In this document: positions 1 to 64,000 of the stretch, piece by piece | Position numbering within the stretch: position 1 is the first letter of the stretch | How the letters are laid out: every line of letters starts with the position of its first letter | Source of the DNA: Neodothiora populina | Taxonomy: Eukaryota | Direction: 5' to 3' | DNA length: 64,000 nt | Assembly (NCBI RefSeq): GCF_041146345.1 | Contig: NW_027191405.1 | Coordinates: 1,116,001 to 1,180,000 of the forward strand | Notes under the pieces: model-generated | Told to the model about the DNA's origin: nothing | The model's database searches: none | What the model saw: only the letters and a program-made list of their open reading frames with translations | Translations under genes and position numbers: made by a program

Positions 1-74
1 TTTGACATGATGAGGAGTGTCGAAAGGGCTGCAAGTAGTTCAGATGTACATTGGCTGATCTTGACCATCTGCAG

Positions 75-2270
75 CAATTCTACTGGCTGCTCTATGATGA
101 CCAAGACCGCAACCACGACCGTCACAGCACCAAAGTTCAATTCGACCTTCCCCAGATCCCCATTGAACTCTATAAGTGATGTCTCGGCTTCGGACCCTAT
201 CATAAGCGCCGCATCAATTGATAGCAATGCTTCGAACATTGCCTCATCTGTATCACCATTTTCCACCAGCACTTCACTTGCAACCGTAACCAGCTATTCC
301 ACTCTTACCAATCGTATCACTGTGTACGCACAGACGACTTCCGTAGCTCTGGATCCTGCCGATCCAACCTCTTCTAACACTCACGCTTACTACTATGCCC
401 TTTCCAACGGCACTACAACATGGATTGACGGTCGCGCTCCACCTTCAAATCACCGCACCTATGTAACCAGTACTGTACAGGTTACCATATACCCCACTGC
501 GGCTGCTCCAGAAAGAACAGTGACAGTCTCCCAAGTCTCTACAGCGGCTCGCGCAACCATCACGGTCGGCGTTACGAGCGGGGCATATGTGAATCCTACC
601 AGTACATCCGTCGTCACTTCAACCTTCACAACACAGATTGTTTCCGTCAGCACTTTGTACATGACGCAGAGTCCGCCTGTTCCAGGTGTCGAAGGGGCTT
701 CGAGTCCGAATGTCACTTTCGGCATCGTGTCGGCAGCAGCAACATCGTTGGCCGGCATCTCTACCGTAACCGGTCGACCTGTCACAACAACAATCAGTCT
801 TGCATTTGCACATCCACCCACGAGCGCCAGCGATCAAAGCTCCTCAAGGCTTGACCCAGCTGATCCACCACTTGGCCTTACAGTCACAGCACAGTCAGAT
901 GTTGCCAATTTCATCTTCGGCTCGGCATCACGATCCGTGACCGACGGGGTCGATACAACTGGTGCAGGATATGGTGTCTTACCAGCTACCGGCGTGGCTG
1001 TTGACCCCCTTCTTGCCAGCCAGCAATCCCAATCTTACAGCGGCACACTGCCTGGCCCTTTGCCAAACACTACTGGCCATGTGTCGGTACCAACTATACT
1101 TGGAAACTCGACCGCCTCCACTTCGACTAGTGTTTCGCGGGTGGCTAACAGTCCTGTCACGACCAGCGTTGTGAACATTACTCAGACAGGATATGAGATG
1201 CCTTCGCCGAATGCAACCTCGAGCCTGACCAAGAATACCAGCGAAGGTTCTACAGCAAATGCTGGTCCGGCTTTCGGAGCTTCATACACAACATCTCCTC
1301 TGTCACTGTTTACTCGAAGCAACGGTGATGTAGGCTCGGTGTCGGCACATACAGCAGCCTCGAGCACCATCGTGGCTGCCACCTCGTTGATCCCTTCTCT
1401 GTCAACAAACGCCAACGTTTCGACGGCTGTATCACGTGGATCGACCGACCACACTCGAGAAGCCAACTCAACAAGCTACTCCAAATTCGCTTCCTTTAGC
1501 GGTGCATCGGGTCCATCGTTGACATTCAGAAATGCCTCAACCCTGACGACAGTACCTAGCACCACGGGTAGCTCTAGCGTCATGCCGACACCGTCAGTGT
1601 GTGGCGAGCACGGTGATTTTGTGCTGACAGTAAGCTACTCCAAATTGCGTATCAAGATGGTCGTGGCTAACCATGTCTGCAGTGGGATGACGAGCCAACT
1701 TTCTCGCCGATGGAGCCAATTACTGATCCCAACGATGCGCCGCCAGTCTTCAATCCGTATCACCATCTGTACTTTGCCAATGGCTACGTGTATATCCCTC
1801 CACCAAGCGATCCCTTTCCTCCTGTGTCAGAACCACGTCTTGTCATGTTCCTGACGAACGAGACCGGGCCAAGCGACAACCCTGGAGCAGGAGGTGAGCA
1901 CGTAGGGGAGATAGGGGCCGGCGATCGTGCATCACAGTCGGCGTTCTGGTTCAATGCGTACAGCGCCTACCTGGGCTGTGACAATGCGGGCCCGGAGGAC
2001 TGCACGGTGCAGGTATCTGGTTACGTGTTTCAGGGAAGTGGCAAGGAAGTCATGGCGTATCAGCAGAACTTCACACTTCCAGGTTGTCCGGGCTTCGACA
2101 ACTGCAGGCTGAAACATGTCTTCTTTCCAAAGTCGATGGTGGGTCTGAGCGGACTTCAGTTTCAAGCGTCTGTCAACGGGGAGCACCGGGTGTTCTTCAT
2201 GGATAACCTGTCTCTGGGCTGGTACAACAACACGTGCGCTGCAGGCTTGATGAGGACTCGATCCAAATAG
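75..2270 (+). CDS. Ser/Thr-rich, probably extracellular protein with a Cys-containing C-terminal fungal domain; 5' end probably upstream of the window
   Basis: Long S/T-rich ORF. Intron 1630-1682 (GTAAGC..GCTAAC..CTGCAG) joins ...CGEHGDFVLT to WDDEPTFSPMEP...FNPYHHLYF...GCDNAGPEDC...CAAGLMRTRSK*. Another acceptor (GCTGAT..CTGCAG) ends at 74. Confidence 0.7.
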
Positions 2271-2717
2271 GGAATCGCTCTAAGGCGAGACTACGTGGAT
2301 GGCGTTGCAACAATCAATCAGGCTCGACCTGGAAGATTGAGCACGACGTTGCCATGGAACTTTGGAATCATTATGGTGGCATGAGATAGGTAACATAGTT
2401 AAGATAGTTCTACAGCATGTAACTGTGGAACACGTAGCGCACGCAGGCTTGTGTTACACTAAACCGAATCCATTCTAGTTCAGCAGACGTTCACCCATAT
2501 TTCAAGCACATTCGAAGGAGATTGTACCTCGGAGTGAGGTGGCATGTGATTGCGAGATAGAGTGCATTGGAGGCTCAGAGTACCGAATAAAGAGGCGGTG
2601 ATACTTGGCACAGCGGAAAGTCTTGGCATCGCAGCGGAGCGTCACAATCGACATGTAGAGTTGTAGGACGAGGAGTAATTGACATTGTCATCACCAACTG
2701 TTTGCTATCTCGTGACT

Positions 2718-4208
2718 ATGGCAGACATGCAAACAGCATCCCAGGCGGTGCACGTCTCAGCGAAGCGCACGCGAGAGATATTCGCGGCCGATTTTGGCGC
2801 ACCGTCGGCGCTGGACAAGTTCGCTCAACCAGCAATCGCGCCATCGAAACCCAGCCCCTCAGAACAAGCACAGAAGGCCAGCCTATCATGCAGGATACGA
2901 CAAGAATACGCAGACGTGAAAGAGTTACCGGCGGTGCTCGCGGCGAAGCAAGCGAACGCGTCGGCCTCTGCAGCGGCGCGAAGGAAGAAGCCAAAGACGA
3001 CGACAGAGGATCAAGCATCAGACCAGAAAATGGCCAAAATGATTCAAGGCGTCGCTGCCTCGCAATCGCCTCGCCTGGCGCCGAGTCAGGCATCCAATGC
3101 TCTCACCCTACGCGTCAATGGTTCCGGGCCTGGAGCGCGACCACCCCCGAATGCAGACGGACCCACGCCGCAGAGAAACCTTCCGTCATCGAGCCTGGTA
3201 CGGAGAGACACAGTGAGACAGCAGAAGCCGCAATGGCATGCTCCATGGAAGCTCATGAGGGTTATATCGGGCCACTTGGGCTGGGTGCGCGCGCTGGCGG
3301 TCGAGCCTGGCAACCAGTGGTTTGCCTCGGGCGCAGGCGACCGCACAATCAAGATCTGGGACATGGCAAGCGGCACGCTGAAGCTGACTCTGACTGGACA
3401 CATTTCTACCGTGCGCGGCTTGGCCGTCAGTCCTCGCCATCCGTATCTGTTCAGTTGCGCCGAAGACAAGAAAGTCAAATGCTGGGATCTCGAGACCAAC
3501 AAGGTCATCCGCGACTACCACGGCCATCTCTCGGGCGTCTACACTCTCGCTCTGCATCCGACCCTCGATGTGCTATGTACGGGCGGTCGCGACGGCGTCG
3601 TCCGCGTCTGGGACATGCGCACGCGCTCCAACATCCACGTCCTCTCGGGCCACAAACAAACAGTGTCGAGCGTGGTATGCCAAGAAGCCGATCCCCAGGT
3701 CATATCATCCTCGCTGGACTCGACAGTGCGCATGTACGATCTCGCAGCGGGAAAGACAATGGGCGTCCTGACCCACCACAAAAAGGGCGTGCGCGCTCTC
3801 GCCACCCACCCCTCGGAATTCACTTTCGCGTCCGCCTCGTCCGCCCAGATCAAGCAGTGGAAATGCCCCGAGGGCGCCTTCATGCAGAACTTCGACGGCC
3901 ACAACGCCATCATCAACACGCTCGCCGTCAACCAAGAAAACGTCATGTTCTCGGGCGGCGACAACGGGTCCATTGCCTTCTGGGACTGGAAGACAGGGTA
4001 CAAATTCCAGCACGAGGAGAGCATCGCGCAGCCCGGCAGTTTGGATGCAGAAGCGGGCATCATGAGCTCGACGTTTGATCTCTCGGGTTCGAGACTGCTG
4101 ACCGGAGAGGCGGACAAGACGATCAAGGTCTGGAAACAGGATGAGAATGCCACCGAGGATAGTTATCCGCTGGACTGGAGACCGACGCTTGGGAGACAGA
4201 AGTTTTGA
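2718..4208 (+). CDS. PRP46: Pre-mRNA splicing factor Prp46/PLRG1 (WD40)
   Basis: [22 protein letters not shown] signature, WD40 repeats and C-terminal [14 protein letters not shown] at 2718, single exon. Confidence 0.95.
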
Positions 4209-4695
4209 TCTCTTACGTCAAGGAGAAAGGGACAGAGGGGAAAAGGCAAGAACAAGTGCTACACACATCACGATACCCACAAACAAATGAAAACGAAACC
4301 TATCCATCCCATGCATATCATGCATTATTCTCAGTCATTCACTTCTATGTATACATGACCTGTTTACATGCACGAACGATTATAAGCCAGAGTAAGGTAG
4401 GTGTTGCACGTCTGGTTTGCTTGATGTACTTTACGTCCGGCTAGTCACTATATTTCGTAATTGTATGCCGCTGCACCCAGGACGCTAGAGGCGAGAACTA
4501 AACGTGAAGTGCTGTCTAGCTACATAGTATACAGGCATTCAGGAGGATGGAGAAAGAGGGGTATCAAGAAGAAAAGGAACAGTACATGCCGCCGGGAAAG
4601 AACAAAAACAACAACGACAAGACTTCGGAGTCTTGGAAGTCCGCAGCGAGAACTAGAAGAACAAACCAGAGTCTCTACCCAGAGGTTCGCCATGC

Positions 4696-5321
4696 CTACG
4701 CAGAGAAGCCCAGACCTCTACACTCGTCGTCATCTCTCAGCGCAGCTCTGACGTCCTCTTGTCCGACCCCCAACCTGACCCTCGCCGTCCTCTCTCCCCT
4801 CCTGTTCTCTAAACCAATAATGCCCGCTTCTGACAACTCTGCCGCCGCAAACGCCATGCCTCTTATCCTGGCTGCTTTGTCGACGTCTTTGCGAGCGACT
4901 TGTCGACCTCTTTTGCCCGGCGTGCTGATGAGTGCACTATTACTATTCGTCGAGAGTGCGAACGTGCGATCAGGCGCCAAAAGGACTTCTTCGATGCCCT
5001 TGAGGTCGGACAGAACACTCATCCGTTTCGCCTCGTCCATGACGTCGCCCAGCACACTCTCGCCGATTCCAGTGCGGCGGATCCGAGCGAGTAAAGCTGC
5101 GAGAAAGAGTTTGGACGCCAGAGGTAAGGTCCGTAGGTATGCGGCCAGAGGCGTCGATGTGGCTTCGTTGATTGCTTTTTTGATCGTGGCGATGGTCACG
5201 ATGCCGCGCTTGCCTTTGACCATGTTGGTTAGGCCTGTTGCTCGGCCGGGGGTTTTGCTCGGTGTTCCGGGTACGAGGGCAGCGAGGTCGTCGTTGACGT
5301 TGTTATTCTCTTTGTTCGGGT

Positions 5322-5358
<37 letters not shown>

Positions 5359-7035
5359 CTCGGCCACTGCTTCTGCTTCGGCGATCTCGACTGCTCGTCT
5401 GCATACGTCTAGAGCTCGTCGCGCGTCTCCGCTCACGGCGGCTACTTTTCGACTCGCGAATTGCACGGCGTCTGGTTCCACTACTACTTGGCCTACGCCT
5501 TCTAGTCTGCTCTGGATGATCTTGATGAGTTGCTGATGCGTGTAGCCTGGGAATGTGATTCTTGTCAGGCCGAGTCGCGAACTGATCTTATTACTCAGTG
5601 TGCGCTCTGGCAAGTCCATTGTGTTGGCGACGGCAAGAACAATAAGCCGACTGTGTTTCAGCTGCGGCCAATTGAAAAAGTTGTACATGACGCCCTGACT
5701 GCGCGTCACGAGCTGATCGAGTTCGTCCATCAGTACGACACAAGGCACTCGTCTCGGCGAAGGTGTGGTGAATTCCTTCTCCAGAAGCTCGAGTGCATGC
5801 GAAGCGCTGACGCGTTGTCCCTTCAGTGCTTCCCAGAGCAGAGAGTATGACTGATGCGGATCGGTGACTTTCATACCGTTGATCTCAACAAAGACGAAAT
5901 CGTCTAATTCGTCGGCGCTGACGGCCACATTCAATGCGGCTACGACCTCGCGCACGGTCGCTGTCTTGCCTGTTCCCGGGGTACCAGAGATATAGATACA
6001 GGCGCCCGTGTTTGCTGCAATGGCTGCTTCGAGATGAGAATAAACGGTTGCGAATTCGTCTTCTCGGCATGGCAGGGCATGTGGCACCGCAGAGACATGT
6101 AGCGTGCTACGGGCCACTTGATGCGGGGAGGCTGTGTATGACGGCGCCAGCACTCTCGTACCAAGAGGCGTGAACTCAAGCGGTCTTTTAGCGTTGATGC
6201 GGCGATGGGAGGGAGTGGTCAGCAATTCCTTTTTCGAGGGGCTTTGGGTTTTCCGTTTCGAGGTCGGAGTCGAAGCTGTCGTCCTGCGACGTTTCCGGGG
6301 CGTGCTGAACTCGCCGTCTTGCTCGTCGTCGGTAGCGACAAAGTCATCCGGCTCGCGATATGGCGTTTTCGCCGGCCCTCTTCGTTTGCGAGTTGATGTC
6401 GTCTGCTTGTCGACCATTTCCACCAGTGACCCAAGGTCATCGGGTCCACGATAGATGTTCTCCCACGTAAATTCTTCGGTATAAGTAGTCGTCCTGGTGT
6501 TGCATCCGCGTCTGCAGACAAAGATCTTGCCATAGTCCTTGGAAGTCTTTGCCACCTTGCCACTGGGATAGCGAGCATTGAAGACATCAGGAGACAGCAC
6601 GGTAGCCTTTCCATTGATAGTAGAAAGCGAGTTGTCATCGGTGCCAGTAGTGATGTACAGCTCATTAGGCAAGAAATCAGTTCTCTTCTTGTTCTTGTTC
6701 ACGATTTCCTTCTCCGACGAGAACCACATGAAAGTGGCTTTCTTGTCCATGACCATCTCGCCGTCTTCGTCTTCCAGCTCGCCATCTGACAACTCGCATA
6801 TAATGGCCACCCATGCCTCGTTACCCGCGGCTTTCAGCAAGACCGTGTCTCCGACTCGACACTCAAAGGAGCCCATCCTGGCGCCCACGATTTCGCTTGC
6901 CGTGTCATTGTATATCCATTCCCAGGGGTGGTCTTCGTGTCCGAGTTCGTCGTCGGAGTCTTCTCTGACTACACCGCCTCCTTGCAGGTAGTGTCTGGCC
7001 TCGTCGATCTTGGACCTCTTTTTCTTCTGCGCCAT
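4696..7035 (-). CDS. ORC1: Origin recognition complex subunit 1 (BAH + AAA+)
   Basis: N-terminal BAH-like region, LPCREDEF, YISGTPGTGKT Walker A, VLMDELD Walker B, ANTMDLPER, VSGDARRALD. Confidence 0.95.
5323..5358. repeat. (GGC)12 microsatellite encoding a poly-Ala tract in ORC1
   Basis: Perfect GGC run seen directly; reads as GCC (Ala) codons on the minus strand. Confidence 0.9.
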
Positions 7036-7122
7036 GATGTATCTGTTCCTGAGGTTCCTCTGTGACTGCGTCCCAAGGAGTTAGAACGTTTCCACCCTGT
7101 GAGTTCAAGACGTCTAGGGTTG

Positions 7123-7128
7123 ACGCGT
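7123..7128. promoter_or_regulatory. MCB-like element ACGCGT upstream of ORC1, in the ORC1/prefoldin divergent promoter
   Basis: TGACGCGTAA about 90 nt upstream of the ORC1 ATG; MCB boxes are typical of fungal replication genes. Confidence 0.4.
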
Positions 7129-7402
7129 AAGGAAACGAAGAAGAAACGCCAGATCCCGTGACGTCGTGGACATCAATATACCAGGATGGGACTAGGGGGG
7201 GGGCGGGAGGCAATCCCGCCAAGAAAACTGCCCCGCCATGTGCTGTTCCTCGAGTCATGCAGAAGATGCAAGATGCAGTTCACTTACTCTAAACCCTTCC
7301 ATGTTCGTGTTTCATAATTGCATTTAATTGCATCACCAGCTATCTTCACTTGACATTCCATATACTCAACTAACAGTTGGACTCTCTGATCTGCTGCACA
7401 TA

Positions 7403-8009
7403 ATGTCCGGCGCCAGTCAGCAGGGCGGTCAAAGTAAGAAAGAAACAAATCACCATCCCTACACCAAAAGGAAACGAGGGAACACAACTAATTGACCCAC
7501 CAAACCAACAGTCGACCTGGCCTCACTATCAGTGCAACAACTGGCCCAAGTAAAGAAACAACTCGACGACGAAGTCCAGCACCTGACCTCGTCATACTCA
7601 CAACTGCGATCCGCGGCCCAGAAGTTCCGCGACTGCATAACGAGCATCAACGCGGGAGTCGCAAACTCGAGCGCCAACAAGCCGCTCCTCGTGCCCTTGA
7701 CGTCGTCGCTGTACGTGCCCGGCACGCTGGCGTCTACGGAGACGGTCATGGTCGACGTAGGCACGGGGTTCTACGTGGAGAAGACGACGCATCAGGCCAA
7801 GAAGTTCTACGAGGGCAAGTCGGAGGAGTTGAGTAAGAACATCAAGGATCTGGAGACGATTGTCAATGGCAAGGCGCAGAATCTGAGGCTTATTGAGGAG
7901 GGTATGCTGCTGTGTCTCACTTTTCTATCTCTTGTTCTGTGTTTGCTAATGCTCGATGCGAACAGTTATGCGCCAGAAGGTCTTGGCCAGCAACCAGGCG
8001 GGTGCGTGA
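7403..8009 (+). CDS. GIM5: Prefoldin subunit 5 (alpha)
   Basis: LVPLTSSLYVPG and VMVDVGTGFYVEK motifs. Exons 7403-7433, 7512-7901, 7966-8009 with canonical GT-AG introns. Confidence 0.92.
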
Positions 8010-8420
8010 GCCTGAGCCAGAGCCAAAGTCAGTGGCATGAGCTGTGTCTCATGCGTTCACGAATCCGCTTCCTTATCGGCCCGTGTGGTTGAGTGGAGCC
8101 TGTCGTGAGGTTGACACTAGTATTCGACAGCGCCTGCGGGCCATCGCGCTGGCCTTTTGAGCCCTACAGAGTCGATTCACCTGGCAAGTCTCCCCCGTGC
8201 AGAAATATAAAGGCACATCACGCATCAGAGGACCTTCAGAAGTATGGCCGAGTCGCATGACAACGCCCAATGTCAGGTAGACGAATGGGAGGATTTTCAG
8301 GTACGAAGATGTGATGGCAACTTTGAAGGACATCTATGCATGTATCTCTAGGTGCTGTGTCGTGTTAGACACGCTATAAAAGCTTTCCACATTGTGCGTT
8401 CTTCGTATCTTGACCGTAGA

Positions 8421-10440
8421 TCACTCGCCTCGGATGATGTCCTGCAATCTGAACAAATTGTCCAGCATCTGCACGTGTCCCTCCGGCTTCGCTCCTGGCC
8501 TCTTCTCCTTGTCACTGTCCTCGTCCCTAGGGAACCAGGTATCCAAGTCTGTACGCCAACTCGCCCCCTTACCCATTGCGAGATTGGAGTTTTCGGCCAG
8601 GTTTCTGTCCCAGTCCCTGTGCTTCATTTGCAACGTCCATCTCGGTTCGTAGACGGTCGCCTCTTCCTTACCCGCGATCGCTTTGTCTGTCGTATCATAT
8701 TTGACTTGCTGAAACTTCGTAATCTCGACCACGTACCTGGTGTTGACGATTGCGTGTTCCCAAGACGTACGGAGCTCTAGCATCTTCTTCCTGGCGACCA
8801 GCCTTGGTTTATTGTCTTCCTTCTTCTCAAACTCACACCACACATCCTTGCCTCGTACATCGCGAGCCTCTCGCTCCTTGATGTTGAAGTAGTAGTTTCC
8901 GAGGTCGTATAGTTCCGTCTTGAGTGACTCTTTCTCAATCGGTATTCTCGCCAACATTTCAATCGCCCAAGACATCCCGTCACCCACATTCAAGACGCAC
9001 GTCGCCATGATACATCTTGCGCTCAAATCTTCTTGTTCAAGTCTGTAGAAGGAAGGTCCGCTCAGGACGACAAAGTCATTGTCTATCTCCTGCCAAACTT
9101 TACTTAGCTGAATAAAGTTGCTACCAATGGCATCCGCATCCAGAGTCAGCGTTGCTGTGAAAGTGGGGCGGACATCTTCAAGTCGTTCAATAAAGGTTGA
9201 CTGTGGCTCCAGATAGCCTGCGGCTTTGGTCAAACGCTCGTATGCCGTCTGTTCGAGCTGCTCATTTCCTAATCTAAGAAGACATCGAGTGAGCATAACA
9301 CCAACACATCTTCAACTTATAATGAACTCACTCTTGTGTAACCGAGGCGTTGAAGGCACTGTCATTTGCCAGCATCGCTTCGAAAGCTGCCAAGTCGTAT
9401 CCTCCTTGTGGGACTTTCTGGTAACGTTCCAAGATCATCGTCCCCAGACGGGCTTGCAGAGTGATAGAGCCACGATAGTACTTGATCTTGTTCAACGACG
9501 ACATTACCTGATCCTTGACCTTTGTTGCTAGAGCAAAGCGCTCGACTGTAGGGTTTAGCAGCTTCGAATTTCCGGCTTTTAAGAGCTTGCCTTGCGCTCG
9601 TGGGGTCCTCAGCGGTGCTTTGGTGGCTTGATGAGCTCTACTTGTTACAATAGTCTTGACAGGATCATGTTCGATCACATCTACCTTGGCAGGGACTCGT
9701 TGTGGGTCCGCATGGTGTAACATATATGTCTTTGACGGTTCGACTTGTCGAGCGATTACCTGAAACAGGGCTGTCCGAACTCGCACGATTGCCGCCGTGA
9801 CATCCTGCTTCTTGCCCATGGCCTGAAAGCTGGACAAACTGTGGTCAAAGATGATGTGGCACGAGTGCTCGCTACGAATAGGATCCAGGACCTGGAGATT
9901 TCGGCCAAAGACGTCGTGCGGACTGGCTACATCGCTCGGCCACACAAGATTCCCAATGGTTTCAAAAACTGCATCAGGCATAGGGTCTCGCCTGTATTCT
10001 TCGGTGGCTTCCGTCCTGTCGAGTTCCTTTTCGTAGATACGGCGCGCCTCGGGGGTCAGCGAAGGTGTTTTCGCCCATTTCGCAGGATTCTTTCCGCTGG
10101 TGAATGATGGATGGGTGTTCGCAATTTCGATATCTATAAGAGATTTCGCTTGCGCGGCTGCAGGGCCGTTTCCCCATACAGAGAGCTCTCTACGCGTTAT
10201 TTGGACATGTGTGCCAGTGTCTGCAGCAATCTTGTTAATCCTCTCACGATTTACGCTTGCATCCAGGGGAAGCCGTATTGTTTCCGCTGGTTTTTGGTTG
10301 CTTCTCCACGCCGCGGTTCCCTCGTTGTCCGAAGGAATAGGGAAGGCCTGATTTGATCTCTGATCGCGAGAGGCTGAGCCTTGCGGCTGTCTACGGGGCT
10401 TCGACCGCTGTCGAAGGCCACGAGAGGTCGAATTGGCCAT
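8421..10440 (-). CDS. Uncharacterised fungal protein with a degenerate KH-like N-terminal segment
   Basis: Two ORFs join in frame through intron 9274-9331 (GTGAGT..TTAG), giving ...VTQE-LGNEQ.... Segment INKIAADTGTHVQI...LSVWGNG..AAQAKSLI resembles a KH fold. Confidence 0.7.
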
Positions 10441-11513
10441 ACTCTCGCTGCTCGATTTACGCTGTATGATAGTGGCAGTACAAGATCAGGTACGCTGTGG
10501 ATTGCGAGTTTTGGACGACCATCGAAATCAGAGAAGGTACAGATGTCATGTATGAAGAAATGACAGTCATTAAGGTAGCTGGATGCAAGTGAACGTGTGT
10601 TGAAGACAAGTGAGTGTGAGCATGTTTTTCCAAATCGACAAACAACAGTCGTGCCTTCCCTTTCGCTACATGGGCTGCAGAGCGGAGAGACGGAATCCAT
10701 ACCTTACCTCTGCTCAATCTAAACTATGCAATGCACCGTACAGCACATATTCATTGGTAGCGCAGCCAACTTGTTTTGTTGTCTGTCAAGGATGTGTTTT
10801 GTTGATGGATATCCTACCTGCACCTGACCGTGCCATACTCAATGCATGCACTGTACTTTTGGTCCTCTTAAACTACCTTAGGTTTCACATATGAATGGAA
10901 TACAAAGGTTGCTCCGTTGCCGAGTGACTAGGGTAGCACAGCGTGCGGACTTTCATCCGCGTAGAGATAGGCTTGGGCGAATACATATAAGGCATCCCAT
11001 CGCGAAGCTGCCTGCTATGACATTGAGCAATGATCAATCGAGCCATCTGTTGATATTTATCGCCTCAATATACCGTATGCATAAGATCGATGGGAGGCGC
11101 CAGCCCCGCCGCTTGAAATTCAAATGTCCCAAGATATGGCACGTTTCTTGTACCAAGTGCGGCTACTCGTCGATTCAAAAGTGATCATTGATAGGGCGTA
11201 CGCTTGGGCGCGGCGAAGCACATGATAGGATTCCCGGCGGGGCCAAAGTTTGGAAACGCTAACCCGCATGTAGCCACCGACAACGCCGAATGCGCGCACA
11301 AGTGCAAGACAAGTGAGCGAATATATCACACCGAAGGCCATCAAACTCGCTTGGAATTGGCACTATGTGGCGGTTAGAGTATGTGGAAATTAATCCAAGA
11401 GCACAATAAATTATAGACTGGTTTTTCCGGGAGTGGAAATGGAGTGAATCGGTGGTGGAATCGGATCATTATTCTGAAGGAACGATAGCGGCCTGCATGG
11501 CAGTTTTAGCGTG

Positions 11514-11520
11514 TGACTCA
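11514..11520. promoter_or_regulatory. Gcn4/CpcA binding element (CPRE) TGACTCA upstream of cpcA
   Basis: GTGACTCAC, a perfect AP-1/Gcn4 site about 135 nt upstream of uORF1. Confidence 0.65.
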
Positions 11521-11654
11521 CACTCTCAACCCCAATCGAGGCTGCCGAATTTCGCTGGTTTAAGAAGCCGCCTTCCCCTCCTCCATTTTTCTGATTTTCT
11601 CCATTCATCAAAGCACACTAAACATACAAAACACAACGCCATATCACATTCAAG

Positions 11655-11666
11655 ATGGCGGCCTAA
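11655..11666 (+). promoter_or_regulatory. cpcA uORF1 (MAA*)
   Basis: CAAG-ATG GCG GCC TAA in strong context; a 3-codon uORF1 is typical of GCN4/cpc-1 leaders. Confidence 0.85.
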
Positions 11667-11814
11667 ATACCAGCATCATAACGTCTTATCAGTCAATATC
11701 GTCTTCAACCATACCTCTAGAGCATAAGCTCTCGAGTTCAGCCTTAGGCATCAGTCCCCGCGACTCTTCCACGTTGACATTCTATTCGCCCGTCACGGCA
11801 TCCAACCAGCAACC

Positions 11815-11952
11815 ATGGCCTCCTCTAACACCAGTACCACGGCAAAAGCCATCAGCTTCCTATCAAGACTTCCAACTGTTCGGGATACCTCCTGCTCAAC
11901 AGTATCCTCAGCGCGTTCCATCGCTCGCTTCGAGGCTTCCTCGTACGTCTAA
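11815..11952 (+). promoter_or_regulatory. cpcA uORF2 (45 aa, out of frame, presumed inhibitory)
   Basis: ACC-ATG-G start; MASSNTSTTAKAISFLSRLPTVRDTSCSTVSSARSIARFEASSYV*; stops 100 nt before the main ATG. Confidence 0.8.
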
Positions 11953-12052
11953 TTTGACTACACCCGGTAACGCTCATTCTGCGTCACGTCTACATCGCCC
12001 ACACCATCGATTTATTCCACCTGTGCCTTTGTTCGATCAAACCATCGACGTA

Positions 12053-12820
12053 ATGGCTGCAAATGTTGCATACGACGGTACCCATGCCGACCTTGGCATG
12101 GGTAGCCGTACATCTTTCCTGAACAGCAACGCCGATTTGTCTTTGTTCGACTCGGACGACATGTTCAGCTTCACCCCTGTGAACGAGACTGCCACTGCCC
12201 CTTCGACAGTCTCTCCAAAGGATGTTTTCATGGAGAGCATGAGCTCGGTTCCTTCTTCCTCGGCCTTCCCGGAGCTTACTCCTGGCTCCGAGATGCTCGC
12301 GACACCCGATACCTCTCCCTGGTTCACCGACAACCTCACCACTGGCGGTGACAACTACAGTTTCCCTCTTTTCCCGGATGCGGGCAACGATGACTTTGGT
12401 GACTTGACATCTTTCACTCCTTCGACGAAGCGCAGTGATTCGTCCACCTTACAGGTTGTCATTGCCGAGGCTCAGGAAACTCGTAAAGCATCTTCAGCTA
12501 GCATGTCTCCTATGGTTTCCGCGCTCAAGCACACTTCTTCCGCTGGCATCCGCAAGAGGCAGAAGCCTCTTCCTGCAATTGTTGTCGACTCTACCGATCC
12601 TATTGCTCTCAAGCGTGCTCGCAACACTGCTGCTGCTCGCAAGTCTCGTGAGAGGAAAGAGGCTCACCGTGACTCGCTTGAGTCGCGCATCGCCGAACTC
12701 GAGGCACTTCTCGAGCAACGTGATGCCGAGATCGCAACCTTGAAGGCTCAGACTTCGGCGAAGGATCCCTATGGTCTTTCTGAGCTGAGCTCTTTGGATG
12801 CCTTCAACAACACCAACTGA
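12053..12820 (+). CDS. cpcA: bZIP cross-pathway control activator CpcA/Cpc-1/Gcn4
   Basis: TVSPKD and FPLFP activation-domain motifs; KPLPAIVVD..DPIALKRARNTAAARKSRERK basic region plus leucine zipper; uORF-containing leader. Confidence 0.93.
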   Translation: MAANVAYDGTHADLGMGSRTSFLNSNADLSLFDSDDMFSFTPVNETATAPSTVSPKDVFMESMSSVPSSSAFPELTPGSEMLATPDTSPWFTDNLTTGGDNYSFPLFPDAGNDDFGDLTSFTPSTKRSDSSTLQVVIAEAQETRKASSASMSPMVSALKHTSSAGIRKRQKPLPAIVVDSTDPIALKRARNTAAARKSRERKEAHRDSLESRIAELEALLEQRDAEIATLKAQTSAKDPYGLSELSSLDAFNNTN

Positions 12821-13742
12821 GGGAAGCTCTTTGTATGTTTTTGTGCTTTGCCCACAAGTCTGCCCCCTTCTTATTGCTTGATATGATTTCCCGTCCTTAC
12901 CTGCCCCCGAAAAGTTGCTTATGATGCTGGTACTGCTCTACTCCTGTTGTGTTGTAAGGAGGTCTCCTCCTTTTCTTTTACTGCCGGTTCTGTAGTCTCC
13001 CGTCCTTTGGACGGTGATTTGACTCGTGGCTCTTTTCTAGTTTTAGTATACTCATACTCAATCATCAACCAATTGGTTTTCTAAAGATTTGTATGCCAGT
13101 TCTTCCGTCTATTGTGTTCAAGTGGTGATCATGATCGCACGACATGGTAGTCATTGTCGGATTTGTACGGCAGTTTGACGCCGATCTCGGACATAGCCTG
13201 TTTATAGGTGTGTATCTGCTGCTCAACGACCAGTGTACCAATAGTAGCCCTCACCAGTGATAGTGCGATGAGCAGGGAGCAACCTGTAGCGAGAAAGCTT
13301 ATTTGGACCGGCACGCCCTGTGACTTCCGTATCCTAACATGTCTATAACGACAAGTATAGGGATGCACGCCACAGACACTGTGTCGCTGCGATATGATCA
13401 GTCGATCATACCTTGATGTCTGCGTTGCACTGTTGCCTGTCGCTGCTTTGCGCCCTGTAATGCCTCGATTAGGCAAGTGCTTTATCTGTTGTGCGTGTGT
13501 TTGAGTATCAGTCAAGAGACAAGCGTCGAAGTGAGCCTTGAGGGTTGGCATATAAAGAACAAGAGATTGGCATTTATCTGCACATGTTCCATTGAAGTAG
13601 ACTCTCCTGTGCTCTTCACTCGTCAAGAACCTTGTCCTCCTGAAACGACCAAGTACTTATTATCCCACTATAAATCCAACGTGCAATCCCGACCCAAACT
13701 CCCCTTTTATCATCTCCCAAAAGAAAGCAAAAGAAAGCAAAA

Positions 13743-14624
13743 ATGACATCCCCAATCCCCTTCCAGAACATCCGCGTGCTATCCTTCGACATCTACGGCA
13801 CGCTAATCGACTGGGAATCCGGCCTTCACACCGGCCTCCTGTCCTCCCCGCTCGGCCCCCACCTCCGCTCCCTACCACGCAAACGAGTCCTCGAGACCTT
13901 CGAAGACCTCGAAGTCCAGATCCAAAAAGAGTCGCCCACGATGCTGCAGAGCGGCGTCAACGCCGAGGCCGTGAGACGGTACGCGCAGAGGCTGGGTGTT
14001 GTGGAGGCGCTCGGTGGCGAAGCGGCGCTCGACGAGGCCGCGAAGGTGTTTGGGGACAGTCTGGGGGAGTGGCCGACGTTTGAGGATACGGTGGGTGCGA
14101 TACAGAGGCTGGGGCAGAGGTTCAAGCTGGTGCCGCTGAGTAATGTTGATAATGAGTCGTGGGGGAAGGCGGCGAGGGGCCCGCTGAGCGAGTGTCGCTT
14201 CGATGCGGTTTATACTGCTGAGAATATTGGTATGTTTTCTTTTCCTTTCGCTTGTGGTTGGTTGGGGTTCGAAATGTCAGATGAGGAAGATACCTTATGA
14301 TGTGGCACGTGTGCTGATGGAATTGAACACAAAACAGGCAGCTACAAGCCTGATCCTCGCAACTTCGAGTACCTGTTCGAGCACATCAAGCAGGACTTCG
14401 GAGCCGAAAAGGAACAGCTGTGCCATGTTGCGCAAAGTCTGTATCACGATCACGCTGCCATCAAGCCGTTTGGCATTACGAGCGTCTGGGTAGACAGGAA
14501 GGGATTCATGGGTGGGAAGACTGAGGGACGGTCTGAGGCGGCCAAGGCTGATGAATATGGGTATCAGTTGCGGGTCGAGACTCTGGCGGAGCTGGCTGAT
14601 ATTATTGACAAGGCCATGGCATGA
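13743..14624 (+). CDS. HAD-superfamily haloacid dehalogenase-like hydrolase
   Basis: FDIYGTLIDWE motif I, LSNVD, and TAENIG/SYKPD across intron 14230-14337; HVAQSLYHDH; TGA at 14622-14624. Confidence 0.9.
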
Positions 14625-14803
14625 GTTAGAAGACGAGTTCCATGGCACGGAAAAGAATTCAAGTACTTTATGACAACAAGTTCAGTGAAAATTGTGGAGG
14701 CGGTCTTGAACGCTGCTTTTGTTTCTTTGTATATCTTCGTGGGCACTGATAAATGATGTCTTGGTATTTGAATATATGTAGACGTCCGGACTGAACAGGA
14801 CAT

Positions 14804-15536
14804 CTAAACGACACGCTTGACCTGTTGAAAAGAAAGAATGTCAGCAGATTGTAGTATATGAACAAAACAACATGGCTTACCTCGAAGAAGCGCTTCAGCC
14901 ACCAGACCTGGAAGACACCGACGCCAATGACAAACGACAGCTGGAAGACACTCCACCACTTGACTCTGGCGTTTGTGCTCTCGGCAGTGTTTCTGTGAGT
15001 GCGCTCTCTGACGACAATATAGCCCTGCTCGTCCTTGACCTGCGACAACATCTCGGACAGAGCGCGGACCTCCTTCTCCAGCGGATCCTGAGGAGCCTCG
15101 CTCTCGGGCACATAGACGACGCCGTGGACGTTGAAGCTGACCTCCTTGGTGTTGGCGGACCAGTGCTCGTTGCTGAAGCAGTAGGTGTATTTACCGTCCA
15201 TGCCCGCAGTGAAGGAGTGGTCGCCAGAGCTGACGGCGCGCTCGTGTACTTGGTAGGCATTGGCAGGGTTTTGGATCTTTGGCAGACAAGTCAGTCAGGA
15301 TGAAAAAAGGAGAAAGAGAGATGGGCCTGTCCTGTACACACCCAGAAATCGAGGTCCAGGTTTCCGCTGCCGCCAAACTCCCTGTCGCCGACTTGGAAAG
15401 TGACCGTCATCTTGTCATCCTTGTGCAGCTGTTCGTGGAAGCATTCGCGCACATGTGCCTTGAGCTGGATGTTGTGCGCCGATGTGATGGCGACGAGGCC
15501 ACAGAGCACCGCATAGAATAGAGCGAGGACGGCCAT
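14804..15536 (-). CDS. EMP24: p24 family cargo receptor Emp24 (GOLD domain)
   Basis: Signal peptide, ECFHEQL, GKYTYCFSNE, RERTHRNTAESTNARVKWWS, C-terminal FFEVKRVV*. Introns 15277-15341 and 14822-14880. Confidence 0.93.
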
Positions 15537-15538
15537 TT

Positions 15539-15540
<2 letters not shown>

Positions 15541-15570
<30 letters not shown>
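15541..15570. repeat. (GTT)10 microsatellite just 5' of the EMP24 start codon
   Basis: Perfect trinucleotide run seen directly; (AAC)n in the mRNA leader. Confidence 0.9.
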
Positions 15571-16330
15571 ATTGTCGCCGCTACAGCTTACAGACACAAA
15601 GCGATTGCGCAGTCGAGGTGTTAATTACCTAGACAGTTTGGGATGATTTATTGATGATTGCTGTCTTCTCCGCAAAACAACATTCCCCCCCCAGAACGGG
15701 TCCGAGCTTTCTTGCTCTACAGAGAGCCGCCGGGGATGCTGTCTACTAGAACCAACAACATCCTTCTGATTCGGTGAACACGCTTCCTCTCCTTGCGCAT
15801 ACAGTATCGCCCTTGATTCGAGAACAGAAGACACGTGTTGATTCTGGTGCATCAGAATTGTATCTCAATATGTGAGGTCTGAGGCGAGTGGCATGGGTGC
15901 TTCGTCATGCATGCTATCATGTTATCCTCACAGACATATTTCACTGTCATACACATATACTGCTTGATAGTCTCTTGCAGCAAAATAGGACACAGGCAGC
16001 CGTAGCAGTCTCATAGATCATAGCAGGTGTTCTTGCCTATCAGGTGCCATTGTAGTCTCCCTGTCGTGCCTCTTCTTCTGCACTTTTCACGGACTCGCAC
16101 TACTTTCGCAAGCTTGTGAGGTATCTATCCTTGTGCCCGTCTAGTCAAATGCTTGTGATGGGCTCATTACACTTAGGCACCACACAAGATTGAGAGTTAC
16201 AACATCTCCTCTCTCAACCAAGTACTTCCCTTCATCACAATCCAAGCACATGATATGAGCTTTCTATCCTCATAAGTCTTTTCTACCCTTCACATAATCC
16301 TCTTGCCATCAATCTCAAGAACCAGCAGCC

Positions 16331-17354
16331 ATGCCACAGCGTCCTCCTAACATACCTCGAGTTTCTTTATTCGACATCTTCATCGGCAAGGGTCGCACCA
16401 TCCGAGGCAATCCAGGTCCGCCAGGCGTAAGTTGTCTTTGTTTCTCTCTCACCTCTCAACCCTCTCCCACTGCCTGCTTTGGCAGAAGTAAAGAAAAGGG
16501 AATAACCCCCTCCTAAGTTCCCCCTGCTGGAGACTAGATACCTCCTCAATCAGCGTCCACCTAAAAGGGACAAGACAACATCTGCCGGCGCTCAGATAGT
16601 TGCTGTTGTCGAAAGTGACGAAGCAGCCAAAGACGAAAAGACCACCGGTGACGACAGTGCAAATGACAAACCCGCGGATGCCAACAGCAAAAAAGCCGAC
16701 GAGACCAAAGACGAAGAACCAAAAGCCAACAGCAACGGCAGTAAGAGACAAAACTCATCTACAAAGAGCCAGACCAAGTCATCCCGCACGAAGAACGCCT
16801 CCAAGGAAGAAATGCCCACAGGAGCCATCGACGCCTTTGTTTTCACCCCCGAAGAGGACGCCGAACTCATCAAGCTCAAGTCGGAAAACAAGTCCTGGAA
16901 GACGATCGCCAAGCAGATGCAGTTGCCACAAGGCCTCCTCAAGGCACGATTCAAGCAACTCGAAGCAGCAGCAGCAGCAGCAGACAAGTCGACCAGCGCC
17001 GTGAAAAGCGAAGAGAAGCGCACAAGCAAAAGGTCCTCTTCACGCCACCACCACACCAGCAGAGAATCAAACGAGCCCACCAAACCCGGCACCAAACCCA
17101 ACTCCGTCGCCCCAAGCAAAAAGAGCTCACGACCCCCACCACCACCACCACCGCCCGCAAGTACCGCGTTCTCCTCAATCTTCGAACTAAAAGAAGACGA
17201 GAGCTTTTCTTTTTCCGACCTGCAGCTTCTCGTCGACTTGCTCGAGGCCGACGCCCGCAGGGTTTGGGACAGGGTCGCCTCTGCGTTTTTCGATCGCACT
17301 GGGCGCAGGATCTTGCCTGGAGAGGTCAAGGCTAAGATGAGGGGGTTGCGTTGA
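16331..17354 (+). CDS. Uncharacterised protein with Myb/SANT-like motifs
   Basis: FTPEEDAELIKLKSENKSWKTIAKQM and WDRVASAFFDRTGRRI. Probable exon 1 is 16331-16426 (GTAAGT donor), spliced to an acceptor at about 16553; the 5' structure is uncertain. Confidence 0.65.
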
Positions 17355-18479
17355 TGTGCTATCTTGGGCCCATGCCATAGATCGAGTATGGGAGAAAGGT
17401 GGTTTATGGGAATGCAGAATCGATGCTGCGATTGTGCTGACTATCAGACCTGCGTTCAGAGGAAGCGTAATGCACAAATGACCACTCACCTCGGTACTCA
17501 ATCCGTGACTCTCTGAACCATGACGGCCTGCTGGTACCATTTGTATAGTAGTGATCGTCCTGCGAGACAAATCCTATGCCAGTGGATAAATTGATTCGAA
17601 CAGAGAAGAAACCCCCCCCCCCCTTTCCTCATCAATAATGCGAATACGAGAGGAAACAGAATTCCCATCCTGTCCACTACTAAGACAGTACTCTACAAAG
17701 CAAAAGAGAGAAGAAAGTGCCCATGTGATGACCTTGAAAGATCAACAGCCAGCAAGACAAGACGAGCAATTTCGAATTTTGTTGCATGCAAATGTGTGTG
17801 TGTGTATATACTACTATAAGCAATGAAGAACCGGTCCTGGGCGCATACAACTAGAACGGCACGCGCGCGTCTTCTCTTCTTGTTACGTTCTTGACTTTTG
17901 ACTAATACACGTACGCCTGTACACTGCTGTTCCTCGTCGCTGGGACTCGGAGCAGAGTTCCAATGATAGCGATATACAATAATATACACTTGGCCCAGAG
18001 TGCAAAACACGTGTGTACGAGCAAGGAAAAAAATGGAAGATAAGAAATTGGATAACTGGGCTGGCAAACGTAGATATACCACGTCGCCAATGAAAGATAG
18101 CAGGACCTTGGATATAGTCAAAAGAAGACCCCCACAAAGAAAAAGGAGATGGAAACGATGGTGGCAGGTGTGCCTGCAAGGTCCTAAACCTCATCAAGAG
18201 AAAAGAAAAGAAGCAAACGTGACAAAGTTTTATGATACGCAGCTGCGAGACTTTTTTATCCGCGAACCGCGTTTCGTTTTGCGATTGGCCAACCTTCGGA
18301 AAAAGAGCAGGTCCTGACACAAAACCCCGACAGTTTTCGCTCAAAACGCTGTGACAATGCCAAAACAGAAAACATTAATAGTACATATGGAGAACCACCC
18401 TTCCTTGAACCGTGGCCCAAAATAATATGCAGGATTCACGCCATGGTGATCCAAAATCGTGGTCATCATCATCAGCTCA

Positions 18480-21400
18480 TCACACGACAGCCGTGAGTCT
18501 GATTCGTGCAGCCAAGTCTTCGGTAGGACTCTGGAATCCATCATCAGAAGTCATACCGTCCGTCGTATTCATAGATCGTCGGGTTTGCATCGAGGGCGAA
18601 TCCGGCGCCTCCCGAAACCCACTCCCGATCCGTACCCCATCGTTGGCAGTATCGTGAACCGGTGGACTGGCATAGAGACCTTCGGCTTCACGAAGGATCC
18701 CTTTTACTCTATCGCGCAAGTCCTGGACATAAGGAATGATCCGTCGAAGGGTTGCGGTATCGAAATGAACCTTTTCCAACCCCTCACCCAACGACGGCCT
18801 AGAGTCTGACGAGACTCTTTTTTGTTGCAAGGCTTCGATTACAGATCGTGCGACAGCTTCGGAGTTCTTGCGTTGTCTCCTCGGGGTAGCTGGGATAATG
18901 TGAATCTCCTGGTCGCTCCGTATTGGCGAGCCAGGGAGACTCTCTCGGTCTGTCCGAGGCGAACTGCCTCGCTCCACACTTCTGCTCACTCTCACATCGA
19001 CCGACTCTTCGAAAGCGTCATGATCGCAGGTCGGTGAAGATGATGGTGTGTAACGAGGGGCCAGGGTATGCTCATCCGACTCCTGGTCTGCTAGATCGAT
19101 CATAGCCTCGACCTCGTTCCAAGTGGGCTCCTCCACGTGGTGGACCAGGTCAAGTGCCATGGCTCTGAGTCTCAGTTCCTTGATCTCCTCTATCAAGAGG
19201 CCCCAATCCCGTACGAGACTTATATTCGCTAGTACATTCGTTTGCTGCGCCCTGATAGCCGGCGGCACAAGCATACCGATGCCGCTGTCCAATCGCTTCT
19301 CGTCACCAACACTCAGTACAGGCAGATGGGGTTGAATGTCGCCAAAGTCGAAATCTTCGTTCCAGTCTTCGGTGACACCTTTGCTGCCAACACCCCAAGT
19401 GCCGAACTTGTTAGAGACAACCTGACTCCGGGCACCGTCGACCTCCGGGGCTACTGGGACGCTCTGGCTTCGGACATGCACACCGCTTGGGGCTCTTCTG
19501 CCTACAGATCTACTCCCTCGGTGCTCGGCATCTTTCTTGCCGTGGACCGTCTTCGGTCTGGGAGGTGAGCGGGACCCAGGGCTTCGATCTAGTGGCTGTT
19601 GCTCGGACCAGTCAAAAATGCTGCTGCGAGTATCCTTGTTTCCATGTCTGAAGGCTTGGCGCTGTGGCGTCAGTGTTGTAGGCGGGCTACTCACATCGAG
19701 CGATATCTGTGACAAGTCTGATGGTGTGAGGCCGAGATGAGCAAACCGGCTAGCCGGGTTGACTGGTTCCAATTCGTCCTCATCACCGCCGAAGGACCAC
19801 GAGCTTTCTTTATCATCGTCCGTATCATCAAAGGTTTTCTTATGTCTCAGATGAAGCAGAGAGGGCATTGCCGGAGGTGAAGTCGAGAGCGTATCTGGAG
19901 CTGGAGATGTGGCTGAGTGTGGAAGCGGTGAAGGAGCAGCCGACGATAGTCGAACCGACCGAGCAGGGGTTGACAACGCATCTTCCTCGTGTATGATGCT
20001 GTGTCGAGGTCTCAAAGCAAACCCCCCGTCTTGGTTGGAACCTCTTTGAAGTATGTCCCTTAGCAAGGTGTGTCCGCCATGTGTAGGCGGAGGCGGAGAT
20101 TCTTGAAATATAGTGTCGATAGCCGGACCCCGTCGGCCAGGGCTACTCCTGACAGCTTTTGCAGAGCCAAGATCAAGATAGTTCATTTTGTCTAGCTTTT
20201 CGTTATCTTCGTTATGACCACCAGCTCTAGTCGGATCAAAGTCAAAGTCTGACAGGGGCGTCGACCTGCGACGAGGAAGTGCTGTAGAAATGACATTGGA
20301 TTCTTCAACTGTGGCTAATTCCAACGGGTCATCTTGAAATTGTAGAGGTGGAGTGGCCAAGAAATCGTAAGCGGTAATTAATTCATCCGAACCCGTGGAG
20401 CGCTGCACGATATGGTGGCGAACAGTCGATGGTTCCGAATCCGGGTCCCATGTGCTGCTGTTATCAGGAACATCCTTCGGAGTAGCTGTGGCTGATGCCC
20501 GTCTGCTACCCCAATATCTACTCACGGAGTTACGAGAGAAAGGTCGAATGCGATCTTGTCCGTCGCTTGGAAGCCAGTCACCTATGTTCCAAGATCGTCG
20601 TGAGCCAGGTTCAGCTCGGCTGAGCTGCTCGACAGTGGAATAGTTTTCGACATGTCTTCTAGCGGGGACAACGGAGAAATCGTCATCTGCCTCAAAAGTC
20701 GCTGAAGAAGGCCGTGCGGATGATGAGAAGAGGCGTACACTGCTATTGTGGCTGTTGTCATCTTGAAATTCTAGCATCGCTCGGGCTATGGGCTCGGCTG
20801 CTGACACCAAGGTAGGAGTATATCTTCGATCTGGGTAGACACGCCTGATTGGATTAGGTATACTGGAGGAATTACGCCGTCTGTTCAGCGGTGCTGGGCC
20901 GGCATTAACTTTGGGAGTAAAGAAGGTACGCCATTTGGTAGCAGAGGGCTGAGAATACGTGGGTGACGAGAATGTGCCGTGGGCGGTTTGGATGCTCCTC
21001 GTCCGGCGTTCCTGCAGGGTGGCACTTCGCTGGTGACTTGTAGCTGGCCTCCGTAATGTAGGTTTGGGTATCTTAGAGTTTGTATTTGATGAAGGAGGAT
21101 GTAAGGACATGGAACGTTCCCGTTTCACCAACTTATTAGGTGGATTACTTTGTGGGGCAACGGGTTGACTTCCAAGTATCGGGGTGGTAGAGCGAGTTTT
21201 CGACAGGGCTATCGAGCCATTGGAAGGTGACACACAGACGGAGACAGGCCGGGGACTTGACTGCCTACTGGAACTCGATGTGGAGAAAGTAGACAGGCGC
21301 TTAAGCCAGGGCTGCGTTGTCGTTGTAGTAGAAGGCGTAGGAGCGACGATACTGGCAATATCCGATGGAGATCGAGAATAGGAATGATGGCCGTCCTTTG

Positions 21401-21590
21401 GCTCGGTGTTCCTCTGGCTCATTGTTGACCTAGGCTTTTCGGACCTCGCACTTGCATGTCTCGAATGTGAATTGTCGGACCTGGTAGTTCGGAGAGTCTG
21501 ACGGGCAGAGAAGGCGAAGGGAGTGGAAAACGACGAGGGGGTGGCGTATGTGTCAACGGTGTGTACCGTACAAGTAGCCGTCGATGTCAT
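18480..21590 (-). CDS. Large uncharacterised S/R/P-rich fungal protein
   Basis: Uninterrupted ORF of more than 1000 codons, with structured-looking C-terminal blocks (FGTWGVGSKGVTEDWNEDFDF, FDTATLRRI). First ATG at 21590; the true start is uncertain. Confidence 0.8.
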   Translation of the reverse strand: MTSTATCTVHTVDTYATPSSFSTPFAFSARQTLRTTRSDNSHSRHASARSEKPRSTMSQRNTEPKDGHHSYSRSPSDIASIVAPTPSTTTTTQPWLKRLSTFSTSSSSRQSSPRPVSVCVSPSNGSIALSKTRSTTPILGSQPVAPQSNPPNKLVKRERSMSLHPPSSNTNSKIPKPTLRRPATSHQRSATLQERRTRSIQTAHGTFSSPTYSQPSATKWRTFFTPKVNAGPAPLNRRRNSSSIPNPIRRVYPDRRYTPTLVSAAEPIARAMLEFQDDNSHNSSVRLFSSSARPSSATFEADDDFSVVPARRHVENYSTVEQLSRAEPGSRRSWNIGDWLPSDGQDRIRPFSRNSVSRYWGSRRASATATPKDVPDNSSTWDPDSEPSTVRHHIVQRSTGSDELITAYDFLATPPLQFQDDPLELATVEESNVISTALPRRRSTPLSDFDFDPTRAGGHNEDNEKLDKMNYLDLGSAKAVRSSPGRRGPAIDTIFQESPPPPTHGGHTLLRDILQRGSNQDGGFALRPRHSIIHEEDALSTPARSVRLSSAAPSPLPHSATSPAPDTLSTSPPAMPSLLHLRHKKTFDDTDDDKESSWSFGGDEDELEPVNPASRFAHLGLTPSDLSQISLDVSSPPTTLTPQRQAFRHGNKDTRSSIFDWSEQQPLDRSPGSRSPPRPKTVHGKKDAEHRGSRSVGRRAPSGVHVRSQSVPVAPEVDGARSQVVSNKFGTWGVGSKGVTEDWNEDFDFGDIQPHLPVLSVGDEKRLDSGIGMLVPPAIRAQQTNVLANISLVRDWGLLIEEIKELRLRAMALDLVHHVEEPTWNEVEAMIDLADQESDEHTLAPRYTPSSSPTCDHDAFEESVDVRVSRSVERGSSPRTDRESLPGSPIRSDQEIHIIPATPRRQRKNSEAVARSVIEALQQKRVSSDSRPSLGEGLEKVHFDTATLRRIIPYVQDLRDRVKGILREAEGLYASPPVHDTANDGVRIGSGFREAPDSPSMQTRRSMNTTDGMTSDDGFQSPTEDLAARIRLTAVV

Positions 21591-24500
21591 GTCAGAGAGA
21601 GGCGTGGATCGTGTTCGTCGAAGCAGAGTACGAGTAGGATGTCGAGTAGTGTCGTGGGTCTCGTTATGTCGAGAAGCGTGATCGTGAGTAAGATCGTGTT
21701 CCGGGCGAGCAACAACCAAGCCTAATAAAGACGTTGCAATGGCAGTGGTTGAAGCTGCGAGCTGTGGATGGATATGTCGTTAGTGATTTGTCCGCAGAGA
21801 TGAACGAAGAATCTCGAGGGCTATCATCAATGAGACAACACAATATCCAAAAAATAGAGTAGAGTGAAATTGCAAGGATGAGAGGACGGTATTTACACGC
21901 TCATGCTATCAGAATGCAGCGATATATGTTGCGAAGAATGCAAAGCAAGGCGGTGGTACATGTATGCATATATCATTCGTGGTTTGCAGTGATGATAAAC
22001 AACAATAACAACAGCGGCTGCGTCTTGGAGATGGGTTGGAAGGTGAAGATGAAGACGATGAGAAACAGAACAGAAAACACCAAGGCAAGGGGAAAGAACA
22101 CAAGAGGGTGGTTCACCGTCGGCACAGTCGTTTTCATGCTTTGCACAATGCCATGCGCACGCAGAAGTGACAGTAAGGAAGCGAAGAACGAGGCATTAAC
22201 AAGACAAGCCTCACAACAAGCGCATTCATTGTGGAGGAGAGACGCAACTCGACCAAAAGTGTTAAGAGCCCCACAGGAGCGCCAGAGAGCTTTGTGATAG
22301 ACAAGCGACAGGATCAATGATACCGTACTCAAAGTTTGACGGACAGCGCTCGGCGACCCATCCAGATGCGCGTAATTGCAAGCAACAAGGTTAAAGAAAA
22401 GACGGGTTGACAAAGATACTACTGTAGGATCGTCGCCCCCCCCAGGCACAACACACAGCGCACAACACAAGCCCCGGGAGCGAGACCCCTCTGCCGAAAT
22501 AGGCCATCTGAAACAGGTTTACCTCCAAGCCCCCAGATCCACCGTCACGGAGATATCAGGAACGATGGGTGATGCTCATCGGTTCAAAATCAATCCATCT
22601 CCTCACGGATCAAAAGTGATGCCAGACCGACAATCGACCATATTAATTCGATATATTGATGTGCTCTTCTCAATCTATCTGTGATGTGATGCTATTTACA
22701 TGTAAAAGGTCTGACCGTGGATCTTCGCCCGTTGTCTCTTTTTTTTAATTGCAAGCGGCCAAGGGATCCGTCAAGTCATCCGCCGGGTAGAAGTACTGCT
22801 CTCATGTCGTCTTTCTCTCCTCCTGGCGCAGCAGCCAGCCGCATTCTTGACGCCCTTCTGCTCGCCGCTCCCTCGCGCGGTAACGTGCAGCCTACAGAAA
22901 TTCCACTGCCGTACCACCTTGATACGAGCTACTGTACAATCCCGGTCGCCGTTACTGACTCAAATCCAGTAGCGAACGACCATCTAGCTTTTCTGGTGAG
23001 CAAGCGAATCCCTGGCGGCATCGAAGCTTCTTAGATCTACAAGTAATGAGTACTGCCCGAGTCCTGGGAGCCTCTGTGCCTTATGTCCCTTGTACAACTT
23101 CAGCTGTGCAGTATATATTATGATAACGGCGCCACAGGAATATGAATACAGCTTGTGGGACGTGTACACTCACTGCTGTTGTTTTTCTCGCTTTCGTATC
23201 GATGTCAGGCACGTGCTTGTCATTCGTACAAAATCTCCTTTTCGACAATCGATCGTGATCAATGGGTTGGCAAGGCAAAGTGATGTGCAAGTACGAACTG
23301 GCCGTACCCTGCTACTGGTGGTCATCCTGTGGGGCAAAGGCAATGTCCATCAGATCGTAGCGTTCCCGGAGGATTGGCAGCCATCGTTTCGAGGCAAAAT
23401 CGACCATTATTCGACGTGTTCGTCCGCTGGTGCCGCATCACTGTACATTGGTCACAGAACCTACCTTGGGGCTGGCCTTGGTGACCCGATAAATTCATAT
23501 ATCAAGCTTCCAAATCGCCGAACAGGCCAAACTGTCGCGCACGAACCATGGAGATCTGTATGCACTTACAAATGCTATTGAATGCATGGGTATGCATGTA
23601 CAACCAACCTTACGCAAAGACTTTCGGATGATACGAGTCGTGCTGATGTTCTGCGTTGGAGCGATTACTTGCATGTTCGAATTAGGCGGTGTTCTACTTG
23701 TATGTCATTACTGTTATGCAATGCATTTATCTTGCAGGGCAGATCTGACTGCTCCTTTTCCTGACAGATGCATGGCGTTCGAGCTGCGGTACGCCAGAGA
23801 CCTTGTCATTCTCGGCTCAAGATCAAGCTGATAAGAGGCAGATTGTTCATGTACCACTTTCCTAAAAAGCGCCCGCACGGGCAAGCAAGCAAGCCGCTGG
23901 GATCTGTATCCCCGTTTTCTGTAACACGCGTTGTCTTAAGCCCGACCATTAATTGATGATGCTAGCTACCTTAGCCATACTCAAAGCAAGGAGTGGGGCG
24001 TGGGGGCTGAAGCTTTGGAGAAGCTCCGCTGTCGGTCACGCAATACGTAACAAGGCGGATCGCTGGAATCTACCTTAGTGAGCAATCCACAAGCACTTGG
24101 CTGTACCGACCTGCTGGGTGTTATCGCATGAGGTGTATCGCTAACGCGATTCGTATAGCACTGCGCCGAACCTGTAAGTCGCTCTTCCGTGCAATTACCT
24201 GCCTCGGATTTAGCCTTGTTTCGAGCGCTTCAGACTTGAGCTGACAAGTACTTGGCTGTCAATCTGCAATGGTTATTGGTCAAGCACGATCGGTCTTAAT
24301 GCACAGCACGGACAAGTAGGTGTACCCATAACTGTAGACATACAAGTTTTCGACCCTTTGTGTTAGTTGCAAGCGAGGGAGATCAGGTTGTGAGGGGCCT
24401 AGGTGCCGCAGCAATGCGAGAAACGAGCATGCCATGTCGATGGTCGTCTGTCAAACCGCTCCAACCAGGAACAGCAATAACAGATAACCGGGATATTCTG

Positions 24501-24892
24501 CACCTAGAATATGTCTCGGCTGAGGTATATGCCAGGAGAAACAAGCGCTTGTCGAAGATGTTTCAGGAGCGAAAGAAGGTAGCACATGTATAAAATTAGA
24601 TGTGGATTGTATATTATATCGAAACTGCCCTGCCGAGCCTACATAAACTTATATATCTGCATAAGCCAATCATAAATTCGCTATACATTTTTCACATTAA
24701 GCTCTCGTCTGGTTTATGCTTCACAGCTTCTCACCCTACATTAGGTTCCATTAAAACGTGGAAGCTTCCGCATAAGACTTGGCAATAGCGCAACGCCACT
24801 GAATCCCTTGTCGAATATCAAGAACCTAAGACCCTGCTCAACCTTGCCAACAGAATCAAACGGCAGTGATAATTGTCGTAGTCTATCATACT

Positions 24893-27139
24893 ATGGATGC
24901 AGAGATTAGAGCCCAGATCCCCGGCATCGATCCGGTCGTCTCTGACTATTCGGCTGGCTATCTAAGCTATGCGTCGCAAAGTTTCAGTTCTGAAGGTGAT
25001 CCATTGTCTGAAGCTGCCGCCACTGTGACAGCCTTGTTACTTTCCGCCTCAGGCGACCTATCGGGACAGAACGAAGCGACGATCCAGAATCTTGTTGATA
25101 AATTTGTTTCAAGGCTGTCCGCGCAGAATGGCGTTGATGGTGAGAGACGGCAACAAACCCCATCTGCCAGAAAGCTGGACCAGACGATTCAGGTTGGATC
25201 TCAACGAGGTATCTCAGCTACTCTAGGTTTGACCGGAGGTGCAGTTGATTTGGAGCACACTGGTCGTCAAGTCGAATCTCGCGTGGACAAGAAGAAACTT
25301 GAAAAGGCCGAACGAAAATTGCGAGCCAAGCAAGACCGCAAAGAATTCAAGTTCATCGAATATGAAGCTTCTAAACTTTTGGACGTTCCGGATGAGACTC
25401 AGTCTTACGAGGAGTTCTTCATGGCAGTCAATCCTCTCCAGTTGGGGTCTGACTCGCAATCGAAGAGTAAAGACATCAAGGTCGACGGCATTGATATTTC
25501 CATCGGTGGCAAGAGAATCCTTAACGATACTAATCTGACCCTGGCATATGGCCGAAGATATGGTTTGGTCGGTCAGAACGGTATTGGTAAGTCGACCCTG
25601 CTCAGAGCTCTCAGTAAGCGTGAAGTCCAGATCCCCACACATATCTCTATCCTTCACGTTGAGCAAGAGATCATGGGTGACGATACCCCGGCTCTGCAAG
25701 CTGTGCTGGATGCCGATGTGTGGAGAAAACATCTGCTCAGAGAGCAGGACAAGATCATCAAGGAGCAGACAGAGCTACAATCCGAGCGGACTTCCCTTGC
25801 CGATACTTCTGCCGAAGCGGCCAAGCTTGATCACCAGTTGGAAGGCCTGGATATCACTCTGAGCGATGTCCAGTCAAAACTCGCCGAGATGGAGTCAGAC
25901 AAAGCAGAGCCTCGTGCCGCAAGTATCCTTGCTGGCCTTGGATTCTCTCACGAGAGACAGCAGTTCGCAACCAAAACGTTCTCCGGAGGTTGGCGTATGA
26001 GATTGGCGCTTGCAAGAGCTCTTTTCTGCGAGCCCGACTTGTTACTTCTTGACGAACCGTCCAACATGTTGGACGTTCCCTCCATTACTTTCTTATCAAA
26101 TTACCTTCAAACATACCCCAGCACAGTCCTCGTTGTTTCCCACGACAGAGCTTTCCTCAACGAGGTTGCCACGGACATCATTCATCAACATTCGGAACGT
26201 CTCGACTACTACAAGGGTGCGAACTTCGAGTCTTTCTACGCCACCAAGGAGGAACGACGAAAGACGCTGCAACGAGAGTACGAGAAGCAAATGGGCGAAA
26301 GAGCCCATCTGCAGGCTTTCATCGACAAGTTCCGCTACAACGCTGCCAAATCCTCGGAGGCCCAATCACGTATCAAGAAACTAGAAAAGATGCCCATCCT
26401 CGAAGCGCCAGAGAGCGTCTACACGGTGTCATTCAAATTCCCGGATGTCGACAAGATGTCTCCGCCCATCATCCAAATGGACAACGTCTCATTTGGCTAC
26501 ACGCCCGACAAGCTACTGCTCAAGAACGTCGACCTTGACGTGCAGCTCGACTCACGTATCGGCATCGTCGGCCCCAACGGAGCAGGTAAGACGACGGCGC
26601 TCAAACTGCTCATCGGCGCCTTGACGCCCACCTCGGGTCTCATCTCGCAAAACCCGCGTCTACGCGTCGGCTTCTTCGCTCAACACCACGTCGACGCCCT
26701 CGACATGAACATGTCCGCGGTGGGCTTCATGGCCGCGAACTACCACGGCCGCTCCGACGAAGAATACCGCCGGCACCTCGGCGCCTTCGGCATCACGGGC
26801 ATGACGGGCCTGCAGAAAATGGGTCTGCTATCAGGAGGTCAGAAGTCGCGCGTGGCGTTTGCCTGCCTGTCTCTCCAGAACCCACATATCCTCGTCCTCG
26901 ACGAGCCGTCCAACCACTTGGATATCGAAGCCATGGACGCGCTCGCCGTCGCGCTCAATAACTTCCAGGGCGGCGTGCTCATGGTCTCTCACGACGTCAC
27001 CATGCTGCAGAGCGTGTGCAAGAGCTTGTGGGTGTGTGACGAGGGCACGGTCACGCATTTCGAGGGCACGGTCAAGGACTACAAGAAGAAGATCACCGCG
27101 CAGGCTAACGAGGCCGGTGTGGCTACGAGTCATCATTAG
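24893..27139 (+). CDS. GCN20: ABCF-family ATPase Gcn20/ABCF3
   Basis: Two ABC cassettes (GQNGIGKST, FSGGWRMR, LLDEPSN; GPNGAGKTT, LSGGQKSR), FIDKFRYNAAK linker, no TM segments. Confidence 0.93.
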   Translation: MDAEIRAQIPGIDPVVSDYSAGYLSYASQSFSSEGDPLSEAAATVTALLLSASGDLSGQNEATIQNLVDKFVSRLSAQNGVDGERRQQTPSARKLDQTIQVGSQRGISATLGLTGGAVDLEHTGRQVESRVDKKKLEKAERKLRAKQDRKEFKFIEYEASKLLDVPDETQSYEEFFMAVNPLQLGSDSQSKSKDIKVDGIDISIGGKRILNDTNLTLAYGRRYGLVGQNGIGKSTLLRALSKREVQIPTHISILHVEQEIMGDDTPALQAVLDADVWRKHLLREQDKIIKEQTELQSERTSLADTSAEAAKLDHQLEGLDITLSDVQSKLAEMESDKAEPRAASILAGLGFSHERQQFATKTFSGGWRMRLALARALFCEPDLLLLDEPSNMLDVPSITFLSNYLQTYPSTVLVVSHDRAFLNEVATDIIHQHSERLDYYKGANFESFYATKEERRKTLQREYEKQMGERAHLQAFIDKFRYNAAKSSEAQSRIKKLEKMPILEAPESVYTVSFKFPDVDKMSPPIIQMDNVSFGYTPDKLLLKNVDLDVQLDSRIGIVGPNGAGKTTALKLLIGALTPTSGLISQNPRLRVGFFAQHHVDALDMNMSAVGFMAANYHGRSDEEYRRHLGAFGITGMTGLQKMGLLSGGQKSRVAFACLSLQNPHILVLDEPSNHLDIEAMDALAVALNNFQGGVLMVSHDVTMLQSVCKSLWVCDEGTVTHFEGTVKDYKKKITAQANEAGVATSHH

Positions 27140-27640
27140 ACATTCGGTCCGTAGATACGTACGCACATAGCTGGACACGGAATCGTTGACGCTTTCTTAT
27201 CCTCCACAAAAGATATGAGCTCGACTGTGCACGTCTTTTTAGTCTTTTTGACCGTGAAGGTTTAGAAAGCAGGATCAAGGAGAAAAAAACCAGAAGCTGG
27301 TGTACATCTTGTGCGGGTCGGTCCGTGTTGGCTTTTACTACTTGCTGCTGCTGCTGCTGCTGCCGCTGCTACTGTTGATTTTTCTGTCATCTGATGAGCA
27401 TGGCTTTGTAGAAATTGACGTTATATATTCGACAAAAGATCGAAACAAAACAAGAAGAGCGAAGAAGAAGAAGAAAGCTCGGTTATAGATCTATAGGCAA
27501 GTTCGAGGAAAGGGGGGTGGTGTGTACTGTATATATCCCGGTTTCAAAAAAAAGTCTCAAACACGAAAAAAGCCAAACTTCATGTCCACGACATGCACTG
27601 CGCTCGCTCGAGCTCGCACATTCATAAACCTTCAACGACA

Positions 27641-30600
27641 CTACGACGTCGGCGCCGGCGGCGACGGCTTCCTCAACTCCCTCAACGCCCTCTTCATGCC
27701 CTCCAGCCTAGCCTTTTCTTTCACGACCATGCCTTTGGCCAAGCTCCTCAGCATGGCTCGGCCATGTCGCACGTGTTCCTCTTGCCAACCAGCCAATTCG
27801 GCAGCGACGGTCTGCTGGGTATACCTCAACTCCGAGCCGAGCGCGTCGAGTTCGTTTTGGACTTTTCGCGCCTTCTCCTCGGCTTCGGCCGCGATGGACT
27901 TGCGGGTTTCGTCGAAGAGGCCGATGTTGGGCGTCCAGCGGGATTGGCGCGATAGGGAGCCCAGGGCGCGGTCGATGTTGCGGCGGGCTTGCGACATGCT
28001 TGCGATTAGACTTGTGGGGCGGCCGAGGGCGATAAGCAGGGCGGCTGACGAGGTGGAGATGGAGTGCAGCGCGTAGTAGAGACTTGTGAACGGGTTTGAT
28101 TCCGTGGGTGCTAGGACTTTGGTGTAGCGGTCGAAGGCGGTGAGGTGTGTTTGTGGTAGGAAAGTCAGAGTGGCGACTGCGCTTGAGGACAGATGCTGGG
28201 CGTCGGCGAGGTCGGTTTGGAGCATGCGGTGTGCGTTTGTACGTCTGATTAGCGTCTTCGTGGCGTAGGACACGCCGCGAATCTGGTCCTTTGCGTGCGC
28301 TACGAAGAGTTCGACTTCCCTCGTATCGTATATCGGGTCGTAGTCGTCTCGTACATTTTCTACTCGAAGCTCGGCTTTCCGCTGACTGCGTTCTGCAAGC
28401 AGGATAGGATCAATGTCTGGCATCAGGAAAAACTCCCATACCATCTCGTGGGTTGAGAAGGTTGCATGGGCGAGGAGTATATGCAGGAAATTGTCCAGTC
28501 GGAGTTGGGTGTCTCGCAGTATTGCACGTGAAGGTTTTGAGGGAATCAAGAACGGTGACGTGAGGTTGAACTGATTCGGTAGCCACGAGGCTGGCTGCTC
28601 GATAGCCAACCACTTGGCGAGGTTCTCAAAGTCTGCTACAGACCGTCGGCAAGTCGTTACCGTGACCGTACCGTTTGGATTCGGCCCTCCTGACTTCAGA
28701 ACCAGACGCACGGTTGCGTCCTCGACGAAGAACGATCTCACCACTGTGGTCATTCTTCCGTCGTGTCCAGGTGGGGAGGACAGCAGGACCAAATCGTCAA
28801 TTCGATTTCGCACCTCATCATCCTTTGCAAGCTCGACTGCTGTGAGACCTCTTGTGTCCTTTGCTTGGAGCTCGACCCGCGGATCCCCGAAGAAGATACG
28901 AACGAGATCTATTCTACCGTATTTACTGGCCATCATGATGGGGGTGAAGCGCTTGTCGTTGGCCGCATTTACGTCGGAATCGCAGGTGCGTAGAAGCGTA
29001 GCGGCTAGATGTGGGTCGTTGACGATGTGCAACAGAGTGTTCCCCTTGTTATCAATGTGATCGTCCAGATGCAATGCTTCACCATCGCCTTGAGTGCCCT
29101 TTGCAAGACCCAAGGCTGTTTCCACCATCCAGCGATACTCCTCATGGTCGTACGATCGGCACAATGCGAACAGTGGTGTTTGTCCGTTCTTGTCCCGGAG
29201 TGTCCATGGTAATTTGTCACCGATGGACTCCATGAGGTGAGGTTGGTCGAACAAATAATGCGCAAGGCTTCGACCTTTGCTATCTTGTCTTGCAAGATAT
29301 GACCGCACTGCAGCGTCCGACGGCGCTTTTCGCATTATGAAGTTAAGCAAGTACATGCTGAGGTTTCGGTCCGCACCGTGGACTGCGGCGATGAGCAAAG
29401 TTGAGCCCTCGCTGTTACAGTCGTCCAGGACCATTTCTATGGGGAAATACCGGTCGAGACTAAGGAGGTATTCGAGGGAAGCTAACTGACCACTTTCGAC
29501 CGCCATCATGAGGATAGAGTCTCCCGTCACTCCCTGAGATTGCGCCATCTTCTCAATGGAGATGTCCCCGTCGACGGTCACCGAAGCGTTCGAGTCCAAA
29601 CTCTTAGAACGAGAATGCGATCTGGAGGAATAACTCGAGGATACAGAATTGCTGCGAAAAGACGCCATGGTCACTCTCTTTTGTCTCGGCTGGTCGATAT
29701 CCGGAGGTGGTGTAGGCGGGCGTTGAAAGGGAAAGACGTGGGCAAGTGGACCTGCGCTGGGCCCATCGTCACCGGTCTGCATGGTTTCGTCTTGTAATGA
29801 AAGACTCTCGACGAGGTCCGGTGCGAGCAACCATGGCTCATTCGGTTCGAGCATGGATCTCAACTCGGAAACCTTGCCCATCTTCGCGGCCTGCCACAGC
29901 TTTGTGTTCCTGCGCGAGGCCGAGCGCAGCGCGTCTGAATCGTGCGACAGATAGGCTAGCACAGCTTCGAATGTACTGAGCACATAGCCAATCTCACCAC
30001 TGTCCACGTCGTCGATGAAGACGAAGTGGCGCATGTACGACAATCGGGCATGCAAGTGCCGCACAGAGCTCCGGATCACCACGACTAGAAGCATCGACAC
30101 AAGAGCATCGGCATTGATTATTACCGGGCTGGACTGCTTCTCTGACGCAGTGGCCGACTGTGCTGTTGACTTGGTGGAAGGCTCGGGGGGTGCAGAGGTC
30201 GAAGTGACAGCTTTTGCGGTTTCTAGCAGGATATCAACCATCTCTTGCGGGCTGCCGGCGACGCCCATCTTCTTGAAGATAGCGACTCCCCTGTCCAAAC
30301 GGATGGCCATGTCCCTCTTGGCCCGCATGGAGTGATCTATTGGGATACCAACCTGGGCGATGTCTATATCCACCATTCTCCTGATACGGTACTCAAGGTC
30401 AAGGTCGTCGGGGCGGCGGATGTTGATGATGCGTGGAAATATCAGAGAGTCATGTAGCTGCTCTGCAACATAACGCTCAATCATACGTTCGACGACTGGA
30501 CCGGAGAGGTCAGTTGTGGCACCAAGCAGGGAAAGCTGCTGGCGATCGACGCCCTGAAACAAGTCTATGGCGGCGGTGGCGGCGCTCTCTAAAGCAAATC

Positions 30601-31444
30601 GCATGCTCTCCTCTTCGGGATCGACGGCAAAGGTGGACATGAGCGAGGTGCCAGTGCTGGAAACGGAGGATTTGAGAGAAGCCAAAGAATCTTCGAGAGA
30701 GATGGACGAGACAGTAGATCGCTTGGAGGATCGCGAGGAGGATCGCGATGTCCCCTTCGGAGCAGACTTTTCGAAGTCGGTAGAGAAGTCTTTGAGGATC
30801 TTTTCCAGGCCAGGCTGCAGCTGCCTGGCGATGAGTGGGAAGTTCGAAAGAAGGTCGGAGAAGGAAGTGATGACTCGACGTTTTGGGTCCGAGGCGGGCG
30901 CGAACGTCGTGGCCGGAAGGCTCTTAGCCTTGTCTGCGGCACGCTGAGAGGCATCCTTGATGGTGGCGGGTACGAGGCGAGCAGACTCGAAGGAGCCGAT
31001 CAGCGGTTTGGTAATGTAGTATACGAGCCACTGCTGGGCATCGGAGGTGTCTGGGTAGAAGATGGTGTCCTGAAGCAGCTGTGCCTGATTGAGGGTCTTG
31101 AAGCCCTTGTTGCTGTACACATAGGTATCCTTGACGACAACGGTCCTCCCATTGATGGTCGAGTACTGCTTCGCCTTGCCTTTGTTCTCCCGGACGTTGC
31201 CGCCGCTCTCTTTGGAATTAGCAGTGCCTGACGGTATCTGGCCACCCGGCACACGCAGGACATGACTGGCGAGGAACTCTTCTGATGCGGCAAGATCTGC
31301 ATACAGGGATCCAGTATCGCGGTCCTTGGCCTGAAGCAGAGAGTCGGTGGTAGGTACGAGCAGGATATGGTGTCCGACGGGAAGGCACTGCGAGGGCAGG
31401 GTGCTTCGGAAGAAGGCCCTTAGAAAAGGGTTTAATGGGTGCAT
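27641..31444 (-). CDS. VPS9-ankyrin-PX(-BAR) endosomal GEF, Vrl1/VARP-like
   Basis: VPS9 motifs (INADALVSMLL, GEIGYVLSTFEA), ankyrin repeats (GQTPLF, GNTLLH, TPIMMASKYG), PX-like RRSVADFENL and a helical C-terminus. Confidence 0.85.
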   Translation of the reverse strand: MHPLNPFLRAFFRSTLPSQCLPVGHHILLVPTTDSLLQAKDRDTGSLYADLAASEEFLASHVLRVPGGQIPSGTANSKESGGNVRENKGKAKQYSTINGRTVVVKDTYVYSNKGFKTLNQAQLLQDTIFYPDTSDAQQWLVYYITKPLIGSFESARLVPATIKDASQRAADKAKSLPATTFAPASDPKRRVITSFSDLLSNFPLIARQLQPGLEKILKDFSTDFEKSAPKGTSRSSSRSSKRSTVSSISLEDSLASLKSSVSSTGTSLMSTFAVDPEEESMRFALESAATAAIDLFQGVDRQQLSLLGATTDLSGPVVERMIERYVAEQLHDSLIFPRIINIRRPDDLDLEYRIRRMVDIDIAQVGIPIDHSMRAKRDMAIRLDRGVAIFKKMGVAGSPQEMVDILLETAKAVTSTSAPPEPSTKSTAQSATASEKQSSPVIINADALVSMLLVVVIRSSVRHLHARLSYMRHFVFIDDVDSGEIGYVLSTFEAVLAYLSHDSDALRSASRRNTKLWQAAKMGKVSELRSMLEPNEPWLLAPDLVESLSLQDETMQTGDDGPSAGPLAHVFPFQRPPTPPPDIDQPRQKRVTMASFRSNSVSSSYSSRSHSRSKSLDSNASVTVDGDISIEKMAQSQGVTGDSILMMAVESGQLASLEYLLSLDRYFPIEMVLDDCNSEGSTLLIAAVHGADRNLSMYLLNFIMRKAPSDAAVRSYLARQDSKGRSLAHYLFDQPHLMESIGDKLPWTLRDKNGQTPLFALCRSYDHEEYRWMVETALGLAKGTQGDGEALHLDDHIDNKGNTLLHIVNDPHLAATLLRTCDSDVNAANDKRFTPIMMASKYGRIDLVRIFFGDPRVELQAKDTRGLTAVELAKDDEVRNRIDDLVLLSSPPGHDGRMTTVVRSFFVEDATVRLVLKSGGPNPNGTVTVTTCRRSVADFENLAKWLAIEQPASWLPNQFNLTSPFLIPSKPSRAILRDTQLRLDNFLHILLAHATFSTHEMVWEFFLMPDIDPILLAERSQRKAELRVENVRDDYDPIYDTREVELFVAHAKDQIRGVSYATKTLIRRTNAHRMLQTDLADAQHLSSSAVATLTFLPQTHLTAFDRYTKVLAPTESNPFTSLYYALHSISTSSAALLIALGRPTSLIASMSQARRNIDRALGSLSRQSRWTPNIGLFDETRKSIAAEAEEKARKVQNELDALGSELRYTQQTVAAELAGWQEEHVRHGRAMLRSLAKGMVVKEKARLEGMKRALRELRKPSPPAPTS

Positions 31445-32919
31445 TCAATCGACATGGACCGCCGTCTCCGCCGTCATTGGACGCGCGACAGTCGTCAGAG
31501 TGACACTGACGCCCCAGGCGTACGCCTGGAAGGCTTTTGAGGAAGATGCTCAAAGGGCTTCAGGAGAGACAGAGAGGAGCTCGGGTGTGCTTGGTCTTTG
31601 ACCTCTGCTGTTGCGCTGTTGCAGATCAAGTGCTCTGGCGGATCACGAGTTCTTGATTTGACACGGGTGTCTGAATAGCTGCGGTCAGGATGCGTGCGGA
31701 TCTCACGCTGGCTGGTGGACACGGAGATGGCGTATGTGGACGTGTATGAGAAGTAGCAAAGCACTTGCGCACAGGACGTTGTTGTAATCTACAGTTCGGA
31801 GTTGAGCCGGTTGACTTGATATATCACTTCCGCGAGAGCGTACGATTGTTTTGTATATAGTCGAGTGCTCACTTTAGTACCGTATGTGTCATAAGACGGT
31901 GTTAGGTACTGTACAGAGTTCTATAATCCTTAAAGACTTCAAGATACTTTACCCGTGACGCGATTTTGACTACAATCGAGGTACTTCACTGTAGCCTTGT
32001 ATTATATCGTACCTTGGTCCTGTGCCGTTCAGATCACAAACAACCCCCCTCAAAGGTGCATCTGACCGCCTTACAGCAGTAACCAAGGTACCTTAACCAA
32101 GGTACCTTGGCCACCATACTACCTTATTATCAAGTGGCTTCATAAGGTAGGTACAATTGCTCTCGAGCAGCAAGGGATACGTCAACCTGCGACTCCTCCG
32201 ATTGCCAAGCCACATAATCGCTCTCAGCCACTCTGCCCCGGTCCTGTATTGCCAGGCTTCAACTGGGATACAACAGTAATTAACTCCGCATTCCCGCTGC
32301 AACTAACTATATCTGAAAACTCATGCCATGCTGCTATTCGCATCTACATCACGCCACAGCACACATGCAACAAGGTATGCAGTGCATCCAAGGGTACCTT
32401 GGAACAAGTCGTGAGTAGCGTTTCATGTGATATCGTGTTCGCGATCCATGCGCAGATAATCGCAGGTGCGGTACGTACGGCACTTGGCAGGCATACAGAG
32501 GAATCACAAGTCCGTGGACTCGCCCATATACACACTATTATTGCAGCAAATACGGCGCCTCATGTTCTCAGGGCCAACATGGCTAGACTATAAAAGTCGT
32601 CCGAAAGGGTGATGTCGTATATTCTGATCACATTTGCTCTTTGCTTTTATTGCTGAACATGGCCACATCCATCCAAGCTTCTCTACATCGCATCGCCAGC
32701 TTTGAGCTGTTGCGCATTATTGCACGATCCGCGAGCATTATCATACCATCAGCGCGGATCGCCGCAGTGACTGCATCAGGTGCTGTACGTCCTGGACTCA
32801 ATCCCATCTCGGCTGGCCCATGTTGGCATTGCATGGCACATGGCCTCCATCATCGATTCGATAGTACAAGCCGTGACTCTGGCAATCTCGATTCTCTGCT
32901 GAAACGATACTGATCCATC

Positions 32920-34439
32920 TCAAGACTTGGCAGCACCTGCCTTGAAAAGGACAATGTCACCGTCCTGAACCTCGTACTCCTTGCCTGTAAAGTCGTCAGT
33001 GAACTCGTTCTGCTACCAGAAAATCGCTTTGGCCTACCCTTGGTCATGATCTTGCCCTTGGCGCGGACAGTGGCTTCGTCGCCCTCCTCGCGAAGGACGC
33101 TGTAGTTGTAAACGATGCACTGAATGAAGGTCTTCTCGAAATCTCCGTGAATCACACCGGCGGCTTGAGGTGCCTTGGTTCCGTTGCGGAGAGTCCATTG
33201 CCTGACTTCGTCTGCACCAGTGGTGAAGAAGGATCCGAGGTTGAGCGTCTTGCGCATGGTGACAATGACCTTGGGAAGGATGGACTTGGTGCCAAGCTTC
33301 TTGCACTCCTCCTCGGCCTCTGCTTCCGTCTCGAATCGGGTGAGACGTTCCTCAAACGACACAGACATGGGGATGACTGCGCTGCCGGGTGCCTTCTCCT
33401 TGATCCACTCTGCAACCTTGGGGAGGTACTTGTTCTTCTGGCGAATGTAGTCTCTCTCGCTCAGGTTGACAAGGTACACGCTGGGCTTTGCGGTGAGAAG
33501 GAAAAGGGGGTTGATGACTTCGACCTAATAGCAATTCGTCAGCATTGTCACTCGTTCTCAGTCGAAGCCGAGGCTTATTTCTCATATAAAGCGAAAGGAT
33601 TGATCAGAAGGGACTTCTTTTCATTACATTCCTGCGTTAAAGGAATATCAAAGAGCTGGGTGTAAAGTCGAGCAAGAAGCTCTTGTTCATCATCGAAACT
33701 TCTGGGGTGGGATTGCGCCATCTTGTGGTTACATACCTCTCGGGGAGTCCAGTCGGCGTGGTAGATGGGCTTGCCGTCTTGCAGGTGTTGTAGGATCTTC
33801 TCGACGATGGACTGCTCCTCCTTCATCTTCTTCATCTCAAGAGATTGACCACCTCGTCTCGTCTGCTTGGCCAGGTTCTCGAGTGCCTTCTCAACAAACT
33901 CGATATCCTTGATGCGGAGCTCGTCGGCAATAATCTCGAGATCACGGACGGGATCCACGTCACCCTCGACGTGGATAATCTCTGCGTCATCGAAGCATCG
34001 CACGACCTGGAAGATGGCGTCGACAGCGCGGATGTGAGACAGGAAAGCATTGCCGAGACCAGCACCGGTCGAAGCACCACGGGTCAGACCAGCGATATCG
34101 TAGACGGTCAGGTTAGCAGGGACCTTGGACTTGGGCTTGTATTGTTCGCAGAGCCAGTCGAAACGCTCATCGGGGACAACGACACGAGCCTCCTCGGGGT
34201 CGATGGTGGCGTAAGGGAAGTTCGCAGGGTTACCGAGGGAGGACTTGGTGATGGCTTGGAAGAGGGTGGATTTTCCGACGTTAGCCAGACCAACCTATAT
34301 ATGCATGAGCTTCATGTCACTGCGCTTCGCAGAAGCTGTGCGGTTCAATAAAAGCCCTACATACGATACCACTCTTCAGGTTGTTTCCCGGGCGACCCAG
34401 AGGAATGCGCACTGGGGCTACCTGCTTCTTGGGAGGCAT
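32920..34439 (-). CDS. OLA1: Obg-like ATPase Ola1/YchF
   Basis: GIVGLANVGKST, DIAGL, TAKPSVYLVN, TKAPQAAGVIHGDFE, YEVQDGDIVLFK. Introns 34295-34364, 33525-33736, 32985-33037. Confidence 0.95.
33553..33698 (-). ncRNA. Intronic box C/D snoRNA, snR69-like (predicted guide for the LSU rRNA Cm equivalent to yeast C2948)
   Basis: C box ATGATGA (33693-33687), guide ACCCAGCTC (33661-33653) followed by T and D' TTGA, ATTCCT/AGGAAT stem, C' TAATGA, D box CTGA (33561-33558), short terminal stem; lies inside a 212-nt intron. Confidence 0.8.
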
Positions 34440-35145
34440 TTTCTTCTTTTTGCTGGCGAAACCACGGGTGTTTTTGGTTGGCGCAGAGAATTGCGGAGTC
34501 GGCGACCAGCAGACTCGAAGACAGGCGGTCACAAGTGCAGTACCTGCTGCAGAGGTCCCACGAAAGGATGGAGAAACGAAAAGTAGGCGAGGGGTGAGTG
34601 AGGAAATCGTCTTGGATTGAGGGAGACGGCTAGCACTTGCCGAATCCCAGCACGATGAATGTAGTTGGCGGTGTGGAGGGGAGGTGAAGTACTGTGGTAT
34701 GAAGGTCCTTTAGAGGTAGTGGGATGATGATGGAAGTTAGGTTGATTGTACAGCACAGTATGATGCCCAAGCGGCGGGGCGCGAGCGAACAAATTTCAGA
34801 TGTGAAGCAATGGCTTCCGCCGCGGATTAACCGAGGGCCCCTCATCTGAAGGTGAAGCTGAAGATGGTCCAAGGTAACCTGGAAGTTATATAAGAGATGA
34901 TCGAACGTACATTTTAGTCAATTAGATGTAAGTGTGTTCAGTATAGTACTCAGGGTATGGATCCCTCGAGATAATTTACAACATAAACCACGCTGTTCAA
35001 GTCCGGGCTTCTATAATGCTTCACTTTTACTACATGCGTCCCGCCTGCCGAACTCCTCGTGCACACCAATCTAGCACTCGCGGTGCAATATGGATGTTCA
35101 TACTTTGTTCCGATGCCCGGAACGGCCGATGATCTCGGGTGGACT

Positions 35146-36578
35146 TTATACCTTGACACTGTGTTTCACAAGATTAGCGTGATGAACATGTTGACAGAAT
35201 TTAAGATTCTCGACTTACCTCCATGGGTGCTCCTCCTCGCCGTACTGGATGCCCTCGATCCAGTTCTTCATCCTCGTGGCAATGGGTCCAGCCTCCGATC
35301 CGGCTTCGAGACCGCAGTCGACCATCTTGCCCCTCCAGCCGATGTTTCTCACAGGGCTGACGACCGCAGCAGTGCCTGCACCGAAGACCTCGAGCATGCG
35401 ACCCTCTTCGGCAGCGTCGGCCACCTCCTTCATGGTGAATTTTCTCTCGGACACGATCCAGCCCTCGGGCACCAGTCTCTCGCGGGCAAGCTCGAGGATA
35501 GAGTCTCTGGTGACACCCTCGAGGATGGTGCCGTCTAAAGGAGCAGTGACCAGCTCCTTCTTGCCGTCTTTGGTCTTCATGGCGGCGAACAGGTTCATGG
35601 TACCGACCTCGGTCACGTACTCCTCGCCATCAGCCTCGAAGAGCCACAGGTTCTGGTGGAAGCCGCGGGCGGCTGCCTGCATCTGCGGGACAATGCAGGG
35701 TGCGTAGTTTGCGCCGAGCTTGCTGTTGCCAACACCGCCGGGCCAGGCTCGCACTGCGTATGTGGTCGCCTCGAGCGAAACGGCCTTGAAGCCGGTTGGG
35801 TAGTAGGGACCGACGGGCGAGGCGATGACATACAACAGGGCGGAGCCCGGAGGACCAACACCGAGGGTCTTTTGGGTTCCGATCATGGTAGGGCGCAGGT
35901 ACAGGGAGTAGCCACGTGCACTGGTAACAAACGAGTCAGATCAGGGTGAATCAGGTGATGGCATGTGACCACGAGATGGAGACAGAAAGGCGACTTACGA
36001 GGGAATGAAACGCTCGTCAACCTTTGTGAATTTGCCAATCAGCTCAATCATGGCCTCGCTGTCGAAGGTAGGCAGAGCGATACGTGAAGAAGACCTGTTC
36101 AGACGAGCCATGTTCTTGTCGGGTCTGAAAAGTCTCACGTCGCCGTTCTTGTCCTTGTAAGCCTTCATGCCCTCAAAGCACTCGAAGGCATAGTGGAAGA
36201 CACAGGTGGCGGGATCGAGCGAGAGATTTTGGTAGGGAGTGATGCGAGATTCTTGCCAGCCGTCTGAAGCAGTCCATTCGAGGGAGAGCATGTGATCTGT
36301 CAAGAATTGGTTCAGCGAGTTGCCAGTATAGCGCATCGGGTCAAAGTACCAGTAAAGTAGCGGCCAAACACCAGCTCTTCATTCGGCATCAGTTGCTTCG
36401 GTGTCGTCGTCTTGGTTATGGACAACTTGGAGGGGTCTATGGCCTGGAGCCGGGGCTCCGAGGCATCCTTGGCTTGGATGGCATAGAATCTAGACTGGCG
36501 CGAGACATTGAGGGATCGGAGAGTGCGGGCGGAAGTCCTGGCCGCAGCAGAGGAACGGGGCAGTAGTGATGGCAGCAT
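35146..36578 (-). CDS. BAT1: Branched-chain amino acid aminotransferase with mitochondrial presequence
   Basis: [59 protein letters not shown]. Introns 36297-36349, 35921-35998, 35159-35218. Confidence 0.93.
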
Positions 36579-37526
36579 GATTGCCGTCGTGATGCGCGTT
36601 GTCGAAGAAGGTGGTAGGATTAGATTGTCGAAGCAGAAGCGATTGGCTTGATGCAGTGAACAGAGACTGGAGAAACGAAATATGAAGGGATAGAAAGAAA
36701 AAGGCTGGGTAATGTACAATTAATAGTCAATTGTATGACACCAAAGTCAATGACTGTTCTCAAGTATGATGACTCTACAGCGGAACTTGACTTATCTCTC
36801 TCGACGTTCCTACGCGATACACATACTGTAACACAAATACACGCTCCTCCAGATTTCGAAATCGCCGCCGATCAAGCCGAACCCTGAGACCCACCCGGCC
36901 CGAGTGGTGCGCTGTCTCCCGCGGTGTCGGCGACACTTTTTGGTCTAAGACCTGGGTAATATCTGATTCACGAATGGAACATATTGAGCTCTGCACTACA
37001 AGGTGTCCATGGCCGAAACATGCAAAGGGTTCCACTTCTGATCATGACCGCAGCTTCTGGGACTTGTATATCATTGGCACAAATGTCTCAGTAGTGAAAC
37101 AGATGTGTTCCCGTAAAAGCAGCAGTCAAGAGGGGGACCCTGACCACTTCCAGTTCTACCAATGATTTCCTGCTTGCAACGTGTATCAAAGCCACTGCAT
37201 GCATGCTCCACCACAAGCACAATAATACCTTGTCATCACACCATCCAATCTCCGTTCCGCTAGACAAGACTCCTGTTGCAATTATCAAAGGCAAGACCAG
37301 ATTGGTCGTGAATAATCCCACATATTAGTCCCCAGATCCTGTATACGCCTGTCGCTCACGTGCCATAGACGCGACTGTCATGTTAATTGTGAAGTCGCAA
37401 CGCTGTGAGATTACTTTTGTATGATAGAGTACTGGAACACCAAGGCGCCTTCTTTTCCAGGTGCCTCCCGGATCCCTCACTCGCCCTGCGACCGCATTGC
37501 CCTCTCAGTAAAGCGTGTCAGTGAAC

Positions 37527-40500
37527 ATGTTCTCGTCCGCGCTCAAGTCCTTCACATCCAACATCGCCTCCAACTACACCATCGCTCCTCAGCCTAGCTG
37601 TACCTCTGGACCATGGAAGATCTTCGATGCCAGAAAGAAGGGCCAGGGCAGCACCACCGTGGTCTCGGTCTTCGTGTTCGATAAGAAAATCCTGGATCCA
37701 GCCGGTGGTCGGCTCCGTGGCAGCAGGACGGGCGCCGCCTCTCTCAAGCGCGCATACGAAGATGTGCTCGATCGTCTCAAAAAAGAGGCCAGCTCCCTGG
37801 CGCGTCTGAGGCATCCCAGCATACTTGAGTTGGCCGAGCCCGTGGAAGAAACACGAAATGGCGGTCTCATGTTTGCGACGGAACCTGTCACTGCATCCCT
37901 TGCTGGTCTGCTGCTGGAGAAAGACGACGAGGAGCGTTCCGGCGGTGTGGGCGGCAGGGGCAGTCGATATGTCGTCGAAGAGTCCGATGGAAGAACTCGA
38001 CGGAGAGAACTGGAACTGGACGAGTTGGAGATCCAAAAGGGTCTGCTACAAATCGGCAAAGGACTCGAGTTCTTGCACGACAGTGCTGCTCTGGTCCACG
38101 GCAATATAAGTCCAGATGCCATCTTCGTCAATCAGAAGTCTGACTGGAAGATATCTGGACTGGCCTTTTCTGCCTCGCCCACCAATCTGACCTCGGCTCT
38201 GTCCGAGATCTTGAACCACGACCCTCGATTGCCGCCCTCGGTCCAGCTGAATCTGGATTACACCTCTCCCGACTTTGTAATCGATCAGAATGTCAGTGGG
38301 TCGGCGGACATGTTCTCCCTGGGCTTGTTGATCCTAGCACTATACAATTCACCTCACCGCAGCCCTCTCAACACCCACGGGAGCCTCTCATCATACAAGC
38401 GTATGTTCTCCTCGTCGTCCACCATCCCGACGCAACAGAACTCCTTTCTGTCTGCTGGCAAACTTCCCAAAGACCTTGCCTCCGACCTACTACCTCGCCT
38501 CATAACCAGACGCCCAGCACAGCGGCTCAACGCCACAGAGTTCCAGCAGGCTCGCTACTTTGACAATATTCTAGTATCTACCATCCGCTTCCTCGATGGC
38601 TTCCCCGCCAAGACGCCCAATGAGAAGACCCAATTCATGCGTGGCCTACCACGTATCATGCCGCAGTTTCCCAGGTCCGTGCTAGAAAAGAAGATTCTAC
38701 CCGTTCTTCTTGAGGAGATGAAAGATCATGCTCTACTAGCCCCTATTTTGCAGAATGTATTTGCCATTGTCAGGGCCATGCCGAGTGGCAAGCGTACCTT
38801 CACGGAGAGCGTTATCCCTAGACTACAGGAGATATTCCTGACTGCCTCCAACACAAAGGCTGTCGCCGAGAGAGACACTGCAAAGGAATCTGGCCTGATG
38901 ATAGTGTTGGAGAACATGAGCTTGATAGCGCAGAACTGCTCTGGAAAGGAGTTCCGGGACGGTATGTTACCTCTGATCACCAGTATCATGACCGCCACCC
39001 TGACTGATTGATACTAGATATTCTTCCTATCATTGCGCTTGGACTGGGCTCTCAGACACATAGTCTAGTGGACGCAGCCTTATCGACACTTTCCTCCATC
39101 CTGCCCGTGCTTGACTACAGCACCATCAAGAATGAGCTGTTCCCCGTCATTGCAAATGTCTTTGCGCACACCAACTCACTAGCAATCAAAATAAGAGGTG
39201 TAGGTACCAGTCTTCCTTACAAGCTCTACCAAAACTGATTGTCCCGCGTAGCTCGAGGCCATATATGCACTATGCGGTGGCACCGAGGCCATGGACAACG
39301 AGACAGGCGATGGCCTCGACGGGGTGGTTGTGGAAACATCGTCTTCGAAGAACACTAGCAGTTCTGTGCTAGACAAATACACCATACAAGAAAAGGTGGT
39401 CCCCTTGATCAAGTCGATCAAGACCAAGGAGCCAGGCGTGATGGTAAGATATCATTCTCGGTCCTCATTGAGTACATGCACTCACAGCCATACGCAGATG
39501 GCCGCTCTACGAGTCCTTCGTCAAGCGGGCAAAATCGCGGATTCGGACTTCCTCGCACTGGAGGTGCTACCTATACTCTGGACATTTGCACTCGGCCCAC
39601 TTCTCGACCTACACCAATTCCAATCATTCATGTCGCTGATCAAAGCCCTCTGCGCTCAAGTCGAACGAGAGCAAACGAGAAAACTACAAGACCTGTCCAC
39701 TGCCAACGGCTCTTCGACATCCCGAATGGGCTCCAAGGCAAACACATGGGCCAACGGTCCCACGGACTCGGACAGCGCAGGCGGCGACGTCGATTTCGCG
39801 AGTCTTGTCAGTGGCCGAAAGTCGACGAACGGAACGCCCGACATGCTCAGTGGCTGGGGCAGCACCACGAACGGTGGAGGAGCACCCCTTTCTTCAATTT
39901 CTCAGCCCCCAACAGCCAGCATATCCCAATTCAGCAAACCAACAAACACCATCGCCAAACTCACACCTCCTCCGAAATCTCCCAGTCTGACAAACGTGCT
40001 GCGCGCCGCTCCCACCCGCACAGTAACACCAGATCAAACCCTCAACACCGCATTCTCAGCCCTGACGCCCAACAGCCCCTTTTCGCAGGCTCTGCAGCCC
40101 CAGGCGTCTTCCAACAGCAGCAACAACAGCAACACTTCTTTCCCAGCGTCAACTCGCCCAATGATACCCATGAGCACCACCACCACCAGCGCTCGACCGA
40201 ACACACTGACTCCGCAACCGGCGACCACTCCGGCGATAGACTGGTCCGCTGCCTCTGCCGCTGCCGCTCCTTCTTCTTCAAGTAATACCAACTCCAACGC
40301 CTCGTCGTGGTCGCTTCAACGACCGCCTGTGCAATCGTCTTCTTCTTTTTCTATTGCTCCGCCGCCTCAGCAATCGTCGTCGTCGTCGTCGTTTTCGTCT
40401 TTGGCCCCTCTGCAAATGCAGCAGCAACAGCAGGGTAATCCCGGCTTTTCGAATATGCATACGGTTCAGCGGAGTATAGGGAGTATACAGCAGCAGCAGC

Positions 40501-40547
40501 AGCAGCAGTTGAGTGGTGGGCTTGACAAGTATCAGAGTTTACTCTGA
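37527..40547 (+). CDS. SCY1: SCY1-like pseudokinase with HEAT repeats
   Basis: LKKEASSLARLRHPSIL, FATEPVTASL, HGNISPDAIFVN, DWKISG; low-complexity tail ending GLDKYQSLL*. Introns 38962-39017, 39200-39251, 39444-39497. Confidence 0.9.
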
Positions 40548-40775
40548 GCGCGGCATTTGAGGAGGGTGTAACCACTTGTTCCTGCTGTGGGAGGGAGAGA
40601 AAGCGGATGTAGTAATTACTAGTAGCAGTGATCTGAGAGGTCTGCTGCTCAACATCTAGCATCCCGGGCAGCGGCGGAAAAGTAACGTCGTAGATTTCTT
40701 TGCAACTTTTGAGAAAACAAAAGTCATCTGTCTATGATAATATTCGATAACTCCAGAAAACAAAACCAATTCAAA

Positions 40776-43700
40776 CTACAGCAACTGAAGCTTCACCTTC
40801 CTCTTGCCCGTGCTCTCCTCGGCCTCATCACTGATTCTGACCTTGACCTTTTCGAACAAGCTCACCGTGGCATCCCTGCTACCACTGACTTTCAGAACAT
40901 AATTCTCCACATCGAATTCGCCCGTCGGCTCGGGCGTGGCGAGGTCGCGCAAACGAATCAGACCCTCGATGCCGAAGCGCGGCACAAAGACGACGAACCC
41001 GTTGGAGAAGACGCGCATCACGAACCCGTCCTCGTCGACGACGCGGCCCTTGAGCGCCTGACCGACGTAGTACTCGACACTTGCGCGACCGGCCATTTGC
41101 GCGTTGCGGTGGCGCACGTTGATGTTCTTGCATACGGCCTCGAGTTTGGCTTTGCTGAGCAGACTCGCGTCCAGAGGCTCGTAGTCGATGGCTGCGGCCA
41201 GTTGACGATGCGCTTCGAGGTCGGCGTAGCGTCTGATGGGACTCGTGAAGTGCGTGTAGATCTCGCTGGCGAGGCCGTAATGTCTGAATTCAGGGTAGGC
41301 CTGCGTGCCGGAGCAAAAGTACTCGGCGGACATCATGCATCGGGTGGCGAGGATGCGGACGAGCGTGTTGAAGAAGGGTTCTTCTGGGTCGACGCAGGTG
41401 TCGAGTGAGTCGGCGAGAGCCTTAGAACTGTCCGTTCGGAGCTCCATACCGCGCTTCACCTTGAGTTGGTTGGATAATTCCTCAAAGTTGTTCTTGGGTG
41501 GTGCGGCGTGACGACGAAGCAGCGCAGTCTGAGGGTAAGCTTGGTGGATACGAGCAGCGACACTGATATTGGCGAGAAGCATGAATTCCTCAACCAGTGA
41601 GTTAGTGTCTAACAGACGCTTGGTCTGTACGTCCACCGGATCCGACGTCTCAGACTCGGTTTGAACCCGGACTTCAGGACTGGCAAGGTTCAAGGCACCT
41701 GCGTCCATACGCTTCTGTTTTAGTTTCTTTGACAACATCAAAAGCATTCTAATGCCGTTCGTTAGGTCATCCTGCTGAGAAGCGTCATCGATGCGGATCT
41801 GTGCTTGCTCGTAACTGAAAGCTTCCTTGGAACGGATCACAGACTTTGTGAACTCAGATCGAACGATGTCCGCATCTGGGGTCACTTCCCAGAGCACTGA
41901 AAATGCATATCGCTCGACATATGGTTTGAGGGAGCAGAGATCTGTGCCAAGGAGCATCGGAAGCATGTCTATACGCTTATCGACAAGGTAGACAGTTGTG
42001 CCACGCATGCTTGCTTCCTGATCCATTGCGTTGTTCGGTTTGACAAAGTTCGACACGTCGGCAATATGTACACCGACCTCGAGGTTTCCGTTCGGGAGCT
42101 TCCGTGCATGCAACGCATCATCGATGTCAACACAACCAGGGGGATCAATACTGCAAACAAGGAGATCGCGCAAATCCCTACGCTTGTTCCATCCAGGATC
42201 GGACTTGTCGGTCGGCACCTTCCAATCATGGCCCTCGGCTGGAAGACAGTCCAGCACAGTCTTTGGGAATGGTCGATATTGGACATCCCATTCCAACAAG
42301 AGAGCCTCTGTCTCCGCACCTTTGGTCTCGAGTTCTCCTAAAGATCGAACAAAGTGGCCGACCGGGTAACGAGACTCGCGATCCCAGGAGTCGATGGTCA
42401 CCAACAGACGCTTTCCAAGTAGCTCACCGGCTTGGCGAGTACGTATGCGGATCTTGGGGATGCGTTTGTCCATAGGTACCAAGAACACCATCTGTTGAGC
42501 GCGACTCTGCTTTGATGATGACTTGACAGAATCTCTGTCCACGTGGCCAACATACTGTCTCCAATTGCGTTTGATAACACCAACTACGCGGGCAGTCGGT
42601 TGCGGTCTCCCTTCTGTGCTCTTGCCATGGGCTCTCTTGACCTCTTCCTGGAGAGCCTTCCTCTCCTGCTCAGTAACGACCGCCTCGCCTTCCTCGACAT
42701 CTGCATTATCATTCTTGTTGACAACTTCTTCCTCGAGGATCTTTGAGGAAGGCGCCTTCCATTGGTCCTTTGGCAACACTTCCACGACAACGATATCCCC
42801 TGAAATTGCGCGATTGCTGTTCTCTCGCCCGATTATAAGCAGGGGCTTATCGAAAGCCGGCACATACACAGAGCCCTCGAGATAGTTGTACTGTGACACG
42901 TTGAAAGTTCCTTGATGCATGGTTCCAGCTTTGACACCAGTAATCATCTTCGAAACCGAGAGGTACTCGGGATAAAGCTGCGTGGCTTTGCCCACTTTGG
43001 TCTCTCTCTGCTCCTGACCAGCGCTGACCATATCCAATAGGCGATCAGCGTCATCTAGTCCACTAACGTAGTCTCTGAGAGAAAGACCCTCAATGCCATC
43101 GGCTTTGGCTTTGCGCAGATTGTCTCTGTCGTCACTGATCATGACAACAGTAGGACATCTGACGGATTTGCGCTTGCTCACAGCTTTCTGCAAATGCTCA
43201 CCATACCAGCGAACGGCGCGGCGAACAGCGCGATCGTTACGGTCATTGATAGTCTCACCTTGGTCTCGAACAACATAGGTTTCGAGACGGAAGTCGTTGA
43301 AGAATACATAGAAACGCTTGTGCTCGTGCTTGGTCAAGCTGATTAGACGATGGTAGAGGGGAAGCGATCTGTTCTTCACCTCCTCGAGGACAGTCTGAAG
43401 AACAATCACATCGTGAAAGGCAGTTTCAATCTCGAACAAGTCCATGCCGGTAAGAAAAGCATTTGTATCCGGGACAAGATAGTGGCCAGCCGGAAATGCT
43501 TTCGTTCCAGCCGGGGTATCTGACAACACAAATGGAGCCACTGAGATCGAATCAGAAAAGGTGAAGGGAGAAGACAATCTGACAGTCAGCTAGTCATACC
43601 TTTGTTGTGATAGTCCCTCGGTGCTATGTCGAGGCATTGCGAACATAATTTGGAAGAACAAGGTATATCATCCCTAAGATACAGTTCGCGTACAATCTTT

Positions 43701-43798
43701 TGAACCTTGCCACTCTTGGTTGAGCGGATGTAGACCTTGCTCGACAGACTGGAGGCATTACTGCCATCCGCAGCAAGCGATCTCTTCAAGCTTGTCAT
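40776..43798 (-). CDS. DIS3: Exosome catalytic subunit Dis3/Rrp44 (PIN + RNB)
   Basis: VRELYLRDDIPC, PDTN, NDRNDRAVR (PIN); SIDPPGCVDIDDALH, HFTSPIRRYAD (RNB). Intron 43541-43599. Confidence 0.96.
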
Positions 43799-44187
43799 TC
43801 CAAGATATGTATGCGACCGCAGGGGTGTCCAGGTGGCGCGGTCTTGATGTCCTAGGTAGAGATGGAGATTTGTAAATTATTCGAGGTGAATGACGTTGCT
43901 GCGTCAGACAGGAAGCAAACTCGAGCAAACCTGACTCGAGATTCGAGCTCGATGGTTGAACTCTGGACTCTGGCTCGACGTCACTCGGTGTATCTCAACT
44001 GTACGTTCGGTTCAGCTTGAGCAAAGCAACACCTTGATTCTGATTGTTGTTGTGCGTAGATACTGTAGTCATAGCTGCACTTGGACTATATACAGCGTCC
44101 GCTACTGTCGCATAGCTTCGATTGACATCTCGAAGTCCCGTCACCTGCAGTCCTCCATACACCAGCTGCAGCGTGCCCACCACCAAC

Positions 44188-45726
44188 ATGTCTCTCGATC
44201 CGCCAGCATACATACTATCGCTGCAAAACAACATTCGTGCCCGACCAATCTCGTGGGAAGGAGCAGTCCGAGCAAAGACAATCTCCGAACTGGATCTGAA
44301 GAAGATCAAGGCAATAGACAAGGTCCGCAAGGAACAGCGCAAGCAGACCATCGAGAGCGAGCCCGATAGCTATGTCGCCCTACTCCTCGGCAGTGAAGAG
44401 TCCCCGAGCATTTTCCAGTCTGCAGCCAAGAGAACAGATATTCTGCAGTATATGCTAGTCTTGACTGGAGATCTCGTTGATGGTACGCGAGAGGATCATG
44501 GCATTTCACCACGTGACTAACTGTTTGGTCAGATATGCCGTCCTTTGTTACCAAACTTCTCGAGCACCCGCAACCATATGCGCCGCTTGTGCCTTTACTC
44601 AAACAGTCTTCCAATCCTGAAGATGCGATACCCCTCTTGGCTTCATCCGTCTTGTCGAGTCTCATCTCCCAAGGATTGATGGTTGGAGGCAAGCAGTCTT
44701 CCCAGATTGATGATGCTCTCCCCAAGCTCTACACCTACATCTCGACACTTGCTAAGAGCTCTGACCCTGGACTCCAGGACATTGCTGTACAAGAGTACTC
44801 TGCTCTGCTTCGCACCACCAAGTCTCGAAAGTTCTTCTGGGACCAGAGACAGGAGACCCTCGGCCCTCTTATGGAGACCCTACGTAATGCCACAGGTGGA
44901 AAGGATGGCGACTCGACCTTGAGGAGTGGCGGTAGCATCCGCACTCTGCCCGACAATGCTAACGCTAGCAATGTGGGCCTGCAGTTACTCTACCACGTCC
45001 TTCTGGTCATCTGGCAGTTGAGCTTTGAGGGCGCATTGGTTGGAAAAGGTCTTGATGAGTGAGTACACGTTCAGACTGATGTCCTCCCGCGGCATGATTC
45101 TTACAATCTTTAGGGATCACGATATAATACCACTATACGCCGCGCTTCTACGAATTTCCCCAAAGGAAAAGACGACCAGACTTCTCCTCGCAACGCTGAC
45201 CAACCTGTTGTCAACAAACCAGGACACACTCATGCCCGCCGTGATACCCGCCAAACTGCCAACTGTCCTACAGAACCTACAAGGTCGCCATTTGACCGAC
45301 CCTGATCTTCTTGATGATCTCAAGGCTCTGCAGACTATGCTCGAGGAGTTCCAAAAGACACAAACGACCTTTGACGAGTACGCTGCCGAAGTCCGCTCAG
45401 GGCACCTACGATGGTCTCCTCCACACAGGAACGAGGCTTTCTGGCGCGACAATGCGCGCCGCATCCTCGAGGAGAACAAGGGCGAGCTGGTGAAGAAGCT
45501 GACGGAAATCCTCAGCAAAAGCTGGAGTAACGACAAACAAGTGCTTGCCATTGGCTGCAACGATGTGGCATGCTTGGTCAAGGAGGTGCCTGAGAAAAGG
45601 CAGCAGATGGAGAAGATCGGTTTGAAGGCCAGAGTCATGGACCTCATGCAGGAGAGTGACGAGACAGTGCGATGGGAGAGCTTGAGAGCGGTCGGTGAGT
45701 GGCTGAGATATTCATTCGAAGGCTGA
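44188..45726 (+). CDS. VMA13: V-ATPase V1 subunit H
   Basis: IRARPISWEG, LQLLYHVLLVIWQLSF, KEKTTRL, LRWSPPHRNEAFW. Introns 44483-44532 and 45059-45113. Confidence 0.93.
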
Positions 45727-47102
45727 AACGTTCAGCCTGATCGTCCATGCGCTTGGATGAGCAGAGAGTTCTAGATCGGGTATCTTGTACATTGAAGCGG
45801 TCATTTTTTGAAGCGTATGTAATGTAGTAGACTTGGGTGTCTTCGCTGAGGGTCATACGATTTCACTTTTCTTCATCCGACGCTTTCCTTCAGAGACACG
45901 GCATGCGTGCTCGGGCTGAGGATGGCGTGTACACTCTGTAAAGTCACTATCTCAAATACGTCCAACCACTCTGTACTACCTTGATATAAGTCTGTACGGT
46001 ACCACGGGTACAGCGTATGGTACATGTACGGAGCTCGAGTACATATTCCGGGGTAATATATGAAGCAATGTGGTCGCGCAGCACCAGACTCATTGCAGCA
46101 AAAGAGGAGCGGGCCGAAAGTCGTTGCTTGTGGAGACGCCACCGTTGCCAGGCGCTGCAACTTTCTACAAGTGGCTCGAGCTCGACAATGATACGCAATC
46201 CCCGTCCTTATCGATTCTGCGGGCTGCTCTACGAAACGAGCCCGGTAGTGCGCCGAACACTTCCAGGTTCGCTTGTCACTTTACCCCGACGTCTCGTCGT
46301 GCCGGCGTCACCAGACAGGTCATATAAACGACCCCTCGATGACTACCTCACCTTACGCAGCATCTCATGCGGAGGTGTTTAGATTAGACAGTACGCGCGC
46401 CCCTGCGTGACCTAATAACAGACAGGACACGCGAGGCCTGCAGGCGCAGAGAATGAGAGTGACTTGCGGGCGCAGATCCCCAAGATGAAAGGTGAGATCG
46501 CAGGTTACGAATCGGGTAATGCAAGGTAGTCAGCGAATCCAGAATGGGGCAAGCAATTCGGCACGGCTCACGCTTCTTTTCATGCCAGGTCACTTTTGCT
46601 CGTGAACGACGCGTACACGTCTCTTGGCCACGCAGGGTGGGCCAAGGTGGCGCTGATATTACTATTGTGAAATAGCAATTACGCCGCTTGTCAGCAGAAT
46701 GGTAAAAATACTACCTACACTGCCTTGCGTTGTTGCCCGGTGAGGCTAAATTTAACTTCGTATCCCCCAGGATGTACACACATGGGCTAGTGATGGCGCG
46801 GTCGCTCTGGCCAATTGGGGGCTTGGAGGTGATCCAAAGTTGAAGGTCTGTGTTTACAACCCATGTATTATGTTTAGCAAAGAAAGAAAGCAGGCGTGGT
46901 ATGGTCACCCTATATATGTAGCGCGGCTGGTCATCTCATGGACCGCTGGTCTAACATCTCTTCAAACCGTTTGTATTTATCTGTCGCTTTGATATCTGCT
47001 TGTCGAGCACTCCAGTAGCCTGCTACATTTCTTGCGCAATATATCCTTCGCTACCAACGTCCATTCATTGCAACACAGACAACCGCTGTATCAATAGCAA
47101 CC

Positions 47103-47865
47103 ATGTTCACTCCCATCTGCTTCGCATTGTCTCTCGCATCGCTTGCTCTGGCTCAGTCCAGTGGCAACGCCACTGCAAGCACTTCATCAGTCCCATACTC
47201 AAATGCCAACACGGTCTACCTGACCCAAACCAACAGCCTCGGCGTTGTCACCGGCATGCCGAGTGTAGCCACCTCCGTTGGAAATGCTGGCACTGCTATT
47301 ACATCTCAGCCCGAGCTTGCGACTTCACAGGCTGCTGCTGCACTGGTTCGTTCTACTTTTGTCTGGTATTCGGATGCCGCATACTAAAACAGCCCAGGTT
47401 CCTGCAGGTTTCTCCGGCGTTACCACTCAGGTAAGATGAACGTGTCTTGCTCACAAGCGCATACCCATAATCCGGAGGGTTTAGTGCAGGACTGCATATA
47501 CACTAGATGAGACGTGAATAGCGAGAGCATTACTGACTCATGATCTACAGATTTACGGAAACGTCACCGCGGGCAACGCCACCAGTATAGTCATTAGTGC
47601 AAACAGCGGAACGACTCTCATTGTTTCAGCAACCACTGCTTCTTCATCAGCTGGAGCTACCGGTTCAAGCGGTTCAGGCTTGGCTTCGAGTTCTGGCTCG
47701 GATTCCGATTCTTCGGGCTCTGCAACTACCGGTAGTGGTAGCAGTGGTTCCTCAGGCACTGCAACAAGCTCACCCTCTTCTGCTTCTTCGGGCGCGGCCA
47801 ATCACATCAAGGCTGCCTCTGGTGCTTTGATCGGGGCTGGTGCCATATTTGCCGCCTTCCTATAG
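47103..47865 (+). CDS. Small secreted Ser/Thr/Gly-rich, probably GPI-anchored cell-wall protein
   Basis: Signal peptide MFTPICFALSLASLALAQ; S/G/T-rich body; hydrophobic tail GAANHIKAASGALIGAGAIFAAFL*. Introns about 47346-47397 and 47431-47550. Confidence 0.8.
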
Positions 47866-48403
47866 GCATGGATAGCAAGATGAAATGGCATGGAATCGTG
47901 GCCAACGAAGCACGCATGTGGAAATGACGGGATATGGGATTTTTTTTTAATAGTCAAGATGCATAGCGCCTCCTAGGAAACAGGACATTGCAAGGAAGGC
48001 CTTAAGACGTTTGCGAGAAGGTTAACCAATACCTGAATCATGAGATATTAAGTAGGAAGTCACAATAATAGTCAGCTTGAAGAAACGAACGTCGTACAAG
48101 TGCCGGGTCCAGCATGTTATAATTAGCTTTCTAAGCAAGGAACAACAATGGTTCACCGGTTGTGTCATGTTCTCCACAGTTTTGACTGAAGTCTAACGGT
48201 ACTTTTAGTGAGGGGTCCTTATGCACGTGCAGTGATGGGCCAGTGACAGGCCGTGCGATTCGCAATGCTTACCCGTTATCCACGGCGTCTCCGAAGAAGT
48301 TTGAACTTGTTTCGGCCCTCAACGCAGGAGCTTTTGTACCAACTTGTGTCACAGAATCTAGTGGCTCTGTGTTGTTCTACTTGTGATAATTGAAAGAGGC
48401 AAG

Positions 48404-49764
48404 ATGGTCACTCGTTCCGGCCTGAGCGACTACTGGCAGTCCCCAGTGGCTGTTGCAGTATGCCTTCTCGGCTTATCAGTGTATATCTCTGTCGTTGCGA
48501 TATTGCGGTTTCAGCGAAGAGACAAAATGCATGCATCATTCAACTATCACAGCCGAGAATCATTTGCGAACATGACCTTGGAAGATGCGCAGAGAATCCA
48601 GAAATACCTGTACGAGCTAGAATTTCCATTCACCACCCAGAAGGCTCTTGAATTTGCTCTGTTCCGCACATATGCGATTCCCACGATAAGCTCACTATTG
48701 GCAAAGACCACGCAGTTGTCAGATCCAAGTCTGGCATCAAAACGCGTTGATGACACTAGAGTGATAATCATGGAGATGATGGGTCAGGAACTCGGGTCAT
48801 CTCGCGCCCTGGGAGCCATCGCACGCATGAACTACATCCATAGTCTGTACCAGAAGTCTGGGCTTATCAGTAACGATGACTTGCTTTACACCCTGACCTT
48901 GTTTGCGCTAGAGCCTATACGCTGGGTCGCGCGTTACGAGTGGAGAGAGTTCAGCTCTATGGAAAGGTGTGCAGTCGGCGTCTACTGGAAGAACATCGGA
49001 GATGCTATGAAGATCAATTTCACCGTCCTGCCATCAGGGAACGCTGGCTGGAAGGATGGACTCGACTTTCTTGCCGAAGCAGAAGCCTGGAGCATGTCTT
49101 ACGAAGCGAGATGCATGGTCCCTGCCGCTTGTAACAAACAGGTCGCCGACGAAACGACAAGACTACTATTGTGGAGGTTCCCGAAACATCTCCTTGGTCT
49201 AGGTCGACAGGCAGTCAGCTCTTTGATGGACGCTAGGCTCAGGGACGCAATGATGTAATTTTCCTGCTTCTCGAGCTGTTTTCCAGTACTGACTATCGAA
49301 AGGTACAAGAAACCATATCGCATCGTTTCGTTTGCTGTGATGAAGAGTCTTTGGTTACGGAAGCATATCCTGCGCTACCTGGCTTTTCCAAGACCCGAGT
49401 TCTTGAAGTTCATGCCTATCACCAAGTCGGAACGCACAGGTCGGATGCATAAGAACTCATGGGATGCTGATCCTTGGGTAAGATTCCTCAAGACTTCCCC
49501 GTTCACTCGCGGTACTAACATTGGATTCAGTATGTGAACGGCTCACTAATCAATCGGTGGAGTTTGTTGGCATGGGTAGACTGGCTAAGCGGTCGTCCAA
49601 TTCCTGGCGACTTGGGTGGGAAATTCAAGCCTGATGGTTTCCTAATCGGGGAGGTCGGACCTGCCAGCATGGCTGGTAAAGGCGTCAGTGAGAGCGAGAA
49701 AGACGCAGAGCTTATCAAGTCTCAGTTTGGCCGGGGGTGTCCTATGGCATTTGGCAAGACCTAG
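48404..49764 (+). CDS. ER-bound oxygenase MpaB/DUF2236-like protein
   Basis: N-terminal TM, LEFPF, ALFRTYAIPTIS, KRVDDT, RMNYIH, ISNDDLLYTL, C-terminal GCPM. Introns 49255-49302 and 49478-49530. Confidence 0.85.
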
Positions 49765-50171
49765 TCATATGTAGATGATGCGACGAACGCGCGAATAGCG
49801 AGCGATGACTGCGTTGAGGTCTATCGATCCAGCAGATGCATGCAATTACTTCAAATCATCTTTGTAATATCAGATAATGGTTTTGAATGTCAGACTCGAT
49901 AGTCTCGAGAGGTGCATTGGGTAGTCATAAGCGATTTGTGCTAAGCCGAGTTAGGTAGTTGCCACGCTCAAGTACACGTACCCCACATTTCTGTACTTCA
50001 CTTGCATCAGGGACGTACAGTAGTCCAACAGCAGTATTACCCACCATCCAAGCAAGCGTGATTAGCAAAACAAAGTTCATGAACGCAAGTTGGCGAACAC
50101 TGCGCAACTTGTCGCCTCGTACAACACCGAGACCAAGACATACTACATTGAGGAAGCAACGATACATTAAC

Positions 50172-52506
50172 ATGGACGCCAGAACACGATCGCAGTATCT
50201 TGCTGATGATCCCCCCACTATTGTCTGCCTAACAATCAAGGATCATTTCGAGGCCTTGAATGAACAAGAAAAGAAGTATAGCGCTGCCATCTCGAAAGCC
50301 TGTTTCGCCGGTACCAGAGTCGTCCTCAGGAGTATCTCGCCGGAATCTGAGGATCTCTATGATTTCATCATTGCTCTTCATAAGTCATGCGGTGGTAAGC
50401 CGAGCACGCGAAGGAAGTGTGACTTTCAAATGCTGAATGGTACTCCAGGCGACTATACAAAGGTAAAGGCTAGCACGGGTCTGTCTGATCATGACATGAA
50501 GGACTATCTCAGTTACGCCTCTCAGTTTCTTGGTAATGCCGGTAAGTAACCATTGTCAAGAACAAGTCCAAGAAGTGTTACTCAACATCATCCTAGGCAA
50601 CTACAAAAGTTTCGGAGATTCCAAGTTCATACCAAGGATTGATGCCACGAAGTTTACTAAGCTGGCCAAATTCTCGCCCGAAGCGGCGAAAATCCACGAG
50701 CAGTTCAAAGATGCGCTTTATGAGACGAGTAAGGCGGGACTGATGCACCTTGGCTACCCTCCTACTCATCTGACCAACTACTACCCTGATTCTCCGGACA
50801 TCACCAAGGAAGAAATCGAGGCCGTATCCGAGTTTCTCAAGGAAAAGAAGGTCCTTCCTGAGAATACACGACTGCGAAAGTTGGCCTCGGGAGACTATGA
50901 GCTGCTCATATCATCTGCACAGAACGATCCAGCTAAGGCTAACAGAGATGCTGAAGAAAGCTCGTTTGTTCTCGAGTCTGGTCCTGTCAAAGGAAAGAAG
51001 CTCAGCCTTCGATTCGGCGACCATGCTAAGGAGATGTCCACGATTGTGACTGCTCTCAAGGAAGCCAAAGAGAACTCTGCGAACGACCACCAGCGCTCAA
51101 TGCACGAGGAGTATGTGAAGTCATTCGAAAGTGGCTCCATGGCAGCACACGTTCAATCCCAGAGGCACTGGATCAAGGACAAAGGTCCCATGGTGGAGAG
51201 CAACATTGGATTTATCGAGACCTACCGAGACCCGGCAGGACTGCGTGGTGAATGGGAGGGCTTCGTGGCTATGGTGAACAAAGAGCGAACCCGAACATTC
51301 GGCGAACTGGTCGAATCTGCCCAAAAGCAGATTCCCAAGCTTCCGTGGCCGGCTGAGTTTGAAAAGGATCACTTTATGAGTCCTGACTTTACGTCTTTGG
51401 AGGTGCTCTCATTTGCCGGGAGTGGCATTCCTGTAAGCTATGCAGCGATTCACAATGTCATCTGAACGGCATGCTAATTCTACACAACAGGCTGGCATTA
51501 ACATTCCAAACTACGATTCCATCAGGCAATCCGAGGGTTTCAAGAACGTATCCCTGGGTAATGTTCTCAGTGCGAAGCCGCCTAACGAGAAAGTACCTTT
51601 CATCAAGGACGCCGACTTGGACCTCTACAACAGATACTCGACACAGGCTTTCGAGGTCCAAGTGGGGCTTCATGAGCTTCTTGGCCACGGCTGTGGTAAG
51701 CTTCTGCAGGAGACCGAACCAGGTGTCTACAACTTTGACATCGAAAACCCACCTATGAACCCGATCACGGGAGACAAGATCACATCGTGGTACAAGCCTG
51801 GTGAGACCTGGGGTACCGTTTTCGGAGGACTCGGTCCGTCTTACGAAGAATGCCGTGCCGAATGCGTGGCCATGTCTCTCTGCCCCGATTGGTCGATTCT
51901 CAAGATCTTTGGATTTGGAAACGGTGAAGAGGTATGAAACACCGAGTTCTTTCCCCCAGATAAGTAGCAAACAAGCTAACACATGACCAGGATATCAATG
52001 GCGAAGCCGGCGACATCCTCTATGTCGCCTATCTGTCCATGGCACGCGCCGGCGTCGCCGCCCTACAGTTCTACGACGTGGCTTCCTCCAAATGGGGCCA
52101 GGCCCACTGTCAAGCGCGATACGCGATCCTGCGCATCTTCCTGACCGCAGGCAGCGACGTATGCTCGCTCGACTACGAAAAGGCGGACCTGTCAGATCTC
52201 ACGGTCAAGATCGACCGCTCCAAGATCATCTCGCACTTGAAGCCTAAAGTCGACGAGTTCTTGCAGAAGCTCAACGTCTACAAGGCGACGGCGTCCAACG
52301 AGGGAAAGACTATGTATCAGGACATTACTTCCGTCGACGACTTCTTCGCGTCGAAAGTCAGACCCGCTGTGTTGGCTGCTGCGCAGCCTCGTAAGGTGTT
52401 TGTGCAGGCCAACACTGTTGTCGCGGATGGTAAGGTTGTGTTGAAGGAGTATGAACCAACCGCTGAGGGTATGATCCAGAGTTATGTGGATCGCGACTAT
52501 ATATAA
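50172..52506 (+). CDS. DPP3: Dipeptidyl peptidase III (M49); possible upstream start at 50079
   Basis: HELLGH and EECRAE zinc motifs, GFIETYRDP, GINIPNY, WGQAH. Introns 50395-50448, 50542-50596, 51433-51490, 51932-51990. Confidence 0.95.
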
Positions 52507-52700
52507 ATGTAGATAGTATCTCCTAGAACCAGAAATAGAAAGACGTATGTTGAATGCCAGATTCTCTTAGCAAACAGCAAATGTGATGGCGAACTGAATC
52601 TGCATCGAAAGGATAACAAGACGACGACGCCATCAATGCCGTGTAGTATGCCCACATGTTCTTCGTCAGCGCATGCATTCAGTGAAATAGAATCCTTCCA

Positions 52701-53782
52701 CTATCGGAACCACCAATTCACAGATCCATTCATACCCCTTCCCACGCCCTTGACAGAATGCCACCAGCCCTTGGGAATAAAAAGCCCATCGCCACTCCCA
52801 ACCTCACACTCAAAACAATGCTCCGACCAAGGCGCCGCACCACCACCACCACCACCACCACCGCCATCTTCGCCACTTGCCCCATCCTCCCACACAACCA
52901 TCTCAAGCACCTCCCTCTCCCTGCCCTCCATCATCTCCACTCCCCGCATAGTAGCCGTCGCACTCCCACCCACAACCCCCTGCACATAATGAAACACCGC
53001 GGCGCCGACCTCAGGTCTGAACAAGCGCATGCGCTTCGTGCCGCACAACTGCACGAACAGATTCGGGTTCGGGTCGCGGTGCAGAGGCGTGTAGGTCGGG
53101 GCGTGGCCGAGCCAGATGCTCGAGGCGTAGAGGTCGCCTTTTCCGGCGCTGAGGACTAGGGGCGGGGTTGGGATGTCGCTGGACATGGACGGGGGCAGGT
53201 CGCTTATGGAGGCTTGGGCTAGGTACATGCGGGTTTCGGAACTTTGATTCAGGCTTTCCGAGGCACTGTTTGCGTGTTGGTTTGGGGGAGTGGGATTTGA
53301 GTCTTGATTCGAGATGCGGTATGGAAAGTGTTTGTTCATCTAGGGACGGGGGAAGGGGCTTGTCTTTCTTTTCTTTTCTTCTCTTGTGCTGAAGCTGGGG
53401 AGAAAGAGAAGTGATTTACTGACTCGAGGAAGAACTGGAGGGGTTGATGGAGCTGGCTGAAACCCTGTCCGTCTGTCACCTCTATGGGCAACACCACATC
53501 TCCATACTTTGATAAATATTCGACATTAAGACGGGCATTTGAGGAGTCTTTGGAGGAACGCGAGAACCATTTCGTTATGGCTGGCATACCCGAGAAAGAT
53601 CCCCGAGGTAAGAGGGCTGGAAGCTCCGGTTTAAAGGCATGGCTGCGGAATGTCTCCAGAGAATCGTCGGGGAGGATAGATATATTCTTTGGTGTTGTCG
53701 CCACTGAGGATGTTCTCCTGATGGTTTTATATGTAACACTACGGGTGCTCCATTGTGCGATTTTCAGCGTGCACAAGCGCAT
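52701..53782 (-). CDS. JmjC/cupin-8 family 2-oxoglutarate-Fe(II) oxygenase, possibly mitochondrial
   Basis: YLAQ, IWLG..TYTPLHRDPNPNLFVQLCGTK, GDGLFIPKGWWHSV, SVNWWFR. One intron starting near 53420; exact boundaries are ambiguous. Confidence 0.85.
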
Positions 53783-54070
53783 TACAACACCAAGGACCAA
53801 TTTAACCAGTCACTCTGCTAGTAGGGTCACAAAAGTAAAGGCCTGCATATGACGACTGTGGTGTTGATGAAGGAAGGAGAACCTGAATGATCGATGATTG
53901 CCGAATGCGATAGATGACCCTGTCCACACAGCACCAAGCATCCGTGCGTCGTTCTCCGCATAAAGCGTAAATAGTTGCGCAAGTCCGGCAGACAAATGAG
54001 AGTAAATATATTTATACTCAAGTCTTTTCTATCGTTAATCCATAGAACAAGCAAGGAAACATCGATTAGG

Positions 54071-55013
54071 ATGGTTCTGTACTTTACCAGCAATGTGGTG
54101 ACGCCTTCGGCGTACATCTACATGGGAAGAGACAAAGTTGAGAGTCAGCAATTCCAGATTTCAAGCGCGAAGCATTGCGACATGTACTGACTGGATTAGA
54201 GACGAGGACCTGATCAAGCATGGATGGGAAGAAGATGTCTGGTAGGTGTGACTGTAGTCAGTCTAGTAGACACCTAGAGCATAATTACTTACATGCTATA
54301 TCGAACAGGGTACGAAGTGTAAATGCGCATCGAATCGAGCTATGAATGCTCATGCGCCAAACAGTTTCACGTCGACAACCTGTCCAGTGCGCACGTCTAC
54401 GTTCGACTCCCAGAGGGTGACAGCTGGGACGACATTCCCAAGCCACTTTTGACCGACTGCGCTCAGTTGACAAAGGCCAACTCTATCGAGGGTATTTCTA
54501 TACATGCAGAGTGTCATCGCTGAGCCATCATAAACGCTGAGACGGTGACCAGGAAACAAAAAGGACAATGTCACGGTCATCTACACGCCATGGTCCAATC
54601 TCAAAAAGGACGGCAGCATGGCTACGGGTCAAGTCGGCTTCAAGGACAACAAGAAAGTCAAGAGAGTCTACGTCGAGAAGAGGGAAAACGCCATCATCAA
54701 TCGACTGAACAAGACCAAGGCTGAGAAGTTCCCCGACCTTGCAGAGGAGAAACAGAACAGAGAGAAGGAATTGAGGAAGAAGGATCGATCGCTGCTGAAT
54801 GCCAGGGTGAGTAGAGACTTTGTGGTGTGCGAGCAAAGGAAGATGGCTGACTACTCTCTACACCAGGCCAAGGAGGAGGCTCGCATCGCAAAGGAGAGAA
54901 AGCAACTCGCCTACGATCGGGAACACAGATATGATTACATGCACGACGAGGAGACTCTGCAAAGCTCGAGCAACCAGGACCGGGATCCAGACTTCCTGGA
55001 CGATTTCTTCTAA
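54071..55013 (+). CDS. CCDC25: CCDC25/Jlp2-like NFACT-R domain protein
   Basis: [68 protein letters not shown]. Exons 54071-54143, 54202-54241, 54309 (1 nt), 54365-54491, 54553-54806, 54867-55013. Confidence 0.9.
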
Positions 55014-55407
55014 CGTAATTTGCTGTGGTAGTCTGTCATACTAAAGCCAGCGTTGATATAGACAACGCTTGAAACATAGCTGGACTGAACGAAGCCCTAG
55101 GTCATTCACCGATGTTAGTCGCTGCACACAAACTTGTCTCTTGATGCTCGTAGCAATAAAGCAATTGCCATGATTAATGATACATATTGTTATCAGAGTA
55201 GATGACCCCGGATCTACTTGTACCACATTAAACCCCGCCTCGGCGGGCTAAAGACCGATAGCCCCAGCGGCGTCTCTGCTTCTGCTGCTGCAGCTTCTCC
55301 AAGTGGCACGTCATTCCTGCTGTAATTAGTGTATATTATTATTGTTTTGCCTGCGTGTAATGTGATTTCCGAACCAACGATAATCGAAACAGAACCAGGA
55401 CAGGATA

Positions 55408-56416
55408 ATGGCATCAGAGGACAAGTTTGCGATACATGCGGCGTGTCGTGACGGACAGAGTGAGTAGCATATCTTCATATATCATATATTGCCCTACCAC
55501 GCTGATTACCTCAAATGGCTGACTGACACAATTGCATGTGCACTACAGCGAATCTCGTCGAAGCTCTGTTGAATGTACATTTCTCACCCATGCCTACCCT
55601 GAGTTTTGAACCAGCAAACGATGACCGAGATGTTAACTCTTACTCCCACAGGCGAATCTCAAGCTCTCAAGTCGCCGCGACGATGACGACCGGCTTCCGA
55701 TACACTGGGCAGCTTCGTACAACCGCCTACCCATCGTCGAAATGCTCACGGAACGAAAAGACTCCGACGTGGACGCTCAAGTAAAGCACACCCTATCAAG
55801 AAAAGGCCTGGGCCAAACGAAGGACAAACTAACAAAACACGCACAGGACGGCGCAGGCTGGACCTGCCTGATGATCTCGAGCTCTCTAAAAGACGGCGAC
55901 AGCCTGGTGGACCTGCTGCTCTCCAAATCCGCCGACCCCTCCATGACGACGCACCAAGGACAAACAGCACTGCACTTTGCCGCGAGCAAAAACAACCTCG
56001 ACACAGCCAAGAAGCTCATTGCGCACAAGGCGTCGGCCAGAGTCAAGGACAAGCGGGGCCAGCTGCCTCTGCATCGCGCTGCTGCGGTCGGGAATGTGCC
56101 TATGGTGAAGTTGTTCCTGGAGAGTAAGAGTCCGGTGAATGCTACGGATGTGGATGGCTGTACGGCGCTGCACCATGCCGTTGCCGAGGGCCATGGTGAT
56201 GCCGCGCTTGTCTTGCTCAAGGCCGGCGCCGAGACGGACAAGAGGGATCGCAGTGGTGCGTTGCCGCTGGATCTGGCGCCGGATGCGAAGGTGAGTGTTT
56301 TGGGAGGCTTGTCTTGCTAGTCTGTATGCGAGGCTGAACTGTTGCTGACTATGAGAACGACACAGGTCAGTGGATACATCAAACGCGCGGCCGAGGAAGA
56401 AGGCATCGAGATATGA
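55408..56416 (+). CDS. NAS6: Proteasome assembly chaperone Nas6/gankyrin (ankyrin repeats)
   Basis: Ankyrin repeats RLPIHWAAS, GWTCLMIS, GQTALHFAASK, GQLPLHRAAA, GCTALHHA. Introns 55460-55548, 55575-55651, 55781-55846, 56291-56365. Confidence 0.85.
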
Positions 56417-56690
56417 TGGCCTGTCTCTGAACGTGTTGTGCGGGCCCAGACGAGAGCATCTGCTACGAACATATCAACGGCGTTGCACAGAGAAGTGCAA
56501 CCACACATCGAAGTCTTCCGAAATTGGTGCATAAGTATTCAATTCTTCTTGTCGTATACTTTCCTTCGTACTCGTACTTTCTTAGGGTCAGATTTATTGG
56601 CTAAGCTTCTGGAGGGGCCGAAAAAGGCATTATTTTGTAACATCAACGAAGATGATCAAAACTCATCTAATCAATTCACTTCACTTCACT

Positions 56691-59228
56691 TCACTTCAAG
56701 CTCCTGTCAGCAAGCTCGCGGTATATCTTCTTCAACTCGGCGACATCGCCCCTCAGTTCATCCACTTCCTCCTCCTTCTCGCCCAGCATATCCAAACAAG
56801 CCTCATACCTCTTGGTCACCATAGCCAGCTGCTCCTCGAGCTTACTCGCCTTGTCCTCGACTTGTTTCTTGGCGTCAGCCTCGCGCATCAGCGCCACGAC
56901 TTCGTTCCTCGACTCGTCGCGCTGAGACGTGAGCCGCGCGAGCTCGTCTTTGTGCGCTGCTTTCTCCGACTCGAGACGGCGGATCGACGATGACATGCGT
57001 TCCACGAGCTGCACGCTGGGCCCCGTGTGCACTGTTGAGGCGCTCAGCACGTCGTTCATTGTCCGCTGGGGACTCGATCGAGAGTCGAAGCCGCCGTCGT
57101 CGTCGTCGTCTGCTGTGCCTGTGGCGTTGATGGATGGGGTCGGCGGTAGGCCGGTGTTCGCGCCGTTTAGTTGTGCAAGTGAGAATCCGGAGGACTGTCT
57201 GCTGATGCCGGGACTGCTTGATGGGGGCATCACTAGCGCGGAGGGACGGCGCGAAGCAGGGTATTGATTCTGGTCGTACGAGGACACTCTGTACATGCCG
57301 CGTCTCGAGGAGGGGAGATTCAGTGTGTCTTGCGCAGACGACTTGCGAGCTAGATTCGTGGGAGACTGTGTGCGTGACGCCGAGAGACTTCCGGTGTCGG
57401 TGTTGATGCCTAGCCCGGGCGCTTGCCGTGCTTGTCGAAGTTTCTCCTCGTCTACTTTCTGCTGAAACTCCGACTCGAGGACGACGCGCTGGCGGTCGAA
57501 ATCCGTCTTTGCTTCCGACAGCGCCTGCTCGGCCGCCGCGAGCCGTTTCTCAAGTGCTTTGACCGCGCTGGTCTGGCTCGTGACTTGTCGAGCGAGCGAT
57601 TGCGACTCCTCGCTCACTTGCTCCAGCTCCTCCTCGGCGCGCTTGTACTTGCCGCTCATGTCTCGCGCTTTCTTGCGCATTTCTGCTTCGCGTCTGACGA
57701 ACTCATCGCGCTCCTTTTCGATTGAGGCGATTCTGCCGTTCAGCGACGCTTCTATCGTCCGCCAGTTCTCGGCCGCCAGGGAGTACTGCGTCTGGGATGT
57801 CTCGAGTTGTCGAAGGAGTTTTGCCTGTGAGTCGCTTGCGACGTCTGTAGTGGCTTCTTCGGCTCTGCTCCGTAACGCCTCGACGCGGCTCTCCATGTTG
57901 CTCACTTCGGCCATCAGCTCAGTCTCTCGCAGCGCGTGCTTTTCCTTCTGCTGTGCCATTTGCGCCGAGAGTTGTTTTGCTTCCGCCTCCAGTCTCTCCT
58001 CGGTCGCTTTCTTTTCGTTTCTTAGGTTGAGCAATAGTTCTTGTAGCTCGGAGACTTTGGTCGTGTCTACTTGTGAAATTTTGGCTTTCGCTGCGCTTTC
58101 GGCTTCGTCGGCGCGCTTTTCTGCGTCACTGAGTTGCTTGCGCAAGACATTGACGCTGGCTTTGCTACTTTCAAGCTCTTGCCGCGCCGTCTCGAGATCT
58201 TTTTCCACTTTTGTTAATCGTTTCAAGCGGTCATTCGCCATTGCTTCGTTTTCCTCTGCTCTCTGTAGCTGCTCTTTCAGATGCGCCTCGCTCTGCTCTA
58301 GCTTCGAGAGGCGCTTCTGTAGAGCAGAAGTCGCAGCTTCTTCCTCGGCAACCTTGACACGGAACTTTTTTATGATGGCTAGCTGTCGCATCTCTGTCTT
58401 GCTCAGTTTGTTGCCCTCTTCCATGAGCTGTGCGATCCGCTGGTCCTTTTCCGCAATCTTTTGCTCGAGAGAAGCTGGTCGAGCGCTGGCGTTGGCCTCT
58501 CTCGCAGCCGCTACGGTTTCTCTTGCGAGATACTGTAGTTTGGCCTGCAGTGCATCTATGCGCTCGAGATGTGCGTGCATCTCTTCGTCTCTTTCCGTGT
58601 CGAGGTCGGGTGTGATCTCGGCGGGTTCTAGGGGATCGGATTCGTCGGTCAGGGGTAATGTAGAAGCCGGCACTTCGCCATTGGTCTCAATGCTTGGAGC
58701 AGCACCTTTCTGAGTCTCGTCGAGCAGAGGCGAACTGGGCGCATCATGCGAGAGACGTGCAGGATTAATTGGAAGGCCAGAGGTCAAAAGGGTCTCGCTG
58801 GGATCTCTGGGCTCTGCTTCTGCCACAGCAGCGTCCACGCTGCTTGCTGTCTTCTCTGGACCAACGGCAGACTGCTGCTTGATCTCAACTGAGCGCCTCG
58901 AGTCGGCACTTCCCCGTACACCGAGTGTATCATTCAAGGGCGTGCCGGTGCGTGAGGGTGGCTCTGAGGAGGGCTGACTCGAGGGTTTCGCGACCGCCTT
59001 AGCCAGGCGCTCTTTGAGTCGAGCATTAGCTGGGGTCGATGTGCCCGAGGCAGGCTGCGACTGTTGTTGCTGCTGCTGTTGGCCGTCTCGCGCCAGAGCT
59101 CTCTCCTTGGCTGCGCGCTCCTCCTCTTCGGCGAAGATGTTATCCAGGCGGGACTCGAGGCCAGCGACGGCGCCAGAGAGGAGGGAGCCCCATCGAGAGC
59201 CTTTGGGTTTGGCCTGGTTCGAGGCCAT
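56691..59228 (-). CDS. SGM1: Golgin Sgm1/TMF1-like coiled-coil protein
   Basis: KDQRIAQLMEEGNKLSK, long coiled coil, and C-terminal GPSVQLVERMSSSIRRLESE...MLGEKEEEVDELRGDVAELKKIYR (TMF domain). Confidence 0.9.
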   Translation of the reverse strand: MASNQAKPKGSRWGSLLSGAVAGLESRLDNIFAEEEERAAKERALARDGQQQQQQQSQPASGTSTPANARLKERLAKAVAKPSSQPSSEPPSRTGTPLNDTLGVRGSADSRRSVEIKQQSAVGPEKTASSVDAAVAEAEPRDPSETLLTSGLPINPARLSHDAPSSPLLDETQKGAAPSIETNGEVPASTLPLTDESDPLEPAEITPDLDTERDEEMHAHLERIDALQAKLQYLARETVAAAREANASARPASLEQKIAEKDQRIAQLMEEGNKLSKTEMRQLAIIKKFRVKVAEEEAATSALQKRLSKLEQSEAHLKEQLQRAEENEAMANDRLKRLTKVEKDLETARQELESSKASVNVLRKQLSDAEKRADEAESAAKAKISQVDTTKVSELQELLLNLRNEKKATEERLEAEAKQLSAQMAQQKEKHALRETELMAEVSNMESRVEALRSRAEEATTDVASDSQAKLLRQLETSQTQYSLAAENWRTIEASLNGRIASIEKERDEFVRREAEMRKKARDMSGKYKRAEEELEQVSEESQSLARQVTSQTSAVKALEKRLAAAEQALSEAKTDFDRQRVVLESEFQQKVDEEKLRQARQAPGLGINTDTGSLSASRTQSPTNLARKSSAQDTLNLPSSRRGMYRVSSYDQNQYPASRRPSALVMPPSSSPGISRQSSGFSLAQLNGANTGLPPTPSINATGTADDDDDGGFDSRSSPQRTMNDVLSASTVHTGPSVQLVERMSSSIRRLESEKAAHKDELARLTSQRDESRNEVVALMREADAKKQVEDKASKLEEQLAMVTKRYEACLDMLGEKEEEVDELRGDVAELKKIYRELADRSLK

Positions 59229-60141
59229 GTTTGGTGGTTGCCAGAGCCCTATGCCATCGGATGAGGAGATAGGAAGAGCTAGATGTCGTCAGTCGATCTA
59301 GCTTTGCGGAAAGTGTATTGGGGCTCAGTGTATAGCAGCTTCAGTACTTGTGTATTTATGGATCGCAAACAATCATGAGATGAGACGTTGTGGCTTGAGT
59401 ACTGAAACGTACACGTGGTACCAGGCAACAACAGGTTCATTCTTGAGTACATTATTCTGTCGGGCATTCAATTTCTTGTCGCGAAAGATACTACTTGTCT
59501 GTGACATGTCTAATTTTAAGATATCTTATCTGTGCAGTCTGCTTGCCAACTATATCTAGCGGCTGTTGCAGCAGTAGTATCAAGTAGTGAACCTGCCGTG
59601 CTCTTGTAGCTCCAATTAATGGTGCCGCATAAAGAAGCACAGTGAAGGTGCCTCGGTTGCCTGCGAAACAGTGGTGGTCTAGATTCTCAGCAAAGTCAAT
59701 AATGTCACAATCGATAAGCCATTGACACTTTTCTAGTCTACTGCAGAGTCCATTCACTTTCTTCGCTGCTCAGCTGTTATGAATAGTTTAAATGATGAAG
59801 TGCAGATAATCTACGAACAGCAGATAAAGAATAGAGGATAGCATATCGCTTCTTCTCATAGAACAAACCTTTCTTGTAAACTGTCAGCGCAACTACGATC
59901 ACGAACAATGCCCTGGGTACGAATATCAAATACGATCCAGTAAACAGAAGATTGGAGAAGAATCCAGTCCATATGTGCAGAACCCACATGGTCAAACCTG
60001 GCAAAGATGAGATGTGCCCCTAGCACAAGGCAGCGTTGTAGTACCATCAAGGTTATTTGATTCAGAGGCAGTGTATCGTTCGTGAGATGATTTCACCTAC
60101 ATGTAGTGAAACCGGTAAAGCACTCGTTTTCTTTTAGGTGT

Positions 60142-60500
60142 TCAAGAAGTTTGACCCCTCCAACTGTAGTCCCTGAGATATCCTAAAAACTTGGTTTCTA
60201 GGCCAGATGATTTGAGCGGATCTTGAGTCAAATACTCCGAGACCACTAATCTGCCTTGCTGAGAGAGCTGGCATTTCCGAAAGTGCTGTAGATATCCCAG
60301 AGCTGAGTAAATTGTGTTCCAGTTATGATATCCGCGCTGCTTGTCTCGTGGTCCAACACGACATGCTTGACATACGACACCCCATTCGAGGGTCTCGGTC
60401 TCTACGTCAAGACTAGGGAACATCCGTGTGAAGTCGACCATTGTCCAGTGGACACTTTTTTCGAAGCAATCCAGATTGAATGGTCATTCGATCCAATTGA
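60142..60500 (-). pseudogene. Probable gene relic resembling the C-terminus of fungal F-box-type proteins
   Basis: EWGVVCQAC...YSALGYLQHFRKC Cys/His pattern, but no continuous upstream coding region could be built; flanks are AT-richer. Confidence 0.4.
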
Positions 60501-61144
60501 GGGCGCGGCCAGGTCAAGAGACGGAACTCATCGCTAGTCAAGTTTGGTAATGAAGCCATGAGTTACAACAGAGGCATGAACGCCACATAGCCCAGAAAAG
60601 TGTCACGTCTATTTGTTATAACTAAGTGGGAGCTAGTAGAGACATTGTGTCAAGAGCTTGCGACAGACTGAGAGGAGCTCTGGACTGCTACCAGTATCAT
60701 GGACGCATAGCGGCTGTGATCAGACCGCGCTGGGTTTTTGATTTCTCGTAGAGTCTGACTAGCTGATCTGCCAACGAGAGTACATTTGTGACCAACAACA
60801 TCCCAATGGAATCTTGAGGTCAGTCGTCACCCATGCGACGAGACGAGACGGAGGCAGAGTCAGACGTGTCGCCGTGGTCCTCGTCGTCACTTACCATGCC
60901 ATCAGAGTTAGAGGGAAAGCAACGAGATTAGCGGCGTTAAGGCCCCACCGATTCGCATTCCCTTATATGTCGCTATACCGCATCTGGCCAAAGTACTTAT
61001 CAACGATAAAGGGTGGATCATCTATGGATACTTTAAATATATATATCTATCGATGCAGTATGGCATGCTTTGTCAACTTTCTAACGCAATCCTATCTTAT
61101 TCCTGACACGCTCTTCAGAAGACTAATCTTGCCAGTCTGACAAT

Positions 61145-62124
61145 ATGGTTCTCGCAGTATGTGTTTTGTATAATGATTGTATTTCTTCCGTTCGCAACTG
61201 ACGCCCCGCATATGCTGTTGGCCAAATATGCTCGACATCGAGTATGGTGGCCAATCTGGCCCAATGCAAGATTGTGATCCAGAAGGCTGTTGCTGCCGGC
61301 GCAAAGGTCTGTTTTACCCACCTTTGTTTCGAATCCCTTCGGCTGATCGGAGTCACTACAGCAAGGCACTCTTCCTACCTGAAGCCAGCGATTACATCAG
61401 TGGTTCCCCAGCCGAGAGCCTTTCACTATGCCAGCCCGTGACATCCTCACCTTTTGTGCTGGGTCTACAGAGCGAGGCTCGTAAGCACCGCTTGCCAATC
61501 CATGTCGGACTCCACGAGCCCTCGGACAACCCAACCAGCAAGAAGATCAAAAACACGCTTGTATGGATCGACGAGAACGGCGTGATAACGAACAGGTACC
61601 AGAAACTGCATCTGTTCGACCTCGACCTCAGCGACCACGGAGGCAACAAGATGAAAGAAAGCGACAGCATCGAGGCCGGCAACGAGATGTCCAAACCCTT
61701 TGACACAGCCCTGGGAAAAGTCGGCTCCCTCATCTGCTTTGACTTGCGGTTCCCGGAAGTCGCTTTGGCGCTCAAGCGTCAAAAGGCAGACATCATCACT
61801 TACCCCTCGGCGTTCACGCCCCCGACAGGTCTCGCGCACTGGCACGTCCTGCTACGCTCTCGCGCGATCGAGACGCAGACCTATGTCCTCGCGAGCGCAC
61901 AGTGTGGAGCGCATAACGAAAAGCGCACGAGTTACGGCCACTCGATCATCATAGATCCCTGGGGCAAGGTCCTCGCCGAGCTGGGCGGCGCCGAAGACAA
62001 GAAGGAAAAGGGCGATGCTTGGGAGCCTGAGATTATCACTGCCGAGGTTGACTTTGAGCTCTTGAAGAAGATCCGCGCGGAGATGCCGCTGTTGAGAAGG
62101 ACGGACGTGTATCCTGAGGTATGA
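61145..62124 (+). CDS. NIT2: Nitrilase-family (Nit1/Nit2-type) deaminated glutathione amidase
   Basis: ALFLPEASDY, YQKLHLFD, ICFDLRFPE (E-K-C triad), RAIETQ, SYGHSIIIDPWG. Introns 61157-61213 (non-canonical end) and 61307-61365; a possible terminal intron at 62119-62181. Confidence 0.88.
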
Positions 62125-62843
62125 GTGCATGGTGCAGCAATCTGCCATTTCTCCTCTACTCACGCGCAAGAACTTTTATAGATGTGAAGTAAAGCAGATA
62201 GACGCCAGATACAAATTGCAAGATTCATGCAGCATGTTGATAAGTAGACCCGCCTTGTCACATGTCAATTGCTGCCCCAGATCATCATTCCCCAGAAAAC
62301 ATCTCATAACCACGTGGAGAATAGCATGTGAATTAGAAGACCATGACGATCCTAGCAACGCCCACTGAACCAAAGTACTACAGGCTGCCAGAAAAGAACG
62401 TGAACCGGAGTAGTTTAGCGGATAAGTTCAAGTAAAGTAAGGTAAGGTAGGTGAAGGTAGAGTGCGGAGAAACAAAGCAAGAAACATACTGTCGTCATCG
62501 ATCCTCCCTCCTCTCGTTACACTGACTTGCAAGTAGGTATGGCCCATCGAACAACCGTTGTGTGTCCCGAGGTTATAGTAAGAGAGACTAAGCATAAGGT
62601 ATGTGTTGTAAATAGTATATAATAAGGTCCAAAGAGCCAGTAGTGTCTTGCACCTTAACTTATCCTCTCTTAGTCGTGAATGTTGTAGTCTTGGAATCAG
62701 ATATAAAGAGCTGCATAAGAATAATTCGAGCTCACTTTGTTGATTCACCTATTCACCTTGTATCTCTACCTTGTGCATTCACCAGAAAGGGAGTAGAGAA
62801 CCACTCTCAACAGAAGCAAGACAGGATTGTTTCGATCGAAACA

Positions 62844-63263
62844 ATGGCACAAGTGAGTCCCTCTCATCCTTTTCCTCTGAATGCCGTCTGCTATAAACAT
62901 CCCCAACGAAGTCAACTCCACTCCATCCAAAAGCCCTACTAATTTACATGTCCGGTACAGAAAACCCTCAAAGACACCACCAAAGCAAATCCAACCCAAC
63001 TAGGCGACCCTGTATCCCTAAAAGCCGAAAGCTCCAATACCTCGCCTACAGAGCATGACAGACCCAACAAGCAAACCGACAAATCGGAGGGCAAGAAGAG
63101 TTTGAAACAGCTTGCAGAAGCCAATCCGACGCAGTTGGGAGATCCGATCAGTCTGAAAGCAGAGACGTCGGATACGAATCCTACTGATGAGACGAGAGGG
63201 GCTGTTGCTGATAATGCTACGCCTGCACCGCCGAGGGAGAAGGTTGTTAAGCCGAAATTGTGA
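62844..63263 (+). CDS. Small (103 aa) hydrophilic protein with two ANPTQLGDPxSLKAE repeats and C-terminal PKL
   Basis: ACA-ATG GCA CAA, intron 62853-62960 (GTGAGT..TACTAAT..TACAG), exon 62961-63263. The two repeats differ mostly at synonymous positions. Confidence 0.8.
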
Positions 63264-63458
63264 GGGGGGGGGGGAATTTCACTTATTCGCAGAGTGCAAA
63301 GTGAAAGGTAGTGAAAGAGGAGAGGGGAAGTGGGTAGAGGTGTCAAGCATGGAGCAGCAGAGCGGTCGAAATGAACGAATGAGTGAATGACTTGAGCTTT
63401 CTAGGGTATATATCTCGCCTTTCTTTGTAAGTAAACAGTACTTCATCGAGTAGTCTCC

Positions 63459-64000
63459 TCAATGATGGTTATAGCGTCTCCGTCTGCCTTTGGTTCGGCC
63501 TTCCTCTTCCACCTCCTCTTCCTCTTTGCCCTTGAGCAGATCCGTGTCGAGTTTCCACTCGCTTATGTCGTACCAGTCCTCGCCATCACTCATCTCACCA
63601 ACGTGACCCTCTGCTTTGGCCCATCGGTAGACGTTCTTCCGCATACGGTCGGCCTTCAAGAGACGATCGAGCATGTACTCGGCCTCGCGCACCACCTGAT
63701 CCTGCTTCTGAACAAACAGAATCAGGAGTCGGCGTGTCTCCTCGGCTTCGTCAACGGGCAGGCCAAAGTCTCGGTCAGGCAAAGCGACCGAGGGTAGATG
63801 AAAAAAGCCGTGAATGGGAGGTATGGAGGAAGGAGCGGGCGATGGCGACTGGTCATCGTTACGATTGGGCGACGTGGGAGTGCGAGCTCTGGCGCGGGTC
63901 GTCATGCGATGTTGGGTCTGATTCGAAGGCGAGTCGGCTGACGAGGCAGCATCTGCGCTCGTTGGAGTTGGTGAAGTGCCATGCGTGGCTTTTGCGATTC
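63459..64000 (-). CDS. RXT2: Rxt2-like Rpd3L histone deacetylase complex subunit, 3' part (5' end beyond the window)
   Basis: DRDFGLPVDEAEETRRLL..VQKQ..LLKADRMRKNV..WAKAEGHVGEMSDGEDWYD matches my recollection of filamentous-fungal Rxt2 C-termini. Confidence 0.7.
   Translation of the reverse strand, partial: IAKATHGTSPTPTSADAASSADSPSNQTQHRMTTRARARTPTSPNRNDDQSPSPAPSSIPPIHGFFHLPSVALPDRDFGLPVDEAEETRRLLILFVQKQDQVVREAEYMLDRLLKADRMRKNVYRWAKAEGHVGEMSDGEDWYDISEWKLDTDLLKGKEEEEVEEEGRTKGRRRRYNHH

Follow-up and report, generated by a model that had tools for sequence, protein, structure and literature searches.

Introduction

The cpc-1 leaders of 100 Pezizomycotina were described by Ivanov et al. (2017; PMC5487733). 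They contain two uORFs and an open stretch of no fewer than 160 codons. A near-cognate ACG codon, NCC8, is conserved in 98 of the 100. In this set uORF1 spans 3-6 codons and uORF2 35-70 codons (PMC5487733). In Neurospora, NCC5-8, including NCC8, initiate in vitro, and main-frame footprints occur between uORF2 and the AUG; in vivo, the activity of non-AUG reporters was below 1% of the AUG level (PMC5487733). The authors located initiation between uORF1 and uORF2 and found that the main frame dominates when the whole of uORF2 is considered (PMC5487733). Their work was also the subject of a commentary (PMC5676045).

The nearest studied Dothideomycete leader is that of Leptosphaeria maculans cpcA, whose uORF2 peptide is similar to that of Aspergillus (PMC3199737). 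The available part of that paper reports neither a non-AUG extension nor a frame test. Saccharomyces cerevisiae GCN4 encodes a homologous bZIP protein and likewise places a permissive uORF ahead of an inhibitory one, but it differs in that there are four uORFs, all short, and the leader lacks an in-frame extension (PMC5487733).

Here we describe the anatomy, conservation and frame-specific selection of a cpcA leader from Neodothiora populina, found in a stretch of 64,000 nt (the window). Judged by its sequence, the leader is of the published Pezizomycotina cpc-1 type and adds one species to the set of about 100. With a probability of roughly 0.7, we read it as a standard leader of this type, in which a 341-aa CpcA would start at ACG 11795 and escape uORF2. 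What goes beyond the literature searched is evidence for selection on the uORF2 peptide, both near its C-terminal end and in an internal Arg-Leu.

Results and Discussion

The locus and its open leader

The bZIP region of the 255-aa ORF matches Pfam bZIP_2 (E 2.4e-8) and GCN4 in the PDB (E 1.3e-7), and GCN4 chains are its only relatives of solved structure in the PDB. Its own genome yields a single match to the protein. The best named matches are Dothideomycete proteins annotated 'General control protein' or 'Cross-pathway control protein A', from which the source is probably itself a Dothideomycete. By these sequence matches the gene is cpc-1/cpcA, a GCN4/CPC1 bZIP homologue.

As the sequence-only reading had reported, the leader frame is open for 163 codons, from 11564, after a TAA at 11561-63, up to the ATG at 12053. 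It contains no in-frame ATG. A stop-free leader arose in 219 of 20,000 dinucleotide shuffles and in 48 of 20,000 mononucleotide shuffles. The features of the locus are collected in Table 1.

Table 1. Features of the cpcA locus, with positions counted from the first letter of the window
Feature	Position	Strand	Remarks
GCRE/CPRE TGACTCA	11514..11520	+	likely autoregulation site, judging from the available parts of PMC5487733 and PMC3199737
Stop-free, AUG-free in-frame leader	11564..12052	+	163 codons; 50% identity to the extended relative P0011 over 158 aa
ACG 11636 and ATT 11648, candidates of the sequence-only reading	11636..11650	+	in frame, 5' of uORF1, not conserved
uORF1, MAA-stop	11655..11666	+	+1 frame; 4 codons with stop; good AUG context; reinitiation-permissive by analogy to PMC5487733
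Six in-frame near-cognates with a -3 purine	11675..11776	+	between uORF1 and NCC8; possible minor starts; ATC 11675, ATA 11678, ACG 11681, ATA 11711, ATC 11750, TTG 11774
Conserved ACG, NCC8 orthologue	11795..11797	+	G at both -3 and +4; uAUG2 lies 20 nt downstream; predicted main non-AUG start
uORF2	11815..11952	+	-1 frame; 45 aa plus stop (46 codons, 138 nt); inhibitory by analogy; overlaps the extension
YQDFQLF	11861..11881	+	main frame; overlaps the invariant uORF2 Arg-Leu (11866-11871); both frames constrained
uORF2 C-terminus, ARFEASSYV-stop	11923..11952	+	conserved as peptide in the uORF2 frame
PPVPLF	12017..12034	+	strong purifying selection in the main frame
cpc-1/cpcA main ORF	12053..12820	+	255 aa; C-terminal GCN4-type bZIP; intron not required

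The leader shares several features with the published set, namely uORF lengths of 4 and 46 codons that fall within the reported ranges, the -1 frame of uORF2, a main frame open for 160 codons or more, a conserved ACG-G before uORF2 and conserved patches in the extension (PMC5487733). Like the window, Leptosphaeria maculans has an intronless gene with an upstream CPRE TGACTCA, a short uORF1 starting MAA and a long uORF2, which measures 159 bp there versus 138 nt in the window (PMC3199737). The TGACTCA element of the window lies 141 nt from uAUG1, compared with 125-193 nt in the 18 relatives for which the element is listed, and it is probably upstream of the transcription start. An ATG at 11497 opens a 77-codon ORF 5' of the element and is probably outside the mRNA.

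One RNA run yielded a single contig of 247 nt at 12771-13017 and no coverage of the leader. We considered an intron in the leader or across the main AUG. Donor-like words are present, but the only AGs in 11930-12125 are those at 11933 and 12104, and splicing to 12104 was rejected because the conserved PPVPLF and NVAYDGT would be deleted.

Relatives of the leader

A metagenome scan gave 55 loci, 42 of which contain the full leader and form 21 clusters at 85% identity. Among the 13 loci left out, 12 end before the full leader, and the remaining one (L056) consists of a lone bZIP fragment that follows another gene. The relatives are 38-47% identical to the window in the main protein and 31-42% in the extension. 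When the extension was used as the sole protein query, P0011 was the only accepted match. A match to P0121, an unrelated protein of 1,818 aa, was driven by repeats and was discarded.

The relatives vary in how much of the leader lies open. Seven open leaders fall below the minimum of 160 codons in Ivanov et al.: L003 (138 codons), L007 (152), L018 (155), L002 and L011 (158 each), and L021 and L023 (159 each). In most relatives, about 25-35 residues separate the start of PPVPLF from the AUG, after which the protein begins with MGGG and an intron follows. In the corresponding region of the window (12035-12064) this distance is 12 residues, the protein starts MAANVAY, and an intron is absent. P0002-P0010 begin with MAANVAY as well, and L003 is shortened in a similar way.

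The frame of uORF1 also varies. It is the main frame in 15 of the 21 relative clusters (L002, L003, L007, L008, L011, L012, L015-L018, L021, L022, L045, L046 and L053), where one stop, variably TAG, TAA or TGA, stands between the uORF1 AUG and the whole extension. In the remaining six clusters it is +1 or +2. Readthrough of the uORF1 stop as a route to the extension is impossible in the window, where uORF1 is in the +1 frame.

The start codon of the extension

An in-frame ACG-G precedes uAUG2 in all 42 relatives (21 clusters), at a distance of 20 nt in 39 loci and of 17 nt in three. These contexts agree with the NCC8 column in the available part of PMC5487733. From this conservation, the start of the extension is probably ACG 11795, located between uORF1 and uORF2. 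Initiation there is predicted to give an 86-aa extension and an isoform of 341 aa. This extension is the shortest of 22, the others ranging from 91 to 166 aa, which could reflect partial decay.

At position -3 of NCC8 the window has G, whereas 20 of the 21 relative clusters have A and one (L003) has C. P0011 has the same Val before the ACG as the window, so the -3 G is probably a lineage trait. The published list, as far as available, includes one case of G, Claviceps paspali, against the typical A (PMC5487733). An A at this position is typical rather than defining, and the G of the window is still a purine. The window has no in-frame CTG between uORF1 and uORF2 and hence no NCC6; many Dothideomycete rows in PMC5487733 likewise have NCC8 only.

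The sequence-only reading had instead proposed starts 5' of uORF1, and its claims of conserved near-cognate starts in Neurospora and other Pezizomycotina leaders and of a coding extension without an AUG have held up, the first in print (PMC5487733) and the second, together with the cpcA identity, through the bZIP matches, conservation and selection. Its two candidates, ACG 11636 (-3 A, +4 C) and ATT 11648 (-3 C, +4 C), are indeed in frame and are two of the 17 near-cognate codons that this frame holds upstream of uORF2. A main long isoform begun at either would carry 139 or 135 additional residues and bypass both uORFs. The A at -3 of ACG 11636 favors such a start, and both codons are probably inside the mRNA, since 17 of 18 short spliced-looking relative contigs, taken as transcripts by inference, begin 20-108 nt before uAUG1. 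P0011, the nearest extended protein, is likewise open 5' of uORF1 and has Ile opposite ATT 11648, but it has Gln opposite ACG 11636, and the +4 C speaks against both codons. The uORF1 stop closes the main frame in 15 of the 21 clusters, so that nothing 5' of uORF1 can extend CpcA in them. In-frame stops in close relatives were what the sequence-only reading had itself named as evidence against it, and for a start upstream of the uORFs the uORF1 stop is such a stop in these 15 clusters, which are not very close relatives. None of the six open clusters has a near-cognate codon at -19 or -7 from uAUG1. The 99 nt before uORF1 have a dN/dS of 0.94 and contain 10 main-frame stops over 22 leaders.

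Among 10,000 shuffled sequences, the segment 11564-11653 had no stop in 5,461, and 11603-11653 contained at least one in-frame near-cognate with a -3 A in 6,560 of 10,000 and an ACG with a -3 A in 936 of 10,000. ACG 11636 and ATT 11648 are therefore no more than expected by chance. In Neurospora, the four 5'-most near-cognates (NCC1-4) gave no detectable product in the experiments available from PMC5487733. We consider a main start 5' of uORF1 very unlikely, although some leaky initiation may occur at these codons. The proposed length of about 139 aa is probably wrong, as the conserved ACG 11795 gives 86 aa. The long isoform would still escape uORF2, as had been suggested, but its start is probably downstream of uORF1 rather than upstream of both uORFs. 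The codon to test is thus corrected to ACG 11795.

For translation, start use and regulation we reason from Neurospora. By this analogy, uORF1 would be translated and scanning would then resume. In fed cells most ribosomes would reinitiate at uORF2 and be lost to the main ORF, while under starvation, with eIF2-alpha phosphorylated, more would arrive at AUG 12053. A minority would initiate at near-cognates between uORF1 and uORF2, chiefly at ACG 11795, and would read the main frame through uORF2. The product would be CpcA with 86 additional residues that include the hydrophobic motifs DFxLF and PPVPLF. Such an isoform would escape uORF2 yet start downstream of uORF1.

Selection in the main frame

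Main-frame dN/dS was determined from nine pairs of relatives, the window not being among them. It falls along the leader from 0.94 in the 99 nt before uORF1 to 0.66 between uORF1 and NCC8, 0.42 in the uORF2 overlap and 0.39 between the uORF2 stop and the main AUG, and it is 0.14 in the main ORF. The other frames gave values of 0.97-1.62 in the uORF2 overlap and in the segment from the uORF2 stop to the main AUG. In the same two segments, 27 of 29 internal indels are multiples of 3.

Over 22 leaders, the main frame has 10 stops before uORF1, against 20 in the +1 and 13 in the +2 frame; between uORF1 and NCC8 the counts, in this order, are 0, 43 and 18. After uORF2 the counts are 0, 27 and 32, where the zero is partly by construction because the loci were anchored on an in-frame PPVPLF.

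Both motifs that had been noticed in the extension, YQDFQLF and PPVPLF, are present, and the alignment of leaders proposed along with them confirmed main-frame selection at DFxLF and PPVPLF. Between the window and its relatives, 73 of the changes in PPVPLF are synonymous and 7 non-synonymous. Parsimony on a tree of 20 leaders gives, for the first, second and third main-frame codon positions, 4, 0 and 41 steps in PPVPLF and 5, 3 and 18 in DFxLF. The xxLF-type motifs of the extension appear similar to the hydrophobic clusters in the activation domain of Gcn4. Our best guess is that these two motifs would add a coactivator contact. The five-codon patch and the proline-rich patch of Ivanov et al. 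are probably DFxLF and PPVPLF, respectively, as far as can be told from the available part of PMC5487733.

Two other explanations concern how, or whether, this frame is translated. Ribosomes could reach the main frame chiefly through a +1 frameshift out of uORF2 (AUG 11815), perhaps close to the conserved uORF2 end, and so produce an AUG-initiated fusion, a possibility named by Ivanov et al. (PMC5487733). The constant -1 frame of uORF2, found in 43 of 43 leaders, would allow this, and selection passes from the uORF2 frame at 11921-11952 to the main frame downstream. Yet main-frame selection is already seen at DFxLF, upstream of the uORF2 end, the ACG that precedes uAUG2 does not vary, and conserved structure is absent at the uORF2 end. 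These points make frameshifting an improbable main route. The extension of this lineage might instead be a remnant in decay whose frame is open through descent and which is hardly translated. It is the shortest of 22, the segment after PPVPLF is mostly lost, NCC8 has G at -3, and the sub-1% in vivo reporter activity in Neurospora (PMC5487733) would also fit. Against decay, both motifs are intact and their differences from the relatives are mostly synonymous, the ACG-G is preserved at its distance of 20 nt, and P0011 retains the open frame and both motifs. We therefore judge decay unlikely and prefer initiation at ACG 11795.

Selection on the uORF2 peptide

The last nine codons of uORF2 show the reverse pattern from the two motifs. 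Over 10 disjoint pairs, reading in the uORF2 frame gives 26 synonymous versus 14 non-synonymous changes, while the main frame gives 4 and 32, respectively; the region was picked after inspection, and the pairs, which were selected manually, are not completely independent of one another. When 46 windows were scanned in each of the two frames, selection switched frame at 11921-11956 (p 1.4e-5; p 8.9e-8 when the uORF2 stop codon is included). Over the last 10 uORF2 codons, parsimony steps at the three uORF2 codon positions number 17, 6 and 42. The R and V of the C-terminus are invariant in the 20 leaders that show the signal. L051 and L053, which represent the two most distant clusters, do not have the C-terminal motif, and the C-terminus tests exclude them.

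Constraint from the uORF2 frame is also visible within the main-frame motif. The Gln before DFxLF is encoded by CAA in 11 of 11 cases (background 22 of 73) and its Asp by GAC in 22 of 22 (background 210 of 296). These fixed codons keep the Arg-Leu of uORF2. The sequence comparisons support the dual coding that had been suggested for the uORF2 region: selection acts in the main frame at DFxLF and PPVPLF, and in the uORF2 frame at the nine codons before the uORF2 stop.

RNA structure as the cause of this conservation was rejected: RNAalifold predicted 0 pairs at the uORF2 end, and the two Rfam matches were both far below the gathering scores. A short linear RNA motif may still play a part. A profile of 20 uORF2 peptides, with a query of only 45 aa, found none of 1,965 candidates at E <= 10.

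The frame switch hints, from alignment data, at a uORF2 peptide whose sequence matters. Arrest peptides and other conserved-peptide uORFs include the Neurospora arg-2 AAP, and ribosomes queue at AZIN1. As in the window, such uORFs are conserved in the last residues before their stop and have a near-cognate start upstream. A difference is that the motif is missing in L051 and L053. We tentatively suggest, as a rather doubtful extension of the reading above, that in these fungi uORF2 might be more than a passive decoy and encode a regulatory peptide whose C-terminus, AR-F-D/E-AA-x-F/Y-V-stop, would slow termination, so that a ribosome queue would raise initiation at the ACG 20 nt upstream of uAUG2. 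If so, the element that represses the short CpcA would promote the long isoform, and both frames of one stretch would be under protein-level selection. If the selection reflects stalling, it would also offer a testable answer to a question raised by the work of Ivanov et al., namely what makes use of the non-AUG region increase under starvation and in what way this is coupled to the uORFs.

Selection on the last nine uORF2 codons in their own frame, in the window and its relatives, differs from the main-frame dominance over the whole of uORF2 in the available part of PMC5487733. The literature searched, which included few subscription papers, yielded nothing on frame-specific selection at the C-terminal end of uORF2, and the available parts of PMC5487733, PMC5676045, PMC3199737, PMC5972666, PMC11550727 and PMC13004512 contain no frame switch at the uORF2 end. 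The available parts of PMC12345223, PMC13004512 and PMC11550727 contain nothing on a non-AUG extension.

Other observations

The lone Gcn4-like bZIP fragment of L056 (1900-2138) directly follows a C2H2 zinc-finger ORF. It lacks the cpc-1 leader and N-terminal part and is possibly a gene remnant. Elsewhere in the window, an ORF of 779 aa on the minus strand (4696-7035) resembles Orc1, judged by eye from an N-terminal BAH-like region and an AAA+ P-loop.

Follow-up and report, generated by a model that had tools for sequence, protein, structure and literature searches.

Evidence for a one-nucleotide exon between two separate introns in the CCDC25/Jlp2 gene of a dothideomycete fungus

How does a gene complete a tryptophan codon when one coding block breaks off after TG and the next begins with TTT? 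This question is raised by a gene on the forward strand at 54071-55013 of a 64,000-nucleotide stretch of Neodothiora populina DNA (positions 1,116,001 to 1,180,000 of contig NW_027191405.1; the whole stretch is called the window here). The gap between the TG ending at 54241 and the TTT starting at 54365 measures 123 nt (54242-54364). A first-pass annotation, made from the letters alone, had claimed that removing this gap as one intron would shift the frame, and our computation agrees: when 54241 is joined straight to 54365, the frame shifts and a stop is reached at codon 67, upstream of two exon junctions. The same annotation placed a single exonic G at 54309 between two introns, and all the letters and positions on which it relied were found exactly in place, including sub-introns of 67 and 55 nt.

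Judged by its sequence, the gene is an orthologue of CCDC25/Jlp2, which carries the NFACT-R domain, in a dothideomycete fungus. The exon at 54365-54490 matched the Pfam family NFACT-R_1 (PF05670) with 39.7 bits (cut-off 29.8), and the exon at 54555-54806 scored 25.5 bits, which is under the cut-off by itself. In addition, the largest exon shares 82-90% identity with proteins named DUF814-domain protein or coiled-coil domain-containing protein 25, nearly all of them from Dothideomycetes. Both marks of CCDC25 membership, the NFACT-R_1 domain and full-length similarity to named orthologues, were thus found. We take CCDC25/Jlp2 to be a conserved ribosome-rescue gene; a preprint reportedly describes Jlp2 as a release factor in ribosome stalling. 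The exon map is as follows:

54071..54143, + strand, coding part of exon 1: ATG at 54071, reads ...DKVE and ends in phase 1; the RNA contig begins at 54054
54144..54201, + strand, intron 1, 58 nt: donor GTCAGC, branch-like TACTGAC, tandem acceptor TAG-AG; RNA joint 54143>54202, GT..AG
54202..54241, + strand, exon 2, 40 nt: ends GAT GTC TG, the TG being the start of the Trp codon
54242..54308, + strand, 5' sub-intron (A), 67 nt: GTAGGT...AACAG, phase 2; homologous position in 29 loci
54309, + strand, one-nucleotide exon: the single G that completes TGG, the Trp codon of EDVWFHVD, as its third base
54310..54364, + strand, 3' sub-intron (B), 55 nt: GTACGA...AAACAG, phase 0; the sole intron in loci L002, L003, L004 and L006
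54365..54491, + strand, next exon, 127 nt: starts TTT CAC GTC GAC and ends ...ANSIE plus G; NFACT-R_1 domain
54492..54552, + strand, intron, 61 nt: GTATTT...ACCAG; RNA joint GT..AG with the cut at +1
54553..54806, + strand, exon, 254 nt: (G)...LLNAR; bounded by RNA joints
54807..54866, + strand, intron, 60 nt: GTGAGT...CACCAG, branch GGCTGAC; RNA joint
54867..55013, + strand, last coding exon: TAA at 55011-55013; the RNA contig continues to 55110

The six exons including G54309 join into a CDS of 642 nt, which encodes 213 aa, is free of internal stops and keeps EDVWFHVD intact.

To describe the splice signals, AACAG-G-GTACGA at 54304-54315 (AGGGT core, 54307-54311) is the sole AG-G-GT within 54242-54364. 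One other AG-N-GT is present in the gap, at 54316, and would retain a T; it was ruled out as the core, since the RNA retains a G. The G at 54309 between introns of 67 and 55 nt is the only GT-AG solution, and these two lengths compare with 58, 61 and 60 nt for the other introns of the gene. A canonical acceptor AG stands directly before the base and a canonical donor GT directly after it, and both flanking introns are complete, each with a donor, a branch site, an acceptor and a viable length. Their branch motifs in the window, ACTTAC (A) and GCTCAT (B), are non-consensus and of the YTNAY type only. Such an arrangement is rare by chance: when the gap was shuffled 20000 times with its dinucleotides preserved, an AGGGT that leaves at least 45 nt on each side occurred in 64 shuffles, and YAG-G-GTRNG in 5.

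Assembled contigs of three public runs (X1, X2 and X3), none of which is on record as RNA, were compared with 53950-55150. X1 and X2 come from the same sample; X2 is recorded as 'DNA?', and its transcript nature was recognised by its joints alone. One contig of 777 nt in X2 (depth 13.3) matches 54054-54143, 54202-54241, 54364-54490, 54552-54805 and 54866-55110, and because it matches the window in five pieces it derives from a spliced transcript. Three of its joints are GT..AG and skip 58, 61 and 60 nt. At the fourth joint, 122 of the 123 nt between 54241 and 54365 are removed; the cut can be shifted by up to two places, so that GT..CA, TA..AG and AG..GT fit equally, none of them canonical. 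The mRNA reads GATGTCTGGTTTCAC at this junction, i.e. GTCTG-G-TTTCAC (in the longer form, GATGTCTG-G-TTTCAC), which is the mRNA that the first-pass annotation had predicted. With the kept G identified from the splice signals, the extra base is contiguous with neither flanking exon. Only the correctly spliced form was found in X2, as one assembled contig, and contigs are blind to intermediates, minor isoforms and the order in which introns are removed.

At the DNA level, the X1 contig (word depth 34.6) equals the window without any difference, and X1 may be the source of the window. The X3 contig, from another study, is unspliced, has 221 nt and is identical over 54273-54493, a stretch that takes in the AG-G-GT core as well as the 3' boundary and lies wholly downstream of 54241. 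X3 carries another organism code, and since its contig is identical to the window, the same or a nearly identical fungus was present in that sample. Past 55110, the X2 contig has 21 more letters that matched nowhere in the window; they may come from a join made in assembly, from a distant splice in the 3' UTR or from an adapter.

Related loci in metagenome contigs were searched with a profile led by the window's exon, which gave 593 pattern matches, 143 of them confirmed; the best 80 were kept, with 45-88% identity to the window over that exon. The DNA was read between ...D-V/I-TG and TTY-CAY, a site that 74 of the best 80 loci reach, while 6 end upstream. Among these 74 readable loci (from the best 80 of 143), TG|GT...YAG-G-GT...AG|TTY was found in 29 and an uninterrupted TGGTTY in 41. 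The other four (L002, L003, L004 and L006) read TGG|GTAYG...AG|TTC; here the 5' sub-intron is gone, deleted exactly at its predicted boundaries. The 5' intron alone was found in none of the 74. Conservation of the AG-G-GT core in related genes had been put forward as a check on the first proposal, and the core is indeed kept in all 29 loci where an additional base is required; no locus among the 74 needs the base and lacks the core. Across the loci with this layout, the sub-introns range from 49 to 81 nt (5') and from 48 to 120 nt (3'), and the median is 56 nt for either. From one lineage to another they have no sequence in common, and nothing in them apart from the splice signals is conserved; the core has been kept in orthologues while the intron sequence diverged.

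In addition, 19 of 24 non-redundant lineages have a CTRAY motif at a distance of 5-45 nt ahead of the internal AG, compared to about 14% expected by chance (binomial p 1e-12). The 5' half thus has its own branch motif, which a single long intron would not need, and this favours two introns. In the 3' sub-intron, CTRAY occurs in 9 of 22 lineages only and YTNAY in 19 of 22. In 12 of 22 lineages, the one-base exon is followed by the donor GTATG. AG at +3 to +7 of that donor is found in 5 of 22 lineages versus 48 of 95 control introns (Fisher p 0.03), and T at +4 in 13 of 22 versus 21 of 95 (p 0.001). This depletion of AG is no more than suggestive of selection against a competing acceptor; the lineages are related, and shared descent of the GTATG donor would explain it equally well. 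No similarity between the two sub-introns of a locus was detected in 30 of 30 cases (z -1.2 to 1.7). A tandem-duplication origin of the pair has accordingly left no trace, a result that is uninformative if the pair is old.

Taken together, these results indicate, with a probability of about 0.92, that G54309 is a true one-nucleotide exon between two separate canonical U2-type GT-AG introns. The first-pass annotation had argued that this base is needed for the Trp codon, and the spliced contig, the 213-aa frame and the AG-G-GT core in 29 loci all speak for it. The comparison among loci is the strongest line of evidence and appears to settle the case.

Three other explanations were weighed against this reading. 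One undivided intron of 122 nt, its ends non-canonical (GT..CA, TA..AG or AG..GT) and the AG-G-GT within it coincidental, is equally compatible with the X2 contig taken alone. The contigs hold no intermediate, and the internal branch motifs of the window are weak, as such an intron would allow. It would leave to chance, however, a mid-gap AG-G-GT that arose in only 0.3% of shuffles and that recurs in all 29 loci needing an extra G, where the remaining intron sequence is unrelated. It also gives no account of the branch motif that the 5' half has of its own in 19 of 24 lineages, or of the four loci that retain only the 3' half, beginning exactly at the internal GT. Moreover, such an intron would be twice as long as the others in the gene (58, 61 and 60 nt), and we consider it very improbable. 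Alternatively, the assembly may have lost a G at 54240-54242, the true sequence being TGGGTAGGT (three G), so that TGG|GTAGGT would open a canonical 123-nt intron. The DNA check on this point is narrow, in that X1, the sole full-length one, may be the window's own source and X3 begins at 54273. Against a lost base, the X1 contig agrees without difference at a word depth of 34.6, TG|GT is also found in 29 independently assembled loci, and the 123-nt intron would carry the conserved AG-G-GT for no reason. The chance of such an error is, in our estimate, close to negligible.

The third explanation is compatible with a one-nucleotide exon and concerns its role: the exon would be a regulated switch, the skipping of which gives a frameshifted, NMD-targeted transcript and so tunes CCDC25/Jlp2. 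Skipping does lead to the stop at codon 67, upstream of two junctions, and the layout is kept in many lineages. On the other hand, the skipped form is absent from the contigs, which show no minor isoforms, and the sub-introns have no conserved sequence beyond the splice signals. Furthermore, the layout was lost outright in 45 of the 74 readable loci, through at least 5-9 inferred loss events, which suggests that it is dispensable and makes a switch less likely; we regard this role as unlikely.

On this reading, both are ordinary U2-type introns that abut one G, and they would be excised consecutively, not simultaneously. Consecutive removal is proposed on the ground that U1 pairs with donor positions -3 to +6, so that a U1 snRNP bound at G|GTACGA would mask the acceptor AG just upstream. 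If intron A were removed first, the donor context would become TGG|GTACGA, and if intron B were removed first, the acceptor context would become CAG|GTTTCAC; either would be a normal substrate. The G would suit both consensus contexts, after AG and before GT. Use of the one-base exon is probably constitutive, and the layout has been lost repeatedly, both introns together in some cases and the 5' intron alone in the Aureobasidium clade.

The breadth of the layout was explored with a quick maximum-likelihood tree of 81 rows (80 loci and the window) and 52 named anchors over 213 columns; its deep nodes are poorly resolved, so the placements of loci are approximate. The window was placed near Aureobasidium and Elsinoe. 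Loci with the one-nucleotide layout fell with Dothideomycetes (L001 with Delphinella, L039 and L040 with Cenococcum and Glonium, and L046 and L077-L079) and with Sordariomycetes (L026, L031, L032, L034, L035, L048, L073, L056 and L065). L026 groups with the Neurospora anchor, and the protein of L034 shares 91% identity with Cercophora newfieldiana and other Sordariales. L063 and L071 joined an onygenalean anchor (support 87), L041 lies near lichen-forming anchors, and L070 joined the pezizomycete anchor Kalaharituber (support 96) within a clade of support 98 that also holds L044, L049, L050, L052, L059, L066 and L067, all with the layout. L076 is on the Saccharomycotina side of a branch with support 98; the best named matches of its protein are Lipomyces and Trichomonascus, at 67% only. 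The four loci that keep the 3' intron (L002, L003, L004 and L006) form one clade with Aureobasidium (SH-aLRT 100), beside the intronless L005. On this tree the intron state needs at least 6 changes.

By these placements, the one-nucleotide layout appears to be an old feature of the gene, common to loci that group with several ascomycete classes. We tentatively suggest, as a possibility that we would not put above a modest chance, that the exon arose before the Pezizomycotina radiation, perhaps before the split from Saccharomycotina-like lineages (in view of the place of L076 in the tree). Nothing but the AG-G-GT constraint would have preserved it for all that time, and its stepwise decay would offer a general, stwintron-free route to one-base intron 'sliding'. 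If so, it would be one of the oldest and most widespread ultra-short fungal exons; loss of the 5' intron leaves a phase-0 intron, as in the Aureobasidium clade, and loss of the 3' intron would give one in phase 2, displaced by a single base.

Two observations concern the neighbourhood of the site. In L036 (1700-1860) and L038 (330-494), both Teratosphaeriaceae-like, the Trp codon has no intron, and a different phase-0 intron lies 8-9 nt upstream, GAG|GT...AG|GAC ATC TGG TTC. Loss of the intron pair often accompanies loss of the neighbouring SIEG/NKKD intron while intron 1 is kept, as noted from L070 (1872-2246) and the many loci without an intron at the Trp codon. Intron 1 was found in 67 of 81 rows, the exon 3/4 intron in 38 of 81 only. 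The joint pattern of loss fits a putative partial replacement by spliced cDNA.

Public protein models carry a mark at the same place. When 28 public orthologues were aligned, several models were found to fail exactly at the Trp, e.g. EED-FHVD in Cryomyces and Cenococcum, and odd inserts were present there in three records named Elasticomyces. FH[VA][DE] was present in 254 of 317 public proteins examined. It is preceded by ...[VIL]W in 169 of these 254 models, 120 of which have 213 aa, the same as the window's CDS. Exactly VW is missing (ED|FHVD) in 43, 40 of which have 211 aa, and 42 show other oddities at the Trp spot (EDVCVR, EDVWY, EDVWW) or a missing or truncated N-terminus. The models without VW include, in Dothideomycetes, Cryomyces, Phyllosticta, Cenococcum, Glonium, Lophium and Bathelium and, in Sordariomycetes, Madurella, Chaetomium, Thermothelomyces, Corynascus, Ophiostoma, Sporothrix, Apiospora, Coniella, Biscogniauxia and one Fusarium.

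The VW deletion would be expected if a predictor took an in-frame false donor, GAY|GTNTGG, and so ended the exon six bases short of the true mRNA. The link between such a model and the one-nucleotide layout is direct only for the Cenococcum-like loci L039 and L040; the models of other species that lack VW may likewise reflect a one-base exon. These faults form a systematic annotation error, one by which species with this exon can probably be recognised. A eukaryote-wide profile search, with 146 further representatives (proteins only), found VW missing in P0320, P0331 and P0404 only, and these look ascomycete-like by their N-termini, read by eye, a result that speaks neither for nor against the exon beyond ascomycetes. 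At least 43 of 254 public CCDC25 models miss two residues of the NFACT-R domain, and the rule TG|GT...AG-G-GT...AG|TTY would correct faulty ones.

One-base exons have already been published, and the CCDC25 case is a new, widely conserved instance; no open-access literature linking CCDC25, Jlp2 or DUF814 with a microexon was found. The closest fungal example is the one-nucleotide exon of the Fusarium CYP621A P450 genes (Nelson and Syed, 2026; PMC12940212), called by its authors the first in a fungal gene. Like the CCDC25 exon, it lies in a fungal nuclear gene, has an identical AG-G-GT core, looks like one over-long intron, is kept among orthologues and defeats automatic models; a mismatch of phase first pointed to it, and RNA reads bore it out (PMC12940212). 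The base is the middle of a Gly codon in CYP621A and the third of a Trp codon in CCDC25, and the CYP621A exon was described from 20 orthologues in one genus (PMC12940212), whereas the loci with the CCDC25 exon are spread over several ascomycete classes by their grouping in the tree. In the basidiomycete Coprinopsis cinerea, a long-read annotation lists 13 exons of 1 nt in 13 genes (PMC12230235). One-base exons can thus recur within a fungal genome, and their omission breaks gene models, as in the ascomycete case of CCDC25 (PMC12230235); the text of the supplements, in the portion available, holds no mention of the CCDC25 family.

In plants, mutagenesis of the 1-nt microexon of Arabidopsis APC11 proved that the base is copied into mRNA (PMC4674806), and the 1-nt microexons of APC11 and VPS55 span land plants, with misannotation and intronless derivatives (PMC8831610). 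They resemble the CCDC25 exon in lying between two GT-AG introns, in being conserved over a large clade and in leaving gaps in annotation (PMC4674806, PMC8831610). The plant exons are described as constitutive, and their intronless copies are explained by reverse-transcribed mRNA (PMC4674806, PMC8831610). The APC11 base is an A behind an upstream intron of 333 nt (PMC4674806), whereas that of CCDC25 is a G, assigned from the splice signals.

The nearest fungal concept is that of stwintrons and the one-nucleotide intron shift in Pezizomycotina; in a stwintron, one intron sits within the donor, branch site or acceptor of another, and this outer intron is canonical only once the inner one has been excised (PMC5587772). 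The CCDC25 pair shares with it two short U2-type introns in one intervening region, consecutive removal, positions one base apart and, upon DNA-level loss of one intron, a canonical intron left behind. It differs in that the primary transcript contains each of the two introns whole and one base stays in the mRNA. The first-pass annotation had related the exon to stwintron architecture; this holds for two U2-type introns removed in succession but not for the defining feature, since in the DNA each intron has its own undamaged GT and AG and neither breaks up a splice signal of the other, so that the pair is not a stwintron. The stwintron readings [D1,2] and [A2,3] were tried by hand on 54240-54366, and none gives canonical signals. 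Recursive splicing works through AG|GT ratchet points, or zero-length exons, which leave zero bases in very long animal introns. The CCDC25 pair has in common with it a juxtaposed acceptor and donor and a first reaction that rebuilds the next 5' splice site, but it leaves one base and both of its introns are of about 60 nt.

One-base exons are a limiting case of exon recognition, and few are documented. The CCDC25 exon lies in a small, conserved, single-copy gene of many ascomycete lineages, including ones that group with genetically tractable fungi (L026 with the Neurospora anchor). Moreover, the natural series of loci with both introns, with only the 3' intron and with none could reveal how two spliceosomes handle splice sites that abut, and in what order. 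What sets the CCDC25 one-base exon apart is how widely it occurs across ascomycetes, together with the systematic annotation error to which it gives rise.

Further features were noted at the other introns of the gene and downstream of it. The donor of intron 1, GTCAGC, is unusual, and its acceptor is a tandem TAG-AG at 54197-54201; the RNA contig takes the distal AG, and the proximal AG would shift the frame. The last intron (54807-54866) is in frame and stop-free, the ORF at 54549..55013 being open across all of it, so its retention would add 20 residues and would not truncate the protein. Downstream, a + strand gene with short introns (55410-56200, ATG near 55410) looks ankyrin-repeat-like by eye.
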